Below are positions 1-64,000 of a stretch of 64,000 nt of DNA, piece by piece. The position numbers and the translations under genes were made by a program. A model generated the notes under the pieces. That model was not told where the DNA came from, ran no database searches, and saw only the letters and a list, made by a program, of their open reading frames with translations. This DNA is from Sphaerochaetaceae bacterium. Its GTDB lineage: Bacteria; Spirochaetota; Spirochaetia; Sphaerochaetales; Sphaerochaetaceae. How positions within the stretch are numbered: the stretch's first letter is position 1; every line of letters begins with the position of its first letter. The DNA is taken from assembly GCA_024699225.1 (NCBI GenBank), contig JAILPZ010000046.1:1661-65660 (forward strand), given 5' to 3'.

Positions 1-532
1 GAACCCCCTTGGTCTCAAGAACCTCCATTGTAAGAGGCAGGTCCAAAATAGCCTTGGCTCCTGCACAGATTACCATAACAGGTGTACGGGAGAGTTCCTC
101 TAGGTCTGCAGAGATATCCATTGTTGTCTCTGCACCCCTGTGTACTCCGCCTATTCCACCTGTGGCAAAAACATCAATTCCTGCCATATGGGCTATAATC
201 ATGGTAGCAGCTACCGTTGTAGCTCCGTCGTCCTTGCGGGCAACTACTACAGGTATGTCGCGCCTGGAAGTCTTGGTTATGTCTGTTCCCTTCTTTCCAA
301 AGTATTCAAGTTCATCTCTGGTAAGACCTGCCTTAAGGTGTCCTCCTATTATGGCTATTGTAGCCGGCACTGCCCCGTTGTCACGGATTGTCTGCTCAAC
401 AGAAAGGGCTGTCTCAACGTTTTTAGGATAAGGCATGCCGTGGCTTATGATTGTGCTTTCAAGAGCCACAACAGGACGACCCTGCTCAAGGGCAAGGCGA
501 ACTTCTTCAGAACAGTCTACTTTGTATTTCAT
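1..532 (-). CDS. psuG: pseudouridine-5'-phosphate glycosidase, N-terminal part (gene runs off the left edge)
   Basis: Not in the ORF track because it is truncated. Manual translation of the minus strand from ATG 532-530 gives [64 protein letters not shown]... The [14 protein letters not shown] and [12 protein letters not shown] blocks are those of YeiN/PsuG. The start overlaps the psuK stop (TGATG). Confidence 0.85.
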
Positions 533-1470
533 CAGATGATCTCCTCTCTGGCCTCTGCTTTTTCCTTAAAGTTTTCTCCGGTAATCTTCAGGCCGTGGAA
601 GCTCATGATTCTGTTTACAGAGGACAGGCTTTCTGCATTAAGGGCTGCTGCACTCTGACCAAAATAGAGGGAGTCCTTTATGTTGCGCCCGCGCATCATG
701 GCAAAAACAAAACCTGCAAGAAATGCGTCGCCACAGCCGTTTGTATCAACAATTTCGGTATCCGGGAGGTTTGAGAGCCAATAGGTATGAATTCCGTCTG
801 CCTTCTTCTCGTAGCACATGGCACCGCTTTCTCCGAGAGTAATTATTCCTCTCTCACAGCCCTTGTCTGAGAGGAATTTAACTGCATCTATTACGTTTTC
901 AGTGTTTGTCAGTGCAAAGGCTTCTATGCGGTTGAGCTTTATCATATAAAGCTTATCAAGAACTCCGGAGAATTTAAGACACTTGGTGCTGGAAACGCCG
1001 TCCCCTATTACCTTGAAATCCTTTGAACAGAGAAGCTCTATTGTTTCTCTCGGAAGGTTTGAATCCACTATCACTGCATCTGCAAAGAACAGGGCATTTA
1101 TGTTGTCCTCTATCACCTGGGGAGTAATCTTATCAATTATCTCCATATCGTTTATTCCGGCAACAAAGGTCCCGTCTCCGTCTGCAAGATAGGCAAAAAC
1201 ACCGGTCTTGCAGCCTTCAAAAGGCTCGGCAAGAAGTGTTACTCCCTGTTCGTGAGCGTTATCTATTACAACACGGCCAAAGCTGTCATTTCCTATGGCC
1301 GTAAGAAGACTTACATCTGCTCCGAAGAGACTGAGGTCTTCTGCTATGTTTCTTCCCACGCCACCGAGCGTGAAATCTACTTTTCCAATATTGGAATCTC
1401 TGCTGATTATCTTTGCGTTACTCTTGGCGCAAACATCAATGTTGGCTCCGCCCACTACTACCAGGTTCAT
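532..1470 (-). CDS. psuK: PfkB-family carbohydrate kinase, probable pseudouridine kinase
   Basis: 312-aa ORF with ribokinase/PfkB motifs (N-terminal [10 protein letters not shown]-terminal [13 protein letters not shown]). SD GGAGA upstream of the ATG. Overlaps psuG by 1 nt, as in yeiC-yeiN pairs. The substrate call rests on this context. Confidence 0.7.
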
Positions 1471-1484
1471 ACTTTCTCCAAAAC

Positions 1485-2189
1485 TCAGATTGCTTCGAGT
1501 GCAATCTCCATCATATCTGTAAATGTCTGCTGTCTTTCTTCGGCTGTGCAGAATCTGTTTTCAAAAATCATGTCGCTTACGGTAAGAATTCCAAGAGTCT
1601 GGACCCTGTGTTTTGCACCAAGTGTAAAGAGCTCGGCACATTCCATTTCCACACAGGAAACTCCGTACTGGTTCAGGACCTTGTATCTTTCCTCTGCCTT
1701 GTCGTTGTAAAAAAGATCATCAGAAAGAACTGTACCCACCTTAAACTTCTTTCCAAGTTTCTCAGCAGCCTCAACTGCATCTTTAAGAAGGTAGAAGTCT
1801 GCTACAGGAGGTACTGTAAGGTCTTCTCCGAACCTTGTTCTGAGAACTCCGCTGTCTGTGGCTGCAGCCTGGGCAAAAACCACGTCCCTTAAGTCGAATT
1901 CCTTTGATGAGGAGCCGCAGGTTCCGGTTCTGATAAGGCGCTTTGCTCCGTAGAAGTTAATCAGCTCATAGGCATATATTCCGATCGAAGGCATGCCCAT
2001 TCCGGTGCCCTGAACGCTGACTCTTTTGCCTTTGTAGGTTCCGGTAAAGCCCAGCATGCCGCGGACATTGTTGTAGCACACCGCGTTCTCAAGGAAGGTT
2101 TCAGCTATGAACTTAGCCCTCAGAGGATCTCCGGGTAAAAGAACTCTTTCGGCTATTTCGCCGGCTTTTGCTCCAATATGTGTAGACAT
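1485..2189 (-). CDS. deoD: purine nucleoside phosphorylase, DeoD (hexameric) type
   Basis: 234 aa. [22 protein letters not shown] and VEMECAELF blocks typical of DeoD. SD GGAGGG upstream. Confidence 0.9.
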
Positions 2190-2209
2190 TAGGCCCTCCT
2201 CTCATGCCT

Positions 2210-3604
2210 TCAGCCCATAAAGCGTCTGACAAGATTTTTCTTTTCTTTATTATAGGGATGATATCGCATTGGCAAATCAATGAAAACCGATTTTCTCACA
2301 ATGCTTCTGTAATGTGTGAACGTATCAAAACTTGCTTTGCCGTGGTATGAGCCCATTCCGCTCTCACCAACACCGCCGAACGGCATGGAAGAAGTAGCAA
2401 GATGGATTATGGTGTCATTTATACAGCCGCCTCCGAAAGAGAGCGTGTTTAACACCTTCTTTTCAAATGTCCTGTCCTCTGTAAACAGATACAGAGCCAG
2501 CGGCTTCTGATTATCCCTTACATACCTTAAAGCCTCATCCATATCCTGTATTGTTACAACAGGCAGGATGGGACCGAAAATCTCTTCCTGCATGACAGGA
2601 TTATCAAAGCTCACATTTGTCAGAACAACCGGAAAAATCTTTTGTTTTTGATTCTCTGCCTCTTCTGCCGTGTGCATGACGGCACCTTTTTCACATGCAC
2701 TTTGTAAGAGCTGTTTGAGCCTTTTGTGCTTCTGGGCGCTGATTATCCTGGGATAGTCTTCATACCCGTCAGGGAAGAACTCCTTCAGAGCCTTCATGTA
2801 GTGTTCTACAAAAGCTGTTTCCAGACCTTTTTTGATTAAAACATAATCCGGCGCCACACATGTCTGACCTGCGTTAAGAACCTTGCCAAAGGCTACTCTT
2901 TTTGCACAGAGCCCCATATCCACAGTCCCGTCAATTATCACAGGACTTTTCCCGCCAAGTTCAAGACTTACAGGGGTAAGGTGCTCAGCCGCCGCCTTCA
3001 ATATTTCCTTTCCGCCCTTCTGGCTTCCGGTAAAGAATATGTAGTCAAACTTGTTTTTAAGAAGCTCTGTTGTCTCCTCCCTGTCTATAAGGAGAGTACA
3101 GACATGCTCGGGCGGGAAAGCACTCTCAATTAACTCTTTTATCAGAGCAGATGTCTTTGGGCTCTGGGAAGACGGCTTGAGAATAACAGTGTTTCCTGCT
3201 GCAATAGCTCCTGCCAGAGGAGAAAGACAGAGCTGAAGAGGATAGTTCCACGGGCTTAAAACCAGAACTGTACCGTAAGGCTCGGGAGATATGAAACTTT
3301 TTGAAGGAAACTGAGCTACCGGTGTTTTAACTCGTCTTGTTCTGCACAGGCTTTTCAGATGCTTTCTAAGATATTTTATCTCCTCAAGCACCATACCGGT
3401 CTCAGTCATGAAGGCTTCCATGGAGGATTTGCCCAAATCCTCATAAAGGGCCATCTCTGTCTTTTCTTCAAAAAGCTTCAGTGCCCCGGCAAGTTTATCC
3501 AGGGCCTTTAAACGAAAAGAAACAGAGCGGGTTGCTCCACTTTGGAAAAACCCGCGCTGTCTCCCTATAATTTCTTTTGAATAATCGTAAAAAGTTTCGT
3601 CCAT
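2210..3604 (-). CDS. NAD(P)-dependent aldehyde dehydrogenase (class-3-like)
   Basis: ELGGKSP and GQTCVAPDY (catalytic Cys) motifs, and EEIFGPILP. The track ORF begins at a TTG (3616); I used the first ATG at 3604 (MDETFYDY...). Confidence 0.85.
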   Translation of the reverse strand: MDETFYDYSKEIIGRQRGFFQSGATRSVSFRLKALDKLAGALKLFEEKTEMALYEDLGKSSMEAFMTETGMVLEEIKYLRKHLKSLCRTRRVKTPVAQFPSKSFISPEPYGTVLVLSPWNYPLQLCLSPLAGAIAAGNTVILKPSSQSPKTSALIKELIESAFPPEHVCTLLIDREETTELLKNKFDYIFFTGSQKGGKEILKAAAEHLTPVSLELGGKSPVIIDGTVDMGLCAKRVAFGKVLNAGQTCVAPDYVLIKKGLETAFVEHYMKALKEFFPDGYEDYPRIISAQKHKRLKQLLQSACEKGAVMHTAEEAENQKQKIFPVVLTNVSFDNPVMQEEIFGPILPVVTIQDMDEALRYVRDNQKPLALYLFTEDRTFEKKVLNTLSFGGGCINDTIIHLATSSMPFGGVGESGMGSYHGKASFDTFTHYRSIVRKSVFIDLPMRYHPYNKEKKNLVRRFMG

Positions 3605-3616
3605 CAGAAACTGCAA

Positions 3617-4429
3617 TTAACCCGGCTGCTTTCCAATATAAGCAAGGATACCGCCGTCAACATACAGAACGTGACCGTTAACAAAGTCTGATGCATGAGA
3701 AGCAAGGAAGAGTGCCGGACCCTGAAGGTCTTCCGGAGTTCCCCATCTCTCTGCCGGTGTCTTTGCAACAATAAACTGGTCAAACGGATGGCGGCTACCG
3801 TCCGGCTGACGCTCTCTGAGAGGAGCTGTCTGCGGTGTGGCAATATATCCGGGTCCAATACCGTTACACTGAATGTTGTACTTACCGTACTCTGAACAGA
3901 TGTTTCTTGTGAGCATCTTAAGTCCGCCCTTAGCTGCTGCATAAGCACTGACTGTTTCTCTTCCGAGCTCACTCATCATTGAACAGATGTTAATGATCTT
4001 ACCTTCATTCTTCTTAATCATTCCGGGAAGAACTGCCTTGGCAACAATAAACGGACCGTTGAGGTCAACATCTATAACCTGGCGGAAATCTGCTGCTGAC
4101 ATCTCGAGCATAGGAATTCTCTTAATGATTCCTGCGTTGTTAACAAGAATATCAACTGATCTTCCGCAGTCTTTTTCAATCTGCTTTACGCATGCGTTAA
4201 CAGCTTCTTCATCTGTAACATCACAGACATATCCGTGAACATCCTTGATTCCTGCTTCTGCATATGCCTTGAAGCCTCTTTCAAGAGCTTCGTCATTTCT
4301 GTCATTAAAAACGATTGATGCACCGGCCTTTGCAAAGGCTGAAGCAATACCAAAACCGATTCCGTAGCTTGCTCCTGTAATCCAGGCGAGTTTGCCCTTG
4401 AGTGAAAATTTATCTTCTAAATAGCTCAT
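3617..4429 (-). CDS. short-chain dehydrogenase/reductase, gluconate 5-dehydrogenase / KduD-like
   Basis: TGASYGIG Rossmann motif, NNAG, and catalytic Y-x3-K (YAAAKGG). SD GGAGGG upstream. Substrate not determinable from sequence alone. Confidence 0.8.
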   Translation of the reverse strand: MSYLEDKFSLKGKLAWITGASYGIGFGIASAFAKAGASIVFNDRNDEALERGFKAYAEAGIKDVHGYVCDVTDEEAVNACVKQIEKDCGRSVDILVNNAGIIKRIPMLEMSAADFRQVIDVDLNGPFIVAKAVLPGMIKKNEGKIINICSMMSELGRETVSAYAAAKGGLKMLTRNICSEYGKYNIQCNGIGPGYIATPQTAPLRERQPDGSRHPFDQFIVAKTPAERWGTPEDLQGPALFLASHASDFVNGHVLYVDGGILAYIGKQPG

Positions 4430-4520
4430 AAGCCCTCCACTATCTATGATAAGGCCCGCCGCCCAAAAATGAAAGTGTTATTCAAACGTTGAATCTTTTG
4501 ATTATTCAGACAATCTGAAA

Positions 4521-5327
4521 TCACTTTTGGCGTGCCCTGAAGCTTTCAACTACCTTTTTCTGCCTTTCATCCATGAAGCAATAGATCTTCTTTTCTATCT
4601 CCTGCGGGATTCCAAAGACGGCCTCAGCTATTGCGCCGCAGATTGCTCCGGTGGTGTCACAGTCCCCGCCTATGCACATGCAGTTTCGTATGGAGTCCTC
4701 AAAATCACTTGCCTCATACAGGCTCTGGAATGCTGCCTGGCAGGTGCCGTCACAGACGCTGTACCACCTGTAGTTCTTTCTAAGGTAAGCCATGTCATAC
4801 GGGATTTTGTAGTAGTGTCCCTCCTCGTATGTTTTAAGCTCCTCCTTATTAAAGCCGTTTCTGGCAAGAAAAATCTGCACGGCTGTAGCCTCAGCTCCCA
4901 TAATTCCGTCCGGATGGTTGTGCGTTACTTCCGTCACCGCGCGGCTCATCTTAATGCAGTCTTCAAGATCCCTGGCAGCCCAGCCAACAGGAGAGACCCT
5001 CATGGCAGAGCCGTTTCCGCATGAGTTGTAAGGACCCATATCCGGATATCTCAGCCACTGTGCAAAATGTCCGCCGTAGCCTGCACGGGGATAGAGGGAG
5101 CCGAACTCCCTCATCCTCTTAACAGCAAATTCTGAGAGCTTTGAATAGTCGTTCTTATCCCGAAATCCGCTGTCTTCCCAGTCCATGATGGCCTGAGCCA
5201 GTGCTATTGTCATGATTGAGTCATCTGTCAAATTACAGGATGGCATGAGAAACTCAAACTTCTTTGTATGAATATTGTGCCACTCAAAACGTGAACCAAC
5301 TGTATCTCCAATTATTGCACCCAGCAT
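4521..5327 (-). CDS. ADP-ribosylglycohydrolase (ARH/DraG) family protein
   Basis: 268 aa with GAIIGDTVGSRFE, NSCGNGSAMRVSPVGW and GGDCDTTGAICGAIAEA blocks characteristic of the ARH fold. SD GGGAGG lies inside the end of the vWA gene. The ATG overlaps the vWA stop (TAATG). Confidence 0.85.
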   Translation of the reverse strand: MLGAIIGDTVGSRFEWHNIHTKKFEFLMPSCNLTDDSIMTIALAQAIMDWEDSGFRDKNDYSKLSEFAVKRMREFGSLYPRAGYGGHFAQWLRYPDMGPYNSCGNGSAMRVSPVGWAARDLEDCIKMSRAVTEVTHNHPDGIMGAEATAVQIFLARNGFNKEELKTYEEGHYYKIPYDMAYLRKNYRWYSVCDGTCQAAFQSLYEASDFEDSIRNCMCIGGDCDTTGAICGAIAEAVFGIPQEIEKKIYCFMDERQKKVVESFRARQK

Positions 5328-5974
5328 TATTTGTTCCTCCCTTCGTAGTCTGTCTTAATATCCTTTGCCCAGTTCTCTTCAACTATTCCGCTTCTTCTGA
5401 AAGAAGCAACTGTTTCATGCACGCAGGTATAGTTTATGTCCACTCCTGCCTTGTCATTATGGTAGTTAACAGCCCTGTCTGCTTTAATTCCATAGGCACC
5501 GGCTGTTTCTACAGCATCAATGTTTGCCCCCAGGAAGAGAAACTCCCAGCCGTATTTCTCCTGCTGCTTTAAAATCATGCTCTTAACGGTTTCTGAAGTA
5601 TACATTCTGGATGCATTCTCAAGTCCGTCTGTTGTTATAACAAACATGGTTTTCTCAGGTCTGTCCTCTTCTCTTGCATACTTGTGTACGTTTCCTATGT
5701 GGTGCACCGAAGAACCCAGGGCATCTATAAGAGCAGTACATCCGCGTGCAATATACTCCTTTTCAGTAAGTGGCGGGACTTCTGAAACCGGGACTCTGTC
5801 AAAAATCACCCTGGATTCAGAATCAAACAGAACAAGAGAAATCAGAGCCTCGCCCTCTTCCTTCTTCTGTTTCTCAATCATGGAGTTGAATCCTCCGATT
5901 GTATCCTGTGTAAGAGCACACATGCTTCCGCTGCTGTCCAGGATAAATACAAGTTCAGTTAAATCTTTTTTCAT
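5327..5974 (-). CDS. small cytoplasmic von Willebrand factor A (vWA) domain protein
   Basis: MIDAS motif DxSxS (FILDSSGSM) plus ITTDGLEN. No signal peptide or TM segment. The track start at 6007 is TTG; the ATG at 5974 is preceded by GGAGG with a 7-nt spacer. Confidence 0.8.
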   Translation of the reverse strand: MKKDLTELVFILDSSGSMCALTQDTIGGFNSMIEKQKKEEGEALISLVLFDSESRVIFDRVPVSEVPPLTEKEYIARGCTALIDALGSSVHHIGNVHKYAREEDRPEKTMFVITTDGLENASRMYTSETVKSMILKQQEKYGWEFLFLGANIDAVETAGAYGIKADRAVNYHNDKAGVDINYTCVHETVASFRRSGIVEENWAKDIKTDYEGRNK

Positions 5975-6035
5975 TTGGTTACCTCCGCTTTTTAAGCTTG
6001 TAATCAAATGATATTGATTTTCATTTTTTCATGGC

Positions 6036-7052
6036 TTAACTGTCAGTTAATGCTCCCGGAAGCATCTGGAGATCCAGGGAATACAAAGCTTCGTCTATCT
6101 TGTAACGGTCATATATTCCCTCGGATATAAACGAAGAAACAACTATATCCTGCAAAGAAGACTGGTTTATGGCATAGCCGGCCTTCATCAGCATCTCCAC
6201 TGTTTCATCCAAAGAAAGCTTCAGTTCTATGGCTATGGCAAACACAGTAAGCTTGGAAGGATTTGACTTGCCTGTAAGAATCTTCCAGAACCCGACACCG
6301 GACATACCTATAGGGTCCTGCACCGCTGAGTGCGGGAGGTTTCTCTCCTTAAGAAGCCTTGAAAGCATGGCCCCGAAATTCTCATCCAGTACTACTCTGT
6401 CAAGATTCTTCTGTGTTGGATTTTTTATGAGGTCATTTATTAAATCATTGTCCAGAAAACGTACTACATTCTCACAACAGATTCCAGGTTCAGATAAAGG
6501 CTCTTCGTCGTATTCGTTCTCACTTCTATAGTAGCGGACAATATTTTCACTTACTGCTTCAAAGATTTCTGAGGGGACAGTCCTGCCCCAGCGGCCGTAG
6601 ACTGCAAGAGTTATCTCCATGTCGGGAAACTCTTCCATCTTTTCCTTTATGGCATCTGTTGCAACGGTAAGGGCCGCCTCTTTGGGAAATCCCTTTCCCT
6701 GGGACGAGATGAGAGGAAAGGCTATGCTCTTGCAGCCTAAGTGGTCTGCAAGTGAGATTGCGTTTCTGTAGCATGAACCGAGAACTATATACTCAAGATC
6801 GCTCTTTCCGGTCCAGTGAGGACCTGAGGTGTGAATTATGTATTTGCAGGGAAGACCAAAGCTCTCAGTTACCCTGACCTCTCCCAGATGAAGAGGAGGA
6901 TAGCATGAAAGCTCTTCTTCAAGATCCTCCCCGCACTTTTCATGTATGGCCCTGTCCACCCCGCCACCGCCTGAATATCTGCTGTCTGTGGGGTTTACAA
7001 TTGAATCTGCCTTTAACTCAGTAATATCTGCATAAATAATTTTAAAACTCAT
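6036..7052 (-). CDS. macro domain (MacroD-like ADP-ribose binding/hydrolase) fused to a C-terminal XRE-type HTH
   Basis: From the ATG at 7052: MSFKIIYADITELKADSIVNPT..GGGGVDRAIH..KYIIHTSGPHW..SIAFPLISS, which are macro motifs. The C-terminus FGAMLSRLLKERNLPHSAVQDPIGMSGVGFWKILTGKSNPSKLTVFAIAIELKLSLDE resembles a Cro/C1 HTH. The 46-codon upstream extension in the track overlaps the preceding gene and was rejected. Confidence 0.8.
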   Translation of the reverse strand: MSFKIIYADITELKADSIVNPTDSRYSGGGGVDRAIHEKCGEDLEEELSCYPPLHLGEVRVTESFGLPCKYIIHTSGPHWTGKSDLEYIVLGSCYRNAISLADHLGCKSIAFPLISSQGKGFPKEAALTVATDAIKEKMEEFPDMEITLAVYGRWGRTVPSEIFEAVSENIVRYYRSENEYDEEPLSEPGICCENVVRFLDNDLINDLIKNPTQKNLDRVVLDENFGAMLSRLLKERNLPHSAVQDPIGMSGVGFWKILTGKSNPSKLTVFAIAIELKLSLDETVEMLMKAGYAINQSSLQDIVVSSFISEGIYDRYKIDEALYSLDLQMLPGALTDS

Positions 7053-7058
7053 GCATAT

Positions 7059-7067
7059 ATTATAGCA
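7059..7067 (-). promoter_or_regulatory. extended -10 promoter (TGcTATAAT) placed 6 nt upstream of the macro-HTH ATG (leaderless geometry)
   Basis: Minus strand reads TTTTTTGTGCTATAATATATGCATG. There is no SD between the -10 and the ATG. Confidence 0.5.
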
Positions 7068-7068
7068 C

Positions 7069-7098
7069 AAAAAAGGGTAGCACCTTCTGGTGCAGCCC
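7069..7098 (-). terminator. rho-independent terminator after the beta-helix protein gene
   Basis: Minus strand reads GGGCTGCACC-AGAA-GGTGCTACCC followed by TTTTTT. The stem is GGG/CCC plus GCACC/GGTGC with a 2-nt internal mismatch. It starts 10 nt after the stop at 7108. Confidence 0.6.
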
Positions 7099-7107
7099 TG
7101 TGGTCTC

Positions 7108-8733
7108 TTAGTATCTGGGTCCGAAGAACACCATAAAGCCTGAAACCTGACCTGTCGGAGCCTGTCCGCCCGGGAAACCTCCCTGAGCACCCATGCCTCC
7201 GCCTACGTTCATTCCAAGTGTTCCGTTGGCTGATGTGTAACTTGTAGTTGTGTAAGTTATCAGTGACTTTGAAGTACTGAAACCTTCAGCTGAAGTTACC
7301 AGGCTGTCCTTCTCATCTGCTGCGGAGAATGTTCCTGTTGCAATTGTATAGGAGCTGTTGCCCTGAATGCTCTCGCTGCCGAATACAATTGTTGTGAATG
7401 TAATTCCGTCAGGAACAACAAAGCCCATTACTACATTTGAATTATTATCAAGAACAGCAATCTCGTCTCCGCTCTTGAATGTTGTCCCAATATAGCCCAG
7501 GCTGTAGGCAGTTGTGTCACTTGAACCGGGGACGTTGTTTCCTGTTCCAATTACTACAAAGGTTCCGCCTGTGTAGGAGAAGTTTGAATCATTGTCACAG
7601 TCTATTCCCTGCTCCATGTTAGTGGAATTGAGAACTATTACGGTTCCTCCGTTAATCTCAAGCTTTCCGTTTGAGTCAATTGTGTCGTTTGCAGTTGCAT
7701 TTGCATACACATAACCTCCGTTGAACTGAACAAGACTTCCGGCATTGATACTGTCATCTGTTGTGTTTATGTACAGAGTTCCTCCGTTGATAATCACAGC
7801 ATCCTTGCCTTCAATTCCTTCAGGTGAAAGTGATTCGTCCTCAGAAACCTCATACGGTGTGCCTGTTGTTGTAATAGTTATGTTTCCGCCGTTGATGTAA
7901 ACAGCTGCATACGGATCGTCTGATGTATCTGTTGTCTCAGCATCTTCCTCGGCTTCCCAGCCGGCTGTAATGGCCTTGCCGACACTTACAATATCAATAG
8001 TACCGCCGTTAATCTCAACATAGCCGCAGTCTCTGTCCTCACCTTCAACTCCGTTGACCTTAATTCCCTTGGACTCCTCGCCGTAAACATTTCCGTTCGC
8101 GCGGATTGTAAGAGTTCCGTCGTTCATTACAAAGAAGACATCTGCACTGATCATGTTGCCCTCAGCTGCCTCGTCTCCGTTGATGGTGACATTTCCGCTG
8201 TTGATGGTAAGTCCGCCGTCTGTCTTGATTCCGTGCTTCTTGTAAACTTCAACAGTAAGGGAACCTGTTCCCTCAATTGTGACATCTCCGGAACCTGTAA
8301 CTACTCCCTTCTTCTCGTTTGAAGAACTGTCACAGATATAGTTCTCGCTGCCATCTGCAAGGGTGAGTGTACAAACTGTCTCACTCTTGAGCTGGATGGC
8401 CGGAAGGTTCTGGCCTCTGATGTCCGCATTGTCGAGTACGATTGTGTAATCAGCATTATCTGATTTGACAATCAGTGTCCCTTCGAGAAGACCGCTTACA
8501 GTAAAGACGGCCTCTTCTGTTCCAGTATATGTAAGTTCATAATTACCGTCTTCGTTGTAAGAAGCGCTGAATGAAGATTCATCTCCGCTCGTCAGAACAA
8601 CTGTGAATTCATCAGTTGCTGCAGCTTCCGTAACACTCTGTGTCACTGCTTCTTCCTTGCTTCCACCAGCCCAAAGAACTGCTGATGAAAGAAAAACCAA
8701 AACAATAAGTACAATTGAAACTATTCTTTTCAT
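7108..8733 (-). CDS. secreted parallel beta-helix protein, Cthe_2159-like carbohydrate-binding domain family
   Basis: Signal peptide MKRIVSIVLIVLVFLSSAVLWA. Repeated turn motifs INGGTIDI, INGGNITI, INGGTLYI and INGGTVIV. Gly-rich C-terminus. SD GGAGGA upstream. Confidence 0.65.
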   Translation of the reverse strand: MKRIVSIVLIVLVFLSSAVLWAGGSKEEAVTQSVTEAAATDEFTVVLTSGDESSFSASYNEDGNYELTYTGTEEAVFTVSGLLEGTLIVKSDNADYTIVLDNADIRGQNLPAIQLKSETVCTLTLADGSENYICDSSSNEKKGVVTGSGDVTIEGTGSLTVEVYKKHGIKTDGGLTINSGNVTINGDEAAEGNMISADVFFVMNDGTLTIRANGNVYGEESKGIKVNGVEGEDRDCGYVEINGGTIDIVSVGKAITAGWEAEEDAETTDTSDDPYAAVYINGGNITITTTGTPYEVSEDESLSPEGIEGKDAVIINGGTLYINTTDDSINAGSLVQFNGGYVYANATANDTIDSNGKLEINGGTVIVLNSTNMEQGIDCDNDSNFSYTGGTFVVIGTGNNVPGSSDTTAYSLGYIGTTFKSGDEIAVLDNNSNVVMGFVVPDGITFTTIVFGSESIQGNSSYTIATGTFSAADEKDSLVTSAEGFSTSKSLITYTTTSYTSANGTLGMNVGGGMGAQGGFPGGQAPTGQVSGFMVFFGPRY

Positions 8734-8881
8734 GTTTATTTCCTCCTCTCTTTTAAGGATGGCTTCATGCTAGACCCTTCATTTCAAAAAGGTAACAATT
8801 CTTTGTAAAACTACAGATTTCTTCACATTTGAAAAAACTCATATGCTAAACTTTCCTTATACCCACCTAAGGAGTTAGATA

Positions 8882-9343
8882 ATGGAAAGAACATTTATTG
8901 CCATCAAACCGGATGGAGTTCAGAGAGGATTAATTGGAAAGATTATAGCCAGAATAGAAGACAAGGGCTTTAAGATTACCGGTCTTAAGATGCTTCAGGT
9001 ATCAGATGCACAGGCTGCAGCTCATTATGCAGAGCATGTAGGAAAAAGCTTCTACGGAGACCTTGTAAAGTTCATTACAAGCGCACCTATAGTTGCCATG
9101 GTTGTTGAAGGAGAAAACGCAGTTGCCTCCATGCGCCAGCTTATGGGAAAAACAAACCCTGCAAATGCTGAGATAGGAACAATCAGAGGAGACTTCTCCC
9201 AGGAGATGAGCTACAACACCATCCATGGTTCAGACAGTGTTGAAAACGCAGAAAGAGAAATTGCAATCTATTTCAAAGAGAATGAAATCTGTGAGAACTG
9301 GAGTACAATGTTTGAGCTTTTAAAGGCAAAACTTGAAAGCTGA
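8882..9343 (+). CDS. ndk: nucleoside diphosphate kinase
   Basis: [11 protein letters not shown] and NTIHGSDS (active-site His) motifs, 153 aa. SD AAGGAG upstream. Confidence 0.95.
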
Positions 9344-9355
9344 TTTGTTGAAAAG

Positions 9356-9399
9356 ACAAAAAAATGCCCTGGGATTGTATCTCAAGGCATTTTTCTTTT
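9356..9399. terminator. bidirectional rho-independent terminator between convergent ndk and the AKR gene
   Basis: 13-nt arms at 9363-9375 and 9379-9391 (AATGCCCTGGGAT / ATCTCAAGGCATT; one mismatch and one G-U). An A-run lies upstream and a T-run downstream. Confidence 0.65.
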
Positions 9400-10555
9400 A
9401 TTTACCCATCTGCTCGTTCAGCTTCTTTTCTTCTTCTGCTCTCTGTCTGCAGATTTCTGCCCAGCGGGTTGTCTTGCCCAGAAGCTCATCAAAGTCCCTC
9501 ATTACCTGAGGAATATCAATCTTCTGCGGACAGATCTGTGCACATGCACCGCATGAGAGACAGGCTGAAGGAAGCTTGTCAGAAGGAAGAGTGTCCATCC
9601 ACATGACCGGTGTTGCCCTGTTCTGGAACTTCAGGTCGTTGTATGTGGCAATAAGACGCGGAATCTCAAGACCCATCGGGCAGCCGTCCATACAGTATCT
9701 GCAGGCCGTACAGGGAACAGCGTTCTTAAGCTTCTCCGCAACAGCAAATACCTGCTTTTCTTCCTCCTCTGAAAGAGGTCTTCTTTCTTTAAAGATTTCA
9801 ATATTGGCAACCATCTGCTCGTAATTTGACATTCCGCTGAGAATAACTGTCAGATTCTTCTTTCCCTGAAGGAATCTGAAAGCCTTTTCAACAGGCTTAT
9901 CAAGATCCGGAGCTGTTGCAAGCTTACCGCCCCTCAACGGCTCCATAACGCCTATTCCAAAACCTCTCTTTGAAAGATTCTCGTATTTTGTCTTTGCATC
10001 CTGAAGAGTCCAGTCAAGGTAGTTTGTCTCAATCAGGCAGAACTCAAACAGCCCCTCGTGGCGGCTTATGAAAGCCTCAAGATTATCAGGAGCTGCATGG
10101 GAAGAAAGGCCCAGGTGCTTAATTCTTCCTGCCTTCTTCTGTTCAACAAGGTAGTCAATTATTCCCCATTTCGGATCTTCATATACGGGAAATGAATTCT
10201 CATATGCATTATGAAGAAGGTAAATATCAAAATAATCTACACCGCATCTTGAAAGTTGACGCTCAAAGACCGTCTTTACATCAAAGCTGTCCTGAATTGA
10301 ATGACCGGGGAACTTATCAACCAGAAAATAGCTTTCTCTCGGATACTTTGACAGAGCTTTTCCAATCTCTATCTCCGACTTTCCTCCGTGGTAAACATAG
10401 GCCGTATCAAAGTAGTTAACTCCGTTTGCAATTGCATAATCGACCATCTTCTGAAGCTCTTCAGAGTTAATTTCTCCGTCTTCCTTACAGGGAAGGCGCA
10501 TACATCCCAAGCCGAGAGCTGAGATTTTAAGACCTTTAAATTCGTTGTAATACAT
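9398..10555 (-). CDS. aldo/keto reductase with C-terminal 4Fe-4S dicluster domain
   Basis: AKR N-terminal domain (GLGCMRL, DTAYVYHGG) plus two ferredoxin-type Cys motifs (CTACRYCMDGCP, CLSCGACAQICP). The track start is TTG; the ATG at 10555 is preceded by GGAGGGG. Confidence 0.85.
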   Translation of the reverse strand: MYYNEFKGLKISALGLGCMRLPCKEDGEINSEELQKMVDYAIANGVNYFDTAYVYHGGKSEIEIGKALSKYPRESYFLVDKFPGHSIQDSFDVKTVFERQLSRCGVDYFDIYLLHNAYENSFPVYEDPKWGIIDYLVEQKKAGRIKHLGLSSHAAPDNLEAFISRHEGLFEFCLIETNYLDWTLQDAKTKYENLSKRGFGIGVMEPLRGGKLATAPDLDKPVEKAFRFLQGKKNLTVILSGMSNYEQMVANIEIFKERRPLSEEEEKQVFAVAEKLKNAVPCTACRYCMDGCPMGLEIPRLIATYNDLKFQNRATPVMWMDTLPSDKLPSACLSCGACAQICPQKIDIPQVMRDFDELLGKTTRWAEICRQRAEEEKKLNEQMGK

Positions 10556-10599
10556 AAACCCCTCCAAAAAAACACCCGTTTCATAGTATCATAAAAATC

Positions 10600-11334
10600 A
10601 TGATTAACCTAGGAAACGCAGACAGAGCTATAGCTTTTTTAAAAACACAGCATCCGTGGCTGTACACGGATATAACTGAACCACTTCGTCTCGGCACTGC
10701 AGATGAATGCATAATTATTGAAGACTGTGTAATTATCAAAGTCGGAGGAACCTGGATGTGGGCTCCCTTCACAGACAAGGCAGAGACGGAGGCGGCAAAT
10801 CTTATCAAAGAAAAAATGGATAAGGACGACGGCTTGTGCCTGCACTGCTCTCACGACCCTGAGGAAACAAGAAAAATCCTGAATATAGAGGAACGCCTGA
10901 CACCCTGCTATATTGCAGTGCGTCTGACCCAGGATCTTTTTGATATAAAGACCGACGCTGTCCTTAAGCCCCTTACACTTGACTACCTTGATTTTGTCAT
11001 ACAGACATACCGCATGGCAAAGTTCTATGCAAATCCGGAGGAGTCTTTTAGGAAGATAATTGAAGACGGTATGACCGGAGCTTTTATAGACGGAGAAATT
11101 GCAGGCTTTATCGGAAGCCACAGTGAAGGATCTATCGGCATGCTGGAAGTTCTTCCCAAGTTCAGAAGACGCGGCCTGGGCAAGGCCCTGGAACAGTACA
11201 GAATCAACACCTACATAATGGATGGCAAAATTCCGTACTGCCACATACTTGAAACAAATGAGGTCTCCCTGGCCCTGGAAAAGGCCCTTGGCTACAATAT
11301 ATCTGATGAAAGTTCTGTTTACTGGCTGAACTGA
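10600..11334 (+). CDS. GNAT family N-acetyltransferase with an uncharacterised N-terminal half
   Basis: C-terminal acetyl-CoA binding block GMLEVLPKFRRRGLGKAL. No SD. TATCAT lies 7 nt upstream of the ATG. Confidence 0.7.
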   Translation: MINLGNADRAIAFLKTQHPWLYTDITEPLRLGTADECIIIEDCVIIKVGGTWMWAPFTDKAETEAANLIKEKMDKDDGLCLHCSHDPEETRKILNIEERLTPCYIAVRLTQDLFDIKTDAVLKPLTLDYLDFVIQTYRMAKFYANPEESFRKIIEDGMTGAFIDGEIAGFIGSHSEGSIGMLEVLPKFRRRGLGKALEQYRINTYIMDGKIPYCHILETNEVSLALEKALGYNISDESSVYWLN

Positions 11335-11404
11335 TGTTTATAACAAAAGTCTTTCTAGGGCTTCACTCTTGTGTGATATAATAAAAACACGAGGAGGCAA
11401 TGTT

Positions 11405-12034
11405 ATGAATACAGTTATAACAATTGGCAGACAGTTTGGCAGCGGAGGACACGAAGTTGGCCTCAGACTTGCAAAAAAACTTGGAATTCCCTTCTACGAC
11501 AGGGAGCTTCTCAAAATAACAGCTGAAAACAGCAGATTCGCAGAAAGCTATCTCAAGAAGATGGACGAACAGAAACCACACTTCTTAAGCCTCGGATCAG
11601 CATCAGCCTTGTCTACTATTAACAGTTTCTCCATGCTTCTTCCAAATGATGAGGTATTTATTGAGGTTGGTAAGGTAATCAGCCAGCTGGCCCAGAAGAG
11701 TTCATGTGTAATAGTAGGACGCTGTGCAGACTATGTTCTTAAAGATATGGACACAGTTAATATCTTCATATCAGCTGATCTTGAGGACAGAATCAACAGA
11801 AAGCTTGTTCTTGAGGAACATGCCGGAATAACAAAACCGGAAATGAAAAAGATTGTTCTTGAAACAGATAAGAACAGAGCAAAGTTCAGTGAGTATTACA
11901 CACATGAGGAATGGGGAAATGCAAAGAAATATGACCTGTGTATCAACACAAGCAGAGTCGGTATAAACGGCGCAGTAGACCTTATTGTAAAGTACCTTGA
12001 ACTTACAAACAAATCGGGAATCCTGCCAGACTGA
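11405..12034 (+). CDS. cytidylate kinase-like family protein
   Basis: MNTVITIGRQFGSGGHEVGLRLAKKLGIPFYDRELL is the typical N-terminus of the Cytidylate_kin2-type family. SD GAGGAGG at 11391-11397. The track start at 11369 is TTG. Confidence 0.75.
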   Translation: MNTVITIGRQFGSGGHEVGLRLAKKLGIPFYDRELLKITAENSRFAESYLKKMDEQKPHFLSLGSASALSTINSFSMLLPNDEVFIEVGKVISQLAQKSSCVIVGRCADYVLKDMDTVNIFISADLEDRINRKLVLEEHAGITKPEMKKIVLETDKNRAKFSEYYTHEEWGNAKKYDLCINTSRVGINGAVDLIVKYLELTNKSGILPD

Positions 12035-12447
12035 TGAGTGAAAAGTATAAACAGGATCTCTCAGAAAACCACACCCTTGAGGTGTTCCTTGAAGATGAAG
12101 CCGTGTTCTCAAGCTCGGGACACTGGCTTCATCCTTTATTTGAACTGGAAGATTTTTTAAAGAAAATAAAAGTCGACAGAGCCTCTCTTTCCCTTCACGA
12201 CAGTGTTCAGGGCCGCGCTGCAGCCGCTCTGACTGTGAGACTTGGAATAAAGAAGGTCAAAAGCAACGTACTGAGTTCTCTTGCCTTGCCCGTGTATGAA
12301 AAAGCCGGAGCAGAAGTCACATATGAGAGCCTTGTTCCGAAAATAGTCTGCAAGACAGAAGAACTTATTACCGACAGCATGAGTGAAGAAGAAATTTACA
12401 GATTGCTCTGCCAGCGGGCAAACCGTCCTGTCACTGATAAAGACTGA
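12034..12447 (+). CDS. DUF1893 (TM1506-like) domain protein
   Basis: The pattern SSSGHWLHPL...HDSVQGRAAAALTVRLGIKKV...LSSLALPVYEKAGAEVTYESLVPKI matches my recollection of the DUF1893 family. The start overlaps the upstream stop (TGATG). Confidence 0.6.
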   Translation: MSEKYKQDLSENHTLEVFLEDEAVFSSSGHWLHPLFELEDFLKKIKVDRASLSLHDSVQGRAAAALTVRLGIKKVKSNVLSSLALPVYEKAGAEVTYESLVPKIVCKTEELITDSMSEEEIYRLLCQRANRPVTDKD

Positions 12448-13300
12448 CTTTCCCCTCTGTTATTTCCCATTTAACCAGAAGATCATCAAGACCGTTTTCA
12501 GAAGCAAAGGCGCGTGCGCGCGGAGTATCCAGATGAATCGGGTTATGGGCGTCGCTGTTTATGCAGACTTTCACACCTGCCTCTTTTGCCATAGCCCAGA
12601 ACTCAGGAACAGGATAAGGATAACGGATGCTTCCATCCTCTCTTATATGCTTTTTCAGACAGCCCTGCCCGTTTACCTCAAGCGGCATATTATTCTCTTT
12701 GGCACAGGCAATTATCTCAGAAGCTGCACTTTCCATGTCCTTGTCCCACTCTGTGTGGTAACAGTAAAGATCCGGGTGACAGCCGAACAGGAAAAGCCCG
12801 GAAGAAAGCATCTGGGTGTATTCTTCTACGTATTTTGAAAGATACGGCTTTACGTCCCTGCACTTTCCCATATAAAGAAGTCTCTGAGCCTCTTTATCAA
12901 AGAAATAGTGGACAGAACCAATTAAATAGTTAAAACCTGCACCCTCTTTAAGGTATCTGTAATAGTTTGTGTACTGAGTATTCCAGTCGCACTCAGCTCC
13001 AAGCAGGACAGTAAGGGAAGGGACAGCGTTGTATCCGCCCTCTCGGAAGCTGTTTACAACATCTGTATAGGTTTCAAAGGTCTCATACCTCATTCTGTCA
13101 GGGTAGAAATTATCAGGAGTCTGACAGTGCTCAGAGAAACCCAGGACCTTGATGTTTCCAAGCCTGAGGGCCTCAGAAACAAAGTCCCCTATCTCTCCGG
13201 TCCCGTGTCCGCAGTAAAATGAATGTGTGTGGAGGTTAACCTCACTTTGCGTAAAAATAGGCATCAGGATATCCATTATCAGCAAGACTCTGCCCGACAA
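12431..13300 (-). CDS. PHP-domain phosphatase, histidinol-phosphatase HisJ family
   Basis: N-terminal NLHTHSFYCGHG metal-binding motif, and later GFSEH, SVHY and NSDAH blocks. The start is uncertain (TTG at 13300 or ATG at 13264) and neither has an SD. Last gene of the opp transcription unit. Confidence 0.75.
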   Translation of the reverse strand: MSGRVLLIMDILMPIFTQSEVNLHTHSFYCGHGTGEIGDFVSEALRLGNIKVLGFSEHCQTPDNFYPDRMRYETFETYTDVVNSFREGGYNAVPSLTVLLGAECDWNTQYTNYYRYLKEGAGFNYLIGSVHYFFDKEAQRLLYMGKCRDVKPYLSKYVEEYTQMLSSGLFLFGCHPDLYCYHTEWDKDMESAASEIIACAKENNMPLEVNGQGCLKKHIREDGSIRYPYPVPEFWAMAKEAGVKVCINSDAHNPIHLDTPRARAFASENGLDDLLVKWEITEGKVSLYQ

Positions 13301-14003
13301 GGTAGGTCATGTAGTAAAAATAAAGTTCGTTAAGACCCAGATAAGAATCAGAAGCCTCATAGGCTTTTGCAGTCTCAAGAACTGCATCTGAAACATTAAA
13401 AGTTATTATGTACTTCTCAGGATCAAGCACCTCTAAACTGAAATTTGACAAGTCAGAGCAAACAGATTTCAGGGCAGCAATACGCTCGGCCTCGTACTCG
13501 GCATCATAGTTTTCAGAAGTAAGCAAAACCTGCTCAGCCTCGTACGCAAGATTGCAAAAAAGGTTGGCTTCCCCGCTTAAAGTCTTAGCATAAAAGTCAG
13601 TTAAAACGAAGAAAATCTCCTGAGGAACAGCTATCTCCTTGCCCAGATTATTATTTATGGTGGCAAGATTTACATAGCCCGGGTACTCATTTTCAGAATC
13701 AAAGAGAATGTACATTCGCTTAAGCGATTTTGAGTAAAGCCCCGACAGCGTTGAAATATTTTGCCTGATTTCTGACGACGAGCCTTCCATATAGTAAGAA
13801 AGCCCGATTGACGAGGAGTAGAACGGCACGTCAGCATCTGTGGCGGCCTCAATTACCTGCCAGCCCGGATCCTTGTGCCCTATTGAAACAATCGCCGTTG
13901 CAAAAGCTGCAACGGCAATGCCTATGAGCGCGACAAACAGCACTGTCCTCAGTACTACATGTTTGTCGCTGACCTCAATTACTTCTTTATCCTTCACGTT
14001 CAC
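13242..14003 (-). CDS. membrane-anchored hypothetical protein (one N-terminal TM helix, ~210-aa extracytoplasmic domain)
   Basis: TM segment [27 protein letters not shown]. The ATG overlaps the oppF stop (ATGA). By eye only, it weakly resembles the N-terminal two thirds of ApbE-type proteins. Confidence 0.5.
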
Positions 14004-14950
14004 TTCCCAAAGCGGAGAGCCTTGTATTTCTCAAGTTCAGAAGGACTTGCAGATACAAAGTGTCCGTTTCCAAGATCACAGAGCTCAGGTTTTTCAACAC
14101 TGTAGTCGTGCATCTTTTCCGGCTCGTAAACAAAGAGCTTCTTCTGCTTCTCCAGAATAGGATCAGGAATAGGAATTGCGCTCATAAGGGACTTTGTATA
14201 CGGGTGCATGGGGTGACTGTAGAGCTCTTCTGTCTCGGCAATCTCCATAACCTTACCCTTGTAAATAACAACAATTCTGTCTGAAATGAATCTGACAATA
14301 CTCAGGTCATGAGCAATAAACAGGTAGGTCAGATCCCTTTCCTTCTGGAACTTCTTCAGCAGGTTCAGAACCTGGGCTCTGATACTTACGTCCAGAGCTG
14401 AAATTGGTTCGTCTGCAACAATAAATTCCGGCTCCATGACAATAGAACGGGCCAGGCCAACTCTCTGTCTCTGTCCACCGGAGAACTCATGCGGATAACG
14501 TGTAAGGTGCTCAGGAAGAAGACCTACTTCCTTAATTACATTCTCAACCTTCTGGTAACGGTCCTTCTCATCCTTGTAAAGATGGAAGTTGTAAAGACCT
14601 TCAGAGATAATGTACTCAATTGTAGCTCTTTCATTAAGGGATGCAGCCGGGTCCTGGAAGATCATCTGAATCTTCTTAATAACCTCACGGTCTTCCTTTC
14701 TGCTGAGCTTTCCGGAAATCTTCTTTCCCTTGTAATAAATTGCACCGTTTGAACACGGATTGATTCTTACAATAGCTCTTCCGATTGTTGTCTTACCTGA
14801 ACCGGACTCACCTACCAGTGAAAGAGTCTCGCCCTTGTAAATATCAAAGCTTACGTTGTCGACAGCCTTAAATGTCTTTTTGCCGTTCTTGAATACGACA
14901 TCGAGATTCTGAATAGACAGCACAACTTCTTTATTGTTTTTATCAGTCAT
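14000..14950 (-). CDS. oppF: oligopeptide ABC transporter ATP-binding protein OppF
   Basis: Walker A GESGSGKT, signature FSGGQRQR, Walker B FIVADEP, plus a C-terminal oligopeptide-type extension. The ATG at 14950 has SD AGGAGG. Confidence 0.9.
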
Positions 14951-14960
14951 GTTTTCCTCC

Positions 14961-16772
14961 TCATCTCTCAAAATCAACGTAGCTCTTACTCATCTTCTCA
15001 TGGAGATTCTGAATAATCTCAGGCGGCTCAACCTTCGGAGCTCTCGGGTCCAGAAGCCATGTCTTGGCATAGTGTGTTTCACTTACCTTGAACATAGGCG
15101 GTTCCTTTACACGGTCAATGGCCATGGCGTAACTGCTTCTCGGAGCAAACGCATCACCTACAATCTTGTTGTAAAGTGAAGGCGGTGTTCCCGGAATACT
15201 GAACAGGTCGTCACCCTTCTGGGCAAGCTGTGTAAGAGAGGAAAGAAGTGCCCATGTGTACGGGTGCTTCGGCTCATAGAAAATTTCCTCTACCTTACCA
15301 AGTTCAACAATCTGTCCGCCGTAGAGAACAGCAACACGCTCGGCAATATTTGCAACAACACCAAGGTCGTGTGTAATAAAGACTGTTGTAAATCCAAGCT
15401 GCTTCTGCAGATCCTTGATCAGCTGCAGGATCTGGGCCTGAATTGTAACGTCCAGAGCAGTTGTTGGCTCGTCACAGATAAGAATCTTGGGCTGACATGA
15501 AAGAGCAATTGCTATAACAATTCTCTGTCTCATACCACCGGAATACTGGAACGGATAGTCGTTAAAACGCTTTTCCGGCTCAGGGATTCCAACCTTTGCC
15601 ATAATATCAAAGGTTCTCTGCTTAGCCTCTGCCTGTGAACACTTCTGGTGCTTGAGAATAACAGTCATGATCTGCTTTCCGATTGTTACAACAGGGTTAA
15701 GGCTTGTCATAGGATCCTGGAAGACAGTTGCAATCCTTCGTCCTCTGATCTGCTGCCAGTCCTTGGTGTATTTGACCTTTGCACAGTCAATACGAGCCCA
15801 GCCCTCAAGAATGTGCTTGTCGCCTTCCTTGATTTCCTTTGTGAACTTGACCCTGAATACGCATGTCTCAAAAATCTTGTTAAGGACATCCTCATTCTCA
15901 AGGTCCTCACCAATACTCATGGCAAGGCGGAAAGCCTTTCTGAGGCGGAAGATAAACTTAATCTCACTGAGAAGCGGATAGCGGCATGTTGAAAGAAGAA
16001 TCTCATTTGTAATCTCTTCATTTCTCTTGAAAATCTTATCACTGACTCCATACGGATTCTTATCGCTGTCCTTAGTTGCAATCTTAGCCTTTCTCTGACT
16101 TTTAAGTTCGGCAATTGCCTTTTTGTCAGCCTCTACGCGGTTCTTGTCAGAGCGGTAGTCTGCCTTTCTTTTCTTAATCAGATCAGCTTTCTCCTTAAGA
16201 ATCTTAGCCTTCTCTTCACTCCAGGCCTTTATCTTTGCACTTGTCTCATCAAAGTCCTTAGCATCCTGTGCATTGTGACGGCGGTCCAGGGTGTACATGA
16301 AGTTCTTTCTGTCTACAATATCGTCATCCAGGGCTTTGATTCTTGCAGCAAAGTCAGCTTCTTCCTTACTTGTAAGGGTAAGAGCTTCCTTAATCTCCTG
16401 CTGCTTCTGCTTGATCTTTCTGTACTCTGCAGCACCGCGCTCAAGTGTGGAACCTGCGTGGAGCATATGGTCAAAGTACTTCATAAGAAGGTGGTTCTTG
16501 GGATTAACCTCAACGGTTGTCTTTGAGATATCATCGTCGTTGAACAGGATAGTCCCGTTTGAGATAAAACCGTTGGAATCAAGCATTCCTGCAAATGTCT
16601 TTGTAAGAACAGACTTTCCGGAACCGGACTCACCTACGATTGCAAGAGACTCGTTCTCATAAACATCAAGACTTACGTTTCTGATTGCACTGAGAATTCT
16701 TCCTCTGACGTTGAACTTAACGTCTACGTTTTTCAGAGATAACAGGACTTTCTTTTCGTCTTTCTTTTCCAT
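14961..16772 (-). CDS. oppD: oligopeptide ABC transporter ATP-binding protein OppD carrying a ~250-aa charged insertion
   Basis: Walker [10 protein letters not shown]-loop FQDP, signature YSGGMRQR, Walker B ILICDEP. A Lys/Glu/Asp-rich insert lies between Walker A and the Q-loop. The ATG at 16772 has SD GGAGG. Confidence 0.85.
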
Positions 16773-16786
16773 ACTTACCTCCGAAA

Positions 16787-17752
16787 TCACATATGGGTTC
16801 TCGGATCTGTTGCATCAGCAAGGTTCTGTCCGAGAACGTAGAGAATAATAGTAATAAGAGCTGCAATTGCTACAGGTGGCCAGAATTCCCACGGATAGAC
16901 AAGGAAGCCTGTCTGTGCTTCCTGAATCATTCTTCCGAGAGAAGGAATGTTTGCAGAAAGACCTACACCAATGTATGAAAGGAAGACTTCCATACTGATG
17001 TATGAGGGAAGTTCTGTTGCAAGAATTGTAACAATAACAGATGTCAGGAACGGCATGATGTTCTTTGAGATGATTCTTGGAATGGGTGTTCCGAGACATC
17101 TTGAGGCCAGTGAGTATTCACGGTCTCTTATAATCATAACCTGTGTTCTGAAGAAGTATGCAATTGCCAGCCAGCCTGTGATCGTAAGTGCAAAAATGAA
17201 GCTCCAGAAACCGGCTCCAATTACGTAAACCAAAACCGTTATGACAAGAATATAAGGGACGTTGGCAACAATGTTGTAAACAACGAGCATGAACTGGTCC
17301 ACACCCTTTGAATAACCCCAGACTGCACCAACTATAACACCTATAACCATGTTGATTATGGCACAGATGATAGCAAGAACCAGTGAGGTTTTTGCAGAGG
17401 ACCAGATTCCATAGAAAATGGAGTTACCCTGTCCGCCTGTACCGAAAATCCACTTTAATGTAGTTCCGTCTCCTGCAAAGTAAGCCTTTGCTGCAGAAGG
17501 ACTTAAGTTAAAAGAGTTAGCTCTTGTAACATTTTCTGTCGGATTATAAGGGCAGAAAACAGGAATAAGGAAGGCTCCGAGAACAAGTAAAACAAACAGA
17601 CCGATTAAGAACCAGTTTGTCTTCTTCTTAAAGAAAACTCTGAATACTGACTTCCAGTAAGAATATCTTGGGGCAATAATCTTCTCTGATTCTATAGAGT
17701 CGTTGCTTACAAAGGTAAATAATGCATCTTCGTTCATAACTTTTTCGCTCAT
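16787..17752 (-). CDS. oppC: oligopeptide ABC transporter permease OppC
   Basis: 321 aa, about 6 TM helices, with BPD-transporter inner-membrane component organisation. SD AGGAGG upstream. Confidence 0.85.
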   Translation of the reverse strand: MSEKVMNEDALFTFVSNDSIESEKIIAPRYSYWKSVFRVFFKKKTNWFLIGLFVLLVLGAFLIPVFCPYNPTENVTRANSFNLSPSAAKAYFAGDGTTLKWIFGTGGQGNSIFYGIWSSAKTSLVLAIICAIINMVIGVIVGAVWGYSKGVDQFMLVVYNIVANVPYILVITVLVYVIGAGFWSFIFALTITGWLAIAYFFRTQVMIIRDREYSLASRCLGTPIPRIISKNIMPFLTSVIVTILATELPSYISMEVFLSYIGVGLSANIPSLGRMIQEAQTGFLVYPWEFWPPVAIAALITIILYVLGQNLADATDPRTHM

Positions 17753-17754
17753 GA

Positions 17755-19332
17755 TTATCTACCTCCTTTTGTTTCGAATGAGATTCTCGGGTCAACCTTT
17801 GACATAAGAATATCTCCGAGAATAACGGATATAAGTGACAGAGACGTGTAGAACACTGTACAGGCAACAATAATACCGTTGTCATGCCCGTTGACAGCCG
17901 TTGTAAGCAGGTTACCTACGCCGGGAACAGAGTAGACACGTTCTGTGATAATTGCTCCGGTAAGACAGCCGAGAATACTTGACGGAATACCGTGAACAAT
18001 AGGAATAATTGCGTTCTTTGAAATGTGCTGACGGAAAATCTCGCCTTCAGAAAGACCTTCAGCTCTGGCGAACTTGACGTAGTCGCTGTTCATCTGGTCA
18101 ATCATGTATCTTCTCATCCACTTCATGAGACTTCCGATTGAAGGAAGTGCAAGTGAAATTGTAGGAAGAACATAGGCTAAGATCTTAACCTGAGCATTTG
18201 CAAACTTGTATGGCAGGTTAAAGAGCTTTGTACCGATAGCTGCAAACATAAAAATGTAGGCAAGAGACGGAACAGAACCTATGAAGATTATGTACCACAT
18301 ACCAAGCTTATCCAGTAGGCCGTCTTTCTTTCTTGCATTCAGAATTCCAAGAGGAATACCTAAAATATAGGCTCCGATTGTTGCAATAATACCTATTACA
18401 AAAGAAGTCTCAAGCATGGAAAGACCCTTTGTTCTGTAAGTACCTACTGTGTACTTATCAGGGTAGTTCTCCATTTCTGCCTCAGTAAGAGTTCCGTTGT
18501 TGTATGTAAGAGAGTGGAAATCAATTGCGGTCTCAACATACTCGTCAGTACCGACCTTTGCAGGATACTGGGTCTCTTTAACCATCAGTTCTCCTGTAGG
18601 TGTGGTTATTACGTCAGTAATTTCCTGTCCTCTGTACTTGGTAAATGAAACACCCAGGTTAAGGTGAATCCAGTTCCAGTGCATGAACGGGAAGTGACTG
18701 TCGAAATAGACAAGATATTTATGTGTTGTACCGCTACCGACAAGGGCATAGAAACCATTGTACGGGTCCTTCTCAATCCTTATATATCTGTCTGTGAGCT
18801 CAGGGTCCTGAACATCCTTTGTTGACTCAAAGGAGAAAAGATTCTTCATGTAGCTCCAGAGTCTTGAGAACATACTCTTTTCCACAGTAGCAATCAGATA
18901 GCCGGTTCCACCCGGTTTGGTTCTTCCGTTACCGTACTTAATAGGTTCAAGGTATGTTACGGTGTAGCCCTTCTCTTCATAGGTCTTGATAAACTCCTGA
19001 ACGCTCTCGTTATCCAGATACTTGTCAGCGTTCTGAATAGCGTTTCTGGCAGCCTTGAAATCTTCGTTTGTAGTATATGAATCACCATAAAGTGCAACAA
19101 ATTTCTGTTGTATAAATGATGTGTAGTTTGCTAATTCAAGATACCCGTACTTCTGGTACATGGTATATTCGTAAAAAGTTCTTTCGTTGTTACTTCTCTT
19201 GTTCCAGACATCATCTGTCTGAAAGATAACCCTTCTGTCTATAAGAGAATAGACAAGAAGCATAACTGTCAGAATGACAACAAGCAACGAGAAGATTGAA
19301 AAAAGAATTCTCTTAAAAAGGTATTTTTTCAT
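17755..19332 (-). CDS. oppB: oligopeptide ABC transporter permease OppB with enlarged first extracytoplasmic loop
   Basis: 525 aa. TM1 lies at about residues 9-30 and the next TM starts near residue 305. The C-terminal part is a typical DppB/OppB core (ARAEGLSEGEIFRQH..). Confidence 0.85.
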   Translation of the reverse strand: MKKYLFKRILFSIFSLLVVILTVMLLVYSLIDRRVIFQTDDVWNKRSNNERTFYEYTMYQKYGYLELANYTSFIQQKFVALYGDSYTTNEDFKAARNAIQNADKYLDNESVQEFIKTYEEKGYTVTYLEPIKYGNGRTKPGGTGYLIATVEKSMFSRLWSYMKNLFSFESTKDVQDPELTDRYIRIEKDPYNGFYALVGSGTTHKYLVYFDSHFPFMHWNWIHLNLGVSFTKYRGQEITDVITTPTGELMVKETQYPAKVGTDEYVETAIDFHSLTYNNGTLTEAEMENYPDKYTVGTYRTKGLSMLETSFVIGIIATIGAYILGIPLGILNARKKDGLLDKLGMWYIIFIGSVPSLAYIFMFAAIGTKLFNLPYKFANAQVKILAYVLPTISLALPSIGSLMKWMRRYMIDQMNSDYVKFARAEGLSEGEIFRQHISKNAIIPIVHGIPSSILGCLTGAIITERVYSVPGVGNLLTTAVNGHDNGIIVACTVFYTSLSLISVILGDILMSKVDPRISFETKGGR

Positions 19333-19343
19333 TTATTTTTCCA

Positions 19344-19382
19344 GGAAAACAAACATCGGAGGACACACTGTGCCCTCCGATG
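19344..19382 (-). terminator. intercistronic hairpin / partial terminator between oppA and oppB
   Basis: Minus strand reads CATCGGAGGGCAC-AGT-GTGTCCTCCGATG followed by TTTGTTTT. The stem is 13 bp with one mismatch. Confidence 0.55.
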
Positions 19383-19417
19383 CAATTTAAAGATTTTTTA
19401 ACGGAAAGCGTTAATTA

Positions 19418-21592
19418 TCAGAACAGTCCGATAACCTTTGTCATGTAACCAGCACCATATCCGAGGAAGGTGTTGAGGTATGTGCAAGGATCACCGAAGT
19501 CTGGGCCCCAACCTGAACCGTAGAAGATATCAAAGTTGCCGGCTTCTCCGTTAGATGCTCTGTAACCAGAAGCATAGAAGTCTGAAGATGTTGTAGCTTC
19601 AACATTGTTGATTACAACGTTCTCTGAACCGAGAGCTGCCTCAATAACCTGCTTTACAGCCTCTGACTGTGCAACCTGTGAGTTGCTTGCTGAGTAATAA
19701 ACGTTATCAAGAACGATCGGCCATGTTACAGAATCACCGAGCTCTGCCTTAGCTGCTTCGAGATACTTCTTTGCAGCTTCTGCGTTGTACCATCCGTTGC
19801 ACTGGTCAGCAACTGTGATACCTGCACCGAGCTTGTCACAGTAATACTGAACCATTTCGCCGTACATGGTACCAGCTACGAATGTGTGTCCGTCTTCATC
19901 TGTCTGGTCTGTTGAAAGCTGAACGAATTCAGGATGTGTATACATGTTTCTGAGGTTTGTAAGAGCAAGGTCCTGACCTCTTGAAACTGCGTTGTATGTT
20001 TCCTTATCGAATGCAGAAACGATAGCCTTTCTGAAGTTCTTGTTCATCATAGCTGTCTCTGTATCAATCTTCTGCTGCTCTGTCTTTGTTGATGCAACTG
20101 CACCTGACTCAAGTGCGAATGTTCCTCTGTTGAGGTTCAGACCACAGAAGTAAGATGTTGAAGTTGTATCTGAGACATATGAATACTTGTCAAAGTTTCC
20201 GTCTGCCTTAGCAAGAGCAAGAGTTCCGGAAGCCTCTGTAAGACCAAGACCTGCGTATGTTCCCTTTACGACATCATTGTAAAGAGCAACCGGGTTTTCA
20301 CCATTATCATAGATCCATGTGATGGAGTTGATCTTAACAGCGTTTCTGTTCCAGTACTTCTTGTTCTTTACAACAACAATCTCTGAATCCGGATTGAGCT
20401 TCTGAAGAAGGAATGCACCGTTGTAAACCTGTGATGAAACATCTGTTGCAAGACCATAGTTGATTGTACCTGCAGCATATGCAGCAGCATACTCTTCCTT
20501 ACCGAAGACACCGCCACGTGATTCGTAGAACGGCTTACAGATCGGTGAGAAGCAGCTGTATGTCAGCATGGTGATGAAGTAAGAAGCAGGCTGCTCAAGT
20601 GTAATCTGTACTGTGTATTTATCAATTGCCTTGTATCCTACGTCTGCCCATGAACCACCGGCATAGAGGTATTCTGATGCGCCCTTAACAACACCGTCTA
20701 CGAGCCACTCGAGACCTGCTTCAGCATCAAGCATGTGCTGGAAACCTGCTTCGAAGTCGTAAGCTGTAACTTCAGAATAGACTGTGCCTTCTGATGTGAA
20801 CCAGTAAGCTCCTCTTCTGATGTTGAATGTGTATGTAAGACCGTCATCTGATACTGACCAGGATTCTGCCATTGAAGGAACCATCTGTCCGAGGTTGTTG
20901 TACTGGACAAGGTTATCTGTTGTGTTAACAAGAATCTCTGTATCTGACTGTGAAGATGTGTTGAGAGTATCAAGTGTTACAGGAGCTGTTGAGAATGTTG
21001 TCTTGTAGTCTGTAACAATGTTGTGGCCCTTGCTCTTAAGATAAGCAGCAGCATCATATGTGCCTTCGCCCTTAACAGCAGCATTCCACATTTCAACCAT
21101 TTCAGCTCTCTCTTCCTTTGAGATGAAATCTTCAGAAATGATAATACCATACCATCTGTCATCATCATTTCCCCAGTTGACGTATGGGATTGTTCTATAA
21201 GCAACTCTTGAAATTGTATATGCACCACCCTGTGTTGTTGTCGGGAGCATTACAGCTGAATCAAGAAGATAAGCTTCTGCCTGAGCATAAAGAACAAATC
21301 TTGCGTCATCATTAGCCTCAGCAGCAGCCTTAGCACAAAGTGCTTCGTACTCGCCAAGAACTTCTTCATAGATGGCTTCATCATCACCGCGCTCGTAAAC
21401 AGCAGCAGGAGCTGCAGCAACTTCCTTAACAGGCTCTGCAGCCTTTGTCTCTGCGACAGGAGCAGCAGTAGTAGTTGTTGTAGTTGTTGTAGTAGTTGCA
21501 GCCTCAGCTGTCTCAGCACTCTTCTTTGAGCAGCTGACGAAAGCTGTGAAAACTGTAAGAGCCACTAAAAGCATGACTAAAACTTTTTTCAT
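19418..21592 (-). CDS. oppA: family-5 (peptide/nickel) ABC substrate-binding lipoprotein OppA, 724 aa
   Basis: Lipoprotein signal MKKVLVMLLVALTVFTAFVSC and a Thr/Ala-rich linker. SBP_bac_5-type core ending in GSGWGPDFGDPCTYLNTFL. SD GGAGGA upstream. Confidence 0.85.
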   Translation of the reverse strand: MKKVLVMLLVALTVFTAFVSCSKKSAETAEAATTTTTTTTTTAAPVAETKAAEPVKEVAAAPAAVYERGDDEAIYEEVLGEYEALCAKAAAEANDDARFVLYAQAEAYLLDSAVMLPTTTQGGAYTISRVAYRTIPYVNWGNDDDRWYGIIISEDFISKEERAEMVEMWNAAVKGEGTYDAAAYLKSKGHNIVTDYKTTFSTAPVTLDTLNTSSQSDTEILVNTTDNLVQYNNLGQMVPSMAESWSVSDDGLTYTFNIRRGAYWFTSEGTVYSEVTAYDFEAGFQHMLDAEAGLEWLVDGVVKGASEYLYAGGSWADVGYKAIDKYTVQITLEQPASYFITMLTYSCFSPICKPFYESRGGVFGKEEYAAAYAAGTINYGLATDVSSQVYNGAFLLQKLNPDSEIVVVKNKKYWNRNAVKINSITWIYDNGENPVALYNDVVKGTYAGLGLTEASGTLALAKADGNFDKYSYVSDTTSTSYFCGLNLNRGTFALESGAVASTKTEQQKIDTETAMMNKNFRKAIVSAFDKETYNAVSRGQDLALTNLRNMYTHPEFVQLSTDQTDEDGHTFVAGTMYGEMVQYYCDKLGAGITVADQCNGWYNAEAAKKYLEAAKAELGDSVTWPIVLDNVYYSASNSQVAQSEAVKQVIEAALGSENVVINNVEATTSSDFYASGYRASNGEAGNFDIFYGSGWGPDFGDPCTYLNTFLGYGAGYMTKVIGLF

Positions 21593-21841
21593 TATTATTC
21601 CTCCATTATAGGTTTTTAGAATATAGGTCTTAATATTGTACCCAATTTAATGATTATGACACAATAGAAAAATTTGTATTTTATTTGTAATTTGGCAGTC
21701 ACAATGCCCTGTTTTTGCATAAATATACCGTTTTTAATCAATGTGTCCTTATTATACGGACAAATATCCGTTACGGAGCGTACAAATACTTGTATTGTTT
21801 TTGTATGAGAAACAAAAAGATAACAATTTTTGCATTTTTAG

Positions 21842-21870
21842 AATAAAAAACAGGCGGAAAAGCCGCCTGT
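21842..21870 (-). terminator. rho-independent terminator of galE
   Basis: Minus strand reads ACAGGCGG-CTTTT-CCGCCTGT followed by TTTTTATT, starting 8 nt after the galE stop. Confidence 0.8.
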
Positions 21871-21877
21871 CACATGC

Positions 21878-22894
21878 TTATTTATTGTAGCCGTCAGGAT
21901 TTTTACTCTGCCAGTTCCAGGCATCCCTGCACATCTGTTCAAGATTGTATTCAGTTTTAAATCCAAGGACCTTCTCAGCCTTCTCTGTACCGGCATATAC
22001 GGTAGCAAGATCTCCGGCTCTTCTTGGTCCGATTTTGTATGGAACCTTCCTGCCTGAAGCCTTCTCAAAAGCCTTTACTATATCAAGAACGCTTGACCCC
22101 TTGCCGGTTCCTATGTTGAACACCTCACAACCCGGTTCAGACTTCTCCGAATAAGAGACAGCACACAGGTGTGCTCTTGCCAGGTCTTCTACATGAATAT
22201 AGTCACGAACTCCAGTTCCGTCCTCAGTATCATAATCATCTCCGAAAACAGTCAGATATTCCCTCTTACCTACAGCTACCTGACTTACGTAAGGCATGAG
22301 GTTGTTTGGAATTCCCTTGGGGTCCTCCCCTATAAGCCCACTCGGATGAGCTCCGACAGGATTGAAATAGCGAAGAAGAACAACAGTCAGAGACGGATCT
22401 GCAACACAGGCTGCCCTGAAAATCTGTTCGCTCATGTATTTTGTCCAGCCGTAAGGATTTGTACAGTTTCCTGTCTTGCACTCCTCGTTAAGAGGCATGG
22501 TGTTGTCTGCAGAATAAACGGTGGCACTTGAAGAGAATACAAGGCGTTTTACTCCGTGAGCTTTCATGACCCGGAGAAGAACCAGGGAAGAATTAAGGTT
22601 GTTTGAGAAGTATTCAAGAGGTTTCTGAACGCTCTCACCTACAGCCTTAAGGCCTGCAAAGTGGATTACACCGTCAATATTGTATTTTGAGAAAACCTCA
22701 TCCATGGCTTTTTCATCACAGCAGTCAGCTTTGACAAAGGCCAGGTCTTTTCCCGTTATTTTCTTAACTCTTTCCAGTGATTCAGTATGGCTGTTACTCA
22801 GGTTATCCACTACAACAACCTCATAACCGCCTTCAAGGAGCTTTAAACATGTATGTGAGCCTATAAATCCGGCTCCTCCGGTAACCAGGATCAT
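21878..22894 (-). CDS. galE: UDP-glucose 4-epimerase
   Basis: MILVTGGAGFIGSH, catalytic YGWTKY (Y-x3-K), and a typical GalE C-terminus. The ATG at 22894 has SD GGAGG. Confidence 0.9.
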   Translation of the reverse strand: MILVTGGAGFIGSHTCLKLLEGGYEVVVVDNLSNSHTESLERVKKITGKDLAFVKADCCDEKAMDEVFSKYNIDGVIHFAGLKAVGESVQKPLEYFSNNLNSSLVLLRVMKAHGVKRLVFSSSATVYSADNTMPLNEECKTGNCTNPYGWTKYMSEQIFRAACVADPSLTVVLLRYFNPVGAHPSGLIGEDPKGIPNNLMPYVSQVAVGKREYLTVFGDDYDTEDGTGVRDYIHVEDLARAHLCAVSYSEKSEPGCEVFNIGTGKGSSVLDIVKAFEKASGRKVPYKIGPRRAGDLATVYAGTEKAEKVLGFKTEYNLEQMCRDAWNWQSKNPDGYNK

Positions 22895-22909
22895 AAAAAC
22901 CTCCGGTAA

Positions 22910-22939
22910 TTGAAAAATATAACGACCATATTGTATCAT
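22910..22939 (+). promoter_or_regulatory. putative sigma-70 promoter TTGAAA-N18-TATCAT, with the -10 placed 6 nt before the esterase ATG
   Basis: TTGAAA at 22910-22915, TATCAT at 22934-22939, ATG at 22946. The TTG used as ORF start in the track is the first triplet of the -35 hexamer. Confidence 0.4.
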
Positions 22940-22945
22940 AATGAC

Positions 22946-23983
22946 ATGCCGGAATACAATTTGTCACCGCGAACAAACAAAATCCTAAATCTCTCAGAGC
23001 AGATAGATCCGCTTGATGTAACAAGACTGACCGAAAGTCAGATTAACGAATACAACAAGATGGAGCTTTCCAGGAACTGGACGTTCAAACGTCTTTACCG
23101 TCCGGTAAAGGGAAAGGTGACGGAAGACCTCTTTATTATTCCGATTGAAAACGGCGTTTCCATCTACGGAACCCTTTTCAGAAAAAGAGAAAAATCTGCG
23201 ACAGACCCCACCTCCCTGATTATCTACATTCACGATGGTGGCTGGATGTTCGGCAATATGGACAAGTGCTCGGCAATCTGCGGCAATATCTGTCAGGCAA
23301 CAGGATCAGCTGTTCTCTCAATCGACTATCGTATGGCTCCGGAGTTCAAGTTCCCCGTCCCGGTATACGACTGTTACAATGCCTTCTTATGGGCATATCA
23401 GGGTGCAAGATACTGGAAGCTGGATACGGATAAGATTTACCTTCTCGGCTCCTGCGCAGGAGGAAACCTTGCTGCAGCCGTTTCCCGTGTGGCAAGAGAC
23501 AAAAAGGGACCGGTTCCGGCAGGTCTTATACTTATAGATCCCATAACAGACTGCAGACTGAGAACCCAGAGCATAGAGAAGTATAAGGACCATCCGGTTA
23601 TTTCAAAGAAGATTCTCACATATTATATAAACAACTATCAGAGAGAGCCAAAAGACATACTTGACCCCCTGTTCTCACCGCTTCTGGCACAGGATCATTC
23701 AAGGCTGCCCGAGACCCTTGTCATTGCCTCCGGCAAAAATCCGTTAAGTGATGATGCGCGACTGTATGCTCAGGCTCTTAATTCAGCTGACTCGCCTGCA
23801 AAGATTATCGAGTGCCCGAACGAAATTCACAACTTCATAAACTACCCCATCTCAGACAGATGGAAGGACACAATGGAAGCTATCTCCGACTTTATCAGGG
23901 GAAGAAACGTAAACTCAATTGATATTCTTACCAAGGAAGAAAGGGCTGTTAAAGAAAAACCCCATGTAATTTTGGTTCAGTAG
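22946..23983 (+). CDS. alpha/beta-hydrolase fold-3 (HSL/family IV esterase-like) protein with substituted catalytic residues
   Basis: Oxyanion block IHDGGW (HGGG-type), elbow LLGSCAGGNLAA in place of GDSAGG, NPLSDD in place of DPLRD, and His in EIHNF. The start is uncertain (ATG 22946 versus TTG 22910). Confidence 0.7.
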   Translation: MPEYNLSPRTNKILNLSEQIDPLDVTRLTESQINEYNKMELSRNWTFKRLYRPVKGKVTEDLFIIPIENGVSIYGTLFRKREKSATDPTSLIIYIHDGGWMFGNMDKCSAICGNICQATGSAVLSIDYRMAPEFKFPVPVYDCYNAFLWAYQGARYWKLDTDKIYLLGSCAGGNLAAAVSRVARDKKGPVPAGLILIDPITDCRLRTQSIEKYKDHPVISKKILTYYINNYQREPKDILDPLFSPLLAQDHSRLPETLVIASGKNPLSDDARLYAQALNSADSPAKIIECPNEIHNFINYPISDRWKDTMEAISDFIRGRNVNSIDILTKEERAVKEKPHVILVQ

Positions 23984-24980
23984 TCTGTGAACTCTGCGGT
24001 GGAAGCGCTCCAATAAGAAGACCTATTGCCTCCTGCTTGGTAAAGAAGCCAAGAAGAGTTCTTGTGGACTTTCCGTTTGCGCTGAAGTAACAGTACCAGC
24101 ACTTTTCAGAAGCCTCATAACGCATGTCGCAGCCCATTATGTACGAACTGGCCCAGCCGCGCTCTGACGGAACGAGAATAGGATCTTTTCTGCACTGCTC
24201 AAAAACAAGGCCGTCTTCTGACTTAAGAAGAATCATGGCCGCGCCGGTCTTTTTCTTCTCTTCATTCCAGAATATTCCACACTCAACAGCATAGAGTCCC
24301 TGGTCTGTCTCAACAAGACGCACACTTCCGCAGCCGAGGTTTTTCCACCTGCTGTCAGGGGCAGCCTCAATCAGAGGAGTCTGCCGGGTAACAATGAACG
24401 GGCCCTTTATATCCTTTGCAACTGCAAAACCAAAGTATCTTGAAGCCTTCTGGCCTGTATCCGGAAGAGTCAGATGAGAAGCGCCGAAATAGAGACGATA
24501 TGTGTCGCCGAACTTCAAAAGCTGAGGCCTGGAAATGCCGGGCTTTGTCAGATAGTTTCCTGCATACGGCACATCGCTTGCCTTCAGCAGAAGACGCGGC
24601 TTACTCCACGTAAGCAGGTCGGTTGAGGTGCGCATCTCTATTCTTGAACCGCGCCCGGCCTCCTTGCGCTCTGCACGGCTGCCTGAAAAACGCGTGTCAT
24701 GAGTCTCATACAGAAGATGATAATTTTCACCGTCCCTGAAGATTGAAGGATAATGCCCGCGGAAGGCTATTACCTTCACCGGCTCCCACGCAATGCCCGA
24801 ATCAGAGACAAAGTGATGCACCCCGATCCAGGAATGAAAGAACATGTGCCAGCGGCTGTCACAGGCCTGGTTGGGCATGATAATCTGCGGGTCTGAAAAC
24901 TGAGGAATATGCTTTAGTGAGGGAACTACAGGTTCGTCGCTGAACGGGAACCAGACAAGCTTCTCAAGAGGCTCTGTCAT
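23949..24980 (-). CDS. hypothetical protein, possibly a 5-bladed beta-propeller glycosidase-like fold
   Basis: 343 aa with SD GGAGGG, and overlaps the lspA stop. Repeated aromatic-rich strands (WHMFFHSW, YHLLYETHD, YRLYFGASH, CWYCYFSANG) are reminiscent of GH43/GH130-type propellers. This is a visual impression only. Confidence 0.35.
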   Translation of the reverse strand: MTEPLEKLVWFPFSDEPVVPSLKHIPQFSDPQIIMPNQACDSRWHMFFHSWIGVHHFVSDSGIAWEPVKVIAFRGHYPSIFRDGENYHLLYETHDTRFSGSRAERKEAGRGSRIEMRTSTDLLTWSKPRLLLKASDVPYAGNYLTKPGISRPQLLKFGDTYRLYFGASHLTLPDTGQKASRYFGFAVAKDIKGPFIVTRQTPLIEAAPDSRWKNLGCGSVRLVETDQGLYAVECGIFWNEEKKKTGAAMILLKSEDGLVFEQCRKDPILVPSERGWASSYIMGCDMRYEASEKCWYCYFSANGKSTRTLLGFFTKQEAIGLLIGALPPQSSQTTEPKLHGVFL

Positions 24981-25495
24981 TTGCCCTCCTTCTGAAAGAG
25001 AACTGAAATCATAAACAGTATTACTCCAACAACAACGCAGCTGTCACTGATATTAAACGTAGGCCAGCGGTCCATCCCGAAAAGCCCGTAGAATTTTATA
25101 CTGATAAAATCAACAACACCCTCATTAAATCTGAAAACCCTGTCATACATGGTCCCAAGACCACCGCCCAAAATCATGGCTCCGGTCCACCTCTGAAAAG
25201 CTGTGAACTTACTCTTGTCCGTCCAGACTGCATAGCCGAGAAAGCCAATTACTATAAACGGGACAATCAGGAACACAAGCGTGCGCATAAAAGGACCCCA
25301 GGAGGCACCCATGCTGAACGCGGCCCCTGTATTTCTAATGTGCCAGATAATCAGAAAATCTCCGAAATAACTCTTATAGACAGAACCAAGAGGAATGTTA
25401 TCTATAACCCACTGTTTTGATGCCTGGTCAATAAGAATTATGACCAGAGACAGAATAAAGGGGAGAATCTTACGGACAGGGCTGTTTTTCTGCAT
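24977..25495 (-). CDS. lspA: lipoprotein signal peptidase II
   Basis: 172 aa, 4 TM helices, with NTGAAFS and FNISDS blocks carrying the catalytic Asp residues. Confidence 0.9.
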   Translation of the reverse strand: MQKNSPVRKILPFILSLVIILIDQASKQWVIDNIPLGSVYKSYFGDFLIIWHIRNTGAAFSMGASWGPFMRTLVFLIVPFIVIGFLGYAVWTDKSKFTAFQRWTGAMILGGGLGTMYDRVFRFNEGVVDFISIKFYGLFGMDRWPTFNISDSCVVVGVILFMISVLFQKEGK

Positions 25496-25507
25496 AGTGA
25501 TAATCTA

Positions 25508-26263
25508 TTACAAAGCGCAAGGAACATCAATAAAGACAGTCTTAAGACCCTTCTCCTCTTCTATCTTCTTCATAGTCTGTTTAACTCCGAAAACCTCGGT
25601 AAAATAATGACCCATGTTTATAATTGTAAATCCATTATCCACACAGTCATTATATGAAGAGTAATGAGTCTCACCCGTGACAAGAGCATCCAGTCCAAGA
25701 GAGATAGCCTGAAGCAAATCTGAGTTCCCGTCACCTGAAATTATTCCAACCTTTTTAAGTTCTTTGTCTTTATTTCCCATAACCGAGACAGGTTTCTCTC
25801 TTCCAAGCATTCTGCATATTTCTTCTGCCTTCAGTGGCTTTTCAAGCTCCCCGTACAATCCTGTAGCCCTGGGCCCTACCCATGCGAACGGGTAGGATTT
25901 CTTTATTTTCAGAAGCCTTGCCATCTGTGCGTTGTGACTTAGCTCTTCATGGCAGTCCAGAGGAAGATGGCAGGCATACAGGGCTATGTGGTTTTCCATC
26001 AGAAGCTTAATTCTCTCGTAAAGAGCCCCGGTTACCGGCTTTGCAGAACCCCAGAAAAGACCGTGATGAACAAAGAGAAAGTCAGCTTTCTTCTCAGCTG
26101 CTTCCTTTATGGTCTGAATGCAGGCATCTTCTGCAAATGCCACACATGAAATCTCCTTATCCTCATTTCCTACCTGAAGGCCATTTAATGAAGCATCAAA
26201 CGAATGAAAGGAAGGAGTATCAAACAATTGGTCAAAATAATTTTTAAGTTCAAATACTGTCAT
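25508..26263 (-). CDS. Nif3-like dinuclear metal centre protein (YbgI/GTP cyclohydrolase 1 type 2 family)
   Basis: FLFVHHGLFW and TGETHYSSYND / GHYFTE blocks. The ATG at 26263 has SD GAGGTG; the track start is GTG. Confidence 0.8.
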   Translation of the reverse strand: MTVFELKNYFDQLFDTPSFHSFDASLNGLQVGNEDKEISCVAFAEDACIQTIKEAAEKKADFLFVHHGLFWGSAKPVTGALYERIKLLMENHIALYACHLPLDCHEELSHNAQMARLLKIKKSYPFAWVGPRATGLYGELEKPLKAEEICRMLGREKPVSVMGNKDKELKKVGIISGDGNSDLLQAISLGLDALVTGETHYSSYNDCVDNGFTIINMGHYFTEVFGVKQTMKKIEEEKGLKTVFIDVPCAL

Positions 26264-26283
26264 ACACACCTCGTAAGTTTCTG

Positions 26284-28224
26284 TCAGCTTGCGGGTCTTG
26301 AAAGCTCGTACAGTTTTCTCAGACGGTCTTCAATTATTCTGTTTACCGTATCTGCCGGGAAGGTTCCCTTAACAGAGCGCTCTCCGCTTGGTCTGAGTGT
26401 CAGAATCTCCATTCCCTGGTCCACAGTAGAAACCGGATAAATATGGAACTTCCTCTCCTCTATTGCCTTTACAACCTTCTCCGGGAGAATCAGGCTCTTA
26501 ACATTCTGAACCGGGATTATTACACCCTGTCTTCCTGTAAGACCTGAGGAGGCACAGATATCAAAGAACCCTGTTATCTTCTCGTTTATTCCGCCAACCG
26601 GCTGAATGTCTCCAAGCTGGTTTACAGAACCGGTTACCGCTATCTCCTGACGCACGGGAAGCTCTCCTATGGCAGAAAGAAGTGCAAAAAGTTCAGAGCT
26701 TGAAGCGCTGTCTCCGTCAACTTCGCTGTAGCTCTGCTCAAAACAGATTCCGGCGTAGACAGACAGGGCAAAGTTTCTTGCATACTGTTTTCTAAGATAG
26801 CCTTCAAGAATCAGAAGACCCTTGTCGTGAATCTCTCCTGAAAGCCCTGCTTCATGCTCAATATTTACAATCCCTTCACTTCCCGGAGCAACGGAAACAG
26901 AAATAACTGCAGGAGTTCCGAAGGAAACAAGGCCTCTGTCCATAACGGCCAGGCCGTTAATCACTCCTATCTTTGTTCCCTCGAGAGAAATAATCATCGC
27001 GCCGTTTTCTATCTCCTGGCTTATGCGGCTCTCAGTAATTCCATTTGCAAAATCACGCTCCTGAAGGGCCTTTCTTACAGCTTCTCCGTCTATTCCGTCT
27101 TCCGGTGCCAGATAGTCTGCCTCAGAAAGCAGGTCTGAAACAACGCTGAGTTTTGTTGTAAGCTCACCTCTCATCTCTGCATACCAGGAGCTGTACTTTA
27201 AAAGTTCACAAAGGGCGCTGTCCTTAACTTCCTTCAGATGGTTGCGCTTTGCACTGTCGAGAATGTAGGCAACTGTAAGGCCCATGTTCTCTTCGTTTGC
27301 AGGCATGGAAAAATCAAACTCTGCACAGACTTTAAACAGCCTGAGAAACTGAGGATCTGTCTCACAGAGCCTGTCGTAGAGCGCGTCGCTTCCAAGAAGG
27401 ATAATCTTAACTGTTCCTGCCAGAGAAGAAGCCTCCGGGCGCACAAAACGCTTACTCTGAGAGTCCTCGTCATAGACACTGAAGCCTGAGCTTTCAGCAA
27501 ACAGCTTGATTGCAGACCACAGTTCTCCATGGTCCAGTACCTGATTCATGTTCACCACAAAGAAGCCGCCTGAAGCCCTGAGCAGAGATCCGCAGGAAAG
27601 GTTCAAATGATCTTCTTTATACCTGTGTCCTATCTGCCCGAACAGAGCCTCCTCTGTAGGATGGTACTCACAGACTACCGGAAGTTCCTTTGTCAGACTT
27701 CCGTCCGAGACAAGATTAATGCGTACCCTGTCTGCGCTAAGAGATGCATCCTTTCTTTCACAGAGTGTTCTGACTTTTGTAATAAAGCTTCTAAGCTGTA
27801 AATTATCTGTATCTGAAAATTTTTCTATCTCTTTTGATGCTTCTTCATATCTGCCGTTCTCTATTTCTGCAGCTGCTCTTTCGCATGCATCTCTTAATTC
27901 TGCGCCCTCTGGCGATGTGAGTTTTAGTAAGAGCGGGTGCTCGGGAGATGTGAAATTAAAAGCATAGGCCAGATCGTAATGAGGGCCGCTCATCTTTGAA
28001 GCCAGTTCCTTCACTGCAGTTCTTCTGCCAGTGCCCTCTTCTCCGCTTATGTATATGTTGTAGCCTCTGCTCTTAACGCTCATTCCCATCTTAAGTGCAG
28101 AGACCGCCCTGGGCTGTCCTATTGCACCTGTTTTTGAGTATTTGCCTCTTAAAAGAGAGACAGTTTTTTCATCATATGAGAAGCGCACCTGTGAGGCTTC
28201 AAGTTCCTTGATCTTTAAGTCCAT
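26284..28224 (-). CDS. Lon-like protease (AAA-like N-terminal region plus Lon S16 proteolytic domain), LonB/LonC-like
   Basis: C-terminal VDGDSASSSELFALLSAI (catalytic Ser) and GGINEKI (Lys). The N-terminal P-loop-like sequence is GEEGTGRRT. TATCAT lies 6 nt upstream of the ATG and there is no SD. Confidence 0.8.
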   Translation of the reverse strand: MDLKIKELEASQVRFSYDEKTVSLLRGKYSKTGAIGQPRAVSALKMGMSVKSRGYNIYISGEEGTGRRTAVKELASKMSGPHYDLAYAFNFTSPEHPLLLKLTSPEGAELRDACERAAAEIENGRYEEASKEIEKFSDTDNLQLRSFITKVRTLCERKDASLSADRVRINLVSDGSLTKELPVVCEYHPTEEALFGQIGHRYKEDHLNLSCGSLLRASGGFFVVNMNQVLDHGELWSAIKLFAESSGFSVYDEDSQSKRFVRPEASSLAGTVKIILLGSDALYDRLCETDPQFLRLFKVCAEFDFSMPANEENMGLTVAYILDSAKRNHLKEVKDSALCELLKYSSWYAEMRGELTTKLSVVSDLLSEADYLAPEDGIDGEAVRKALQERDFANGITESRISQEIENGAMIISLEGTKIGVINGLAVMDRGLVSFGTPAVISVSVAPGSEGIVNIEHEAGLSGEIHDKGLLILEGYLRKQYARNFALSVYAGICFEQSYSEVDGDSASSSELFALLSAIGELPVRQEIAVTGSVNQLGDIQPVGGINEKITGFFDICASSGLTGRQGVIIPVQNVKSLILPEKVVKAIEERKFHIYPVSTVDQGMEILTLRPSGERSVKGTFPADTVNRIIEDRLRKLYELSRPAS

Positions 28225-28526
28225 GTTTCAATGATAACAACAACTGAAAAAACGGTCTATCAGAAAGTCCGCTACTTAGAGAGAGCTTTGTTTTGCTACC
28301 TGGATTGTCCAGATTCTTAATTTTTTTGAAAATATAGACAAAAAGGGAATTATTTTTTTCAATTTTTGAAGAATCTAGACAACTTACACCCCGCCACACA
28401 GCACTGAGCTTCGAGAAATAAACTTTTAAATAAAAAATTTTCTTTCAGGGTTTATAAAATAAACCTTTCCCCACTTTTTTCTAGCTAAAAGTTTACATCC
28501 TGCCTCATCCCGCCACCCAGCCTCCA

Positions 28527-28565
28527 AACAAATAAAAAACCGGAAGACCCCGCAGGACCTTCCGG
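28527..28565 (-). terminator. rho-independent terminator of aspS
   Basis: Minus strand has CCGGAAG...CTTCCGG (7-bp outer stem plus inner CC/GG pairs) followed by TTTTTTATTTGTTT. Confidence 0.7.
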
Positions 28566-28585
28566 CACAAATTACAAAATTCTGA

Positions 28586-30367
28586 TTATTTTTCAGGATA
28601 CTTGATGGCAAGATGGAGCTCTTCAAGCTGCTTTGCATCTACATCATTCGGACAATCGTCCATCGGAGAGACAGCAAAACTGTTCTTCGGGAAGGCAATT
28701 GCCTCCTTGATTGAACTCTGATCGCTCATAATCATGACCATTCTGTCAATTCCGGGAGCAATTCCACCGTGTGGTGGTGGTCCGTACTTAAATGCATTAA
28801 GCAGGAAGCCGAACTTCTTCTCCGCTTCCTCATCCGTGAAGTTACAGATTCTGAAGATTCTCTTCTGAAGCTCAACGTCATGAATTCTGATTGAACCTGA
28901 AGCACACTCGTAGCCATTGACAACCATGTCGTACAAATCGCCTCTGACCTCTCCCGGATTCTGCTCGAGAGTATCAATATACTTGGCCTGCGGCATGCTG
29001 AACATGTGGTGTGCAGCCTCCCAGTGACCCTCGTCCTCGTTGTACTCAAAGAGCGGGAAGTCAACAATCCAGCAGAATGCAAAGCCCGGTCTGATTAGAC
29101 CAAGGTCCTTACCAAGCTTGCTTCTCAGAGCACCTGCTGAAGCACAGCACTTCTTCCAGTTGTTGTGTGCAACCATCAGAATTACATCACCGTTCTTAGC
29201 GCCAAGGTAGGAGCAAAGCTCTGCTTCAAGACCTGCAAAGTACTTTGCCGCACTTCCTGAAAGTCCGTTGTTCTCGCCAACCTTGATAAACGGAACAAAG
29301 GCGGCGCCGTAAACCTTGGCAGCCTCTGAAAGAGAATCAAGATACTTTCTTGTAAAATCAAAACCCTCTGTAGCAGGAGCAACAACAGCCTTTACATAGC
29401 CCTTGTCGGCGAGAATCTGCTTGTAGGCATCAAATGTGGACTTCTCAACAAGAGGACCGAGATCCTTAATCTCACATTCAAATCTGAGATCCGGCTTATC
29501 GCAGCCGTAGGTGTTCATGGCATCAAAGTAGTCAATTCTTCTGAAGTGAGCAGGAAGCTCATAGTTCATGGTTCTCTTGAATACGTAGCCGAACAGCTCT
29601 TCCATAAGGGAAAGAACATCATCTCTCTGAACAAAGCTCATCTCCACGTCCAGCTGTGTAAACTCGAGCTGGCGGTCGCCTCTGGCGTCCTCGTCTCTGT
29701 AGCAGCGGGCAATCTGGAAGTACTTGTCAAATCCGCTGACCATGAGCAGCTGCTTGTAAAGCTGCGGGCTCTGCGGAAGAGCATAGAACTTTCCTGCATA
29801 TTTTCTGGAAGGTACAAGGAAGTCTCTTGCTCCTTCCGGTGTGCTTCTGATAAGGGTCGGAGTCTCTATCTCATAGAAGTCCTTGTCGCAAAGGAAGTCT
29901 CTGATAGCCTTGATAAACTCGTGTCTGAGCCTGATTCTCTTCTGCATACCGCCTGAGCGGAGGTCCAGGAACCTGTACTTGAGCCTGAGATCCTCATTTG
30001 CAGTTGTCTCCTCATCAATCATGAACGGGAGAACCTCACACTTTGACAGAATCTCAATCTTCTGGGCCTGAACTTCAATCTCACCTGTAGCCATGTCCTT
30101 GTTGACCATGTTGTCCGGGCGCTTTCTTACAACGCCGGTTACGGCTATACAGTACTCCATCTTCAGCTGAGCAGCTGCCTTCTGAAGTTCTTCTGAAGCA
30201 TTATCATCTACAACAACCTGAGTAATACCGTAGCGGTCTCTGAGGTTGATAAAATGAAGGGCTCCGTGGTTTCTGTCTCTGTGAACCCAACCGTTGAGAA
30301 TAACTGTTTTTCCAACGTCTGCGGCTGTTAAAGCGCCGCATGTAACTGTTCTTTTTGTAAAGTTCAT
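28586..30367 (-). CDS. aspS: aspartate--tRNA ligase
   Basis: 593 aa with class IIb motifs FQIARCYRDEDARGDRQLEFTQLD and GGIAPGIDR, plus an N-terminal OB fold (GWVHRDRNHGALHFINLRDRYG). Confidence 0.95.
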   Translation of the reverse strand: MNFTKRTVTCGALTAADVGKTVILNGWVHRDRNHGALHFINLRDRYGITQVVVDDNASEELQKAAAQLKMEYCIAVTGVVRKRPDNMVNKDMATGEIEVQAQKIEILSKCEVLPFMIDEETTANEDLRLKYRFLDLRSGGMQKRIRLRHEFIKAIRDFLCDKDFYEIETPTLIRSTPEGARDFLVPSRKYAGKFYALPQSPQLYKQLLMVSGFDKYFQIARCYRDEDARGDRQLEFTQLDVEMSFVQRDDVLSLMEELFGYVFKRTMNYELPAHFRRIDYFDAMNTYGCDKPDLRFECEIKDLGPLVEKSTFDAYKQILADKGYVKAVVAPATEGFDFTRKYLDSLSEAAKVYGAAFVPFIKVGENNGLSGSAAKYFAGLEAELCSYLGAKNGDVILMVAHNNWKKCCASAGALRSKLGKDLGLIRPGFAFCWIVDFPLFEYNEDEGHWEAAHHMFSMPQAKYIDTLEQNPGEVRGDLYDMVVNGYECASGSIRIHDVELQKRIFRICNFTDEEAEKKFGFLLNAFKYGPPPHGGIAPGIDRMVMIMSDQSSIKEAIAFPKNSFAVSPMDDCPNDVDAKQLEELHLAIKYPEK

Positions 30368-30434
30368 ATTTGAATCCTTTGTGTGCGAATTCTATCACTT
30401 TCCTTTTTATACGTAAATAATATATCCTCAAGAC

Positions 30435-31136
30435 ATGAGTATTCTTTATATTGTGGCCACACCTATCGGAAACATGTCTGATATCACTCTCAGGGCAGTA
30501 GAAACCCTTAAGAGCGTGGATACGATTGCATGTGAAGACACAAGACACACATCAATCCTTCTCAACCACCTTGGAATCCAGGGAAAGTCCCTCATTGCCT
30601 GCCATGCAAGAAACGAGGAAAACTCGGCAAACGGAATAGTAAAACTCCTTTCCGAGGGCCATGATGTAGCCTACTGCTCAGATGCAGGAACCCCCGGAGT
30701 AAGTGATCCGGGAAGCCGCCTTGTAAGAATAGTCAGAGCAGCAGGATTCAAGGTTGTTCCCATCCCCGGAGCCTCCGCCTCAGTAACCCTTATCAGTGCA
30801 AGCGGCCTTGCCGGAAAGACCTTTACTTTTGAAGGTTTTCTCAGCCCTAAAAGCGGAAGAAGACAAAAGCGCCTGAATCAGCTTCTTGAACGGGATGAGG
30901 CCTTCATAATCTATGAATCTCCGTTCAGAATTCAGAAAACCCTTGAAGAGCTTAAAAACCTGGCTCCTGAAAGGACCATGGTTCTCGGAAGAGAAATGAC
31001 CAAGACTTTTGAAGAATTTATAACAGGAACTGCAGAAGAGGTTCTTTCACAGCTGAAGACTGTTAAGGGAGAATTTGCTCTTTGCGTTCTTCCGACCATG
31101 AAAGTTAAGGAAGAGGACGAGGAAGATGCTGACTGA
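30435..31136 (+). CDS. rsmI: 16S rRNA (cytidine1402-2'-O)-methyltransferase
   Basis: LYIVATPIGNMSDIT N-terminus and tetrapyrrole-methylase-like fold blocks (CEDTRHT, SDAGTPGVSDPG). Confidence 0.9.
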   Translation: MSILYIVATPIGNMSDITLRAVETLKSVDTIACEDTRHTSILLNHLGIQGKSLIACHARNEENSANGIVKLLSEGHDVAYCSDAGTPGVSDPGSRLVRIVRAAGFKVVPIPGASASVTLISASGLAGKTFTFEGFLSPKSGRRQKRLNQLLERDEAFIIYESPFRIQKTLEELKNLAPERTMVLGREMTKTFEEFITGTAEEVLSQLKTVKGEFALCVLPTMKVKEEDEEDAD

Positions 31137-31887
31137 GAAGAAGCTTCTCTCACTCAAGGAAAGAACCAGAATCCGAAAAATCTCCATGATTTTAGCAGAA
31201 GCTGCACACCGCGCACGACTTAAGCAATGCCCCGACTTAGTCTACATAAACACAATTCTTCCCCTGGCGGGACTTAAGGAAATAAGCACAGAGCAGCCAC
31301 AGACAGAAGATGAGTTTAAGAGCCTTGCCTTCCGTCTTGAAGACTACTCGCAGGCTCTTCTTACACGCCTTGGAGCCGAACCGTCCGACTGGGATTTTAC
31401 AGACGACAGCGGAGACCTGGACGTCTCCAGGAGAACCATACAGGACAAGATTCTGATCCTTGACCGCTTGAGAAGTCCCTACAACGTGGGAGCTGTTTTC
31501 AGAAGCGCAGACTCCTTCGGCATTAAAAAGATCATCCTTGTAGAAGGCTCAGCCTCCCCGGAGCATCAGAGAGCCAGAAGAACAGCCAGAGGCACAACGG
31601 AAACGGTTGAGTGGACCTTTATGAGTGAGGAAGAAGTAGTAAGGCTTCTTAAGACCTACAAAGAAGGTGAAGTACTGGCACTGGAACTTGGCGGAGAGAA
31701 CATAAACACATTCTCATTCCCCGTTCGCGGTGCTGCCGTACTTGGCAGTGAGGAGTTTGGAATAAGTCCTGAAATACTTGGCTGCTGCACAGGCAGAATC
31801 ACCATACCCATGGCCGGAACAAAGGGATCTTTGAATGTAAGTGTTGCCGCAGGAATTCTGCTTCAGGCCTGGTTTTCCCGCACCTGA
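31126..31887 (+). CDS. TrmH/SpoU-family RNA 2'-O-methyltransferase
   Basis: LRSPYNVGAVFRSADSFG, GSEEFGIS and IPMAGTKGSLNVSVAAGI blocks. Overlaps the rsmI end by 11 nt. Confidence 0.8.
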   Translation: MLTEKKLLSLKERTRIRKISMILAEAAHRARLKQCPDLVYINTILPLAGLKEISTEQPQTEDEFKSLAFRLEDYSQALLTRLGAEPSDWDFTDDSGDLDVSRRTIQDKILILDRLRSPYNVGAVFRSADSFGIKKIILVEGSASPEHQRARRTARGTTETVEWTFMSEEEVVRLLKTYKEGEVLALELGGENINTFSFPVRGAAVLGSEEFGISPEILGCCTGRITIPMAGTKGSLNVSVAAGILLQAWFSRT

Positions 31888-31889
31888 TT

Positions 31890-32396
31890 TTAAACGTTAA
31901 GTTTTAACGCCATCTGCTCATCACTTTCGTAAACAACATCAGAAGTCTTAACACGGACAGCCTCAGAAGTAAGAGTGTTTCTTGAAAAGTGAAGATACTC
32001 AATCTTGCCCCCGCCTGCAGCATAGATGAGCATGTAATTTTTCTGCGGGAAGAATGAAAGACCAAGATAGAGGGTTTTCGGATTTTCAGAAGAGAGACGG
32101 ATCAGCTCTTCCTGCTCATCCTCTGAAAGATAGTCATTTCTGCAGACTACGGATAAAAACTTCTTCCCCTTCTCCCTGTTGTGAACAAGAATATCCGGAA
32201 CAAGGTTCTTTCTAGACCATGTCTCTGAAACAGCCATATCAACGGAGTAAGGCAGAGAATTCTTCTCCAGAACCTTCATGATTCTCACAGCCAGAGCGTG
32301 AGAGAGCGCCGTCCTGTTTCTGGGCAGATTGTAAAGAATCCTGTCATTTGTTTCAAAATCCCTGAGAGCCAGAATAAAGATATCAAACTGTTTCAT
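31890..32396 (-). CDS. hypothetical protein (168 aa)
   Basis: ORF with no motif I recognise. The track start is GTG at 32450. The ATG at 32396 has TATAAT exactly 6 nt upstream and no SD. Confidence 0.45.
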   Translation of the reverse strand: MKQFDIFILALRDFETNDRILYNLPRNRTALSHALAVRIMKVLEKNSLPYSVDMAVSETWSRKNLVPDILVHNREKGKKFLSVVCRNDYLSEDEQEELIRLSSENPKTLYLGLSFFPQKNYMLIYAAGGGKIEYLHFSRNTLTSEAVRVKTSDVVYESDEQMALKLNV

Positions 32397-32489
32397 AACT
32401 TTATTATACAACAGGTTTTTCAAAACCCACACCATAAAGAAAAAAGCCACCGCAAAAATTTGCAGTGGCTCATAATCAAAAGATAAATC

Positions 32490-33434
32490 TTACTTAAGAA
32501 GACCCTTTGCCTTTGCAGCAATATCCTCAGCTGTGAAACCGAAGGCCTTGATAAGGTAAGCAAGGTTACCAACCTCACCGAATCTCTCGCCAACATTGAC
32601 AAAATCCATCTTTGTCGGACATGTCTTGGCCAGATGGTAAGCAATACCCTCACCTACGCCGCCTGCATATCTGCCGTTCTCGCAAACCAGAACGTGACCT
32701 GTCTTCTTTGCATACTTCTCAACAAGCTCTGTATCCAGCGGCTTGATTGTATGAAGGTCGATAAGGGCAGCGCTGATTCCTGCAGATTTGAGAATCTCAA
32801 GAGCCTTGACAGCTTCATTGACCATGGTCTCACCTGTGGCAAAGATAGCTACATCAGTACCGTCCTGAAGGACAATGCCCTTTCCAAGCTCAATCTTTGT
32901 TCCTACAGGATATCTGTGAGTGATTCCTCTTCTGCCGGCTCTCAGATATGAGCTGTGGCCGCTTTCATAGGCCTGGCGGATAAGTTCATAGCAGCTCTGA
33001 CCGTCAGAAGGATCGAGAATGATAAGATCAGGAATCTGTCTCATCAGTGCAATATCCTCAAACGGCATATGTGTTCCACCATTGACCTGGGCTGTAACAC
33101 CGGGGTCTGTACCAATAAGGTGGACTCTCTGCTTTGCATAGTTAACGGAAAGGAAGAACTGGTCATATGCTCTTCTTGATGAGAAGACGCCGAATGAATC
33201 AGCAAAAGGAACAAAACCCATTGAAGAAAGACCTGCTGCAACACCAACCATGTTGGCTTCTGCAATACCGCAGTTGAAGAATCTTTCAGGGAACTGCTTC
33301 TTAAAACCTGTACTTCCGAGACATGTCATGAGGTCAGCCTCAAGCATGCAGACATCTTTGTGCTCTGTGGCAAGATCAATGATTGCTGCCATGATTGCAT
33401 CTTTCATGTTTCCAAGATCAGCTGTATCTCTCAT
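32490..33434 (-). CDS. transketolase, C-terminal (pyrimidine-binding) subunit
   Basis: 314 aa with FFNCGIAEANMVGVAAGL and GGTHMPFEDIA blocks. Overlaps the upstream subunit (ATGA). Confidence 0.9.
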   Translation of the reverse strand: MRDTADLGNMKDAIMAAIIDLATEHKDVCMLEADLMTCLGSTGFKKQFPERFFNCGIAEANMVGVAAGLSSMGFVPFADSFGVFSSRRAYDQFFLSVNYAKQRVHLIGTDPGVTAQVNGGTHMPFEDIALMRQIPDLIILDPSDGQSCYELIRQAYESGHSSYLRAGRRGITHRYPVGTKIELGKGIVLQDGTDVAIFATGETMVNEAVKALEILKSAGISAALIDLHTIKPLDTELVEKYAKKTGHVLVCENGRYAGGVGEGIAYHLAKTCPTKMDFVNVGERFGEVGNLAYLIKAFGFTAEDIAAKAKGLLK

Positions 33435-34264
33435 TTTGCGCCTCCTTCAAGAGCTTCGATGGCTGACTTTGCATCCTCTTCGGAGACTGCCATACTGTGG
33501 TTGGAAACAACACCAACACCAGGAGCGTAGCCCCAGCTCTTAATTGTATCCATAATGATCATGCTCGGGCGGTCCTTAACCTTCTTTGCTGCCTGAACTG
33601 CATCATCAATAGCGTTAAAGTCGTGACCGTTGATTCTCTGAACATGCCAGTTGAATCCAAGCCATCTGGTATCAAGGTTGTCCATGTTAATAACATCCTT
33701 TGTATAACCGTCAAGCTGCTGCTTGTTGAAGTCTGTAAAAGCAATCAGGTTTCCAAGGTTCTGTGTTGAAGCAAACTCTGCCATCTCCCAGACCTGTCCT
33801 TCCTGGCTTTCACCGTCACCGAGAATAAGGTATGTAAATGCCTTCTCTCCCTTAATCTTCTGTCCGAGGGCAATACCTGCTGCTGCACTTGCGCCCTGTC
33901 CGAGAGAACCTGTTGTAAAGTCAATTCCGGGAGTCTTTGTCATGTCACAATGGCTCGGAAGGTTTGTGCCGCCCTTGTTGAGGGTAAGCAGCCAGTCCTT
34001 GGGGAAGTATCCCTTGTCAGCCAGTGTTGCATAAATTGACGGACCTGCGTGTCCCTTGGAACATACAAATCTGTCGCGTCCTTCCATCTTAGGATTTGAT
34101 GGGTCGATATTCATCTCATGGTAGTAAAGATATGCCAGTACATCTACGATTGACATAGCTCCACCAATGTGTCCCTTTCCCAGGTGGGCAATTTCATTAA
34201 TAGTTGAGATTCTGATTTCCTTTGCTTTCTCTTTCAGCATGTCCAATGTTGCGGAATCAAGCAC
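33431..34264 (-). CDS. transketolase, N-terminal (TPP-binding) subunit
   Basis: GHIGGAMS, SKGHAGP and GDGESQEGQVWE blocks. GTG start at 34264 with AGGAGG 7 nt upstream. Confidence 0.9.
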   Translation of the reverse strand: MLDSATLDMLKEKAKEIRISTINEIAHLGKGHIGGAMSIVDVLAYLYYHEMNIDPSNPKMEGRDRFVCSKGHAGPSIYATLADKGYFPKDWLLTLNKGGTNLPSHCDMTKTPGIDFTTGSLGQGASAAAGIALGQKIKGEKAFTYLILGDGESQEGQVWEMAEFASTQNLGNLIAFTDFNKQQLDGYTKDVINMDNLDTRWLGFNWHVQRINGHDFNAIDDAVQAAKKVKDRPSMIIMDTIKSWGYAPGVGVVSNHSMAVSEEDAKSAIEALEGGAK

Positions 34265-34290
34265 AGTATGTCCTCCTGATTAAAATCAAG

Positions 34291-34330
34291 TTTTAAAATC
34301 AAAAGCGTGTCCGGCTAAACAGACGGACAC
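34291..34330 (-). terminator. rho-independent terminator of proS
   Basis: Minus strand reads GTGTCCG-TCTGTTTAGC-CGGACAC followed by GCTTTTGATTTT. Confidence 0.6.
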
Positions 34331-34366
34331 AATATATTCATCAAAGCCCGGGTTAATACTGACCCC

Positions 34367-36091
34367 TCATTCCCTGTTGAGCTTTGCTAAGAGGGCCTGC
34401 GTATCGGACACAATTGAAGAAAGCGGACAGAGATTTACGGAGTCTTCGCTTCTGAGCTTAACTTCGTAATTTCCCTCTGCATAACTTCTTGCACCGATTG
34501 TAATGCGCACAGGAACTCCAATCAGGTCAGCATCTGCAAATTTGACACCTGCAGTTTCCTTCCTGTCGTCATAAAGGACTTCTATGCCCGCATTACTAAG
34601 TTCATTATAAACCCTTTCTCCAACTTCTGCATCTTTTATCAGACTAATAAGATGAACCTGGAACGGAGCGACTGAAAGAGGCAGTTTAAGGCCCTTCTCG
34701 TCGTTATATTCCTCACAAAGACAAGCAAGAAGTCTTCCTATTCCTATACCGTAGCTTCCCATAATTACCGGCTTTCTCTCGCCGTTCTCATCCTGGAAGT
34801 AACAGTTCATAGCCTCTGAGTAACGTGTGCCGAGCTGGAAGATGTTTCCAACCTCAACACCCTTGGAAGCCTTAAGAGGCTTGCCGCATTCAGGACACAG
34901 ATAGCCGTCCTGAGCACTTGCTATATCCGCAACCGTGCCTTCATAGTCTCTGCCGTAGTTGGTGTTAATGTAGTGATAGCCTTCCTTGTTGGCCCCGGCT
35001 ACAAGGTTGTTGCTCTTTGCAACCGAATCATCAATTACAACAACAGTTCCCTTCTTACATCCGATAGGTGAACCAAAGCCCGGAACCATTCCCGCTGCAG
35101 TAATTTCCTCTTCATGTGCAGGTCTCATTGAGTTTGCCATAGCTGCATTCTGAAGCTTGTTCTCCTCTACATCCATGTCGCCGCGGATAATACCGGCAAT
35201 AAGGCGCTCTTCTTCGCTTCCGTCTTTGTCGTTAATGTATGTTCCTACCATAAAGACAGCCTTGGCAGTCTTTTCGGCACTGATGTTGAGAACACGGCAA
35301 AGATCATCAATTGTCTTTGCATCCGGAGTAGAAACCAGCTCCTTCTCCTTCATCTCTTCTGCACAGTATGTCTTTTTGAACTTTGCAACCTGTCTGTTGG
35401 CTGTGTAACCGCATGCCGGGCATGTAATGATTGTGTCTTCCCCTACCGGTGAAAGATACATGTATTCGTGAGAGACCTTTCCTCCCATCATGCCGCTGTC
35501 TGAGCCGACTGCAACAACGGGAAGCCCGCATCTTTTGTAGATTCTAAAGTAAGCATCATAGTGGGCCTTGTAGACCTTCTCCAGACCTGCCTGGTCGCGG
35601 TCAAAGCTGTAGCTGTCCTTCATGGTAAACTCACGGACTCTGATAAGGCCTGCCCTCGGACGCGGATCGTCACGCCACTTTGTCTGAAGCTGATAGACAA
35701 GAAGAGGAAGGCGCTTGTATGAATCAATTACGTTTCTGCCCAAGTCTGTGCAGCACTCCTCGTGAGTCATGGCAAGGCACATGTCGCTGTCACGGCGGTC
35801 CTTGAAGCGGGTCATTTCCCTGTCAATGCTGTAAAAACGGCCGGTTTCCTTCCAGATGTCTCCCGGGTTTACTACCGGCATGAGGATTTCCTGTGCTCCA
35901 AGAGCATCCATCTCCTCCCTTACAATTGTTGAAATCTTTCTGATGGACCTGAATCCAAGGGGAAGAAGTGAAAATATTCCTGAAGCCAGCTGGTCTATAT
36001 AGCCTGCCCTGAGAAGATATTCGTAACCCTTTGTATCAGCTCCGTTTGGGGCCTCTCTGAGGGTTTTTGAAAAAAGTTTACTCATTCTCAT
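34367..36091 (-). CDS. proS: proline--tRNA ligase (bacterial type with editing insertion)
   Basis: 574 aa with class IIa motifs (REFTMKDSYSF, GSYGIGIGRL) and a C-terminal anticodon-binding domain. Confidence 0.95.
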   Translation of the reverse strand: MRMSKLFSKTLREAPNGADTKGYEYLLRAGYIDQLASGIFSLLPLGFRSIRKISTIVREEMDALGAQEILMPVVNPGDIWKETGRFYSIDREMTRFKDRRDSDMCLAMTHEECCTDLGRNVIDSYKRLPLLVYQLQTKWRDDPRPRAGLIRVREFTMKDSYSFDRDQAGLEKVYKAHYDAYFRIYKRCGLPVVAVGSDSGMMGGKVSHEYMYLSPVGEDTIITCPACGYTANRQVAKFKKTYCAEEMKEKELVSTPDAKTIDDLCRVLNISAEKTAKAVFMVGTYINDKDGSEEERLIAGIIRGDMDVEENKLQNAAMANSMRPAHEEEITAAGMVPGFGSPIGCKKGTVVVIDDSVAKSNNLVAGANKEGYHYINTNYGRDYEGTVADIASAQDGYLCPECGKPLKASKGVEVGNIFQLGTRYSEAMNCYFQDENGERKPVIMGSYGIGIGRLLACLCEEYNDEKGLKLPLSVAPFQVHLISLIKDAEVGERVYNELSNAGIEVLYDDRKETAGVKFADADLIGVPVRITIGARSYAEGNYEVKLRSEDSVNLCPLSSIVSDTQALLAKLNRE

Positions 36092-36149
36092 GGTTAATAA
36101 TCTCCTGTACTGCGGTTATTCTAACGAATCAGAGGTGATAAAACAATAA

Positions 36150-36183
36150 AGGGAAATAAAAACGGCACCTTTTCGGGTGCCGT
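36150..36183 (-). terminator. rho-independent terminator of add
   Basis: Minus strand reads ACGGCACC-CGAAAA-GGTGCCGT followed by TTTTTATTTCCC. Confidence 0.8.
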
Positions 36184-36207
36184 CGGTGAAAAACAATCAC
36201 AAATCAA

Positions 36208-37299
36208 TCAATTCCAGTCGGAATAGCCGTACTCCTGCTTTATATCGGCGTACTGTTTCTTAATTACCTGATAGATAATTCCGAGCTTCTGCTCGTGATG
36301 GGCAAAAGCACTCTTCATGGCATTTACGGTAACTCTCTCAAGGTCCTTGAGAGTCAACCCGTAGTTATCTGCAGCAATCTGCATTTCCTTTGTCATGGTT
36401 GTGTTGCTCATAAGAGGATTATCAGTACACAGGCAGACTCTGAAATGATTTCTGAAGAACAGCTGGAACGGATGGTCTGCAAAACTCTCTGCAGCTCCAG
36501 TTCCTATGTTGCTTGAAAGACACATCTCGAGAGGAATTCTCTTGTCCAGTACATAGTGAGCCAGATCTCCCATGCTCTGAATCTTAAGACCCTCGTAGTT
36601 TACGTCGTCTATAAGGTGTGTGCCATGCCCTATTCTGTGGGCACCGCAGACCTGAATAGCCTGCCAGATTGAATCAAGACCAAAGGCCTCTCCTGCATGA
36701 AGAGTAATATTGAAATTCTTTTTTCTAATGTACTGGAAAGCTTCAATATGCTTTTTCGGCGGGTTTCCGCTCTCGTCTCCGGCCAGGTCAAAACCGACAA
36801 CACCGCGGTCCCTGTAGGCAACTGCAAGTTTTGCAACATCAAGACTTATCTCCGGACTCTGGTGTCTCATGGCACAGAGAATCAGACCGTATTCAACGCC
36901 TGTTTCCTTCTTTCCCTGCTCCAGCCCCTTAAGAACGGCTTCAACAACCCTTGGCATGGAAAGACCCTGAGCTGTGTGAAAGATAGGAGCAAAACGGACT
37001 TCTCCGTAAACTACATTCTCCTCCTTCCAGTCCAGAACTGTCTCGTAGGCAACCCTTGCAAGGTTTTCCTCACTCTGCATAACTGCGGTGGTTACGCTGA
37101 AAGTTTTAAGATAAAGAGGCAGGCTCTTCTGTTTGCATCCTTCCTCAAACCAGCTCTTAAGCTCAATCTCGTTATAAGACGGAAGTTCCAGACCCTGCTT
37201 TCCGGCAAGTTCTATTATTGTTGAAGGCCTGAGACCGCCATCCAGATGATGATGAAGTTCAACCTTAGGAACTCTCTTAATAATATCTGCAGGTATCAT
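36208..37299 (-). CDS. add: adenosine deaminase
   Basis: VELHHHLDG metal motif, HAGE and TDNPL blocks. The ATG at 37299 is preceded by GAGGGAT; the track start is TTG. Confidence 0.9.
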   Translation of the reverse strand: MIPADIIKRVPKVELHHHLDGGLRPSTIIELAGKQGLELPSYNEIELKSWFEEGCKQKSLPLYLKTFSVTTAVMQSEENLARVAYETVLDWKEENVVYGEVRFAPIFHTAQGLSMPRVVEAVLKGLEQGKKETGVEYGLILCAMRHQSPEISLDVAKLAVAYRDRGVVGFDLAGDESGNPPKKHIEAFQYIRKKNFNITLHAGEAFGLDSIWQAIQVCGAHRIGHGTHLIDDVNYEGLKIQSMGDLAHYVLDKRIPLEMCLSSNIGTGAAESFADHPFQLFFRNHFRVCLCTDNPLMSNTTMTKEMQIAADNYGLTLKDLERVTVNAMKSAFAHHEQKLGIIYQVIKKQYADIKQEYGYSDWN

Positions 37300-37341
37300 A
37301 TCCCTCTGTCCTCCCAAATCCTTTGGATAATTCTAACACAG

Positions 37342-37998
37342 TTATCCTCTTCTAAAAAGATTTTTCCAAACCTTGAATGGACTGATTCTGAAGCGCACCA
37401 GACAGTAAATCCAGGCCATCAGCATTCCCGCCACATGAACTATTGAGCTCACTCCGTTTGAAATGAAGATGGAGCTGAAAATTTCAATAATCAGGAAGCC
37501 GAGAATAAGAACTCCGAGCCTTATCGGGAAAACAAAGAACAGAAGAACCTTTCCGTTGGGAACCATAACCGAGGCAAGGAACATAAGGGCATAGATAGCA
37601 CCGGATGCTCCGTAGATTACTGCATTTGGCATGCCTGTAAGGTTGTAGACAAGTGAGCCTACAGCACCGGCAAGTGTTCCGGTCAGGAAATAGAAAAGCA
37701 GGAACTCCTTGCTTCCGAGAGCTCTTTCGAGCATGCTGCCGAACATAAAGAGCATGTACATGTTAAAAAGAATGTGGAAAAAGTCCACATGAACAAACAT
37801 GTATGTCACATACTGCCAGATATAGCCCTTGCCTATCCATCCGGGGATAAGACTTAAATAATAAATCAACGGGATCCCGCTGAAACTGATGTTTGTAAGG
37901 TTTAAAAGAATATAAACTACAAGGTTGACCGCAATGATATAAATTACGGAGTTGAAATAAACATATTTGAACTTTTTGTTCAGTCTTAAATTTGCCAT
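37342..37998 (-). CDS. rhomboid family intramembrane serine protease
   Basis: Multi-TM protein with the GASGAIYAL (GxSG) Ser motif and a downstream His in SSIVHVAGML. The ATG at 37998 is supported by the promoter geometry. Confidence 0.8.
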   Translation of the reverse strand: MANLRLNKKFKYVYFNSVIYIIAVNLVVYILLNLTNISFSGIPLIYYLSLIPGWIGKGYIWQYVTYMFVHVDFFHILFNMYMLFMFGSMLERALGSKEFLLFYFLTGTLAGAVGSLVYNLTGMPNAVIYGASGAIYALMFLASVMVPNGKVLLFFVFPIRLGVLILGFLIIEIFSSIFISNGVSSIVHVAGMLMAWIYCLVRFRISPFKVWKNLFRRG

Positions 37999-38004
37999 AG
38001 ATAA

Positions 38005-38033
38005 ACAATAATCACGGGAAATAAACATGGCAA
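38005..38033 (-). promoter_or_regulatory. putative sigma-70 promoter TTGCCA-N17-TATTGT, with the -10 placed 6 nt before the rhomboid ATG
   Basis: Minus strand reads TTGCCATGTTTATTTCCCGTGATTATTGTTTATCTATG. No SD is present. Confidence 0.45.
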
Positions 38034-38034
38034 G

Positions 38035-38080
38035 TGTGAAATAATTGCACACTAATAATTGCTGGTGAAATTATTTCACA
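38035..38080. promoter_or_regulatory. two related 17-bp palindromes (kGTGAAATwATTkCACA), centres 29 bp apart
   Basis: 38035-38051 is TGTGAAATAATTGCACA and 38064-38080 is GGTGAAATTATTTCACA. In each, 7 of 8 arm positions are self-complementary, and the two sites share 14 of 17 positions. Confidence 0.45.
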
Positions 38081-38201
38081 ACCTGCACCGTAAAATGCAC
38101 AATAAAAGACTGATTTTATAAGCCTTATGCATACTGTTTTAAGGGCTTTTAAAATATGATTTTAAGAATTTTTTATTTTTTCAGGCATGAAAAACAAAAG
38201 T

Positions 38202-38216
38202 TGGCACGTTTCTTGC
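38202..38216 (+). promoter_or_regulatory. sigma-54 (-24/-12) promoter-like element, TGGCAC-N5-TTGC
   Basis: TGGCACGTTTCTTGC matches all 10 specified consensus positions with canonical spacing. It is the only such match I found on either strand of the window. Confidence 0.45.
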
Positions 38217-38227
38217 TTTATAGAAGG

Positions 38228-38318
38228 CAGAGCAACAGTTTTTTCATACCTCCTTTAGTGTGATTTCTGGCGTCCGGCATCTCTCCCATTCTATTAAGCC
38301 GGATGCCAGCTTTTTTTT
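38228..38318 (+). ncRNA. candidate ~90-nt small RNA (sigma-54 element to terminator), no ORF
   Basis: The predicted start is about 12 nt after the -12 GC and the end is at the T8 tract. The RNA contains UACCUCCUUU (anti-SD-like) and a C-rich terminator loop. The plus strand has no ATG-initiated ORF in this interval. Confidence 0.3.
38267..38318 (+). terminator. plus-strand rho-independent terminator in the rlmE/rhomboid intergenic region
   Basis: CTGGCGTCCGGC (38267-38278) pairs with GCCGGATGCCAG (38298-38309) as 12 bp including one G-U. The loop is 19 nt, followed by C and T8 (38311-38318). There is no T-run on the opposite strand. Confidence 0.65.
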
Positions 38319-38327
38319 GCCATTTTG

Positions 38328-38930
38328 TCAGGCCTTCTTATCAAGCCCTATCAGGTAGGTTTCAAAGCTGTCGTTGCGGCAGGCCTTGGGTTTAAGGGTT
38401 TTTGCCTTTGTGAAAATCTGCCTCATTCTGATCAGCAGTTCCTGCTGTCCCCCGCCCTGGAAGATTTTAATAACAAGATTCCCGTGAACTTTCAAATGCT
38501 CTTCTGCCAGATACAGAACCTGCTCGGCAAGCCACTCGCTTCTGGACGTGTCAACTGTTCTGTTTCCTGTTGTCATGGGAGCTGCGTCACTGATTATGGC
38601 GTCAAAAGGACCGTGGGATATCAGCTTTTCGCGGATTTCAGGAGAAAAGGCGTCCCCCGTGTATTCAATTACGGTTGGAGGGACAGGGTTAAGACGCAGA
38701 GGATTGAGGTCTACGGCAACAATGGTGCCGTTTCCCTTCAAGAGCATTCTGTGCGTGTACAGAGTCCAGCTTCCCGGAGCAGCTCCTACGTCAAGAACCG
38801 TATCTCCGGGTTTTACAATATTATTCTGCTGCTGGATTTCTTCAAGTTTATAAACACTGCGCGCAGGGTAACCTTCCCTGTGCGCGCGCTGAGTATAAGA
38901 ATCTGCTGTGTCTCTTCTGCTTTTTGCCAT
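38328..38930 (-). CDS. rlmE: 23S rRNA (uridine2552-2'-O)-methyltransferase RlmE/FtsJ
   Basis: 200 aa with RSVYKLEEI and DVGAAPGSW SAM motifs, and DAAPMTTGNRTVD. Confidence 0.9.
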   Translation of the reverse strand: MAKSRRDTADSYTQRAHREGYPARSVYKLEEIQQQNNIVKPGDTVLDVGAAPGSWTLYTHRMLLKGNGTIVAVDLNPLRLNPVPPTVIEYTGDAFSPEIREKLISHGPFDAIISDAAPMTTGNRTVDTSRSEWLAEQVLYLAEEHLKVHGNLVIKIFQGGGQQELLIRMRQIFTKAKTLKPKACRNDSFETYLIGLDKKA

Positions 38931-38937
38931 ACAGAGA

Positions 38938-40782
38938 TTATATCAGAAGAGAATGAAGCTTTACAGCAAACTCTGCCGGATTCTTGGGCATGACACCTTC
39001 TGAAAGAAGGGCCTGGTCAAGAAGGACAGAAGAAGCATCTGCAACAAAGGTCTCGTCTTCAGATAAGGCAATCTTCTTGACAAAGGGATCTTCGGCATTG
39101 ATCTCGAGAACAGGTGCGCTCTCAGGCATACCTGTCTGACCCATGGCCTTGAGAAGCTGCTGCATCTGGACAGTCGGGTCGTTTGAGTCTGCTACAACTA
39201 CAGCAGAAACACCTGAAAGGCGTGAGGAAACCTTAACGTCCTTAACGCGGTCTCCGAGGGCCTTCTTAATCTTCTCTGCAACCTTCTTGTCTTCCTTTGC
39301 AACCTTCTTCTTGTCTGCAAAGTCGTCCATGGCGTCTGTCTTGTTTACAGCCTTAAGATCAAGGTCCTTGTACTTGCCCATAGAACCAATTACAAGTTCG
39401 TCTATATCATCTGTCATAAGAAGAACTTCGTAGCCCTTCTCCTTGTAGGAGGAAAGAAGCGGAGAATTCTTCAGAGTCTCTTCTGCAGCACCTGTAATGT
39501 AGTAAATGCTCTTCTGGTCACTCTTCATTCTTTCCTTGTACTGAGCAAGAGATGTGTAGCCTTCAACTTCAGAGCTCTTAAAGCGTACCAGCTCGAGAAG
39601 ATCGTCGCGGTTTGCATAGTCCTGGTAAAGACCCTCTTTAAGAGGTCTGTTGTACTGCTCAATAAACTTTGTATAAAGCTCAGGATTCTGTTCTGAAATC
39701 TTTTTGAACTCTCCCAGAAGCTTCTTTACAGAGGCTGTTCTGATTGCAGACATGACCTTGTTCTGCTGAAGAATCTCACGGGATACGTTAAGAGGAAGGT
39801 CCTCACTGTCAATAATACCGCGGACAAAGCGCAGATATGTTGGCAGAAGCTCCTTGTCGTCATCTGTAATGTATACACGTCTTACGTAGAGTTTTACGCC
39901 GGGCTTGTAGTCAGCATGGTACATGTCCATAGGAGCCTTGGCAGGAATGAAGAAGAGTGTTGTGTACTCTGTAGCACCCTCTGCCTTTGTGTGGATGTAG
40001 AAAAGCGGGTTCTCTGTGTCGTAGGAAGTATTCTTGTAGAAGTCGTTGTAGTCCTCTTCCTTCAGCTCGCTCTTGCTTCTTCTCCAGAGGGCGGAAGCAC
40101 TGTTGATTTTTTCAACTTTGTGTTCGGTTCCGGTGACATTGTACTTGTCATCGTAGGTGTTCTGGTCGTAAGCAAGGTAGATCGGGTAGGCAATATGATC
40201 GCTGTACTGCTTGACCAGGTTCTCAATCTGCCATCTGTTGGCGTACTCCTTGCCCTCTTCGTTGAGGTACAGCGTGATGGTTGTGCCGCAGCTTTCACGT
40301 TCGGCTTCGTCGATAGTGTATTTTTCCCTGCCGTCACTGGCCCACTTGTAGGCCTTGTCGCTTCCCCAGGCCTTTGAGACAACCTCGACCTTCTCGGCTA
40401 CCATAAAGGCGGCGTAGAAGCCTACACCGAACTGACCGATAAGGTTGCTGTCAGACTTCTGCTCCTCTGTAAGGTTTGCAAGAAACTTCTTTGTGCCTGA
40501 GTGTGCAATTGTTCCCAGGTTCTCAGAAAGCTCGTCGTGAGTCATACCAATTCCGTTATCTGAAATGGTAAGAGTTCTCTTGTCTCCCTCTGTGAAGGAG
40601 ATATCAATTCTCATTTCATCTGTGGTGAAATTTTCTGTCAGGGATTTATATCTGAGCTTGTCCAGAGCATCTGAAGCGTTGGAGATAAGTTCTCTTAAAA
40701 AGATTTCCTTGTGTGAATAAAGTGAATGAATAATAAGCTGCAGAAGATCAGTTACTTCTGTCTTAAACTGTTTGCGTTCCAT
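38938..40782 (-). CDS. htpG: molecular chaperone HtpG (Hsp90)
   Basis: 614 aa with FLRELISNASDALDKLR and GQFGVGFYAAFMVA blocks. SD GGAGG upstream. Confidence 0.95.
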   Translation of the reverse strand: MERKQFKTEVTDLLQLIIHSLYSHKEIFLRELISNASDALDKLRYKSLTENFTTDEMRIDISFTEGDKRTLTISDNGIGMTHDELSENLGTIAHSGTKKFLANLTEEQKSDSNLIGQFGVGFYAAFMVAEKVEVVSKAWGSDKAYKWASDGREKYTIDEAERESCGTTITLYLNEEGKEYANRWQIENLVKQYSDHIAYPIYLAYDQNTYDDKYNVTGTEHKVEKINSASALWRRSKSELKEEDYNDFYKNTSYDTENPLFYIHTKAEGATEYTTLFFIPAKAPMDMYHADYKPGVKLYVRRVYITDDDKELLPTYLRFVRGIIDSEDLPLNVSREILQQNKVMSAIRTASVKKLLGEFKKISEQNPELYTKFIEQYNRPLKEGLYQDYANRDDLLELVRFKSSEVEGYTSLAQYKERMKSDQKSIYYITGAAEETLKNSPLLSSYKEKGYEVLLMTDDIDELVIGSMGKYKDLDLKAVNKTDAMDDFADKKKVAKEDKKVAEKIKKALGDRVKDVKVSSRLSGVSAVVVADSNDPTVQMQQLLKAMGQTGMPESAPVLEINAEDPFVKKIALSEDETFVADASSVLLDQALLSEGVMPKNPAEFAVKLHSLLI

Positions 40783-40845
40783 TTTGCCTCCAAAACTTGT
40801 CTTAGAACTGAACTAAGATACCTAATTTGAGGCATATCGGCAACC

Positions 40846-41883
40846 TCAGATCCAGTCTTTTACTCCGTCAAGCAGACTTCCCATAAAGAAAAAGCGGTCA
40901 AGAGCAAGCTCGCTGGCACCGCGAAGCAGAGCCTTCTCTCCGAGAACCGAAGCCTCAATCTTCATTCCGGGGCATGCATCACGCAGCTCCTGAAGACAGC
41001 GCTCCTCAATTGTTGCCCCTTCTCCGCCAATTATCACAGAGGAAGAACCTGTTACCTTTGAAGCAGTTCTCAGAGCTTTAGCCATCATGGACAGCTGCTC
41101 GGTACCAACCTTATCCCATATATCCTTAAAGTGAGCCTCATGAGACCCGCAGACTGCGTATATTGAGCAGAAAGACTCAAGGTCCCCCTTGTTGGATACC
41201 ATGATGTGCCCGAATTCTGCGGACGTTCCTGCAACACTTCCCTTTGAGTAAATTGACAGTTCCACCGTATCTCCCCAGTTCAGGTAGAGAAGGTTTTCCT
41301 TATCCCGCATCCTCTCATTCTCCGCTTTCTCTGCAGCAATGAGGGCTATGGATGTTTCTTCAAGGACAACCTCTTTCTTTAGAAACTGCTCAAGTGCCTT
41401 TTTCAGGCTTTCTGCTTTCCCGTCATTTATAAAATCAATATCAGAGGACAATCCTACTCCCGCAATCTGCTCGTCCTTTACCAGCTTTGCATTTCTCAGA
41501 CAGCTCTTAATAACAAGGGCAAAAAAGGCTTCTTCAGATTCTGAAAAGTCTGAGGGAAGACGCTCCATCTTAACTATGTTTCCATCAAGAGAACAAAGGG
41601 CCGTCTCGGTAAATCTGAGACCGAAGTGAACAGAGAGAACAAAGGCAGAGTCTCCGACCAGTTCAAGGGCTGTTGCCTTTCTTCCGTTTACTGAGTCAAG
41701 TTTTCCGGCTTCCTTAACAAGTCCTCTTTCAAGAAGAGAGTCCACAATCTCACCTGTTGACACCTTGTTAAGTTCAAGAGTCCTGGCCAGATCAGCCTTT
41801 GACAGGCCGCCTGTTTTTCTCAGAGAGCTGAGAACTCTTGCCGTGTTTATGATTCTTGCGCTGTTTGGCTGACTTAACTTCAT
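40846..41883 (-). CDS. ROK-family transcriptional regulator (wHTH plus ROK sugar-kinase-like domain, Zn motif incomplete)
   Basis: N-terminal wHTH (LSKADLARTLELNKVSTGEIVDSLLERGLV). The ROK-like core carries EFGH but lacks the CxCGxxGC motif. Confidence 0.7.
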   Translation of the reverse strand: MKLSQPNSARIINTARVLSSLRKTGGLSKADLARTLELNKVSTGEIVDSLLERGLVKEAGKLDSVNGRKATALELVGDSAFVLSVHFGLRFTETALCSLDGNIVKMERLPSDFSESEEAFFALVIKSCLRNAKLVKDEQIAGVGLSSDIDFINDGKAESLKKALEQFLKKEVVLEETSIALIAAEKAENERMRDKENLLYLNWGDTVELSIYSKGSVAGTSAEFGHIMVSNKGDLESFCSIYAVCGSHEAHFKDIWDKVGTEQLSMMAKALRTASKVTGSSSVIIGGEGATIEERCLQELRDACPGMKIEASVLGEKALLRGASELALDRFFFMGSLLDGVKDWI

Positions 41884-41967
41884 TTATACCTCTGACACTC
41901 TTTTAATAATATTACGGATGACAAAAAGCGTAAAGAAGAGTTAAAGTTCACACAAGGAGATAAACAA

Positions 41968-42531
41968 ATGCTCAGAAAATTACCTAAAACAAAGGGCTTT
42001 TTTGCCGAATTTAAAAAGTTTGCTCTTCGCGGAAATGTAATTGAGATGGCCGTTGGTATTGTAATAGGTGCATCTTTTAACGCAATTGTCACTTCCATAG
42101 TTCAGGGAGTGCTTAACCCGATTATAGGTAAGTTGCTCGGCAAGGTAGACCTTAGCGAGCTTAAGATTGTGCTCACACCGGCTACGGAAGAGGTTGCAGA
42201 AGTTGCAATCAAGTACGGCATGGTAATTCAGAAAACTCTTGAATTTACCATCACTGCCTTTGTCATGTTCCTTATCATCAAGGGTATGAACCGCTTAAAC
42301 GATGTACAGCAGAAGATTGAAGATGACATAAAGGAAGCGGCTGCCAAAAAGGCCTCTGACGAGAAAGATGCCGTTGAAAAGAAAGCTGCCGAAGAAAAGG
42401 CAGAAGCCGAAAAGAAAGCTGCAGAAATGGCAAAGAAGGAAGAAGAGATTGCCAAAACAGGTTCTGAGAACACAGCTCTTTTAAAAGAGATAGTAAGTAT
42501 TCTTAAAGAGCAGCAGGCGGCAAAGAAGTGA
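41968..42531 (+). CDS. mscL: large-conductance mechanosensitive channel MscL with a long Lys/Glu/Ala-rich linker
   Basis: FKKFALRGNVIEMAVGIVIGASFNAIVTS N-terminus and C-terminal LLKEIVSILKEQ. SD AAGGAGA upstream. Confidence 0.9.
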   Translation: MLRKLPKTKGFFAEFKKFALRGNVIEMAVGIVIGASFNAIVTSIVQGVLNPIIGKLLGKVDLSELKIVLTPATEEVAEVAIKYGMVIQKTLEFTITAFVMFLIIKGMNRLNDVQQKIEDDIKEAAAKKASDEKDAVEKKAAEEKAEAEKKAAEMAKKEEEIAKTGSENTALLKEIVSILKEQQAAKK

Positions 42532-43067
42532 AATACTCATTAAGAAAAATAATACTCGTTGCCATGTTCACTGCACTAATTTGTGCAGGAGCCTTTATAC
42601 GCATACCGCTTCCACCGGTGCCGGTTACACTTCAAACCCTGTTTGTTCTGATAGCAGCGCTCTCACTTCCGTCTTCTCTGTCTCTTGAAGCCGTTGTTCT
42701 GTATCTTTTTCTGGGAATAATCGGTCTTCCAGTTTTCACAAGCGGAGGCGGCTTTGCAGCCCTGCTCGGCCCGACCGGAGGCTATCTGATAGGCCTTATT
42801 CCCGCTGTCCTTATCGGCGGCCTTCTTTCAAAGGCAAAAAACAGTTTCCCCTGGTACCTGCTCTGTGCTTTTGCCGGCACAGTCGGTGTCTATGTTCCGG
42901 GTCTTCTGGTTTTAAAATTTACAAGGGACCTCTCATGGACAGCAACACTGTCTGCAGGTCTTGTTCCTTTTATTATCGGGGATACATTAAAGATCATAGT
43001 AAGTGCCTTGACAGCCGCAGCTGTAAGACCAAAGGTTAAGATTCTTCTTGAAAACAACGGGCAGTAA
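42528..43067 (+). CDS. bioY: biotin transporter S-component BioY
   Basis: VPVTLQTLFVLIAA and GPTGGYLIG blocks. GTG start overlaps the mscL stop (GTGA). Confidence 0.85.
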   Translation: MKYSLRKIILVAMFTALICAGAFIRIPLPPVPVTLQTLFVLIAALSLPSSLSLEAVVLYLFLGIIGLPVFTSGGGFAALLGPTGGYLIGLIPAVLIGGLLSKAKNSFPWYLLCAFAGTVGVYVPGLLVLKFTRDLSWTATLSAGLVPFIIGDTLKIIVSALTAAAVRPKVKILLENNGQ

Positions 43068-43629
43068 GGGCATCTGAATAGCTGCTTACCTTTTCAAGAA
43101 GGTTCAAAATAACATTTTTAACAAGTAACTGAGTATAAGAGACGGGGCTTCTGAAAAAGGAAGCCCCTCTTGCTCTTCCGCTGTCCATGGTCTTAGAGAT
43201 GGTCTCAACCGTTATGGGAAGCATGGAAAGAGAAAGGGATAAGGCCATTCCAAAGCGGGATTTTCCGAATACTCTGGCCAGGTCAAAGGCGCTGGTACAG
43301 TCGGTAAAAATAATTGAAAGTAAAATCACATTTAAGTATCTGCACACAGCCGTTGCCGTCTGCATGGCGTTTTTTGTGTTGTAGTACTCAGAGATGGCAA
43401 TAAAGAGTGCTATTACAAGAAAAACCCTTCCGCTTTTAAAAAGAGTTGAAAGAGGAATTTTGTTTGCCGCATAAAGGACAACAAGAACAGCTGCAGTTAT
43501 AAAAACTACGTTTGCAGGAGCCTTTGAACTTACAAGACAGAGAATAAATACAGTTATGAGTTTTAACAGAGGATTAAGACGGTTTAAATAACTGCCTCTG
43601 TCCCTGTACTGAAAGAGGCGGCTGTTCAA
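43036..43629 (-). CDS. ECF transporter T-component (BioN/EcfT-like, short form)
   Basis: 197 aa with 4-5 TM helices and an N-terminal YLNRLNPLLKL block (CbiQ family). TTG start with GGAGG SD inside the upstream ATPase gene. Confidence 0.7.
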   Translation of the reverse strand: MNSRLFQYRDRGSYLNRLNPLLKLITVFILCLVSSKAPANVVFITAAVLVVLYAANKIPLSTLFKSGRVFLVIALFIAISEYYNTKNAMQTATAVCRYLNVILLSIIFTDCTSAFDLARVFGKSRFGMALSLSLSMLPITVETISKTMDSGRARGASFFRSPVSYTQLLVKNVILNLLEKVSSYSDALTARCFQEES

Positions 43630-44372
43630 GACTCTTCCTCCAGGTAAGAGAGGGAGGAGAAATCTCCTTTCGGGCAGTAAATTCCGTTTCCCTTAAAGTG
43701 TTTTACAGCTTCCTCTGCACTGCCCAGGAAAACTGTTTTTCCGCCGTTTATAATCAGGGCCCTGTCACAAAGGGCAATATATTTTTCAACCTCATGGCTT
43801 ACAAGCAAAACTGTTTTCCCGTTTTCCTTAAGCTTCAGTATGGCCTTGAGAACCGTCTGCACTCCCCTGTAATCAAGGTTTGCAAATGGCTCATCCAGCA
43901 TAACTATCTGAGGGTCCATGGCAAGAACTCCGGCTATCACAAGCTTTCTTCTCTCGCCCCCTGAAAGGGTCTCTGGACCCTGCTTTCTGAAACTCTCAAG
44001 ATTAAAAAACTCAATTGCCCTGTCAGTTGCCTTCTTTACCTCTTCCTTGGAGAGCCTTAGATTCTCAGGGCCAAAGGCAATATCGCGCTCGACAGTCTCG
44101 CCTATGGTCTGTACATCTGCATCCTGAAAGACAAGACCCATTTTTAAAAGCCTTGTCTTCTCGCTTTTGGTACAGTCCTTTCCTTCCAGGAATATACGGC
44201 CGCTAAGCGGTTTCTGAAGGCCCTTGAGAATTCTGAGCAGACAGCTCTTACCCGCTCCGTTTGGTCCGCAGACGGCTAAAAGCTGCCCTTTTTCAAGAGC
44301 AAACGAGATATCTTCAAGTATTGTTTTCTCTCCGATTTTCAGTCCGAGATTTTCTACTCTTAAAACTTCCAT
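43626..44372 (-). CDS. ECF/ABC transporter ATP-binding protein (BioM/EcfA-like)
   Basis: Walker A GPNGAGKS, signature LSGGERRK, Walker B VMLDEP. Confidence 0.85.
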   Translation of the reverse strand: MEVLRVENLGLKIGEKTILEDISFALEKGQLLAVCGPNGAGKSCLLRILKGLQKPLSGRIFLEGKDCTKSEKTRLLKMGLVFQDADVQTIGETVERDIAFGPENLRLSKEEVKKATDRAIEFFNLESFRKQGPETLSGGERRKLVIAGVLAMDPQIVMLDEPFANLDYRGVQTVLKAILKLKENGKTVLLVSHEVEKYIALCDRALIINGGKTVFLGSAEEAVKHFKGNGIYCPKGDFSSLSYLEEES

Positions 44373-45199
44373 CAGATCTTTCTGAGAATTCCCTTAATCA
44401 GGGCTGAGAAGGATTTCTTTACCTTAAGGCCTGTTTCAAGAACCTCATCATGTCCGAGTGGCTGGTCAAGGATTCCTGCAGCCATATTTGTCATACAGCT
44501 TATTCCGAGAGTCTTCAAACCACAGTGTGCGGCTGCAATTGCCTCAGGAACAGTACTCATGCCTGCAGCATCTGCTCCGAGAATTCTTGCGGCTCTGATT
44601 TCTGCCGGAGTTTCAAAACTCGGTCCGGCAAAGAACATGTACACTCCTTCCTTAATTTCCAGACCCTGTTCCTTTGCAACGCTCTTGGCAAGTGCAATAA
44701 GATCCGGGTCGTAGGCTCTGGACATGTCAAAGAAACGAAGTCCAAGCTCTTCCTCGTTGTGTCCGCGCATGGGGTTCTCTGAAGTTGTGAGCTTAATATG
44801 GTCGTTGATAATCATAAGGTCGCCGGGTTTCCAGCTCTTATTGATACAGCCTGCTGCGTTTGTAAGAATCAGATTCTTTACTCCCAGAATCTTCATGACC
44901 TGAACCGGGAATACAACCTGGTCCATTCCCCAGCCTTCATAGAAGTGGAACCTTCCCTGCATGCAGAGAACATTCTTTCCTTCAAGCTCACCTATCACCA
45001 GTCTCCCGGCATGTCCGGGAACAGTTGATACAGGAAAGTGAGGAATATCCTTATAGTCGACAAAAACGGGGTTCTTTATCTCCTGGGCCATATCTCCCAG
45101 TCCTGAACCAAGAACAAGACCTGCATCAAGCTGCATGTCTCCAATCTGCTTTCTGATATAAGCTCCTGCTTCTTTGAGCTTACGCATAAGATCCTGCAT
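44372..45199 (-). CDS. punA: purine nucleoside phosphorylase (trimeric PNP-I, inosine/guanosine type)
   Basis: VLGSGLG, GRFHFYEG, LTNAAG and GMSTVPE blocks. The ATG at 45199 has AGGAGG 5 nt upstream. Confidence 0.85.
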   Translation of the reverse strand: MQDLMRKLKEAGAYIRKQIGDMQLDAGLVLGSGLGDMAQEIKNPVFVDYKDIPHFPVSTVPGHAGRLVIGELEGKNVLCMQGRFHFYEGWGMDQVVFPVQVMKILGVKNLILTNAAGCINKSWKPGDLMIINDHIKLTTSENPMRGHNEEELGLRFFDMSRAYDPDLIALAKSVAKEQGLEIKEGVYMFFAGPSFETPAEIRAARILGADAAGMSTVPEAIAAAHCGLKTLGISCMTNMAAGILDQPLGHDEVLETGLKVKKSFSALIKGILRKI

Positions 45200-45305
45200 A
45201 TGAGCCTCCTGCAACAGTATCGGTTTCATTATATATAACTCTGAACAATTTATGTTAAAAATCTCTTCTTCAACTTCCTCTTCAGCTCCTGCAGGCTCTC
45301 CTAAA

Positions 45306-45383
45306 TCAGTAAAATTTTAATAAAAGTAATTTTTTTACTGACGAAATCAGTATAAAAAAACAAAAAGTAATTTTTTTACTGAC
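45306..45383. repeat. tandem pair of 37-nt AT-rich inverted-repeat units (TCAGTA...TTACTGAC), 4-nt spacer
   Basis: Unit 45306-45342 is TCAGTAAAATTTTAATAAAAGTAATTTTTTTACTGAC. Unit 45347-45383 is TCAGTATAAAAAAACAAAAAGTAATTTTTTTACTGAC. The 3' 21 nt are identical. The same family occurs at 63054-63129. Confidence 0.8.
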
Positions 45384-45397
45384 TTAATCTGGCCCGG

Positions 45398-45439
45398 TAA
45401 AGCAAATAAAAGCCACATGAACGGGAAATTCATGTGGCC
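45398..45439 (-). terminator. rho-independent terminator of the Gfo/Idh/MocA gene
   Basis: Minus strand reads GCCACATGAA-TTTCCCG-TTCATGTGGC followed by TTTTATTTGCTTT. Confidence 0.8.
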
Positions 45440-45459
45440 TGATATAAAATCTTTACAAT

Positions 45460-46746
45460 TTACCAGTGGATAAGAGTGTCTACGTTAACAGGCATGCCTG
45501 AAGCGATAGACTTGTTTGCAGCTATTCCTACAATAATGGACTTAACTCCATCCCTGAAATCTGCTGCCCTGTGGAACTCGTCGTATGGCGGGTTGTCAAG
45601 GAAGACGTCATTTAAGAGAACAGGGTCTCCACCGCCGTGGCCGCCCTCAGAAATCTTAACATCCACATCATACGGCTCGCCGAACATGGGGCAGATACGG
45701 ATTGAACTCTTCTCTGTTGCTCCCTCGTCCTTCTTTGCTCCGCCTGCATTGATGTAGGTCTTTTCAACTGAGTGGTACTCAAGTCTTCCCTTTGTTCCGT
45801 TAATGCTTACGTTAAAGCCTTCCCAGGGCATGTAGGAAGCCAGTGAATAGCTCATCTGAACACCGTTCTTGTAGCGAACCAGGACATTCATGGTATCTTC
45901 AATACTTATGTCATCTGAGAATACACTTCTGTCTCTGATGTAGCCGCTGTCCTCTTCTGCATCAAGATAGAGAGCCTTGAGGGTCGGGACCTTGTCAATA
46001 TGGATGGCAAACGGATCGTTTTCTGCTTCCTTGCTTCCATAGCAGCGTGAGTAGAACTTCTCTACACCGCGCTTCTCTGCAGCAGCTCTTCCGTAGAACT
46101 GAAGGCTTCCGAAACCAAAGACTGTCTCAGGTTCTGTTCCAAGCCAGAAGTTTACCAGGTCAAAGTGGTGGGTTGCCTTGTGAACAAGAAGTCCGCCACT
46201 GTTGTACTTGTTTCTGTGCCAGCGTCTGTAGTAGTCAGCACCGTGGTCTGTGTTAAGAAGCCACTCAAAGTGAACAGATGTCGGTGTGCCGATAGCACCG
46301 TCTCTGATAAGCTCTCTCACCTTTGTGTGGAAAGGAGCGTATCTGTAGTTAAAGGTGACTCTGATGTGACGTCCTGTCTTCTTCTGTGTGTCAATAATCC
46401 TCTGAGCCTTTCTCTCATCAATTGTAAGCGGCTTTTCGGTAATAACATCACAGCCGGCCTCCATGGCCCTGCAGATATAGTCGTCATGTGTTCTGTCTAC
46501 AGATGTGACAATAACAATATCCGGCTTTGTCTCACTTATCATCTTCTCGAATTCATGAGGAAGATATGTCGGTACCTTCTTTGCTCCAAGCTTTTCGATT
46601 GAAGAGTTGGCATAGTTCATTCTGGTCTGGCTCTGATCACAGAAGCCTACCAGACAGGCAATATCCTTGTAGGTAGATGCAATTGCCTCATAATACATTC
46701 TGGCCCTTCCGCCAGTTCCGACCTGTGCATATCTTTTCAATGCCAT
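45460..46746 (-). CDS. Gfo/Idh/MocA family oxidoreductase
   Basis: 428 aa with an N-terminal Rossmann block (YAQVGTGGRARMY) and EKPL. SD AGGAGA upstream. Confidence 0.8.
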   Translation of the reverse strand: MALKRYAQVGTGGRARMYYEAIASTYKDIACLVGFCDQSQTRMNYANSSIEKLGAKKVPTYLPHEFEKMISETKPDIVIVTSVDRTHDDYICRAMEAGCDVITEKPLTIDERKAQRIIDTQKKTGRHIRVTFNYRYAPFHTKVRELIRDGAIGTPTSVHFEWLLNTDHGADYYRRWHRNKYNSGGLLVHKATHHFDLVNFWLGTEPETVFGFGSLQFYGRAAAEKRGVEKFYSRCYGSKEAENDPFAIHIDKVPTLKALYLDAEEDSGYIRDRSVFSDDISIEDTMNVLVRYKNGVQMSYSLASYMPWEGFNVSINGTKGRLEYHSVEKTYINAGGAKKDEGATEKSSIRICPMFGEPYDVDVKISEGGHGGGDPVLLNDVFLDNPPYDEFHRAADFRDGVKSIIVGIAANKSIASGMPVNVDTLIHW

Positions 46747-46775
46747 TTTTTATTCTCCTGAGCAATCTCCCTCTT

Positions 46776-49220
46776 TTACATCTCAACGAGTACGGGAGGC
46801 TCTACGTTTACCTTTACGTTTTCAACCTTAAGGTCTGCAAAGAGGACTCTGATTCCTCTGTAGTCTGTCTCAGGAATACCCTGATACATTTCAACCATAA
46901 GATTTTCCTTTACCTTTTCAGTGAGCTCAAACTCTGAATTTCTTATTTCAAGACCTGCAATTCTCTTCTCCGGAAGACCTACGAGGAAGGCTGCAACTCC
47001 GCCGCAGTTTACTGCCTTGATATTCTCAATCAGAATGTTGCGGATCTCAGGTGTGTCCTCTTCCACCGGAAGTTTTTCCAGAGAGAAATCTTTCTCAAGG
47101 CATATGCCGCAGTTATAGAACTCATTTATTGCTATCGGACAGCTTACGTCATCCATGAATATATCCTTTACAGATATGTTCTCAATAGTTCCGCCTCTGC
47201 GTCTTCTTGTCTTGATTCTTACACCGCGGTCTGTTCCGAGGAAACGGCAGTTTCTGACTTCAACATTTTTAGCACCACCGGCTGTCTCACTTCCAATTAC
47301 AAAACCGCCGTGGGCATTTTTGATGGTGCAGTTTTCCATAATAATATTCTCGGAACCACCATGCTTCATCATTTCCTTTCCGTTACCGCTCTTTACAGCA
47401 ATTCCATCATCTCCAACCTCAACAGTTGAATCTGTAATTCTGACATTTATACAGGACTCAATATCAACACCGTCCGTATTCGGAGAATCATAGGGGTTAA
47501 CTATGCGCAGGTTCTTAAGAACGAGGTTTTTCGTTGTAACCGGATGACATGTCCAGAACGGTGAGTTTGTAAGGGTTAAGCCGTTAACCTGAACTCCGTC
47601 AGAGTTGAGAATCTGCAAAAGAGGCGGTCTGAGGAACTGACACGGTCTTCCGCCACCGCCGCCCGGCTGGCTCTGGTAGTTCGGATTAAGGGCTGCAAGA
47701 GCCTTCTCAATCGGAAGGGTCGGACCTTCCTGGCGGCCGCTGTCCTTCCAGGCCATTACCTTGTTCCACCATTTTCTACCCTGGCCATCTAGGACTCCGG
47801 GGCCTTCAACAACAACGTCCCTTGCTTCCTTAATAAAGAAACACGGCTTCATGGCCCAGCAGTTAACGCCTTCCCATCTTGTTTCTACAGGCTCGTAGCC
47901 TTCAAAGTCATCTGTAAACTCAAGTTTTGCGCCCTCTTCAAAAACAAGGTGTGTATGAGAAGGAACAGTAACGGGACCTGTTTTATGTGTGCCGGCAGGA
48001 ACAACAACAATGTTCTTACCTGCATTTTCATTTAAGAGTGCAGACAGATCCTCGTCCTTCTTCATAACAACACAAGTTGTGCTCATCTGGGCGGGGAACT
48101 CTATCTCTGAAGCGCAGAGAAGGAACAGACCTACTCCGTGAAGGTTGTCTGTAACTGCAGGCTCTCCGCTTACGTAATACTTGTATGTTCCGTCTCTGTA
48201 TGGCTTATCATCTCCTGATTTGCCAAGACCTGCACTCTGACAGATTTTGTGGATAAACAGCTCTCCGTCCTCTCCTGTTGTTACATAGTCTTTACAGACA
48301 GCCTTGAAAGACTCATTTGCAGCATCAAGATACTCTTTCCCAAGGTGTCCCAGGCGGTACATCTTTGCAAAGAAGTATGAATAGCACAGGGATGCTGAAG
48401 TCTCAATATAGTTTCCTTCCTCCCCGGCCTTATCAACAACCTGATACCAGAGTTTGGAAAACTTGTCTCTGAACTTGAGAATAACAGGAGCGAGAGAAGA
48501 AGCAATTTTAAGAAATCTCTTTCTGCAATCCCTGTATTCGTCTGTGTCAGGAATAATCTCAAGAAGATCGGCCAGAGCTATTACGTACCAGCCGAGGGCT
48601 CTTCCCCAGACTTCTGCAGACTGACCTGTTACAGGGTCTGCCCAGGGCATGCGGCGGCTTTCGTCCCATGCATGTCTGAGAAGACCTGTTTTGCTGTCAT
48701 ATGTGTGTTCATAGAGAAGTTCAAACTGATGGATCAGGTCCTCCGTGCACTCCTTAAGACCACCGAAGGTCTTTGTATAGGAGGCGTAGAACGGACCGTA
48801 CATATAAACTCCGTCAAGCCACATCTGGTCAGGATATCTCTTTTTGTGGAAGAATCCGCCGGATGCAGTTCTCGGGCTGTTCTGAATCTGTTTGTAGAAC
48901 TGGTCAACAGCAGTCTTGTACCTTCCATCCTTTGTGAGAGCATAGAAGTCCAGCATGTTGTTTCCCATTCTGATCTGGTCCATGCTGTAGTCTTCTTCTT
49001 TGTAAGTTCTCACCTTTCCGTCTTCACTTACATAGAACTCAAGCATCTTCTTCACGTAGTCCAGATACTCCTGCTTTCCGGTTATCTTCCAGGCCCTGTA
49101 TATTCCGTTGAGGAGAATGGCGGCTGTATAACCGTACTTTGTGTTGTCTGTCTGAAACTTTCTGATTGAAGAAAGAGCCATTCGCTCTATCATAGGTAAT
49201 CTGCTGTCTATTTTTTCCAT
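46776..49220 (-). CDS. bifunctional GH105 (unsaturated rhamnogalacturonyl/galacturonyl hydrolase) - GH28 (polygalacturonase-type) fusion, no signal peptide
   Basis: The N-terminal ~375 aa carry YteR/GH105 blocks (DQMWLDGVYMYGPFYA). The C-terminal ~430 aa carry GH28 motifs NTDG (SPNTDGVDIES), GDDGIAVKSG, NAHGGFVIGSE and RGVRIKT. Confidence 0.8.
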   Translation of the reverse strand: MEKIDSRLPMIERMALSSIRKFQTDNTKYGYTAAILLNGIYRAWKITGKQEYLDYVKKMLEFYVSEDGKVRTYKEEDYSMDQIRMGNNMLDFYALTKDGRYKTAVDQFYKQIQNSPRTASGGFFHKKRYPDQMWLDGVYMYGPFYASYTKTFGGLKECTEDLIHQFELLYEHTYDSKTGLLRHAWDESRRMPWADPVTGQSAEVWGRALGWYVIALADLLEIIPDTDEYRDCRKRFLKIASSLAPVILKFRDKFSKLWYQVVDKAGEEGNYIETSASLCYSYFFAKMYRLGHLGKEYLDAANESFKAVCKDYVTTGEDGELFIHKICQSAGLGKSGDDKPYRDGTYKYYVSGEPAVTDNLHGVGLFLLCASEIEFPAQMSTTCVVMKKDEDLSALLNENAGKNIVVVPAGTHKTGPVTVPSHTHLVFEEGAKLEFTDDFEGYEPVETRWEGVNCWAMKPCFFIKEARDVVVEGPGVLDGQGRKWWNKVMAWKDSGRQEGPTLPIEKALAALNPNYQSQPGGGGGRPCQFLRPPLLQILNSDGVQVNGLTLTNSPFWTCHPVTTKNLVLKNLRIVNPYDSPNTDGVDIESCINVRITDSTVEVGDDGIAVKSGNGKEMMKHGGSENIIMENCTIKNAHGGFVIGSETAGGAKNVEVRNCRFLGTDRGVRIKTRRRRGGTIENISVKDIFMDDVSCPIAINEFYNCGICLEKDFSLEKLPVEEDTPEIRNILIENIKAVNCGGVAAFLVGLPEKRIAGLEIRNSEFELTEKVKENLMVEMYQGIPETDYRGIRVLFADLKVENVKVNVEPPVLVEM

Positions 49221-49305
49221 AATATCTCCATGGCAACCATTTTCCAGATAAAGTGTTGCTTTAGTCTAAAGTACAAAGAGCGTAAATATCCTACGCCATT
49301 TAGGA

Positions 49306-52300
49306 TTATTCTGACCTGAACTTTCTTGAGGAGCGAACCTTGCTCGGACTGTGCCCTGTTATCTTCTTGAAAACCCTGCAGAAATAAGCCTGGTCCTGGA
49401 AGCCCGTTGAACTTGAAACTTCATTAATGGTCATGGCTGTATTACGCAGAAGCTTCTTTGAAAGATAGATTCTGTATCTGTTCAGATAATCCCAGGGTGA
49501 AAGACCCAGTTCCTTCTTGAATATACGTGTCAGATAGTCTTCAGAGACATTTACATTCTCAGCAATCTGCCAGCGGCTGATCGGTGAACAGGCGTGTGTG
49601 CACAGGTACTCCTGAGCCTTCTTGACTATTGCGCCGGTAAGAACAGGAAGAATTTCATCTCCCTCAACTATGTTTCTTACCCTGACAATAAACTCGCTGC
49701 TTTCAAGAACACAGTAGTTGCAAAGAAGCACATTCGAATATGAGGCAAGAGCGTCTACACACTCAGGGGTAACAGTTTCAAGACATACAAGAACCGGAGT
49801 CTGATAGACCTTCTTCATGCTTCTGATAGTCTTAATCAGGGCAGAGATGCTTCTTATATCAGGATTTGCCTCATCCACATCTGCTATAACAACCAGATCA
49901 GGGGCCTTGTCCCTGCACATCTCTGCTGCATTATACATGGATGAGTTTATTATCTCAGGATTCTGAATCCACCTGTAAATACTCTCTGCCCCCTCACCTA
50001 TCTGAAGGATCCTGTGGTGCCCTGTTTCCACAGACATACGAACTGTATCTTCAAGAGTCTTTGACCATGTTTCAGGACAGATTATGAAAGGAAGGCCCTT
50101 GAGCTTTTCGCTTGCCATAATTACACGCAGAGCCTCATAGGAATCATTTCCGGAGCCTTCAACTCCCCAGAAGATTGCCCCGACATCAGGAAACAGCTTT
50201 CCGGTCTCGCTGAAATTTGAAAGAACAACAGAGTCCTTTCTCACTTCTTCAAAGGAAGTAAGGGTATCATTCCCAAAGACAGCAAGGCTCTCGCCTTCGT
50301 TTATTTCCCTGGCCTCACGCCCTGAGAGAGTCGGGTATGGAATGGTAAACTCACAGCGGTCATCCTGCAGTGAAATTCGTCCCTTGTGCATATAAACAAG
50401 ATTCTGAGCAAGATTAAAATCAACGGAGGAACAGTCCTTAAATACCGGTTCGCCATCCGTACTTCTTATGCAGGTAAGAATTCCCTGCCTTGTATATCTT
50501 GCTGTTATCTCAGATGTTTTGGCCATGCCTGTAATAATATTCAGAACGTCTCTTATCTTGTTCCTGTCAACCATAAGACACGGCAGAATACCGGTGGACT
50601 TGTACTGCGGGAACTGAGAAAGAATAACGTCGTAGCGTTCAAGAGAAGTGTTGAGCTCAAGCTCTCCTGTCTTGCTTAAGGCCAGATCAAGAATCTTCTC
50701 TGCTCCGCTTATCAGGTCAACAATCAGCTTCTTTTCGTTCTCCGGAGTGCTCTCTGATTCCCTGATTTTCTTTACAGCCTCAGCAAGCGGCTCCCTGAGG
50801 TTTTCACTTACGTTTGAGAAGAACATGGTCCTGTCCTCCTCTGCACGCTCAGCAACAACCTTAGCCCTTGCAGTCTCCTCAAAGAACAGACCGGCCTTTA
50901 CGGCACTGGAGACAGCCTGAGCAACCTCAGAGCACTGACGCCCGTCATAATCAGAAGTTTTGATAAGAAGATGGCCAAAGTATGTTGCCTCATCATGAAG
51001 CGGGAACACAACATAGACACCCGGGCCCAGGTCAGAATAATCCTTCTCCGGAAGAATCAGATCGGAGGGGAAATCTACTGTCTGATTATCCCCGTAACAG
51101 GTATTTACGCCTTCTTCCTTAGTCAGGACCAGATAAACCTCTTCAAAGCCCAATGCCCTGCAGTGGTATCTCAGCGTATTTGCAATTTCTGTAATTCTGT
51201 TCTTTCCGAGCAGGTCGTTCTTGAAGGAACCGAGCCTGTTAAGCTTCTTCTGCTCAGCATAGGCTTCTTCCACCCTCAGCCTGTCTACAATTTCCGGAAG
51301 GCGTTCTCTTGCAAGAGAGACTATCCTCTGAGCCTGCTCCTTCTCCAAAAACGGCAGCTTTTCAATTAGTCCAATTCCTTCATTTACAATATAGATATCC
51401 TCAGCATTTTTAACTGCAAGAGAAAGAGCTTCTATCAGGCTCTGCTCCGTACTTGAAGAAACAATTCTGTCATATATAGCGCTACTTTCCTCTATAGAAA
51501 TACCGCAGTATCCGGCCATAACGCGAATCAGGTCTGTTTTTGTTTCAAACTTCTGTTTCTCAAAGGTGTGATTACAGCCGCAGGATCTCCTGAACACCGG
51601 CTGTCCCACAAGACTCTGGTCGGGAACAAAGGCCTGACCCATGAGTTTTTTTCTCAGGCTTTCCACAGCCATAAAGCCCATTTTGGCCGTCGGCATCTTG
51701 GCAGTTGTGGGAGGAACCTGTAAAAGTCTGGATTCTATGGAGTCGTTGAACCCGCTCATTTTAACGTCTGAGGGTACGTTGTAACCGGCTTCTTTAAGAA
51801 CCTTGGCCGCGTCAACCATAAGAAGGTCACTGGCGCAGACTACGGCCTCAAAATCCCTGCCGGGAACAAGCTTTCTTTTGACAATAAGCTCCCTCATGGC
51901 AAAGTCTCCCCTGTTCCAGGCGCAGGGAGGGGTTACGAGATTCTCGTCATATTTTATGTTGAATTCGGAAAGAACCGCCTTGTAAGCCTCAAATCTGATG
52001 TTTGCTGAAATGTGTCCTTCAGGACCCCTGATAAAGGCAATTTTGGATATCCCGTGTTTGACAATCATGTGTTTTGTAATCTCACGCAAAGCATAAGACG
52101 GGTCGAATGTCACATCCGGAATGTCTCTGTATTTTTCTGTCTTTCCTGAAATGGTTACGAGTGTTGCAGGAAGATGCGGATGGAGGTAGTCCATCACATG
52201 CTCGTCGTTCACCACTCCGGTAAGCGACGAGAGCCAGACAATTGCCCCGTCAAGATTTTTAGGTGTTGCCAGTTTGAAAACATAGTTGGCTACAGCCTCT

Positions 52301-52443
52301 GCCGGATTAGTGCTCGAAAAAACACCTCCGGGGAAAACGAATAGCCTGTCTCTTCCGTTCTGGGGAAATTTAGAAGCCACAGACTGCCACATCCTGACGG
52401 ATGAACCCTGACTTATTTGTGCACTGATGAAGCCGAAATCCAT
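49306..52443 (-). CDS. 1045-aa cytoplasmic multidomain regulator: LacI-type sugar-binding (PBP) domain, GAF-like region, His-less HisKA/HATPase-like core, receiver-like region, AraC-type HTH
   Basis: N-terminal PBP-like region (IAFIRGPEGHISANIRFEAY..., VVCASDLLMVDAAKVLKEAG). H-box-like FFSNVSENLREPL at residues 541-553. C-terminal AraC HTH (ISRWQIAENVNVSEDYLTRIFKKELGLSPWDYLNRYR...GFQDQAYFCRVFKKITGHSP). No TM segments. Confidence 0.7.
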   Translation of the reverse strand: MDFGFISAQISQGSSVRMWQSVASKFPQNGRDRLFVFPGGVFSSTNPAEAVANYVFKLATPKNLDGAIVWLSSLTGVVNDEHVMDYLHPHLPATLVTISGKTEKYRDIPDVTFDPSYALREITKHMIVKHGISKIAFIRGPEGHISANIRFEAYKAVLSEFNIKYDENLVTPPCAWNRGDFAMRELIVKRKLVPGRDFEAVVCASDLLMVDAAKVLKEAGYNVPSDVKMSGFNDSIESRLLQVPPTTAKMPTAKMGFMAVESLRKKLMGQAFVPDQSLVGQPVFRRSCGCNHTFEKQKFETKTDLIRVMAGYCGISIEESSAIYDRIVSSSTEQSLIEALSLAVKNAEDIYIVNEGIGLIEKLPFLEKEQAQRIVSLARERLPEIVDRLRVEEAYAEQKKLNRLGSFKNDLLGKNRITEIANTLRYHCRALGFEEVYLVLTKEEGVNTCYGDNQTVDFPSDLILPEKDYSDLGPGVYVVFPLHDEATYFGHLLIKTSDYDGRQCSEVAQAVSSAVKAGLFFEETARAKVVAERAEEDRTMFFSNVSENLREPLAEAVKKIRESESTPENEKKLIVDLISGAEKILDLALSKTGELELNTSLERYDVILSQFPQYKSTGILPCLMVDRNKIRDVLNIITGMAKTSEITARYTRQGILTCIRSTDGEPVFKDCSSVDFNLAQNLVYMHKGRISLQDDRCEFTIPYPTLSGREAREINEGESLAVFGNDTLTSFEEVRKDSVVLSNFSETGKLFPDVGAIFWGVEGSGNDSYEALRVIMASEKLKGLPFIICPETWSKTLEDTVRMSVETGHHRILQIGEGAESIYRWIQNPEIINSSMYNAAEMCRDKAPDLVVIADVDEANPDIRSISALIKTIRSMKKVYQTPVLVCLETVTPECVDALASYSNVLLCNYCVLESSEFIVRVRNIVEGDEILPVLTGAIVKKAQEYLCTHACSPISRWQIAENVNVSEDYLTRIFKKELGLSPWDYLNRYRIYLSKKLLRNTAMTINEVSSSTGFQDQAYFCRVFKKITGHSPSKVRSSRKFRSE

Positions 52444-52449
52444 GCGAGA

Positions 52450-52479
52450 ATTATAAGGTTATAAACAAAACTATTTCAA
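52450..52479 (-). promoter_or_regulatory. sigma-70 promoter TTGAAA-N18-TATAAT, with the -10 placed 6 nt before the regulator ATG (leaderless geometry)
   Basis: Minus strand reads TTGAAATAGTTTTGTTTATAACCTTATAATTCTCGCATG. No SD is present. Confidence 0.55.
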
Positions 52480-52538
52480 GGCTTTTTTGGACATTTCCGA
52501 CATTTAGTTTAAGAAAATTCTTTATGACATAAAAAATT

Positions 52539-52576
52539 AAAAAAACCCGCCGGACACATGGCGTGAATCCGACGGG
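52539..52576 (-). terminator. rho-independent terminator of the kdgK-eda-uxaC-uxaE operon
   Basis: Minus strand reads CCCGTCGGA-(13 nt)-TCCGGCGGG followed by TTTTTTT. Confidence 0.75.
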
Positions 52577-52598
52577 CATTTGTCACCTGAAAAACGTA

Positions 52599-54047
52599 TT
52601 ATTTCAGCAAAATGGCTGAGGCGTGGTGACCAATGTGTGAGAGAAGATACTGTGCATAATCTTCTCTGTATGTTCTCCACAGTGAGTACATTCTGTCCTT
52701 GAAGACATAACGGCCTGCTTCATCCTTGAGATTGAGAATCAAACCGTAGGTGATGTGAATCAGCTGTCTTGAGTCATTGTTCTTAAAGAGGTCAGGAAGC
52801 TGAGCGTCTGTGAGTGTGTCCACATCAGGAATCTTTGTGAGATCTGTTGTGACATGATAGTACTTTGAGGCTTCCTTGAAGGCAACAAGTGCATATTTGT
52901 GGATTTCTCTGTAGAGAGAAGGATCCTTGACTGCAATCAGGCGTACAGCTTCAAGCCAGTTTGTACCTGCTGTCTTGAGGTGGAAGCGTCCGCGTGTTTC
53001 TTTTCCTGTGCTCGGGAAGACTGAGAACTTGTCACTTCCGCTGTGGATACTGAGCTTGTAACCGAATGTTCTTGCAATCTGTGCATGAACTCTCATTTCC
53101 TTCTCGTACTGAGCAAGGTCTCCTATGTAGTCAATTCCTTTCTGGAATTCACCGCAGAATCTCGGAGCAACTGTAGCAACCTTAACACCGCGTCTTGTGA
53201 GCTCTGAAGCTACGAAGTAGTGCTGCTCGGGAAGTGTCGGAGTCATGGTCTCGTCAATTGAAACCTCAAAATCTGCCCTGGCCTTTCCGCCCTTGCAAAC
53301 TACAGTCTTGTAGATTCCCTCAGCATAGGAAACAGCCTCTGCGTAGATGAGAACGGTTCTCTTGAAAAGCTCCTCGTCAAAGCTGATTACAACACCCTCT
53401 CCAAGATCAAAGCTCTTGTTCAGGTAAAGCTTCTCAAGTTCTTCGTTCTTGACGTACTTCTTGTCTACTTCTGCCTTTGAAAGGCCTTCGATTGAGTTGT
53501 CAATGTGCTCACTGCAGTCCATGGTTATCATGGTGTAGCCGGAAGAAAGAGCGTACTCTACTTCCTCAGCTGTCTTAACGTGGTCTCCGTCAGCACCGAA
53601 ACCTGTTGTAAAACCGTTTCTGAATACTGCGAATGTTGCACTGTCAAGAACGTCTGCAAATGTTCTGTTTGTAAGTGTGAGCTCTCTGATGGACTGCTGT
53701 GCAAGAATAGGAGTAATTTCAGGATACTTCTTGAAAACTCTCAGATGTCCGTCACCTGCCACACCAAGGCGGTCACCTACACCCATTGTCTTGTCTCTGC
53801 TTCCGAGAACTCTTGATGGGGCTGTCCAGGAGAAGTGCTTTCTAAGTCCCTCTGCTGCGCTGTGGTCAAGCTTTGAAAGAACATACATCTTTCCGTCTGC
53901 ACCTTCAGCAAGCTCTCCGCCAAAACCGAGAGCCGGAGCAGAAACAAGAAGATCTTCTCTTCCTGCATCTACCATACAGACATCTTTCTGAACAGAGTCC
54001 GGATAAACTGCGAACTCTCTCTTGTCTTTTAATACTAACTTCTGCAT
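52599..54047 (-). CDS. uxaE: tagaturonate/fructuronate epimerase (UxaE family)
   Basis: 482 aa. By recollection it belongs to the same family as the Thermotoga UxaE (blocks GVGDRLG, FGADGDH, HSGSDKFS). It lies directly downstream of uxaC. Confidence 0.65.
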   Translation of the reverse strand: MQKLVLKDKREFAVYPDSVQKDVCMVDAGREDLLVSAPALGFGGELAEGADGKMYVLSKLDHSAAEGLRKHFSWTAPSRVLGSRDKTMGVGDRLGVAGDGHLRVFKKYPEITPILAQQSIRELTLTNRTFADVLDSATFAVFRNGFTTGFGADGDHVKTAEEVEYALSSGYTMITMDCSEHIDNSIEGLSKAEVDKKYVKNEELEKLYLNKSFDLGEGVVISFDEELFKRTVLIYAEAVSYAEGIYKTVVCKGGKARADFEVSIDETMTPTLPEQHYFVASELTRRGVKVATVAPRFCGEFQKGIDYIGDLAQYEKEMRVHAQIARTFGYKLSIHSGSDKFSVFPSTGKETRGRFHLKTAGTNWLEAVRLIAVKDPSLYREIHKYALVAFKEASKYYHVTTDLTKIPDVDTLTDAQLPDLFKNNDSRQLIHITYGLILNLKDEAGRYVFKDRMYSLWRTYREDYAQYLLSHIGHHASAILLK

Positions 54048-54064
54048 TTCTATTTCCTTATTAA

Positions 54065-55459
54065 TTAACCTTCAAAATAGTGCTGAGCATTCTTGAATGA
54101 AATGTCCTCAACAACCTTTCCAAGCATCTTCATGTCGGACGGTATTTCGCCCTCTTCTGCCCATGTTCCGAGGATGTTACAGAGTATTCTTCTGAAGTAC
54201 TCGTGTCTCGGATATGAGAGGAAGCTTCTGGAGTCTGTAAGCATTCCAATGAATCTTGTCAGAGTTCCGAGGTTTCCGAGAGTTTTAATCTGCTGTTCCA
54301 TTCCGTCTCTGTGATCACAGAACCACCATGCACTTCCAAGCTGGATCTTGCCCGGGATATCTCCCTGGAAACAACCCATCAGTGTGCCCAGTACGTAGTA
54401 GTCATTTGGATTCAGTGAATACAGAATTGTCTTTGGAAGAAGTCCGTCTGCTTCCATTGAGTCGAGGAACTTTGCAAGCTTAGCTGCATTTACGCTGTTG
54501 GAAACTGCATCATAACCTGTGTCTGCTCCGAGAGCCTTAAACTTGGCACTGTTGTTGTTTCTGATAGCTGCAAAGTGAAGCTGCATGGCAACACCGCGCT
54601 TGGCGTATGCTCTTCCAAGACCTGTCATGATATAGAATCTGTACATCTCAGCTTCTTCAGCAGTAATCTCTCCTCCGTTCATGACACGGCAGAAAATCTC
54701 GTTAACCTTTGAAACAGGAGCCGGAGCGTAAGGAGCGTCAACCAGTGCATGGTCAGATGCGCGGCAGCCGACTTCAATGAAGAAATCAAGACGCTTCTCA
54801 AGAGCCTTAAGAACATCTTCTGCACTCTCGAGTTTCATGTCTGCAGCCTTGCCGAGCTTTTCAATATATGCAGCAAAACCTTCGGCATCTATATTCATGG
54901 CCTTATCAGGTCTGTATGAAGGAAGAACCTTTGCCGGGCTCTTTCCCTTTACTGCAAGGTGGTACTCAAGTGTATCAGCAGGATCATCAGTTGTTCCTAC
55001 TGCATATACGTTGAATTTCTTGAAGATTCCAAAAACGTCAAAGTTGGGATCCTCGGCAAGAATCCTGTTACACTTGTCGTAAATCTCCTTTGCATTTGCT
55101 GCACAGAGGGGCTCTGTAATTCCGAAGTATCTCTGAAGCTCAAGGTGAGTCCAGTGATAGAGCGGGTTTCCGAGAAGCTTTTCAAGTGTCTTTGCCCAGC
55201 TTTCAAACTTAACCCACGGATCATCCACCTGCTCGGTAAGTCCGTTTGTTCTCATCTGTCTCCACTTGTAGTGGTCTCCGAAAGTTCTTGTTCCGAGCCA
55301 TACAGCAGAAATATTGTCAAACCTTATGTTGTTTGCAATTTCCCTGGGATCAAGGTGACAGTGGTAGTCGAAAATAGGCTGGCTTTCAGCATATTCGTGA
55401 TAAAGCTTCTGCGCTGTTTTTGTCTGCAGAAGAAAATCTTCATCCATAAATTTCTTCAT
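54065..55459 (-). CDS. uxaC: glucuronate (uronate) isomerase
   Basis: 464 aa. MKKFMDEDFLLQTKTAQKLYHEYAESQPIFDYHCHLDP is the characteristic UxaC N-terminus. SD GGAAGGAG upstream. Confidence 0.95.
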   Translation of the reverse strand: MKKFMDEDFLLQTKTAQKLYHEYAESQPIFDYHCHLDPREIANNIRFDNISAVWLGTRTFGDHYKWRQMRTNGLTEQVDDPWVKFESWAKTLEKLLGNPLYHWTHLELQRYFGITEPLCAANAKEIYDKCNRILAEDPNFDVFGIFKKFNVYAVGTTDDPADTLEYHLAVKGKSPAKVLPSYRPDKAMNIDAEGFAAYIEKLGKAADMKLESAEDVLKALEKRLDFFIEVGCRASDHALVDAPYAPAPVSKVNEIFCRVMNGGEITAEEAEMYRFYIMTGLGRAYAKRGVAMQLHFAAIRNNNSAKFKALGADTGYDAVSNSVNAAKLAKFLDSMEADGLLPKTILYSLNPNDYYVLGTLMGCFQGDIPGKIQLGSAWWFCDHRDGMEQQIKTLGNLGTLTRFIGMLTDSRSFLSYPRHEYFRRILCNILGTWAEEGEIPSDMKMLGKVVEDISFKNAQHYFEG

Positions 55460-55479
55460 ATCAAACTCCTTCCTGTCGT

Positions 55480-56433
55480 TTATTTGACAAGATGAATGGC
55501 AAATCCTCCGACCTGCTCATTGAAGTAACAGAATGTCATGTTACCCTTTGCGTCTTTCTTGACTGTGCTCTCGTTTACTGTGAAACCGAACTGTGAAAGA
55601 TAGGCAACCGCTCTGTCAACATTATATGTTCTGAAGCCAAGATGTCCATGAACGCCCTTGCCGTTCTGATGCATAATCTCAATATCTTTGTTCATGAATG
55701 TTGATGATTTTCCAACTTCAGGCTTAAGACCGAACAGAGAAAGACTCTTTGCAAGAACTGCTGCATGCTCAGGATTCTCTGCGTTAACACCAAAGTGAGC
55801 AACTGTAAAACCGTGTACGGCAACAACTGCCTGGCGGCAGAGATCTGTAATCTCATCCCAGCACTCGTTCTCAATCATGTCAGCCTTGGCCATCCATGAA
55901 CCGCCGATTGCCATAACATGAGGACATGCTGCATATTCTGCAAGATTGGCTGTTGAGATTCCGCCTGTTGTCATGAAACGAACCTGTGGGAACGGACCGC
56001 AGAGGTTCTTGATCATGGGAACACCGCCGTTTGCTTCAGCCGGGAAGAACTTCAGAACCTTAAGTCCGAGATTTACTGCTCTCTGAACTTCACTTGCTGA
56101 ACATACGCCCGGGTAAACCGGAACGTTGTTTGCCTGACACCAGCGGACTGTATCCTCATCGAGACCGGGAGATACAACAAACTTTGCACCGCATTCTACA
56201 GCCTTCCTGGCCTGCTCTACGTTAAGAACTGTTCCGGCACCAACGAGAATTTCAGGATATGCCTTAACCATTCTCTTGATGGCATCTGCAGCAGCTGCTG
56301 TTCTGAATGTTACTTCAGCACAGGGAATTCCGCCGTCGATAAGAGCCTTTGCAAGGCCTTCTGCCTTGTCAGCGTTGTTAATAACAATTACCGGGACAAG
56401 GCCCAGGTTTTCAATTGTTTTCTCAAGATCCAT
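55480..56433 (-). CDS. eda: KDPG/KHG aldolase (Eda) fused to a C-terminal VOC/glyoxalase-like domain
   Basis: Aldolase core with GIPCAEVTFRT and LKFFPAEANGG (Schiff-base Lys). An extra ~110 aa (HFGVNAENPEHA...GHLGFRTYNVDRAV...GGFAIHLV) resemble a VOC fold. The ATG at 56433 has SD GAGAGG. Confidence 0.75.
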   Translation of the reverse strand: MDLEKTIENLGLVPVIVINNADKAEGLAKALIDGGIPCAEVTFRTAAAADAIKRMVKAYPEILVGAGTVLNVEQARKAVECGAKFVVSPGLDEDTVRWCQANNVPVYPGVCSASEVQRAVNLGLKVLKFFPAEANGGVPMIKNLCGPFPQVRFMTTGGISTANLAEYAACPHVMAIGGSWMAKADMIENECWDEITDLCRQAVVAVHGFTVAHFGVNAENPEHAAVLAKSLSLFGLKPEVGKSSTFMNKDIEIMHQNGKGVHGHLGFRTYNVDRAVAYLSQFGFTVNESTVKKDAKGNMTFCYFNEQVGGFAIHLVK

Positions 56434-56447
56434 GTTATACCTCTCTA

Positions 56448-57482
56448 TCATCTCTGTACGCGTCCGCTGCCGTCGCCCTGGGCGAGGGCAAGAACTTCTG
56501 AAAGTCTTGTAAGATTGAAGTCACCGGGGATGGTGTGCTTGAGGGCAGATGCTGCAACTGCAAAGTTGATGGCAAACTCCTCATTATCTGCATATTTTGA
56601 AAGACCGTAGATGATACCGGCTGCAAAGCTGTCTCCTCCACCGACTCTGTCAATAATATCTGTAATCTCGTAATGTCTTGAAAGATAGAAACCGCTCTGT
56701 CCGTTGAGGGCTGCACCCCATCCGTTGTGGTCTGCACTGTGGCTTTCCCTGAGGCTTACTGCAACATACTTAACGTTGGGGAACTGCTTCTTAACTTCGT
56801 CTGTAAGAGCCTTGTAGGAATTCTTGTCCAGCTCTCCGCTTGTTACGTCAACCTTGGACTCAATTCCGAGACACTTCTGAATGTCCTCTTCGTTTGCAAT
56901 AATAACATCAGCATACTTTGTAAGAACTCTCATGACTTCTACAGCTTCCTTGCCGTACTTCCACAGCTTCTTTCTGTAGTTAAGGTCAATTGAAACCATG
57001 GCTCCTGCCTTCTTTGCAGCCTTCATGGCCTCAAGAGCGCAGTCAGCACAGTTCTGACTTACTGCCGGTGTAATACCTGTTACATGGAACCATGCAGCAT
57101 CTTTCATCATTTCATCAAAATCAAAATCGGAAGGCTTTGCCTGTGCAATTGAGCTGTTATCTCTGTCGTAAACAACAAGACTCGGTCTCTGGTTTGCTCC
57201 GGTCTCAAGGTAGTAGATACCTACTCTTCCACCCTTAGTCATCTTGATATAGGAAGTGTCAACGCCGTGCTTTCTCAGCTCAGCTACGGCACCTTCACCA
57301 ATTGCGTTGGCAGGAAGAGCTGTTGCAAAGCATGCGTGCTCTCCGAAAAGGGAAAGAGAAACAGCAACGTTTGCTTCTCCACCGCCGAATGTGGCTTCAA
57401 GAGACGGACTCTGGAAGAATCTCTCGTGTTCAGGACTCTTGAGTCTGAGCATAATTTCACCGAATGTAACATATTTTGACAT
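56448..57482 (-). CDS. kdgK: 2-dehydro-3-deoxygluconokinase
   Basis: PfkB family with [18 protein letters not shown] and [12 protein letters not shown] blocks. The ATG at 57482 has SD GGAGGG. Confidence 0.85.
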
Positions 57483-57672
57483 GCAATCCCTCCTGGTAAA
57501 TGCATAAAATAACGGTCTTTGCCCATAGTAGGACATAATAAATATACATGATTTCTGACCATATTATTTAGTCTTGTTTTTGTATTATTCAGTATTTCTT
57601 TATTTTAAAAAGCAGGAAGAATTCTTTTTCTGTCAGATAATCTGTTGTAAAATAACATTTAAGGAGAACAAC

Positions 57673-58566
57673 ATGTCATTTACAAAAAATGTTCCGGATA
57701 TAGGTTTCAGAGGTCATGATTTCGGAAAATCCGCCTCTGTAGAAGCTCTTGCACAGAGTGCAAAAGACGCTCTTGAGAACTCATGCATTCAGTTTGCACC
57801 GAAGAAGGCCCTGGCCACAGTTCCTGCAGCTCTGGATAAAGAGTGGGCCACCGAATGCGGAAAGATTTTTGCAGAAAAGAACATACGTGTTGCCGTTCTC
57901 GGCTGCTACATCAACCCCGTCCATCCGGATGAGGAGAAGATGGAAGGCGAGCTTAAGAGATTTGAAAATGCCCTTTCAATTGCCCCGTGTATGAATGCTC
58001 CGATTGTTGCCACAGAAACCGGATCGAGAAATGCAAACAACACCCACAACGAGGAAAACTGGACAGAAAAAACCTTCTCACTTTTTGTAAACAACCTCGA
58101 AAGGCTGTTAAAGAAGGCAGAAGAAAACAAAACAATTCTTGCAATTGAAGCTGTAGCTTACAAAAACACAATAGATAATGCAGAAAGAATGCTCAGGGTT
58201 ATGGAGATTTTCAAGCATCCCAACATGAGGGTTCTTTTTGACGCAGTAAACATCCTCCCCGTAAAGGGCGTGGATAACATTCATTCTTTCTACGACGAAA
58301 CTGTTTCTGCCCTTGCTCCTTACATCTGCGCCCTGCACGTGAAAGACTACGTATGGCAGGATGAGGACAAGCAGATTACAGAGCTCCCGGGCCCGTTCAA
58401 AAAGGGAGAAATCCCCGTGGGCGAAGGCCTCATGCCGTGGCCGGATCTCTTCTCACTGTACAAAAAGTACAAGTGCGACAAGGTCCCCATGCTACTTGAG
58501 AACTTCAACCCGGCAACGTTACAGAACAGCATAAGGTACGTCAGAGAAAGCTACGGTTCAGTCTGA
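57673..58566 (+). CDS. sugar phosphate isomerase/epimerase (xylose isomerase-like TIM barrel)
   Basis: 297 aa from the ATG at 57673 (SD AAGGAGA). AP-endonuclease-2/TIM barrel-like pattern (LAIEAV..., LHVKDY). Function unknown. Confidence 0.6.
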   Translation: MSFTKNVPDIGFRGHDFGKSASVEALAQSAKDALENSCIQFAPKKALATVPAALDKEWATECGKIFAEKNIRVAVLGCYINPVHPDEEKMEGELKRFENALSIAPCMNAPIVATETGSRNANNTHNEENWTEKTFSLFVNNLERLLKKAEENKTILAIEAVAYKNTIDNAERMLRVMEIFKHPNMRVLFDAVNILPVKGVDNIHSFYDETVSALAPYICALHVKDYVWQDEDKQITELPGPFKKGEIPVGEGLMPWPDLFSLYKKYKCDKVPMLLENFNPATLQNSIRYVRESYGSV

Positions 58567-58587
58567 AATCAGACAGGGAGAACAACT

Positions 58588-59316
58588 ATGGGAGGCATAG
58601 GAATTGTCGGCGGTGTAGGCCCTCTTGCCGGAACCGACCTTGCGGAAAAAGTATTTAAGAACACAAAGGCACACGTAGACCAGGACCACATAGACCTGTA
58701 TCTGGTCTCCTGCCCGGCAGAAATACCGGACAGAACCGACTACGTCCTCTTTGACGGAGAAAATCCTGCGCCCGGAATCCAGAAGGCTATGGAAAAGCTT
58801 GCCCTCTGCGGCGCCTCCGCAATAGGCATTTCATGCAATACCGCCCACTCTCCTCTCATCCTCTCCCAGGTTAAGATTCCCTGCGGAGTAAACTTTATCA
58901 ACATGATAGACCAGTGCTGCGCCTACTGCGCTGAAAAAGGCTTTAAAAAGGTAGGTCTTCTCGGAACCCTTGGAACACTGAGAAGCGGAATATATGCAGA
59001 CTATTTTAAAAACTATCCAAACCTTACTTTAGTCCTTCCGTCTGAAAAAACACAGGAAGCTGTGCAGGATACAATTTACAACAAGGAAGACGGAATTAAG
59101 GCTCTAAGTGCAGTAAGTGACAGAGTAAGGGAAATAATAACGGATGCAGTGATGGAACTTGCAGAAGAAGGATGTCAGGCAGTTATTCTCGGCTGCACGG
59201 AACTTCCTCTTGTATTTGAAGAAAAGGACAGCCTCAACGGGACTGTCCTTATAGATCCGACTAATATTCTGGCGCGGGCCCTGATTAAGGCAACCGCACC
59301 TGAAAAGTTAATTTAA
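58588..59316 (+). CDS. aspartate/glutamate racemase family protein
   Basis: GIVGGVGPLAGTDL N-terminus with two Cys-containing blocks (ISCNTAH, LGCTELP). SD AGGGAG upstream. Confidence 0.8.
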   Translation: MGGIGIVGGVGPLAGTDLAEKVFKNTKAHVDQDHIDLYLVSCPAEIPDRTDYVLFDGENPAPGIQKAMEKLALCGASAIGISCNTAHSPLILSQVKIPCGVNFINMIDQCCAYCAEKGFKKVGLLGTLGTLRSGIYADYFKNYPNLTLVLPSEKTQEAVQDTIYNKEDGIKALSAVSDRVREIITDAVMELAEEGCQAVILGCTELPLVFEEKDSLNGTVLIDPTNILARALIKATAPEKLI

Positions 59317-60602
59317 CAAAGTTCCTCTGCAGCCTTATAGACAACATCCACAAGACCCGGAATATTCTGGTCGTCTACACTTGAGAAGGCCAGGCGCAGC
59401 AGATGCTCGCCAAGACAGATTGTTCCGGTTTCATAGTCATTAAGAAGCTTCTGCCTCAGATCCTCAGCCCTGCACTTTGTCTTAAAACTCATGAAGTAAC
59501 CGCTGTTAAACGGATAGATTTCAAGAGCCTTGCTTCCCTTGTGTTCAGCAAGAGCAGCCTTGAGAATCTCGTATCTCTTACCGATCTTCTTAATTCCCTC
59601 TTTCTTATCTTTGTGATAATCCGGATCACTCATACCCTTTAAGAGAATATTCTGGGCACTCATTGAACAGTTACTCAGTGTTCCTCTTACTGCTCCCATT
59701 GTCTTCTGAACAAGAGCATCCAGAGCCTCAACACACAGGCCCTTTGAAGCGTAGGTAATAAAGGCTACTCTGAAGCCCCATACCATCTCTTCCTTTGTGG
59801 AAGCGTCACACTTTACTGCAAGAATGTTCTCATGAGCATTATAGAGTTTTGCAAAGAGGCTCTGGGTATTTGTGTTCTCTTCAAAGAAAAGACCAAAGTA
59901 TGCATCATCTGAGATGTAAAGAATCTTCTTTCCCTTATCTGCATGCTTTACAAGAACCTTTTTAATCTCTTCTGCTTCTTCAAAAGTCGGAGTGTAACCT
60001 GTGGGGTTGTTCGGGAAGTTTAGTAGAACGGTAACCTTATCTCCCTTTACGCTTTCAATTGCCTTATCAAGGCCTTCAACGTTAAAGCCGCCCTTATCAT
60101 TGTAGTTGTCAAAAAAGACCTTTTTAGCCTGACGCTGTTCAGTAATAATCAGGTCGTAGTTCTCCCAGTACATGGAAGGAAGAACAACACTTTCATCCTT
60201 GTCTACAAAGAGAGAGAAAACAAGAGAAAGAGCATTTGTAAGGCCGTTACAAACAACCGGCAGAGACATGGTGGCGTCTTTTAAATCAGGATTCTTAAGA
60301 CGCATCTCCTCCTGCCACTTCTGCCTTAAAGCCAGAACTCCGCCCATTGGAGCATAGGGGAAGATTTCTCCTGCCTTCATGGTCGGTGCAAACTGTGCCT
60401 TCATGGCCGGAATATGCATGGCTGTCCCGTTTTCAAGGGCAATTCCAATAGTTGCGTTATACCTTGTAGCCTTCTTCTTGGCTTCTGCGCTCTGGACAAT
60501 TATTCCCTTGGGAACATACATCCTTTTTCCATAATCCGAGAGCATTGAGTAGACCGGTGTCTTCTCAAGAGTTTCGTTCAGTGCAACGGCAAGTTTATCC
60601 AT
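59313..60602 (-). CDS. class I/II PLP-dependent aminotransferase
   Basis: 429 aa with LLNFPNNPTGY and ISDDAYFGL blocks. Specificity not determinable from sequence. Confidence 0.8.
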   Translation of the reverse strand: MDKLAVALNETLEKTPVYSMLSDYGKRMYVPKGIIVQSAEAKKKATRYNATIGIALENGTAMHIPAMKAQFAPTMKAGEIFPYAPMGGVLALRQKWQEEMRLKNPDLKDATMSLPVVCNGLTNALSLVFSLFVDKDESVVLPSMYWENYDLIITEQRQAKKVFFDNYNDKGGFNVEGLDKAIESVKGDKVTVLLNFPNNPTGYTPTFEEAEEIKKVLVKHADKGKKILYISDDAYFGLFFEENTNTQSLFAKLYNAHENILAVKCDASTKEEMVWGFRVAFITYASKGLCVEALDALVQKTMGAVRGTLSNCSMSAQNILLKGMSDPDYHKDKKEGIKKIGKRYEILKAALAEHKGSKALEIYPFNSGYFMSFKTKCRAEDLRQKLLNDYETGTICLGEHLLRLAFSSVDDQNIPGLVDVVYKAAEELC

Positions 60603-60604
60603 TC

Positions 60605-61252
60605 CTATTTTTCTCCCTGCACAATAGCAATCCCGGCACTGCAGCCGAGTCTGTTGGCTCCGGCGTCAATCATCTTCATGGCAGTCTCATAATCCCTGAT
60701 TCCGCCGGCAGCCTTAACGCCAACTTCCGGTCCTACAGTTTTTCTCATAAGAGCAACATCTTCAGCAGTAGCTCCGCCCTTTGAGAAACCTGTGGATGTT
60801 TTCACAAAGTCAGCCCCACCCTCTACAGAAAGGCGGCATGCTCTGACTTTCTCCTCTTCCGTAAGAAGACATGCTTCAATAATCACCTTAAGATGCTTCT
60901 TTCCGCAGGCCTTCTTAACTTCCCTGATATCTTTTACAACCAGGTCATCTTTCTTGTCTTTCAGATACCCTATGTTAATAACCATATCAATCTCATCAGC
61001 ACCGTCAGATACTGCAATTGCAGTTTCCTGCGCCTTTGCAAGAGTGCTCATGGCACCAAGCGGGAAACCTACAACACAGCAGACGTTTACTCCGCTGTCT
61101 TTCAGAAGCTTTGAGCATAAAGATGCATAGCATGTGTTTACACAGACGCTTGCAAAATGCCACTGCTTTGCCTCGTCACAGAGCTTTCTGATTTTGTCCT
61201 CAGTTGCGTCTGCAGCAAGTACTGTATGATCAATATAAGAAGCTATTTTCAT
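60605..61252 (-). CDS. deoC: deoxyribose-phosphate aldolase
   Basis: IDHTVL, ASVCVN and FVKTSTGF (Schiff-base Lys) blocks, 215 aa. SD GGAGGAG upstream. Confidence 0.95.
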
Positions 61253-61307
61253 AATCTCCTCCGTATTTTAAAAATTAACACATCTGAAATGAGCTCGCAA
61301 CAATTGC

Positions 61308-61336
61308 TTGACCTGAGCTTCTATTCGGGCTACTGT
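61308..61336 (+). promoter_or_regulatory. putative sigma-70 promoter TTGACC-N17-TACTGT, with the -10 placed 6 nt before the yigZ ATG
   Basis: TTGACC at 61308-61313, TACTGT at 61331-61336, ATG at 61343. No SD is present. Confidence 0.4.
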
Positions 61337-61342
61337 TTTTTC

Positions 61343-61960
61343 ATGCTGATTCTCAAGACGGAACGCCAGGTGGAGCTGGTTGTTAAAAAATCAAGATTTA
61401 TAGCAATTGCAAGAAAATGCACCACGCCTGCAGAGGTAAAAACCCTTGTAGATGAGACAAGGCGTCTTCATCCGTCAGCAAATCACGTTGTCCACTGCGC
61501 CGTTATGGGAAACCAGTTTTCCTTCAGTGACGACAGGGAGCCGAAGAACACCGCGGGCCGCCCTGCTTTTGAGGTTCTCAAAGGCAGCGGAATTTCAAAT
61601 ATATGTGTTCTGATTGTCAGATACTTTGGCGGCACCCTTCTTGGAACAGGTGGCCTGGTCAAGGCATACGGAGATTCAGTTAAGGCTGTTTTAGACGGAA
61701 TAGAGACAGAGGAGCTTACAGAAAAAACACGCTTTTCCCTGGTCTTTGGCTATGAGTACTATGAGAGTCTTAAAAGAGTGTTTGCAGAAACTGAAACGGC
61801 CGTTGAGCAGGAAGCCTTCGGAACCCACATAAACATAATTGCAAGCACCCCGAAAGATAATTATGAAGAACTGATAAAAAAAGTATCCGACCTTACCAAC
61901 GGTAAAACACGGCCGGACACAATTTCGGATGGAGAGGGATTCGAACCCTCGGTACAATAA
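61343..61960 (+). CDS. yigZ: YigZ / IMPACT-family protein (UPF0029)
   Basis: KKSRFIAIA, SDDREPKNTAGRPAFEVL and VRYFGGTLLGTGGLVKAY blocks. The start at 61343 was chosen over the track start at 61157, which overlaps deoC. The last 35 nt overlap the tRNA gene. Confidence 0.75.
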   Translation: MLILKTERQVELVVKKSRFIAIARKCTTPAEVKTLVDETRRLHPSANHVVHCAVMGNQFSFSDDREPKNTAGRPAFEVLKGSGISNICVLIVRYFGGTLLGTGGLVKAYGDSVKAVLDGIETEELTEKTRFSLVFGYEYYESLKRVFAETETAVEQEAFGTHINIIASTPKDNYEELIKKVSDLTNGKTRPDTISDGEGFEPSVQ

Positions 61961-62016
61961 AGAAACTGTACGGCAGATTTCGAGTCTGCTACCTTCGACC
62001 TCTCGGACATCCATCC
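61926..62016 (-). tRNA. tRNA-Ser (anticodon CGA), long variable arm, CCA not encoded
   Basis: Minus strand reads GGATGGATGTCCGAGAGGTCGAAGGTAGCAGACTCGAAATCTGCCGTACAGTTTCTTTATTGTACCGAGGGTTCGAATCCCTCTCCATCCG. Acceptor stem GGATGGA/TCCATCC, anticodon stem GCAGA/TCTGC with loop CTCGAAA, T-arm GAGGG-TTCGAAT-CCCTC, discriminator G. Confidence 0.85.
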
Positions 62017-62105
62017 AAACCACAGAGATGATACACAATATTTTTTCTTAAATCACTATCTTTACCAAACAATTGTTTGACTGTATCCTTTCGCCGGAGA
62101 AAGAA

Positions 62106-63038
62106 ATGTCAGAGAAAACCAGACCCAGCAACGAAAAGATAGACAAGGCCTACGCAGACTTTGCAAAAGACCACTACGAAAGAGGTTCAGAATCAGATTT
62201 TCACACCCTGCTCGGTGTAGTCTTAGGCTCAGTTATGATGGCTGCAAACTTTGCCCTGCTGCTAAAACCCGCAGGACTTATTACTGCAGGTTTTTCAGGC
62301 ATAGCCCTTCTGGTTCAGAACATTGCCCAAACCTACTTCAACGTGAACATCCCGTTCTTTGTAGTCTCTCTTCCTTTAAACCTTATCCCGGCTTCCGTAG
62401 CATTTAAGTACATAGGAAAGCGTTTTACTCTTTTCAGCATTCTTTCAATTGTTCTGGTTGCCATCCTTACAGACCTGCTTCCGGTAATAAAGATTGTAGA
62501 TGATATAGTTCTTGTTTCTGTTTTCAGCGGCCTGCTTCAGGGTTTTGGAATCTCTCTTATTTTAAGATCCGGCGCCTCTTCAGGAGGTACGGATTTCATC
62601 TCCATCTACTTCTCAATCAAGAAAGGTGTTTCCGGCTTTAACATGATCTTTGCCATAAACGCAGTTATGGTTCTGGTTCAGGCCGCCCTCTTCGGTCTTG
62701 AGATAGCTCTTTACACAATCATCTACCAGTTCGTTACAACCCAGATGATTAACATGATGTACAACCGCTATTCAAAGAAGACCCTCTTTATAGTCACAAA
62801 TTTCCCCCAGCAGGTTGCAGATGCCGTTATGACGGTAAGCCACCACGGAACAACCATTTTCAACGAGATTACAGGAGCCTACACAGGAGAAAAAAGATAC
62901 CTGGTCTATTCAGTTGTCGGAGCATCCGAATTAAACCAGGTAATTAAGGTTGTTAAAGGAACTGATTCCTCAGCCTTTGTAAATATTGTCAAATCTGAAA
63001 GCGTTCTGGGCCGCTTCTTCCAGCGACCGTTCCGCTAA
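62106..63038 (+). CDS. YitT-family membrane protein (DUF2179 C-terminal domain)
   Basis: Multi-TM N-terminal region with SGGTDF, plus a C-terminal DUF2179-like block (TIFNEITGAYTGEKRYLVYSVV..ELNQVIKVVKGTDSSAFVNI). The ATG at 62106 has SD GGAG; the track start is TTG. Confidence 0.75.
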   Translation: MSEKTRPSNEKIDKAYADFAKDHYERGSESDFHTLLGVVLGSVMMAANFALLLKPAGLITAGFSGIALLVQNIAQTYFNVNIPFFVVSLPLNLIPASVAFKYIGKRFTLFSILSIVLVAILTDLLPVIKIVDDIVLVSVFSGLLQGFGISLILRSGASSGGTDFISIYFSIKKGVSGFNMIFAINAVMVLVQAALFGLEIALYTIIYQFVTTQMINMMYNRYSKKTLFIVTNFPQQVADAVMTVSHHGTTIFNEITGAYTGEKRYLVYSVVGASELNQVIKVVKGTDSSAFVNIVKSESVLGRFFQRPFR

Positions 63039-63053
63039 ACTCCCGAAAAAAAA

Positions 63054-63129
63054 TCAGTAAAAATTTAAAAAATTAAAAATATTACTGACAAACTCAGTAA
63101 AAAAATTAAAAAACGAAATTTTTACTGAC
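63054..63129. repeat. tandem pair of 36-nt AT-rich inverted-repeat units (TCAGTAA...TTACTGAC), 4-nt spacer
   Basis: Unit 63054-63089 is TCAGTAAAAATTTAAAAAATTAAAAATATTACTGAC. Unit 63094-63129 is TCAGTAAAAAAATTAAAAAACGAAATTTTTACTGAC. Same family and orientation as 45306-45383. Confidence 0.8.
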
Positions 63130-63149
63130 CTACCAAACAATTTCAGGAG

Positions 63150-64000
63150 TTATTTCCTGTTTGCTTCGGCAAAGATGGCCTTCATGTCTTCATGCTCGAG
63201 AACCATGAAATCTCCTAAAGTCCTCTGACCGTTCCAGCTGGTTTTTGCAGCCAGCTTATCAATATCAGAATCACTTAAGTTCAGTCCAAGTCCGTGCAAT
63301 CCGATAGGCATGCCAAAGCTCTTAAACACGTCTTCAAAAGCTTCAATTGTCTTTTCACAGGCCTCAACTTCAGAAGAACATTTGATTCCGAACAGGCTCT
63401 TTCCAAGATATGCAAATCTTCCATAATCAACATGTGCAACATGGCGTGCCCAGCTGCCCCATATGGCCGTCAGTCCGGCTCCATGAGCTACGTCATACAA
63501 AGCAGATACTTCATGCTCCATTTTGTGACAGCTCCAGTCTCCACCGGTGGAGTTTCCGGCAGCAGTAAAGCCATTGTGTGAAACAGAGCCTGCCCACATG
63601 ATGGCAGCTCTTGCATCATAATCATCAGGGTTCTTCAGGGCTTTCAGGGTGTTCTTCCAGACACTCTTTAAAAGAGTTACTGCATTCTCATCTGTGAACT
63701 CAAAACACTCACCGCTGTGGAAAAACCTCTCAAGTGTGTGCATCATTATATCTGCACTTCCGCTTCCGGTCTGGAAAGCAGAAACAGAACATGTTAATGC
63801 CGGATTCATGAATGCAAAGCGCGGTCTTCCCAGGTCAGAATTACAACCGACCTTGTCGTTTGGAGTAACCTCATCATTTGTAATAACTGATGAGTCACTC
63901 ATTTCACTTCCTGTAGCAGAAAGTGTTAAAACTACAGCAAGAGGAGCAATGGAAGAAGGCTTAGCATTGCCGCTGTAGAAATCCCATACGTCTCCGTTAT
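63150..64000 (-). CDS. iron-containing alcohol dehydrogenase (butanol dehydrogenase/YqhD-like), C-terminal part (5' end beyond the window)
   Basis: The reading frame stays open upstream of the track Met. Manual translation of 63903-64000 gives ..NGDVWDFYSGNAKPSSIAPLAVVLTLSATGSE, continuing into MSDSSVITN. Fe-ADH His blocks are HTLERFF and HKMEHEVSALYDVAHGAGL. Confidence 0.85.
   Translation of the reverse strand, partial: NGDVWDFYSGNAKPSSIAPLAVVLTLSATGSEMSDSSVITNDEVTPNDKVGCNSDLGRPRFAFMNPALTCSVSAFQTGSGSADIMMHTLERFFHSGECFEFTDENAVTLLKSVWKNTLKALKNPDDYDARAAIMWAGSVSHNGFTAAGNSTGGDWSCHKMEHEVSALYDVAHGAGLTAIWGSWARHVAHVDYGRFAYLGKSLFGIKCSSEVEACEKTIEAFEDVFKSFGMPIGLHGLGLNLSDSDIDKLAAKTSWNGQRTLGDFMVLEHEDMKAIFAEANRK

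Follow-up and report, generated by a model that had tools for sequence, protein, structure and literature searches.

A macro-HTH and vWA gene pair with exchangeable hydrolase partners: a predicted ADP-ribose-processing module without a linked transferase

Introduction

The closest described relatives of the module considered here are the ARG-centric systems, which were predicted as writer-less host systems directed against viral ADP-ribosylation (Iyer, Burroughs, Anantharaman & Aravind 2022, Viruses 14:1977, section 3.8; PMC9503650). They are known from comparative genomics alone and comprise Nudix/WYL-HTH sensors, vWA chaperones and, occasionally, a Macro domain (PMC9503650). NrtR, a Nudix-related transcriptional regulator that senses ADP-ribose, is cited within the same work (PMC9503650).

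The locus lies in a 64,000-nucleotide stretch of DNA from a Sphaerochaetaceae bacterium, the whole of which is called the window below. An earlier note on this DNA had described an insulated cassette of three genes, coding for a macro-HTH regulator, a small vWA protein and an ADP-ribosylglycohydrolase (ARH), and had not recognised the triad as a described system. This is true of the particular architecture, which is new, but only of the architecture, because an analogous class of writer-less ARG-centric systems had already been published (PMC9503650).

Results

The three genes are co-oriented and tightly packed on the minus strand, with macro-HTH at 7052-6036, vWA at 5974-5327 and ARH at 5327-4521, and gene calls made independently on public contigs yield identical products of 338, 215 and 268 amino acids. 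The ATG of ARH shares one base with the stop codon of vWA (TAATG at 5329-5325, minus strand), and the GGAGG Shine-Dalgarno (SD) sequence of ARH, 8 nt before its ATG, lies within the vWA coding sequence (5340-5336, minus strand), as had been claimed. The vWA gene has a GGAGG of its own at 5986-5982 (minus strand), 7 nt before the ATG.

On its upstream side the cassette is preceded by a hairpin, GGGCTGCACC-AGAA-GGTGCTACCC, followed by a T-run (7098-7069, minus strand; matched at 7093-7080 by a terminator scan); it likely serves the upstream Cthe_2159-family gene (stop at 7108) as an intrinsic terminator. The hairpin folds with -19.7 kcal/mol, an unexceptional energy given a z-score of only -1.45. 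Downstream of ARH the scan finds no terminator in the interval from its stop (4521) to the next gene (4429), so that only the upstream flank is insulated, and the earlier description of the cassette as insulated holds for that side alone. The proposed extended -10 element, TGcTATAAT (7067-7059, minus strand), is present 6 nt 5' of the macro-HTH ATG; it was not called by a promoter scan of the window because it has no -35. As the window sequence contains no SD upstream of this ATG, the macro-HTH transcript is probably leaderless in the window. The arrangement is not conserved: macro-HTH orthologues carry ordinary GGAGG leaders, and it is therefore peculiar to the window locus.

The macro-HTH protein was delimited by Pfam Macro, a MacroD1 alignment, an AlphaFold model, HTH profiles and an orthologue alignment. 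Its macro domain spans residues 1-153 (nt 7052-6594, minus strand), with PF01661 matching residues 19-131 (E 5.6e-32, 110.6 bits against a cut-off of 22), and the nearest solved structures are the PARP14 macro domain (E 1.1e-25), MacroD1 (2.5e-23) and MacroD2 (1.7e-21). In the VNPTD motif of the window protein, D23 stands in place of MacroD1 N174, the catalytic Asn of N-A-A-N, and D33 and H37, which correspond to Asp184 and His188 of human MacroD1, are kept. Phosphate-binding loop 2 (G-[VIA]-[YF]-G) is not matched, the window having S-Q-G-K-G-F-P where MacroD1 has T-G-V-F-G-Y-P, and the same change is found throughout the window clade (L001, L003, L008, L009). The site is fully canonical in 37 of the 62 macro-HTH orthologues, so that in most of them it is presumably active. 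ARH or PARG stands alongside 12 of 22 macro variants with a non-canonical loop versus 2 of 40 canonical ones (Fisher p 1.8e-5, in a test that ignores phylogeny, with about five clades behind the correlation). Of the two ADP-ribose erasers originally proposed, ARH has complete motifs; because the window macro domain is without two canonical MacroD catalytic features, the two may in truth be one reader and one eraser.

Behind the macro domain, the AlphaFold model has a disordered acidic linker (residues 154-222) and a confident helical domain (225-328) with helices at 226-236, 242-245, 252-259, 267-276 and 281-290, plus two more. We assign residues 223-330 (nt 6386-6063, minus strand) to a putative XRE-type HTH with two extra helices. 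No Pfam HTH model scores above its cut-off on this C-terminus (HTH_3, E 0.02). A profile of the domain searched against the PDB matched HTH proteins in 18 of 19 cases, 17 of them XRE-type or named so, all at E of at least 0.006; the top matches, themselves weak, are CylR2 (E 0.006), HipB, SinR and Stl. HTH_26 is weakly matched by 11 of 19 orthologues (best 0.0017). The model and these weak profile scores point to a divergent, predicted HTH of the XRE type, in agreement with the earlier note on the fusion of a MacroD-like macro domain to such an HTH. In front of 38 macro-HTH genes, inverted repeats that might be operators are not enriched (the best arm averages 5.03 vs 4.84 in shuffled sequence).

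The vWA protein (5974-5327, minus strand; family motif HHIGNVHKYAREED) has a complete MIDAS (D13-x-S15-x-S17, T80, D116) that is invariant in 24 homologues and is predicted to bind Mg2+; further charged motifs are invariant across the aligned homologues, and identity across phyla is 63-71%. Recognition of the fold comes from the predicted structure (pLDDT 92.1, pTM 0.91), for which Foldseek returns integrin alpha-M/X I-domains, the TRAP vWA domain and CMG2 with probability 1.0 and TM 0.6-0.72. No Pfam model reaches its gathering score on the protein (VWA_2, E 0.054 and 14.6 bits vs 27; VWA, 13.1 vs 23.8), matches to the vWA-TerF-like and VWA models are marginal, and a sequence search of the PDB with the protein gave no match. 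It does match phrog_7371 (E 4e-59). Some homologues are labelled 'YegL' by JGI. There is no signal peptide, as the first beta strand takes up residues 2-13, which bears out the description of a cytoplasmic protein of 215 amino acids with an intact MIDAS.

The assignment of the third protein (5327-4521, minus strand) to the ARH/DraG family is confirmed by PF03747 (E 1.9e-34, 120.1 bits against a cut-off of 26.2). Its binuclear metal-site motifs are complete, namely GDxxGxxxE (G7-D8...E15), TDD (T34-D35-D36) and GGDCDTT (G220-G-D222-C-D224-T225), and align with their counterparts in 2cwc and ARH3, all metal ligands being kept. The DraG and Tri1 equivalog models score far below their cut-offs, so that the assignment is to the family level.

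Comparison of gene neighbourhoods upheld the linkage of the genes but not the triad as a unit. Among genomic loci with 1.3 kb of flank or more, 65 of 72 have macro-HTH upstream of vWA and on its strand, as do 49 of 52 once 6 kb or more is required. ARH is found in just 10 of the 53 genomic loci and 19 of the 80 viral ones (about 20%). The conserved core is the two-gene pair of macro-HTH and vWA, and ARH is an accessory, interchangeable with PARG, HD or NUDIX: PARG occurs together with Ank at locus L001, HD_4 adjoins the module in a phage and is fused in protein P0381, and NUDIX is present in three loci and on plasmid pSRC2. Where ARH is present, it always abuts vWA, on either side, mostly with junction gaps of -4, -1, +3, +12 or +13 nt, and in-frame ARH-vWA fusions exist in at least three proteins (L065, L059, P0253). 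Judged from such comparisons, the three genes are a functionally linked, predicted ADP-ribose-processing module.

No writer is conserved in the surroundings, in line with the earlier note. No transferase was found in the window from position 532 to about 15 kb, or within about 4.5 kb downstream and about 8 kb upstream of the cassette. The 25 most frequent families among 150 + 93 neighbouring proteins include no ART, sirtuin or TIR, and no transferase is conserved across these roughly 240 neighbours, although one that is rare or unrecognised could still be encoded there; a DarT gene is adjacent in none of about 170 loci. In phage XacN1 a WGR-PARP gene lies 10 nt upstream of a homologous vWA, and the vWA family is therefore not restricted to eraser-only contexts; writers near vWA amount to one adjacent case and one case 4.6 kb away.

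The vWA family is present in at least 572 species genomes (3,661 clusters at 50% identity, E<=1e-30), and the gut bacteria, prophages and mobilisable elements that carry the pair number in the hundreds. Their lineages are Bacillota and Spirochaetota, apart from a few bins that were placed in Bacteroidota and Coriobacteriia. The module is mobile: it is carried by chromosomes, prophages, one annotated phage genome, one plasmid and a family of mobilisable elements, and 327 IMG/VR contigs contain it. Prophage copies are surrounded by integrases, Ant, S24 and capsid genes, the annotated phage is a 64-kb gut phage, and the integrative mobilisable element (IME) copies keep company with integrase, ImmA/XRE, Y-family polymerase, YolD, MobC and relaxase genes.

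Discussion

The reading that we prefer, with a probability of about 0.45, is that of a writer-less ADP-ribose reader/eraser module protecting its carrier replicon from foreign ADP-ribosylation, in which macro-HTH would be the sensor-regulator and vWA the adaptor. For the ligand, the target, regulation through the HTH, a complex of vWA with the hydrolase and the biological role, we infer the following. The ADP-ribosylation would come from a transferase encoded elsewhere, for instance in a phage or another mobile element, as a toxin or as part of host defence, and the module would shield the replicon on which it resides, be it a chromosome, a prophage or a mobilisable element. Macro-HTH would most likely act as a one-component regulator through its XRE-type HTH: the macro domain would bind ADP-ribose or an ADP-ribosylated ligand, which in the canonical clade it would also hydrolyse, and the bound ligand would set DNA binding by the HTH and with it expression of the operon. 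The Mg2+-MIDAS of vWA may be an adaptor that holds either the modified target or the hydrolase on its target, and the exchangeable second hydrolase would dock on vWA; in the window it is ARH, at other loci PARG, an HD phosphohydrolase or NUDIX. In the window, the macro domain is probably mainly an ADP-ribose sensor, because its canonical catalytic-loop residues are lost, and the translationally coupled ARH would provide hydrolysis. Genome comparison had led to the same proposal for ARG-centred systems (PMC9503650), which supports this explanation. Against it counts the conservation of vWA, as the target-recognition parts of conflict systems usually evolve fast. The PARP writer beside the XacN1 homologue and the lack of a PADLOC model for each of the three proteins are further points against it. 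The canonical MacroD site of most orthologues counts against a pure sensor role, and the weak HTH scores, together with the lack of enriched operator-like repeats, count against a regulator.

The missing repeats and the active-looking MacroD site of most orthologues would suit an HTH that does not regulate but tethers the macro hydrolase to DNA, for repair or establishment, as an anti-defence function for incoming DNA on mobile elements. The substrates would then be DNA adducts of the DarT, pierisin or ScARP type, ADP-ribosylated DNA ends or DNA-bound proteins. We regard this as unlikely, even if the genes of one IME family lie among Y-family polymerase and YolD, directly ahead of MobC-relaxase and pointing towards it, and leading regions are described to contain anti-defence islands with oriT and umuCD homologues at their borders (Samuel et al. 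2024; PMC11541004). The phage copy beside a methyltransferase and a helicase also favours a DNA-directed role, as does the WGR-PARP next to the vWA homologue of XacN1, which is a DNA-break-sensing type of architecture. However, the UmuC/YolD linkage comes from a single element family, about 12% of loci and counted as one event, and the window and many Clostridia have a chromosomal pair that is flanked by housekeeping genes and shows no compositional anomaly. No MacroD-type domain is known to remove thymidine-linked ADP-ribose, and the macro domain of DarG is TARG1-like; the 70-residue disordered linker and the first-gene position suit a regulator just as well.

It is very unlikely, in our estimate, that vWA is itself a regulated substrate or switch, ADP-ribosylated by a transferase encoded elsewhere and reset by macro, ARH or PARG. 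GcvH-L is an operon-encoded acceptor in the SirTM-macro system, and vWA is the sole constant partner of macro, ARH (to which it may be fused), PARG, HD, NUDIX and the XacN1 writer, with unusual conservation and invariant charged motifs; but a substrate joined to its own eraser makes little sense for a switch, adjacency to a writer is seen once, plus the one more distant case, and no acceptor residue can be nominated. A small probability likewise attaches to housekeeping clean-up of O-acetyl-ADP-ribose, ADP-ribose-1''-phosphate or similar NAD by-products, under NrtR-like control by the HTH and with no link to conflict. The nearest NCBIfam models are indeed O-acetyl-ADP-ribose deacetylases (E 3.4e-35, below cut-off), the flanks in the window are metabolic (nucleoside phosphorylase, PfkB kinase, NDK) and composition there is native, NUDIX and AAA_28 (NadR-kinase-like) neighbours occur at some loci, and PADLOC gives no match. 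Clean-up, however, leaves the obligatory MIDAS-vWA partner and the ARH-vWA fusions unexplained and fits poorly with a patchy distribution that includes prophages, IMEs and phages and with flanks that change in almost all genomes. That three unrelated genes lie together by chance is next to impossible: this was rejected on the linkage of macro-HTH and vWA over several phyla and the overlapping junctions, and repeated independent insertions of ARH on either side of vWA, as well as the fusions, also speak against it.

On the furthest-reaching reading, vWA would be a dedicated and hitherto unnoticed component of ADP-ribosylation systems in prokaryotes and phages, macro-HTH the first macro-based one-component transcription factor and the locus a mobile anti-ADP-ribosylation cassette; that all of this holds jointly is rather doubtful. 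If true, the MIDAS-vWA would be an adaptor or reader that directs interchangeable enzymes to a conserved target in the cell, be it macro, ARH, PARG, HD, NUDIX or, in some phages, a PARP writer. The cassette would confer a mobile 'anti-ADP-ribosylation immunity', with which hosts would counter phage transferases, and mobile elements those of their hosts.

Several known systems share single features with the module. DarTG acts in phage defence and likewise includes a macro protein, extended at its C-terminus, that reverses ADP-ribosylation, whereas here no DarT is adjacent, the macro domain resembles MacroD and not TARG1, and the partner is a vWA protein. In the SirTM / macro / GcvH-L / LplA2 operon a MacroD-like eraser is also operonic with a non-enzymatic partner, but our module has no sirtuin, lipoate ligase or GcvH-like gene and no writer. 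The TerY-P triad and MoxR-vWA systems use a small cytoplasmic MIDAS-vWA as an adaptor, in their case with a PP2C phosphatase and Ser/Thr kinase or a MoxR AAA+ ATPase, none of which accompanies the module in the window or among frequent neighbour families. Eukaryotic PARP4, a PARP catalytic domain with a vWA, offers a resemblance only, in that a vWA is tied to ADP-ribosylation enzymes; the partners of the window vWA are erasers and not a writer. NrtR is alike in concept, joining an ADP-ribose-binding enzyme-fold domain to a DNA-binding domain for control of adjacent genes, but it combines a Nudix sensor with a winged helix over NAD biosynthesis genes, in place of a macro domain with an XRE HTH that would control, if any, the vWA/hydrolase genes.

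The ARG-centric systems (PMC9503650) come closest. In common with them, the module has an ARG/ARH hydrolase (also in the window), no coupled ART or sirtuin, a modular and variable periphery, and an optional Macro and HD phosphatase; their one-component regulator, an ADP-ribose-binding sensor with an HTH, has in the window a putative functional analogue of a different family, and their vWA gene, a 'Mg2+-dependent peptide-binding chaperone', is alike by description, being here adjacent or fused. They differ in that their core is ARG, found at about 20% of our loci, where the core is macro-HTH and vWA; in that their sensors are Nudix or WYL, where the macro domain would be the sensor; and in their frequent rhodanese-phosphatases, of which none was seen at loci of this module. 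Finally, the ARG-centric systems belong to actinobacteria, planctomycetes and proteobacteria, and the module described here to Bacillota and Spirochaetota, where many copies reside on prophages, IMEs and a phage.

Gene organization and expression signals

Three ORFs arranged head to tail on the minus strand of the window encode a macro-HTH protein (7052-6036, 338 aa), a vWA protein (5974-5327, 215 aa) and an ARH protein (5327-4521, 268 aa). The same three products are present in independent public gene calls (Logan contigs of the same organism), which confirms, with minor corrections, the three-gene arrangement described in the earlier note. A hairpin with a T-run (7098-7069, minus strand) is located at the end of the upstream Cthe_2159-family gene, before macro-HTH, and is followed by a TGcTATAAT box (7067-7059, minus strand) that lies 6 nt before the macro-HTH ATG, with no SD sequence. 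The macro-HTH transcript of the window appears to be leaderless. Nearly all of 37 orthologous macro-HTH genes start with a purine-rich, mostly GGAGG-like SD and a conventional leader, and because of these normal leaders the leaderless start in the window (7052-7067) must be considered peculiar to this locus.

A GGAGG precedes the vWA start by 7 nt. The ARH ATG shares one base with the vWA stop codon (TAATG) and is preceded by a GGAGG located within the vWA coding sequence, both features being present as noted before. The description of the cassette as insulated is valid for the upstream side alone, where the hairpin and T-run are found, since a terminator scan detected no terminator between the ARH stop and the next gene (SDR, 4429). 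The hairpins in the stretch 4430-4520 are all weak and AT-rich (TTCAGA-TTG-TCTGAA and ATTCAA-CGT-TTGAAT), and a T-run is absent. Judging from this region, read-through from ARH into the genes of SDR, aldehyde dehydrogenase, nucleoside phosphorylase and PfkB kinase is possible. A compositional test for recent transfer of the window cassette revealed no anomaly, the GC content being equal to that of the flanks.

Properties of the encoded proteins

The N-terminal part of macro-HTH matches Pfam Macro with E 5.6e-32, and its closest relatives of solved structure are MacroD1, MacroD2, bacterial MacroD-type enzymes and the macro domains of PARP14, so the domain was correctly called MacroD-like. In the alignment, D184 and H188 of human MacroD1 are retained as D33 and H37, the catalytic Asn174 is replaced with Asp (VNPTD), and the second phosphate loop reads S-Q-G-K-G-F-P versus T-G-V-F-G-Y-P in MacroD1. 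Given the Asp in place of Asn174 and the altered loop, the idea that the cassette encodes two erasers (ADP-ribose-removing enzymes) is not established. In the AlphaFold model, the macro domain (residues 1-153) and a helical domain (225-328) are confident, and the linker that joins them (154-222) is disordered. The helical domain scores under every Pfam HTH cut-off. A word-index search with the C-terminal domain alone yielded 3 homologues; a profile built instead from 19 orthologues of the homologous loci matched almost solely XRE-type HTH proteins in the PDB (CylR2 with E 0.006, HipB, SinR, Stl and others), and 11 of the 19 weakly matched HTH_26. Profile and model together indicate that the C-terminus is likely a divergent XRE-type HTH with two extra helices. 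Inverted repeats upstream of 38 macro-HTH genes were not enriched over shuffles, in a weak test that scored perfect arms alone. The self-regulation of the cassette proposed in the earlier note is not established.

The window vWA protein matches no Pfam family above threshold, and neither it nor its profile has a meaningful match among PDB sequences; therefore a fold search was required. The model (pLDDT 92, pTM 0.91) has a vWA fold, with Foldseek probability 1.0 to integrin I-domains, TRAP and CMG2. The MIDAS is complete (D13, S15, S17, T80, D116) and all its residues are invariant in the homologue alignment, and there is no signal peptide, since the first strand starts already at residue 2; the earlier description of an intact MIDAS and no export signal therefore stands. 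Homologues form at least 8,000 clusters at 63-71% identity, and the family comprises 3,661 clusters at 50% identity and E<=1e-30, by which measure it is huge and slow-evolving; vWA relatives number at least 13,000. Another match of the window protein is phrog_7371 (E 4e-59), whose function is unknown. Fusions within the family, in proteins P0353 and P0282, involve a retroviral-type aspartyl protease and ankyrin repeats, and several N-terminal extensions, 140-260 aa in length, are unmatched in Pfam.

The ARH protein matches PF03747 with E 1.9e-34, and alignment shows its metal-binding and catalytic motifs (GDxxGxxxE, TDD, GGDxDT) to be complete. The scores with DraG and Tri1 equivalogs are far under the cut-offs, and thus the subfamily and linkage specificity are not assignable. 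None of the three window proteins matches a PADLOC model.

Conservation of the gene pair and exchange of partners

When one genome per species was scanned, at least 572 genomes proved to carry relatives of the vWA gene. The best 80 of these, mostly from Oscillospiraceae, Acutalibacteraceae and Lachnospiraceae, were examined by calling ORFs in the loci and searching them with the window proteins. Of 72 loci with a flank of at least 1.3 kb, 65 have the macro-HTH gene upstream of vWA in the same orientation, as do 49 of the 52 whose flank reaches at least 6 kb; in about half of the loci with this arrangement the two genes directly adjoin. Just 10 of the 53 loci for which both flanks are available contain ARH, always as the immediate neighbor of vWA, either after it (as in the window) or before it. 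The junctions are mostly -4, -1, +3, +12 or +13 nt, and in L065, L059 and P0253 ARH and vWA are fused in frame. Elsewhere, ARH is replaced or joined by other proteins: a PARG and an ankyrin protein in locus L001, an HD_4 phosphohydrolase that adjoins vWA in a phage and is fused to it in P0381, NUDIX in place of or alongside ARH, as well as an ArsC/Spx-family gene and SIMPL/DUF541. About six genomes carry the ArsC/Spx/glutaredoxin-like gene (~118 aa) in the interval from macro-HTH to vWA (L088 8342-8698; also L016, L019, L055 and L064).

Functional linkage of the genes, as proposed earlier, is well supported by the kept macro-HTH/vWA pair, the tight ARH junctions and the fusions, but the triad does not hold as a unit. 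Because linkage of macro-HTH and vWA is high, ARH is optional and the partners vary, the conserved unit is macro-HTH plus vWA, and, as far as gene order tells, the vWA protein is a hub for exchangeable ADP-ribose-processing enzymes.

The presence of a hydrolase is associated with the state of the macro domain. When 62 macro-HTH orthologues were classed by their catalytic loops, ARH or PARG was found beside 12 of 22 non-canonical variants, the whole window clade included, compared with 2 of 40 canonical or near-canonical ones (Fisher p 1.8e-5, a value that ignores phylogeny, with roughly five clades involved). This distribution suggests that drift of the macro domain to a binding-only or altered-specificity form goes together with recruitment of a separate hydrolase.

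Chromosomal and mobile contexts

The window copy and many others reside among housekeeping genes, unlike the mobile copies. One recurrent context of the module is an integrative mobilisable element (IME) with the gene order integrase, excisionase-like HTH, ImmA/XRE, macro-HTH, 510-aa protein, Y-family polymerase, YolD, vWA, SIMPL, MobC and relaxase. The SIMPL/DUF541 gene (L015 7657-8316; equivalents in L020, L022, L035, L104, L106 and L107) overlaps the vWA stop codon by 4 nt; proteins of this family are usually regarded as periplasmic or secreted.

The vWA gene is also present on 327 IMG/VR contigs; among the best 80 of these, macro-HTH is found in 37 and ARH in 19, many copies having the exact gene order of the window and the 4-nt overlap. 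Their neighbors include integrases, serine recombinases, Ant/Bro antirepressors, S24 repressors and a minor capsid protein, which places the viral copies in what are, by gene content, prophage accessory regions. An annotated 64-kb human-gut phage encodes, in order, macro-HTH (35% identity to the window protein over the full length), a small P-loop-like protein, vWA and HD, and on Selenomonas plasmid pSRC2 a macro-domain gene and vWA occur together with AAA_28 and NUDIX. Small P-loop proteins with AAA_28 (NadR-kinase-like) or AAA_33 matches, or weak ABC nucleotide-binding similarity, are encoded with the module on one phage, one plasmid and one IME (L093 4466-4921, L099 5781-6293, L089 9314-9859).

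Homologues of vWA are found in 217 GenBank phage records. Distant ones (35-37% identity to the window protein) lie directly beside tRNA gene arrays in three actinophages: Streptomyces phage Jay2Jay (gp102, L094 3989-4591), Mycobacterium phage Myrna (gp207, L095 3992-4744) and Gordonia phage Sixama (gp128, L101 3501-4175). In Jay2Jay, an RlaP-type RNA-repair nucleotidyltransferase is encoded near the homologue. The wider vWA family may have an RNA- or tRNA-related role.

Search for a linked ADP-ribosyltransferase

The reported absence of a linked writer (ADP-ribosyltransferase) is well supported. The 25 Pfam families that occur most often in the neighbor proteins (150 genomic, 93 viral) include no ART, sirtuin or TIR, and no writer was found in the window from 532 to ~15 kb, where ORF translations contain PfkB, PNP, ALDH and SDR motifs and the other side was covered by Pfam labels. 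The 510-aa IME protein (L015 3417-4949; also L014, L020, L102 and L104-L107), always encoded between macro-HTH and the Y-family polymerase, was considered as a candidate hidden transferase and has no match in Pfam or among PDB sequences; it may have a catalytic role.

In Xanthomonas jumbo phage XacN1, a gene for a WGR and PARP-catalytic protein (ORF414, L098 2678-3949) is located 10 nt upstream of a more distant vWA homologue (ORF413, 3959-4609), and in the IMG/VR contig L143 a PARP lies 4.6 kb from vWA. As these are the only two cases among ~100 viral loci, a conserved PARP-vWA link was rejected.

Proposed function of the module

ADP-ribosylation is central to phage-bacterium and plasmid-bacterium conflict, as exemplified by Alt/Mod, DarT, CmdT, AcrIF11 and Tre1. 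To our knowledge, hardly anything is known of systems dedicated to reversing foreign ADP-ribosylation, the sole proposal being computational. From the gene context, the mechanism that we consider most likely is that of a mobile ADP-ribose reader/eraser cassette, in which macro-HTH would be the sensor-regulator, the MIDAS-vWA protein an adaptor and ARH an exchangeable hydrolase. We assign this reading a probability of about 0.45; the kind of system that it implies has so far only been predicted. Alternatively, the module may be DNA-directed and act in establishment, the HTH tethering a macro hydrolase to DNA for anti-defence on mobile elements. Anti-defence islands bounded by oriT and umuCD homologues have been described (Samuel et al. 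2024, PMC11541004), and by gene order the IME copies are candidates to fit the position and orientation of such islands; we nevertheless consider this scenario unlikely.

The reader/eraser cassette is amenable to experiment. The module is compact (2-3 genes) and mobile, it abounds in gut Clostridia (at least 572 species genomes, with thousands of protein clusters and 327 viral contigs), and it offers an intact ARH, a natural series of macro domains from canonical to degenerate and a mutable MIDAS, with the natural ARH-vWA fusions predicting a vWA-ARH complex. If macro-HTH is a ligand-controlled repressor, it would represent a new sensor class beside NrtR, and the vWA protein, if it recognizes ADP-ribosylated targets, would be a reader or adaptor of a new kind.

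Relation to known systems

The earlier note did not recognize the genes as a described system. This is true of the macro-HTH/vWA pair, for which no description was found in the literature accessible without subscription, but the logic of a system lacking a writer had already been predicted. Iyer et al. 2022 (PMC9503650, section 3.8) proposed "ARG-centric" host systems without a transferase, which have Nudix-HTH or WYL-HTH sensors as regulators, are coupled to phosphatases (including those of the HD type), chaperones (including vWA) and occasionally Macro or NADAR, and were suggested to undo viral ADP-ribosylation. The present module follows the same logic and has several parts in common with these systems. 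Unlike them, it has macro-HTH and vWA as its core, with the ARG being optional, and it differs in the sensor domain, in the lineages that carry it and in its frequent residence on mobile elements.

Follow-up and report, generated by a model that had tools for sequence, protein, structure and literature searches.

The 330-nt spacer between rlmE and a rhomboid gene very probably holds a conserved, stand-alone small RNA (sRNA) gene with a sigma-54-type promoter, as judged from the conservation of its parts. The RNA belongs to a previously undescribed non-coding RNA family of Sphaerochaetaceae and related uncultured spirochaetes. Taken as a whole, we consider it likely that this is an independent sRNA gene of ~91 nt that is activated through sigma-54, acts by an anti-SD mechanism and is dosed through sibling copies. 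As for the action itself, we lean somewhat towards anti-SD pairing in trans, with the invariant CCUCC region probably blocking ribosome-binding sites. An initial annotation of the window (the whole 64-kb stretch of DNA analysed here) had proposed a sigma-54-dependent sRNA gene with an anti-SD motif, a reading now supported by ~200 copies in which promoter, RNA body and terminator are conserved together. The features of the locus are as follows.

37342-37998, minus strand: rhomboid gene, one flank of the sRNA spacer
38035-38051, no strand assigned: candidate upstream activator site 1, TGTGAAATAATTGCACA, a perfect TGTG-N9-CACA
38064-38080, no strand assigned: candidate upstream activator site 2, GGTGAAATTATTTCACA, one mismatch to TGTG-N9-CACA
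38100-38199, no strand assigned: AT-rich DNA, rich in A/T tracts, between the palindromes and the promoter, read from the sequence
38202-38216, plus strand: sigma-54-type promoter, TGGCACGTTTCTTGC, the only exact match in the window and invariant in the family
38228-38318, plus strand: predicted small RNA of ~91 nt, 5'-CAGAGCAACAGUUUUUUCAUACCUCCUUUAGUGUGAUUU-hairpin-U8, from covariance model, promoter spacing and terminator
38239-38266, plus strand: conserved single-stranded 'seed', U6-CAU-ACCUCCUUU-AGUGUGAUUU, from alignment A1 and unpaired probability
38267-38318, plus strand: Rho-independent terminator with a 12-bp stem, a 19-nt loop, C and U8, from fold and covariation
38328-38930, minus strand: rlmE, the other flank of the sRNA spacer

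Promoter and upstream region

The promoter agrees with TGGCAC-N5-TTGC at all ten specified bases, its -24 GG (38203-38204) and -12 GC (38215-38216) lying exactly 10 nt apart. The initial annotation had found no other full match and put the chance expectation at ~0.1; counting on both strands of the window likewise gave one exact match, as compared to 0.12 expected from dinucleotide shuffles, with at least one exact match in 11 of 100 shuffles. When one mismatch was allowed, four sites were found against 3.99 expected. Because this one-mismatch count is at chance level, a single promoter motif is only suggestive, and it is conservation that gives the element its significance.

To assess conservation independently of the promoter itself, we searched a metagenome collection with a pattern for the RNA body only (AGAGCAACAGTTTTTT-N0-8-CCTCCTT) and then looked for the promoter upstream. 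TTGGCA(C/T)-N7-GC was present in 94 of 95 distinct upstream sequences retrieved in this way, as compared to 1.2% of random 45-mers drawn from the same contigs, and we reject a promoter motif arising by chance. In these 94 copies the spacing of TTGGCA and TGC is fixed; both reach 2.0 bits per position, and the bases between and after them are nearly free, with low information; TGGCA and TGC are also invariant columns in the 43-sequence alignment A1. The element precedes the conserved RNA start by 12–22 nt (from the -12 GC to AGAGC; 12 nt in the window). Positions -11 to -1 vary, and conservation sets in 12 nt after the -12 GC. This onset is where a sigma-54 transcription start is expected, which places +1 at about 38228 in the window; the predicted start, 38228 ± 2, is the first base of a conserved CAGAGC.

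Upstream of the promoter, the two palindromes and the AT-rich region mentioned in the initial annotation are both real, and the palindromes are conserved across the family. Site 1 is centred ~185 bp upstream of the predicted sRNA start and adjoins the -35 element of the divergent rhomboid promoter; the centre of site 2 lies 29 bp from that of site 1. Scanning for TGTG-N9/10-CACA with at most one mismatch revealed the palindrome in 172 of 177 distinct family upstream regions, as compared to 13% of random segments, and at least two palindromes in 74 of the 177, as compared to 1.6% of background segments. The family palindromes are centred 60–160 bp upstream of the -24 GG and have the consensus agTGTGaAAtttTTgCACAc, which we take to resemble a CRP half-site pair with one extra base. 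Every tandem sRNA copy has a palindrome or palindromes of its own. Palindrome and intervening AT-rich DNA together form the layout expected for an enhancer-binding activator, so that the palindromes are putative binding sites of an enhancer-binding protein; by the usual architecture of sigma-54 promoters, the AT-rich DNA at 38100-38199 may be a bend or an IHF-type looping region.

Six-frame scans for GAFTGA, ESELFGH, the enhancer-binding-protein Walker A motif and the RpoN box, run on the window and 191 loci, returned only two or three spurious low-complexity matches; neither the 64-kb window nor the ~1.4 Mb of sequence flanking family members yielded an rpoN or enhancer-binding-protein gene. 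Sequence conservation shows the sigma-54-type architecture, and since the regions scanned contain neither gene, we infer the sigma factor and its activator from the cis elements alone.

The RNA family, its terminator and its seed

To find relatives, RlmE was used to fetch 80 loci from species-representative genomes (the best 96% identical), which come from Sphaerochaetaceae, Sphaerochaeta, Pleomorphochaeta and unnamed Spirochaetales, many of them from the rumen. The promoter pattern recurs beside rlmE in many of the 80 loci, often two or three times in tandem, and is followed each time, as in the window, by CAGAGCAACAGTTTTTT(T)CA(T/A)ACCTCCTT..GTGTGATTT, a variable hairpin and a T-run. A covariance model built from alignment A1, with its 43 members, gave 62 strong matches (E ≤ 1.4e-10; 77 at E < 1) in the 80 rlmE loci and 136 further matches in metagenome contigs; in the window it matched exactly once, at 38196-38315 (90.5 bits, E = 2.6e-17). 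Counted by pattern, the family comprises 205 copies, 133 distinct RNAs and 147 loci in Sphaerochaetaceae genomes and metagenomes, with a predicted RNA length of 55–129 nt (median 91 over the 205 copies). Complete Sphaerochaetaceae chromosomes are among the carriers, OZ223274.1, OY782505.1 and OY782833.1 being examples. The copies are single or occur as two or three tandem siblings, each with its own promoter and terminator. No ORF is conserved on either strand of the sRNA region across the 133 distinct copies, which bears out the earlier statement that the RNA contains none.

The usual gene order is proS> add> rhomboid< sRNA> (1–3 copies) rlmE> htpG<, and in this common layout the last sRNA copy is co-directional with rlmE and ends 24–77 nt short of its start codon. 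In the window and in its closest relative, L001, rlmE and htpG are inverted, with htpG directly upstream of rlmE in the window, so that the sRNA gene is convergent with rlmE. The L001 sRNA is 87% identical to that of the window, as compared to ~78% for the flanks. A shorter subtype, found in 33 metagenome loci, has a plain terminator without the C-rich loop and a spacer, TTGCTATAAAGAAGGCAGAGC, very like the window's; its neighbours are the end of a his operon, a phosphoribosyltransferase with a CobW-type GTPase, an AMP-ligase or a U32 peptidase.

We compared the locus with Rfam 15 by cmscan, taking the window at gathering thresholds, positions 37950-38400 at E ≤ 10, and five related loci. None of these searches matched the sRNA to an Rfam model, including those of Qrr, GlmY/GlmZ and RsaE; the best sub-threshold matches (FtrA, PhotoRC-II and SNORD57) scored far below gathering and fell at other coordinates or on the other strand. 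The initial annotation knew of no such RNA in spirochaete-like genomes, and in the literature searched, on sigma-54, rpoN or small RNA in Sphaerochaeta and on RpoN-dependent sRNAs in spirochaetes, we likewise found no report of it.

The hairpin described in the initial annotation, 12 bp followed by T8 at 38267-38318 and able to terminate plus-strand transcripts only, proved right in coordinates and orientation. Its 5' arm, CTGGCGTCCGGC (38267-38278), forms 12 pairs, one of them G-U, with the 3' arm, GCCGGATGCCAG (38298-38309); C38310 follows the stem and T8 occupies 38311-38318. The 19-nt loop, AUCUCUCCCAUUCUAUUAA, exceeds the 8-nt loop limit of a simple terminator scan, which missed the hairpin for this reason. 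It does contain the C-rich CUCUCCC that had been pointed out for this copy, which is all that the window keeps of the relatives' C-rich motif CUCUCCCCACCCC; one subtype has no such motif at all. The RNA from 38226 to 38320 has a fold energy of -29.8 kcal/mol (z = -3.9), not equalled by any shuffle. In the minus-strand reading, A8 comes before the hairpin and no U-tract comes after; the hairpin therefore terminates plus-strand transcripts only.

Compensatory changes were detected by RNAalifold in eight of nine consensus stem pairs. Among the 45 best covariance-model matches, 98% of stem cells are paired and 88 carry double changes, as compared to 20 ± 5 in shuffles; the stem covariation score is 0.64 versus 0.22 in shuffles, and sliding the partner by 1–3 columns lowers pairing to 31–54%. 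Even L001 differs from the window at two stem pairs that both remain paired (C-G to U-A, G-U to A-U). Pairing has thus been kept in evolution, indicating that the hairpin was selected as a plus-strand RNA structure. The initial annotation had suggested looking for conservation and covariation of the hairpin and the CCUCC motif in relatives; the hairpin covaries, and CCUCC lies within an invariant ACCUCC. It had also named a conserved hairpin beside an unconserved promoter as the case that would count against a sigma-54-dependent sRNA; the opposite is seen, in that the promoter stays invariant while the hairpin varies in sequence through compensatory changes.

The 5' region of the RNA (the U-run, ACCUCCUU and GUGUGA) hardly varies between copies, and folding predicts it to be unpaired. 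Alignment A1 shows no variation in the columns of the U-run, ACCUCC, UU and GUG, and over the 133 distinct copies the mean unpaired probability of CCUCC is 0.78, as compared to 0.55 for the whole RNA. For the window copy, folding also predicts a small 5' hairpin, CAUAC/GUGUG, which we dropped because relatives have CAAAC or CAAC without a compensating change. The anti-SD motif UACCUCCUUU is present as first described, though its position is 38247-38256 and the 38248-38257 given earlier is off by one. Within the seed, ACCUCCUUU equals the canonical anti-SD 3' end of 16S rRNA (9-nt identity).

To look for partners of the seed, we computed duplex energies with 58 translation start regions of the window and scanned for runs of complementarity. 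The true seed pairs 2.4 kcal/mol better than shuffled seeds with these regions. No convincing specific target emerged in the window, where pairing was of the generic SD type and complementarity runs were at chance level. CCUCC would pair with almost any SD, which leaves target specificity unaccounted for; the ~40 invariant nucleotides, which include CAGAGCAACAG and GUGUGA, suggest specific partners too.

Alternative readings and proposed mode of action

Several other readings of the locus were weighed, beginning with those that turn on its neighbours. The sRNA gene lies inside the rlmE-rhomboid spacer on the strand opposite to both genes (that both are on the minus strand had been noted from the start), and no minus-strand terminator was found after rlmE in the window, so the RNA might pair in cis with an rlmE-rhomboid read-through transcript or interfere with its transcription. 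We regard this as very unlikely: the convergent layout is confined to the window and L001, the dominant order being rhomboid< sRNA> rlmE>, 33 loci have entirely different neighbours, and the rhomboid gene has its own promoter-like site, positioned for a start at its ATG. A conserved cis-antisense role is accordingly rejected. The initial annotation had left open a trans-acting RNA or a cis-antisense one; we favour the former, since most genomes have the RNA either upstream of rlmE and co-directional with it or at unrelated loci, and the latter describes an arrangement peculiar to the window and L001. That same upstream position, 24–77 nt before the rlmE start codon, could make the element a 5' leader whose terminator controls read-through into rlmE. 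This too we reject as highly improbable, for an extended -10 element, TGnTAnAnT, stands 6–8 nt before the rlmE ATG in all 30 loci inspected (TGATATAAT at 38945-38937 on the minus strand in the window, with the ATG at 38930), which indicates that rlmE has its own promoter and looks leaderless. Moreover, the sRNA gene and rlmE point towards each other in the window, every tandem copy comes with a promoter and a terminator of its own, and other copies end beside unrelated or convergent genes. The complement of the seed (AAAGGAGGTATGAAAAAACTG... on the minus strand), for its part, looks like a strong SD with ATG and Lys codons behind it, as if it opened a gene for a short peptide, MKKLLLCLL in the window. 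Such a gene is scarcely credible, and the antisense micro-ORF was rejected on frame, start codon and length, all of which vary across copies: the frame shifts with the length of the U-run, which varies between 5 and 8 nt; of the distinct copies, 75 have ATG as the 'start', 52 have TTG and six have none; and the ORFs range from 7 codons to 40 or more. Its SD-to-ATG spacing would be 1 nt, and the ORF would have to cross the invariant promoter.

Two further readings concern the promoter and the seed. The TG of TTGC and the AT-rich bases after it could form an extended -10 promoter of the sigma-70 type, which this lineage uses, for example at rlmE, and one subtype has, suitably spaced from the RNA start, TTGCTATAAAG, which can be read as TGnTATAAA. 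Against this, the positions after TGC carry only 0.1–1.1 bits across the family with no conserved hexamer, those of the window (TTTATA) make a poor -10 hexamer, and the invariant TTGGCA, 8 nt upstream of TGC, would serve no purpose in an extended -10 promoter; the palindromes 60–160 bp upstream fit activator-dependent sigma-54 promoters. We reject this reading, a most improbable one, as it leaves both the invariant TTGGCA and the missing hexamer unexplained. The seed could also make the RNA a global mimic or decoy of the 16S rRNA 3' end, in which ACCUCCUUU titrates SDs generally or binds to a protein or to some part of the ribosome; with up to three genes induced, the RNA would shift translation from SD-led to leaderless mRNAs and not act on a few targets. 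The 9-nt identity, seed flanks that are U-rich and generic rather than gene-specific, the multi-copy sRNA genes, the lack of a target that stands out, and the two neighbouring genes, rlmE and rhomboid, which both appear leaderless, are consistent with such a role. By contrast, the ~40 invariant nucleotides go far beyond what SD mimicry needs and speak for specific partners, and stoichiometric titration of all SDs by one sRNA is quantitatively demanding; we consider the mimic unlikely. Its fullest form, in which sigma-54-controlled sibling sRNAs copying the 16S rRNA tail act, once their activator fires, as a global switch that masks SDs on many mRNAs and favours leaderless mRNAs such as rlmE and rhomboid, strikes us as quite improbable; if true, it would mean control of the mode of translation initiation and not of a few targets.

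In the reading that we prefer, an independent sRNA gene acting in trans, sigma-54 RNA polymerase would bind the -24/-12 element at 38202-38216 and remain in a closed complex until DNA looping lets an enhancer-binding ATPase remodel it. The activator would bind the two TGTG-N9-CACA palindromes (38035-38080), with the AT-rich DNA between them and the promoter aiding the loop. Transcription would start near 38228 and stop at the hairpin and U8 (38267-38318). The unstructured 5' part of the RNA, namely the U-run, ACCUCCUUU and GUGUGA, could then pair with SD and start regions of its targets (AAAGGAGG with A-rich flanks), and this pairing would occlude the ribosome-binding site and lower translation, a step that we infer throughout. 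Many relatives may make a further contact through a second C-rich motif, CUCUCCCCACCCC, in their terminator loop. Where two or three tandem siblings occur, each with its own palindromes, promoter and terminator, one activator might control dose or redundancy; that the siblings share one type of upstream site suggests such dose control, as in Qrr (PMC10162802).

Comparison with known systems and significance

The closest parallel is with the Qrr1-5 sRNAs of Vibrio (RF00378), which depend on sigma-54 and LuxO, or on SypG in the case of V. fischeri qrr1 (PMC10162802). Both are stand-alone sRNA genes of ~100 nt that have a Rho-independent terminator, a promoter of the form TTGGCA-N7-TGC and, upstream of it, palindromes for an activator (candidate ones in the spirochaetes); both occur as several siblings per genome with a common invariant single-stranded region, and pairing at translation start regions is proposed for the spirochaete RNA as well. 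The differences are as clear: the spirochaete RNA belongs to another phylum and has no sequence or structure match to the Qrr model (E ≤ 10 over 37950-38400), its palindrome is TGTG-N9/10-CACA and not the LuxO site TTGCA-N3-TGCAA, and its seed is the SD-complementary CCUCC. Its siblings stand in tandem ~250 bp apart, whereas Qrr genes are dispersed, and it has no adjacent activator gene, whereas qrr1 adjoins luxO.

GlmY/GlmZ (RF00128, RF00083), NrsZ, CrcZ and Pxr of Proteobacteria resemble the spirochaete gene in being sRNA transcription units with a sigma-54 promoter and activator sites (candidate ones in the spirochaetes), but the spirochaete RNA matches no Rfam model. GlmY is a protein decoy and CrcZ an Hfq/Crc sponge, and in systems of this type the activator gene is usually adjacent, which is not so here. 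Paralogous copies are known in the Pxr family (PMC5568312).

The seed has its counterparts among C-rich anti-SD-type sRNAs, such as NfeR1 and AbcR1/2 of rhizobia (PMC10746234, PMC8844928). These and RsaE/RoxS of Firmicutes carry unpaired C/U-rich SD-complementary motifs, often at several places per molecule; the spirochaete RNA has its 5' CCUCC and, in most relatives, the CUCUCCCCACCCC loop. Unlike it, they are transcribed from promoters of the housekeeping type, which Rex/ResD, LsrB or NtrC control, and they carry their C-rich motifs mostly in hairpin loops, whereas the main motif of the window RNA lies in an unstructured 5' stretch. There is no homology between them by covariance-model matching. 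Since no covariance model matches, the RNA is not a member of the Qrr family or of families of the RsaE/RoxS/NfeR1 type; rather, it appears to be a new sRNA family of conventional architecture that would work like Qrr or the anti-SD sRNAs.

Within the spirochaetes, sigma-54 is known from the Rrp2-RpoN-RpoS pathway of Borrelia and from EbpA-RpoN of Leptospira (PMC5243855). The -24/-12 promoter type is thus in use within the phylum; in the literature searched, the targets of these regulons are protein-coding genes (rpoS, amtB, lipoproteins), and we found no report there of a sigma-54-dependent sRNA in any spirochaete.

To our knowledge, the sRNA biology of non-pathogenic gut and digester spirochaetes is essentially unexplored, and we know of sigma-54-dependent sRNAs almost only from Proteobacteria (Qrr, GlmY, NrsZ, CrcZ and Pxr). 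With a complete and delimited architecture, ~200 natural variants and hosts in culture (Sphaerochaeta, Pleomorphochaeta), the family is directly testable. As a new Rfam family it would improve the annotation of rumen and anaerobic-digester metagenomes. It offers a starting point for tracing the cognate activator and the signal behind it, and a comparison case for the independent evolution of Qrr-like sibling-sRNA circuits.

Arrangement of rlmE, htpG and rhomboid among related loci

Lineages differ in how rlmE is oriented with respect to htpG and rhomboid (window 38328-40782 versus L004-L011 and most other related loci), a difference that implies local inversions. The window shares one arrangement with its closest relative, L001 (MAG RUI458), although in L001 an extra ~1.06 kb (L001 4064-5122), absent from the window, separates the terminator of the sRNA from the stop codon of rlmE. 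For the near relatives L002 and L003, likeness to the window breaks off at the rlmE end, and the 1.7-4 kb of downstream sequence covered contains no copy of the sRNA. A Sphaerochaetaceae-type rlmE (84-86% identity) also occurs on contigs from MAGs whose record titles (L014, L017, L021, L025 and L056) assign them to Bacteroidaceae, Coriobacteriaceae, Selenomonadaceae or Phocaeicola, probably through errors in binning or labelling.

Tandem sRNA copies and a sibling subtype

Up to three tandem copies of the predicted sRNA occur ~250 bp apart (L040 2787-3050; also L089, L090, L166, L173 and L174). In L040 a run of N breaks the middle copy, probably because the repeats collapsed during assembly; counts of sRNA copies from MAGs may therefore be too low. 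A sibling subtype, which adjoins rhomboid, has CAUACUCCUCCUUUU as its seed, followed by a hairpin of unrelated sequence (about 2390-2630 in L054, L055, L057, L063, L066, L070 and L075); a 318-aa ORF (L063 2734-3690) lies between this subtype and the rlmE-proximal sRNA copy.

A promoter-like motif, TGGCATA(T/C)TC(C/T)TTGC, recurs on the plus strand at about 5900-6040 in L004, L009, L021, L023 and L024. It falls within a stretch that all five loci conserve, and seems to be a chance resemblance in coding sequence, not a promoter. Across the entire window, Rfam gave a single match, a 91-nt tRNA (61926-62016, minus strand), long enough to accommodate a long variable arm.

Gene starts and the putative divergent rhomboid promoter

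The starts of both genes flanking the sRNA carry promoter-like elements close to the ATG:

38945-38928, minus strand: rlmE extended -10 element and start, TGATATAAT in the window; also just upstream of rlmE in related loci L015-L079
38033-37996, minus strand: rhomboid promoter-like site and start; TTGCCA, 17-nt spacer, TATTGT

An extended -10 element of the form TGnTAnAnT precedes rlmE in 30/30 related loci, spaced 6-8 nt from the ATG, and in the window it overlaps the htpG stop codon. No SD was found ahead of the rlmE ATG, either in the window or in L015-L079, and the rlmE mRNA appears leaderless. Rhomboid, whose TATTGT ends 7 nt ahead of its ATG at 37998, has no SD at its start in the window and, from these features, looks leaderless like rlmE. 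Its -35 element is abutted by candidate upstream activator site 1 (38035-38051), a palindrome upstream of the sRNA promoter; thus, a single putative protein bound there could affect both divergent promoters, those of the sRNA and of rhomboid.
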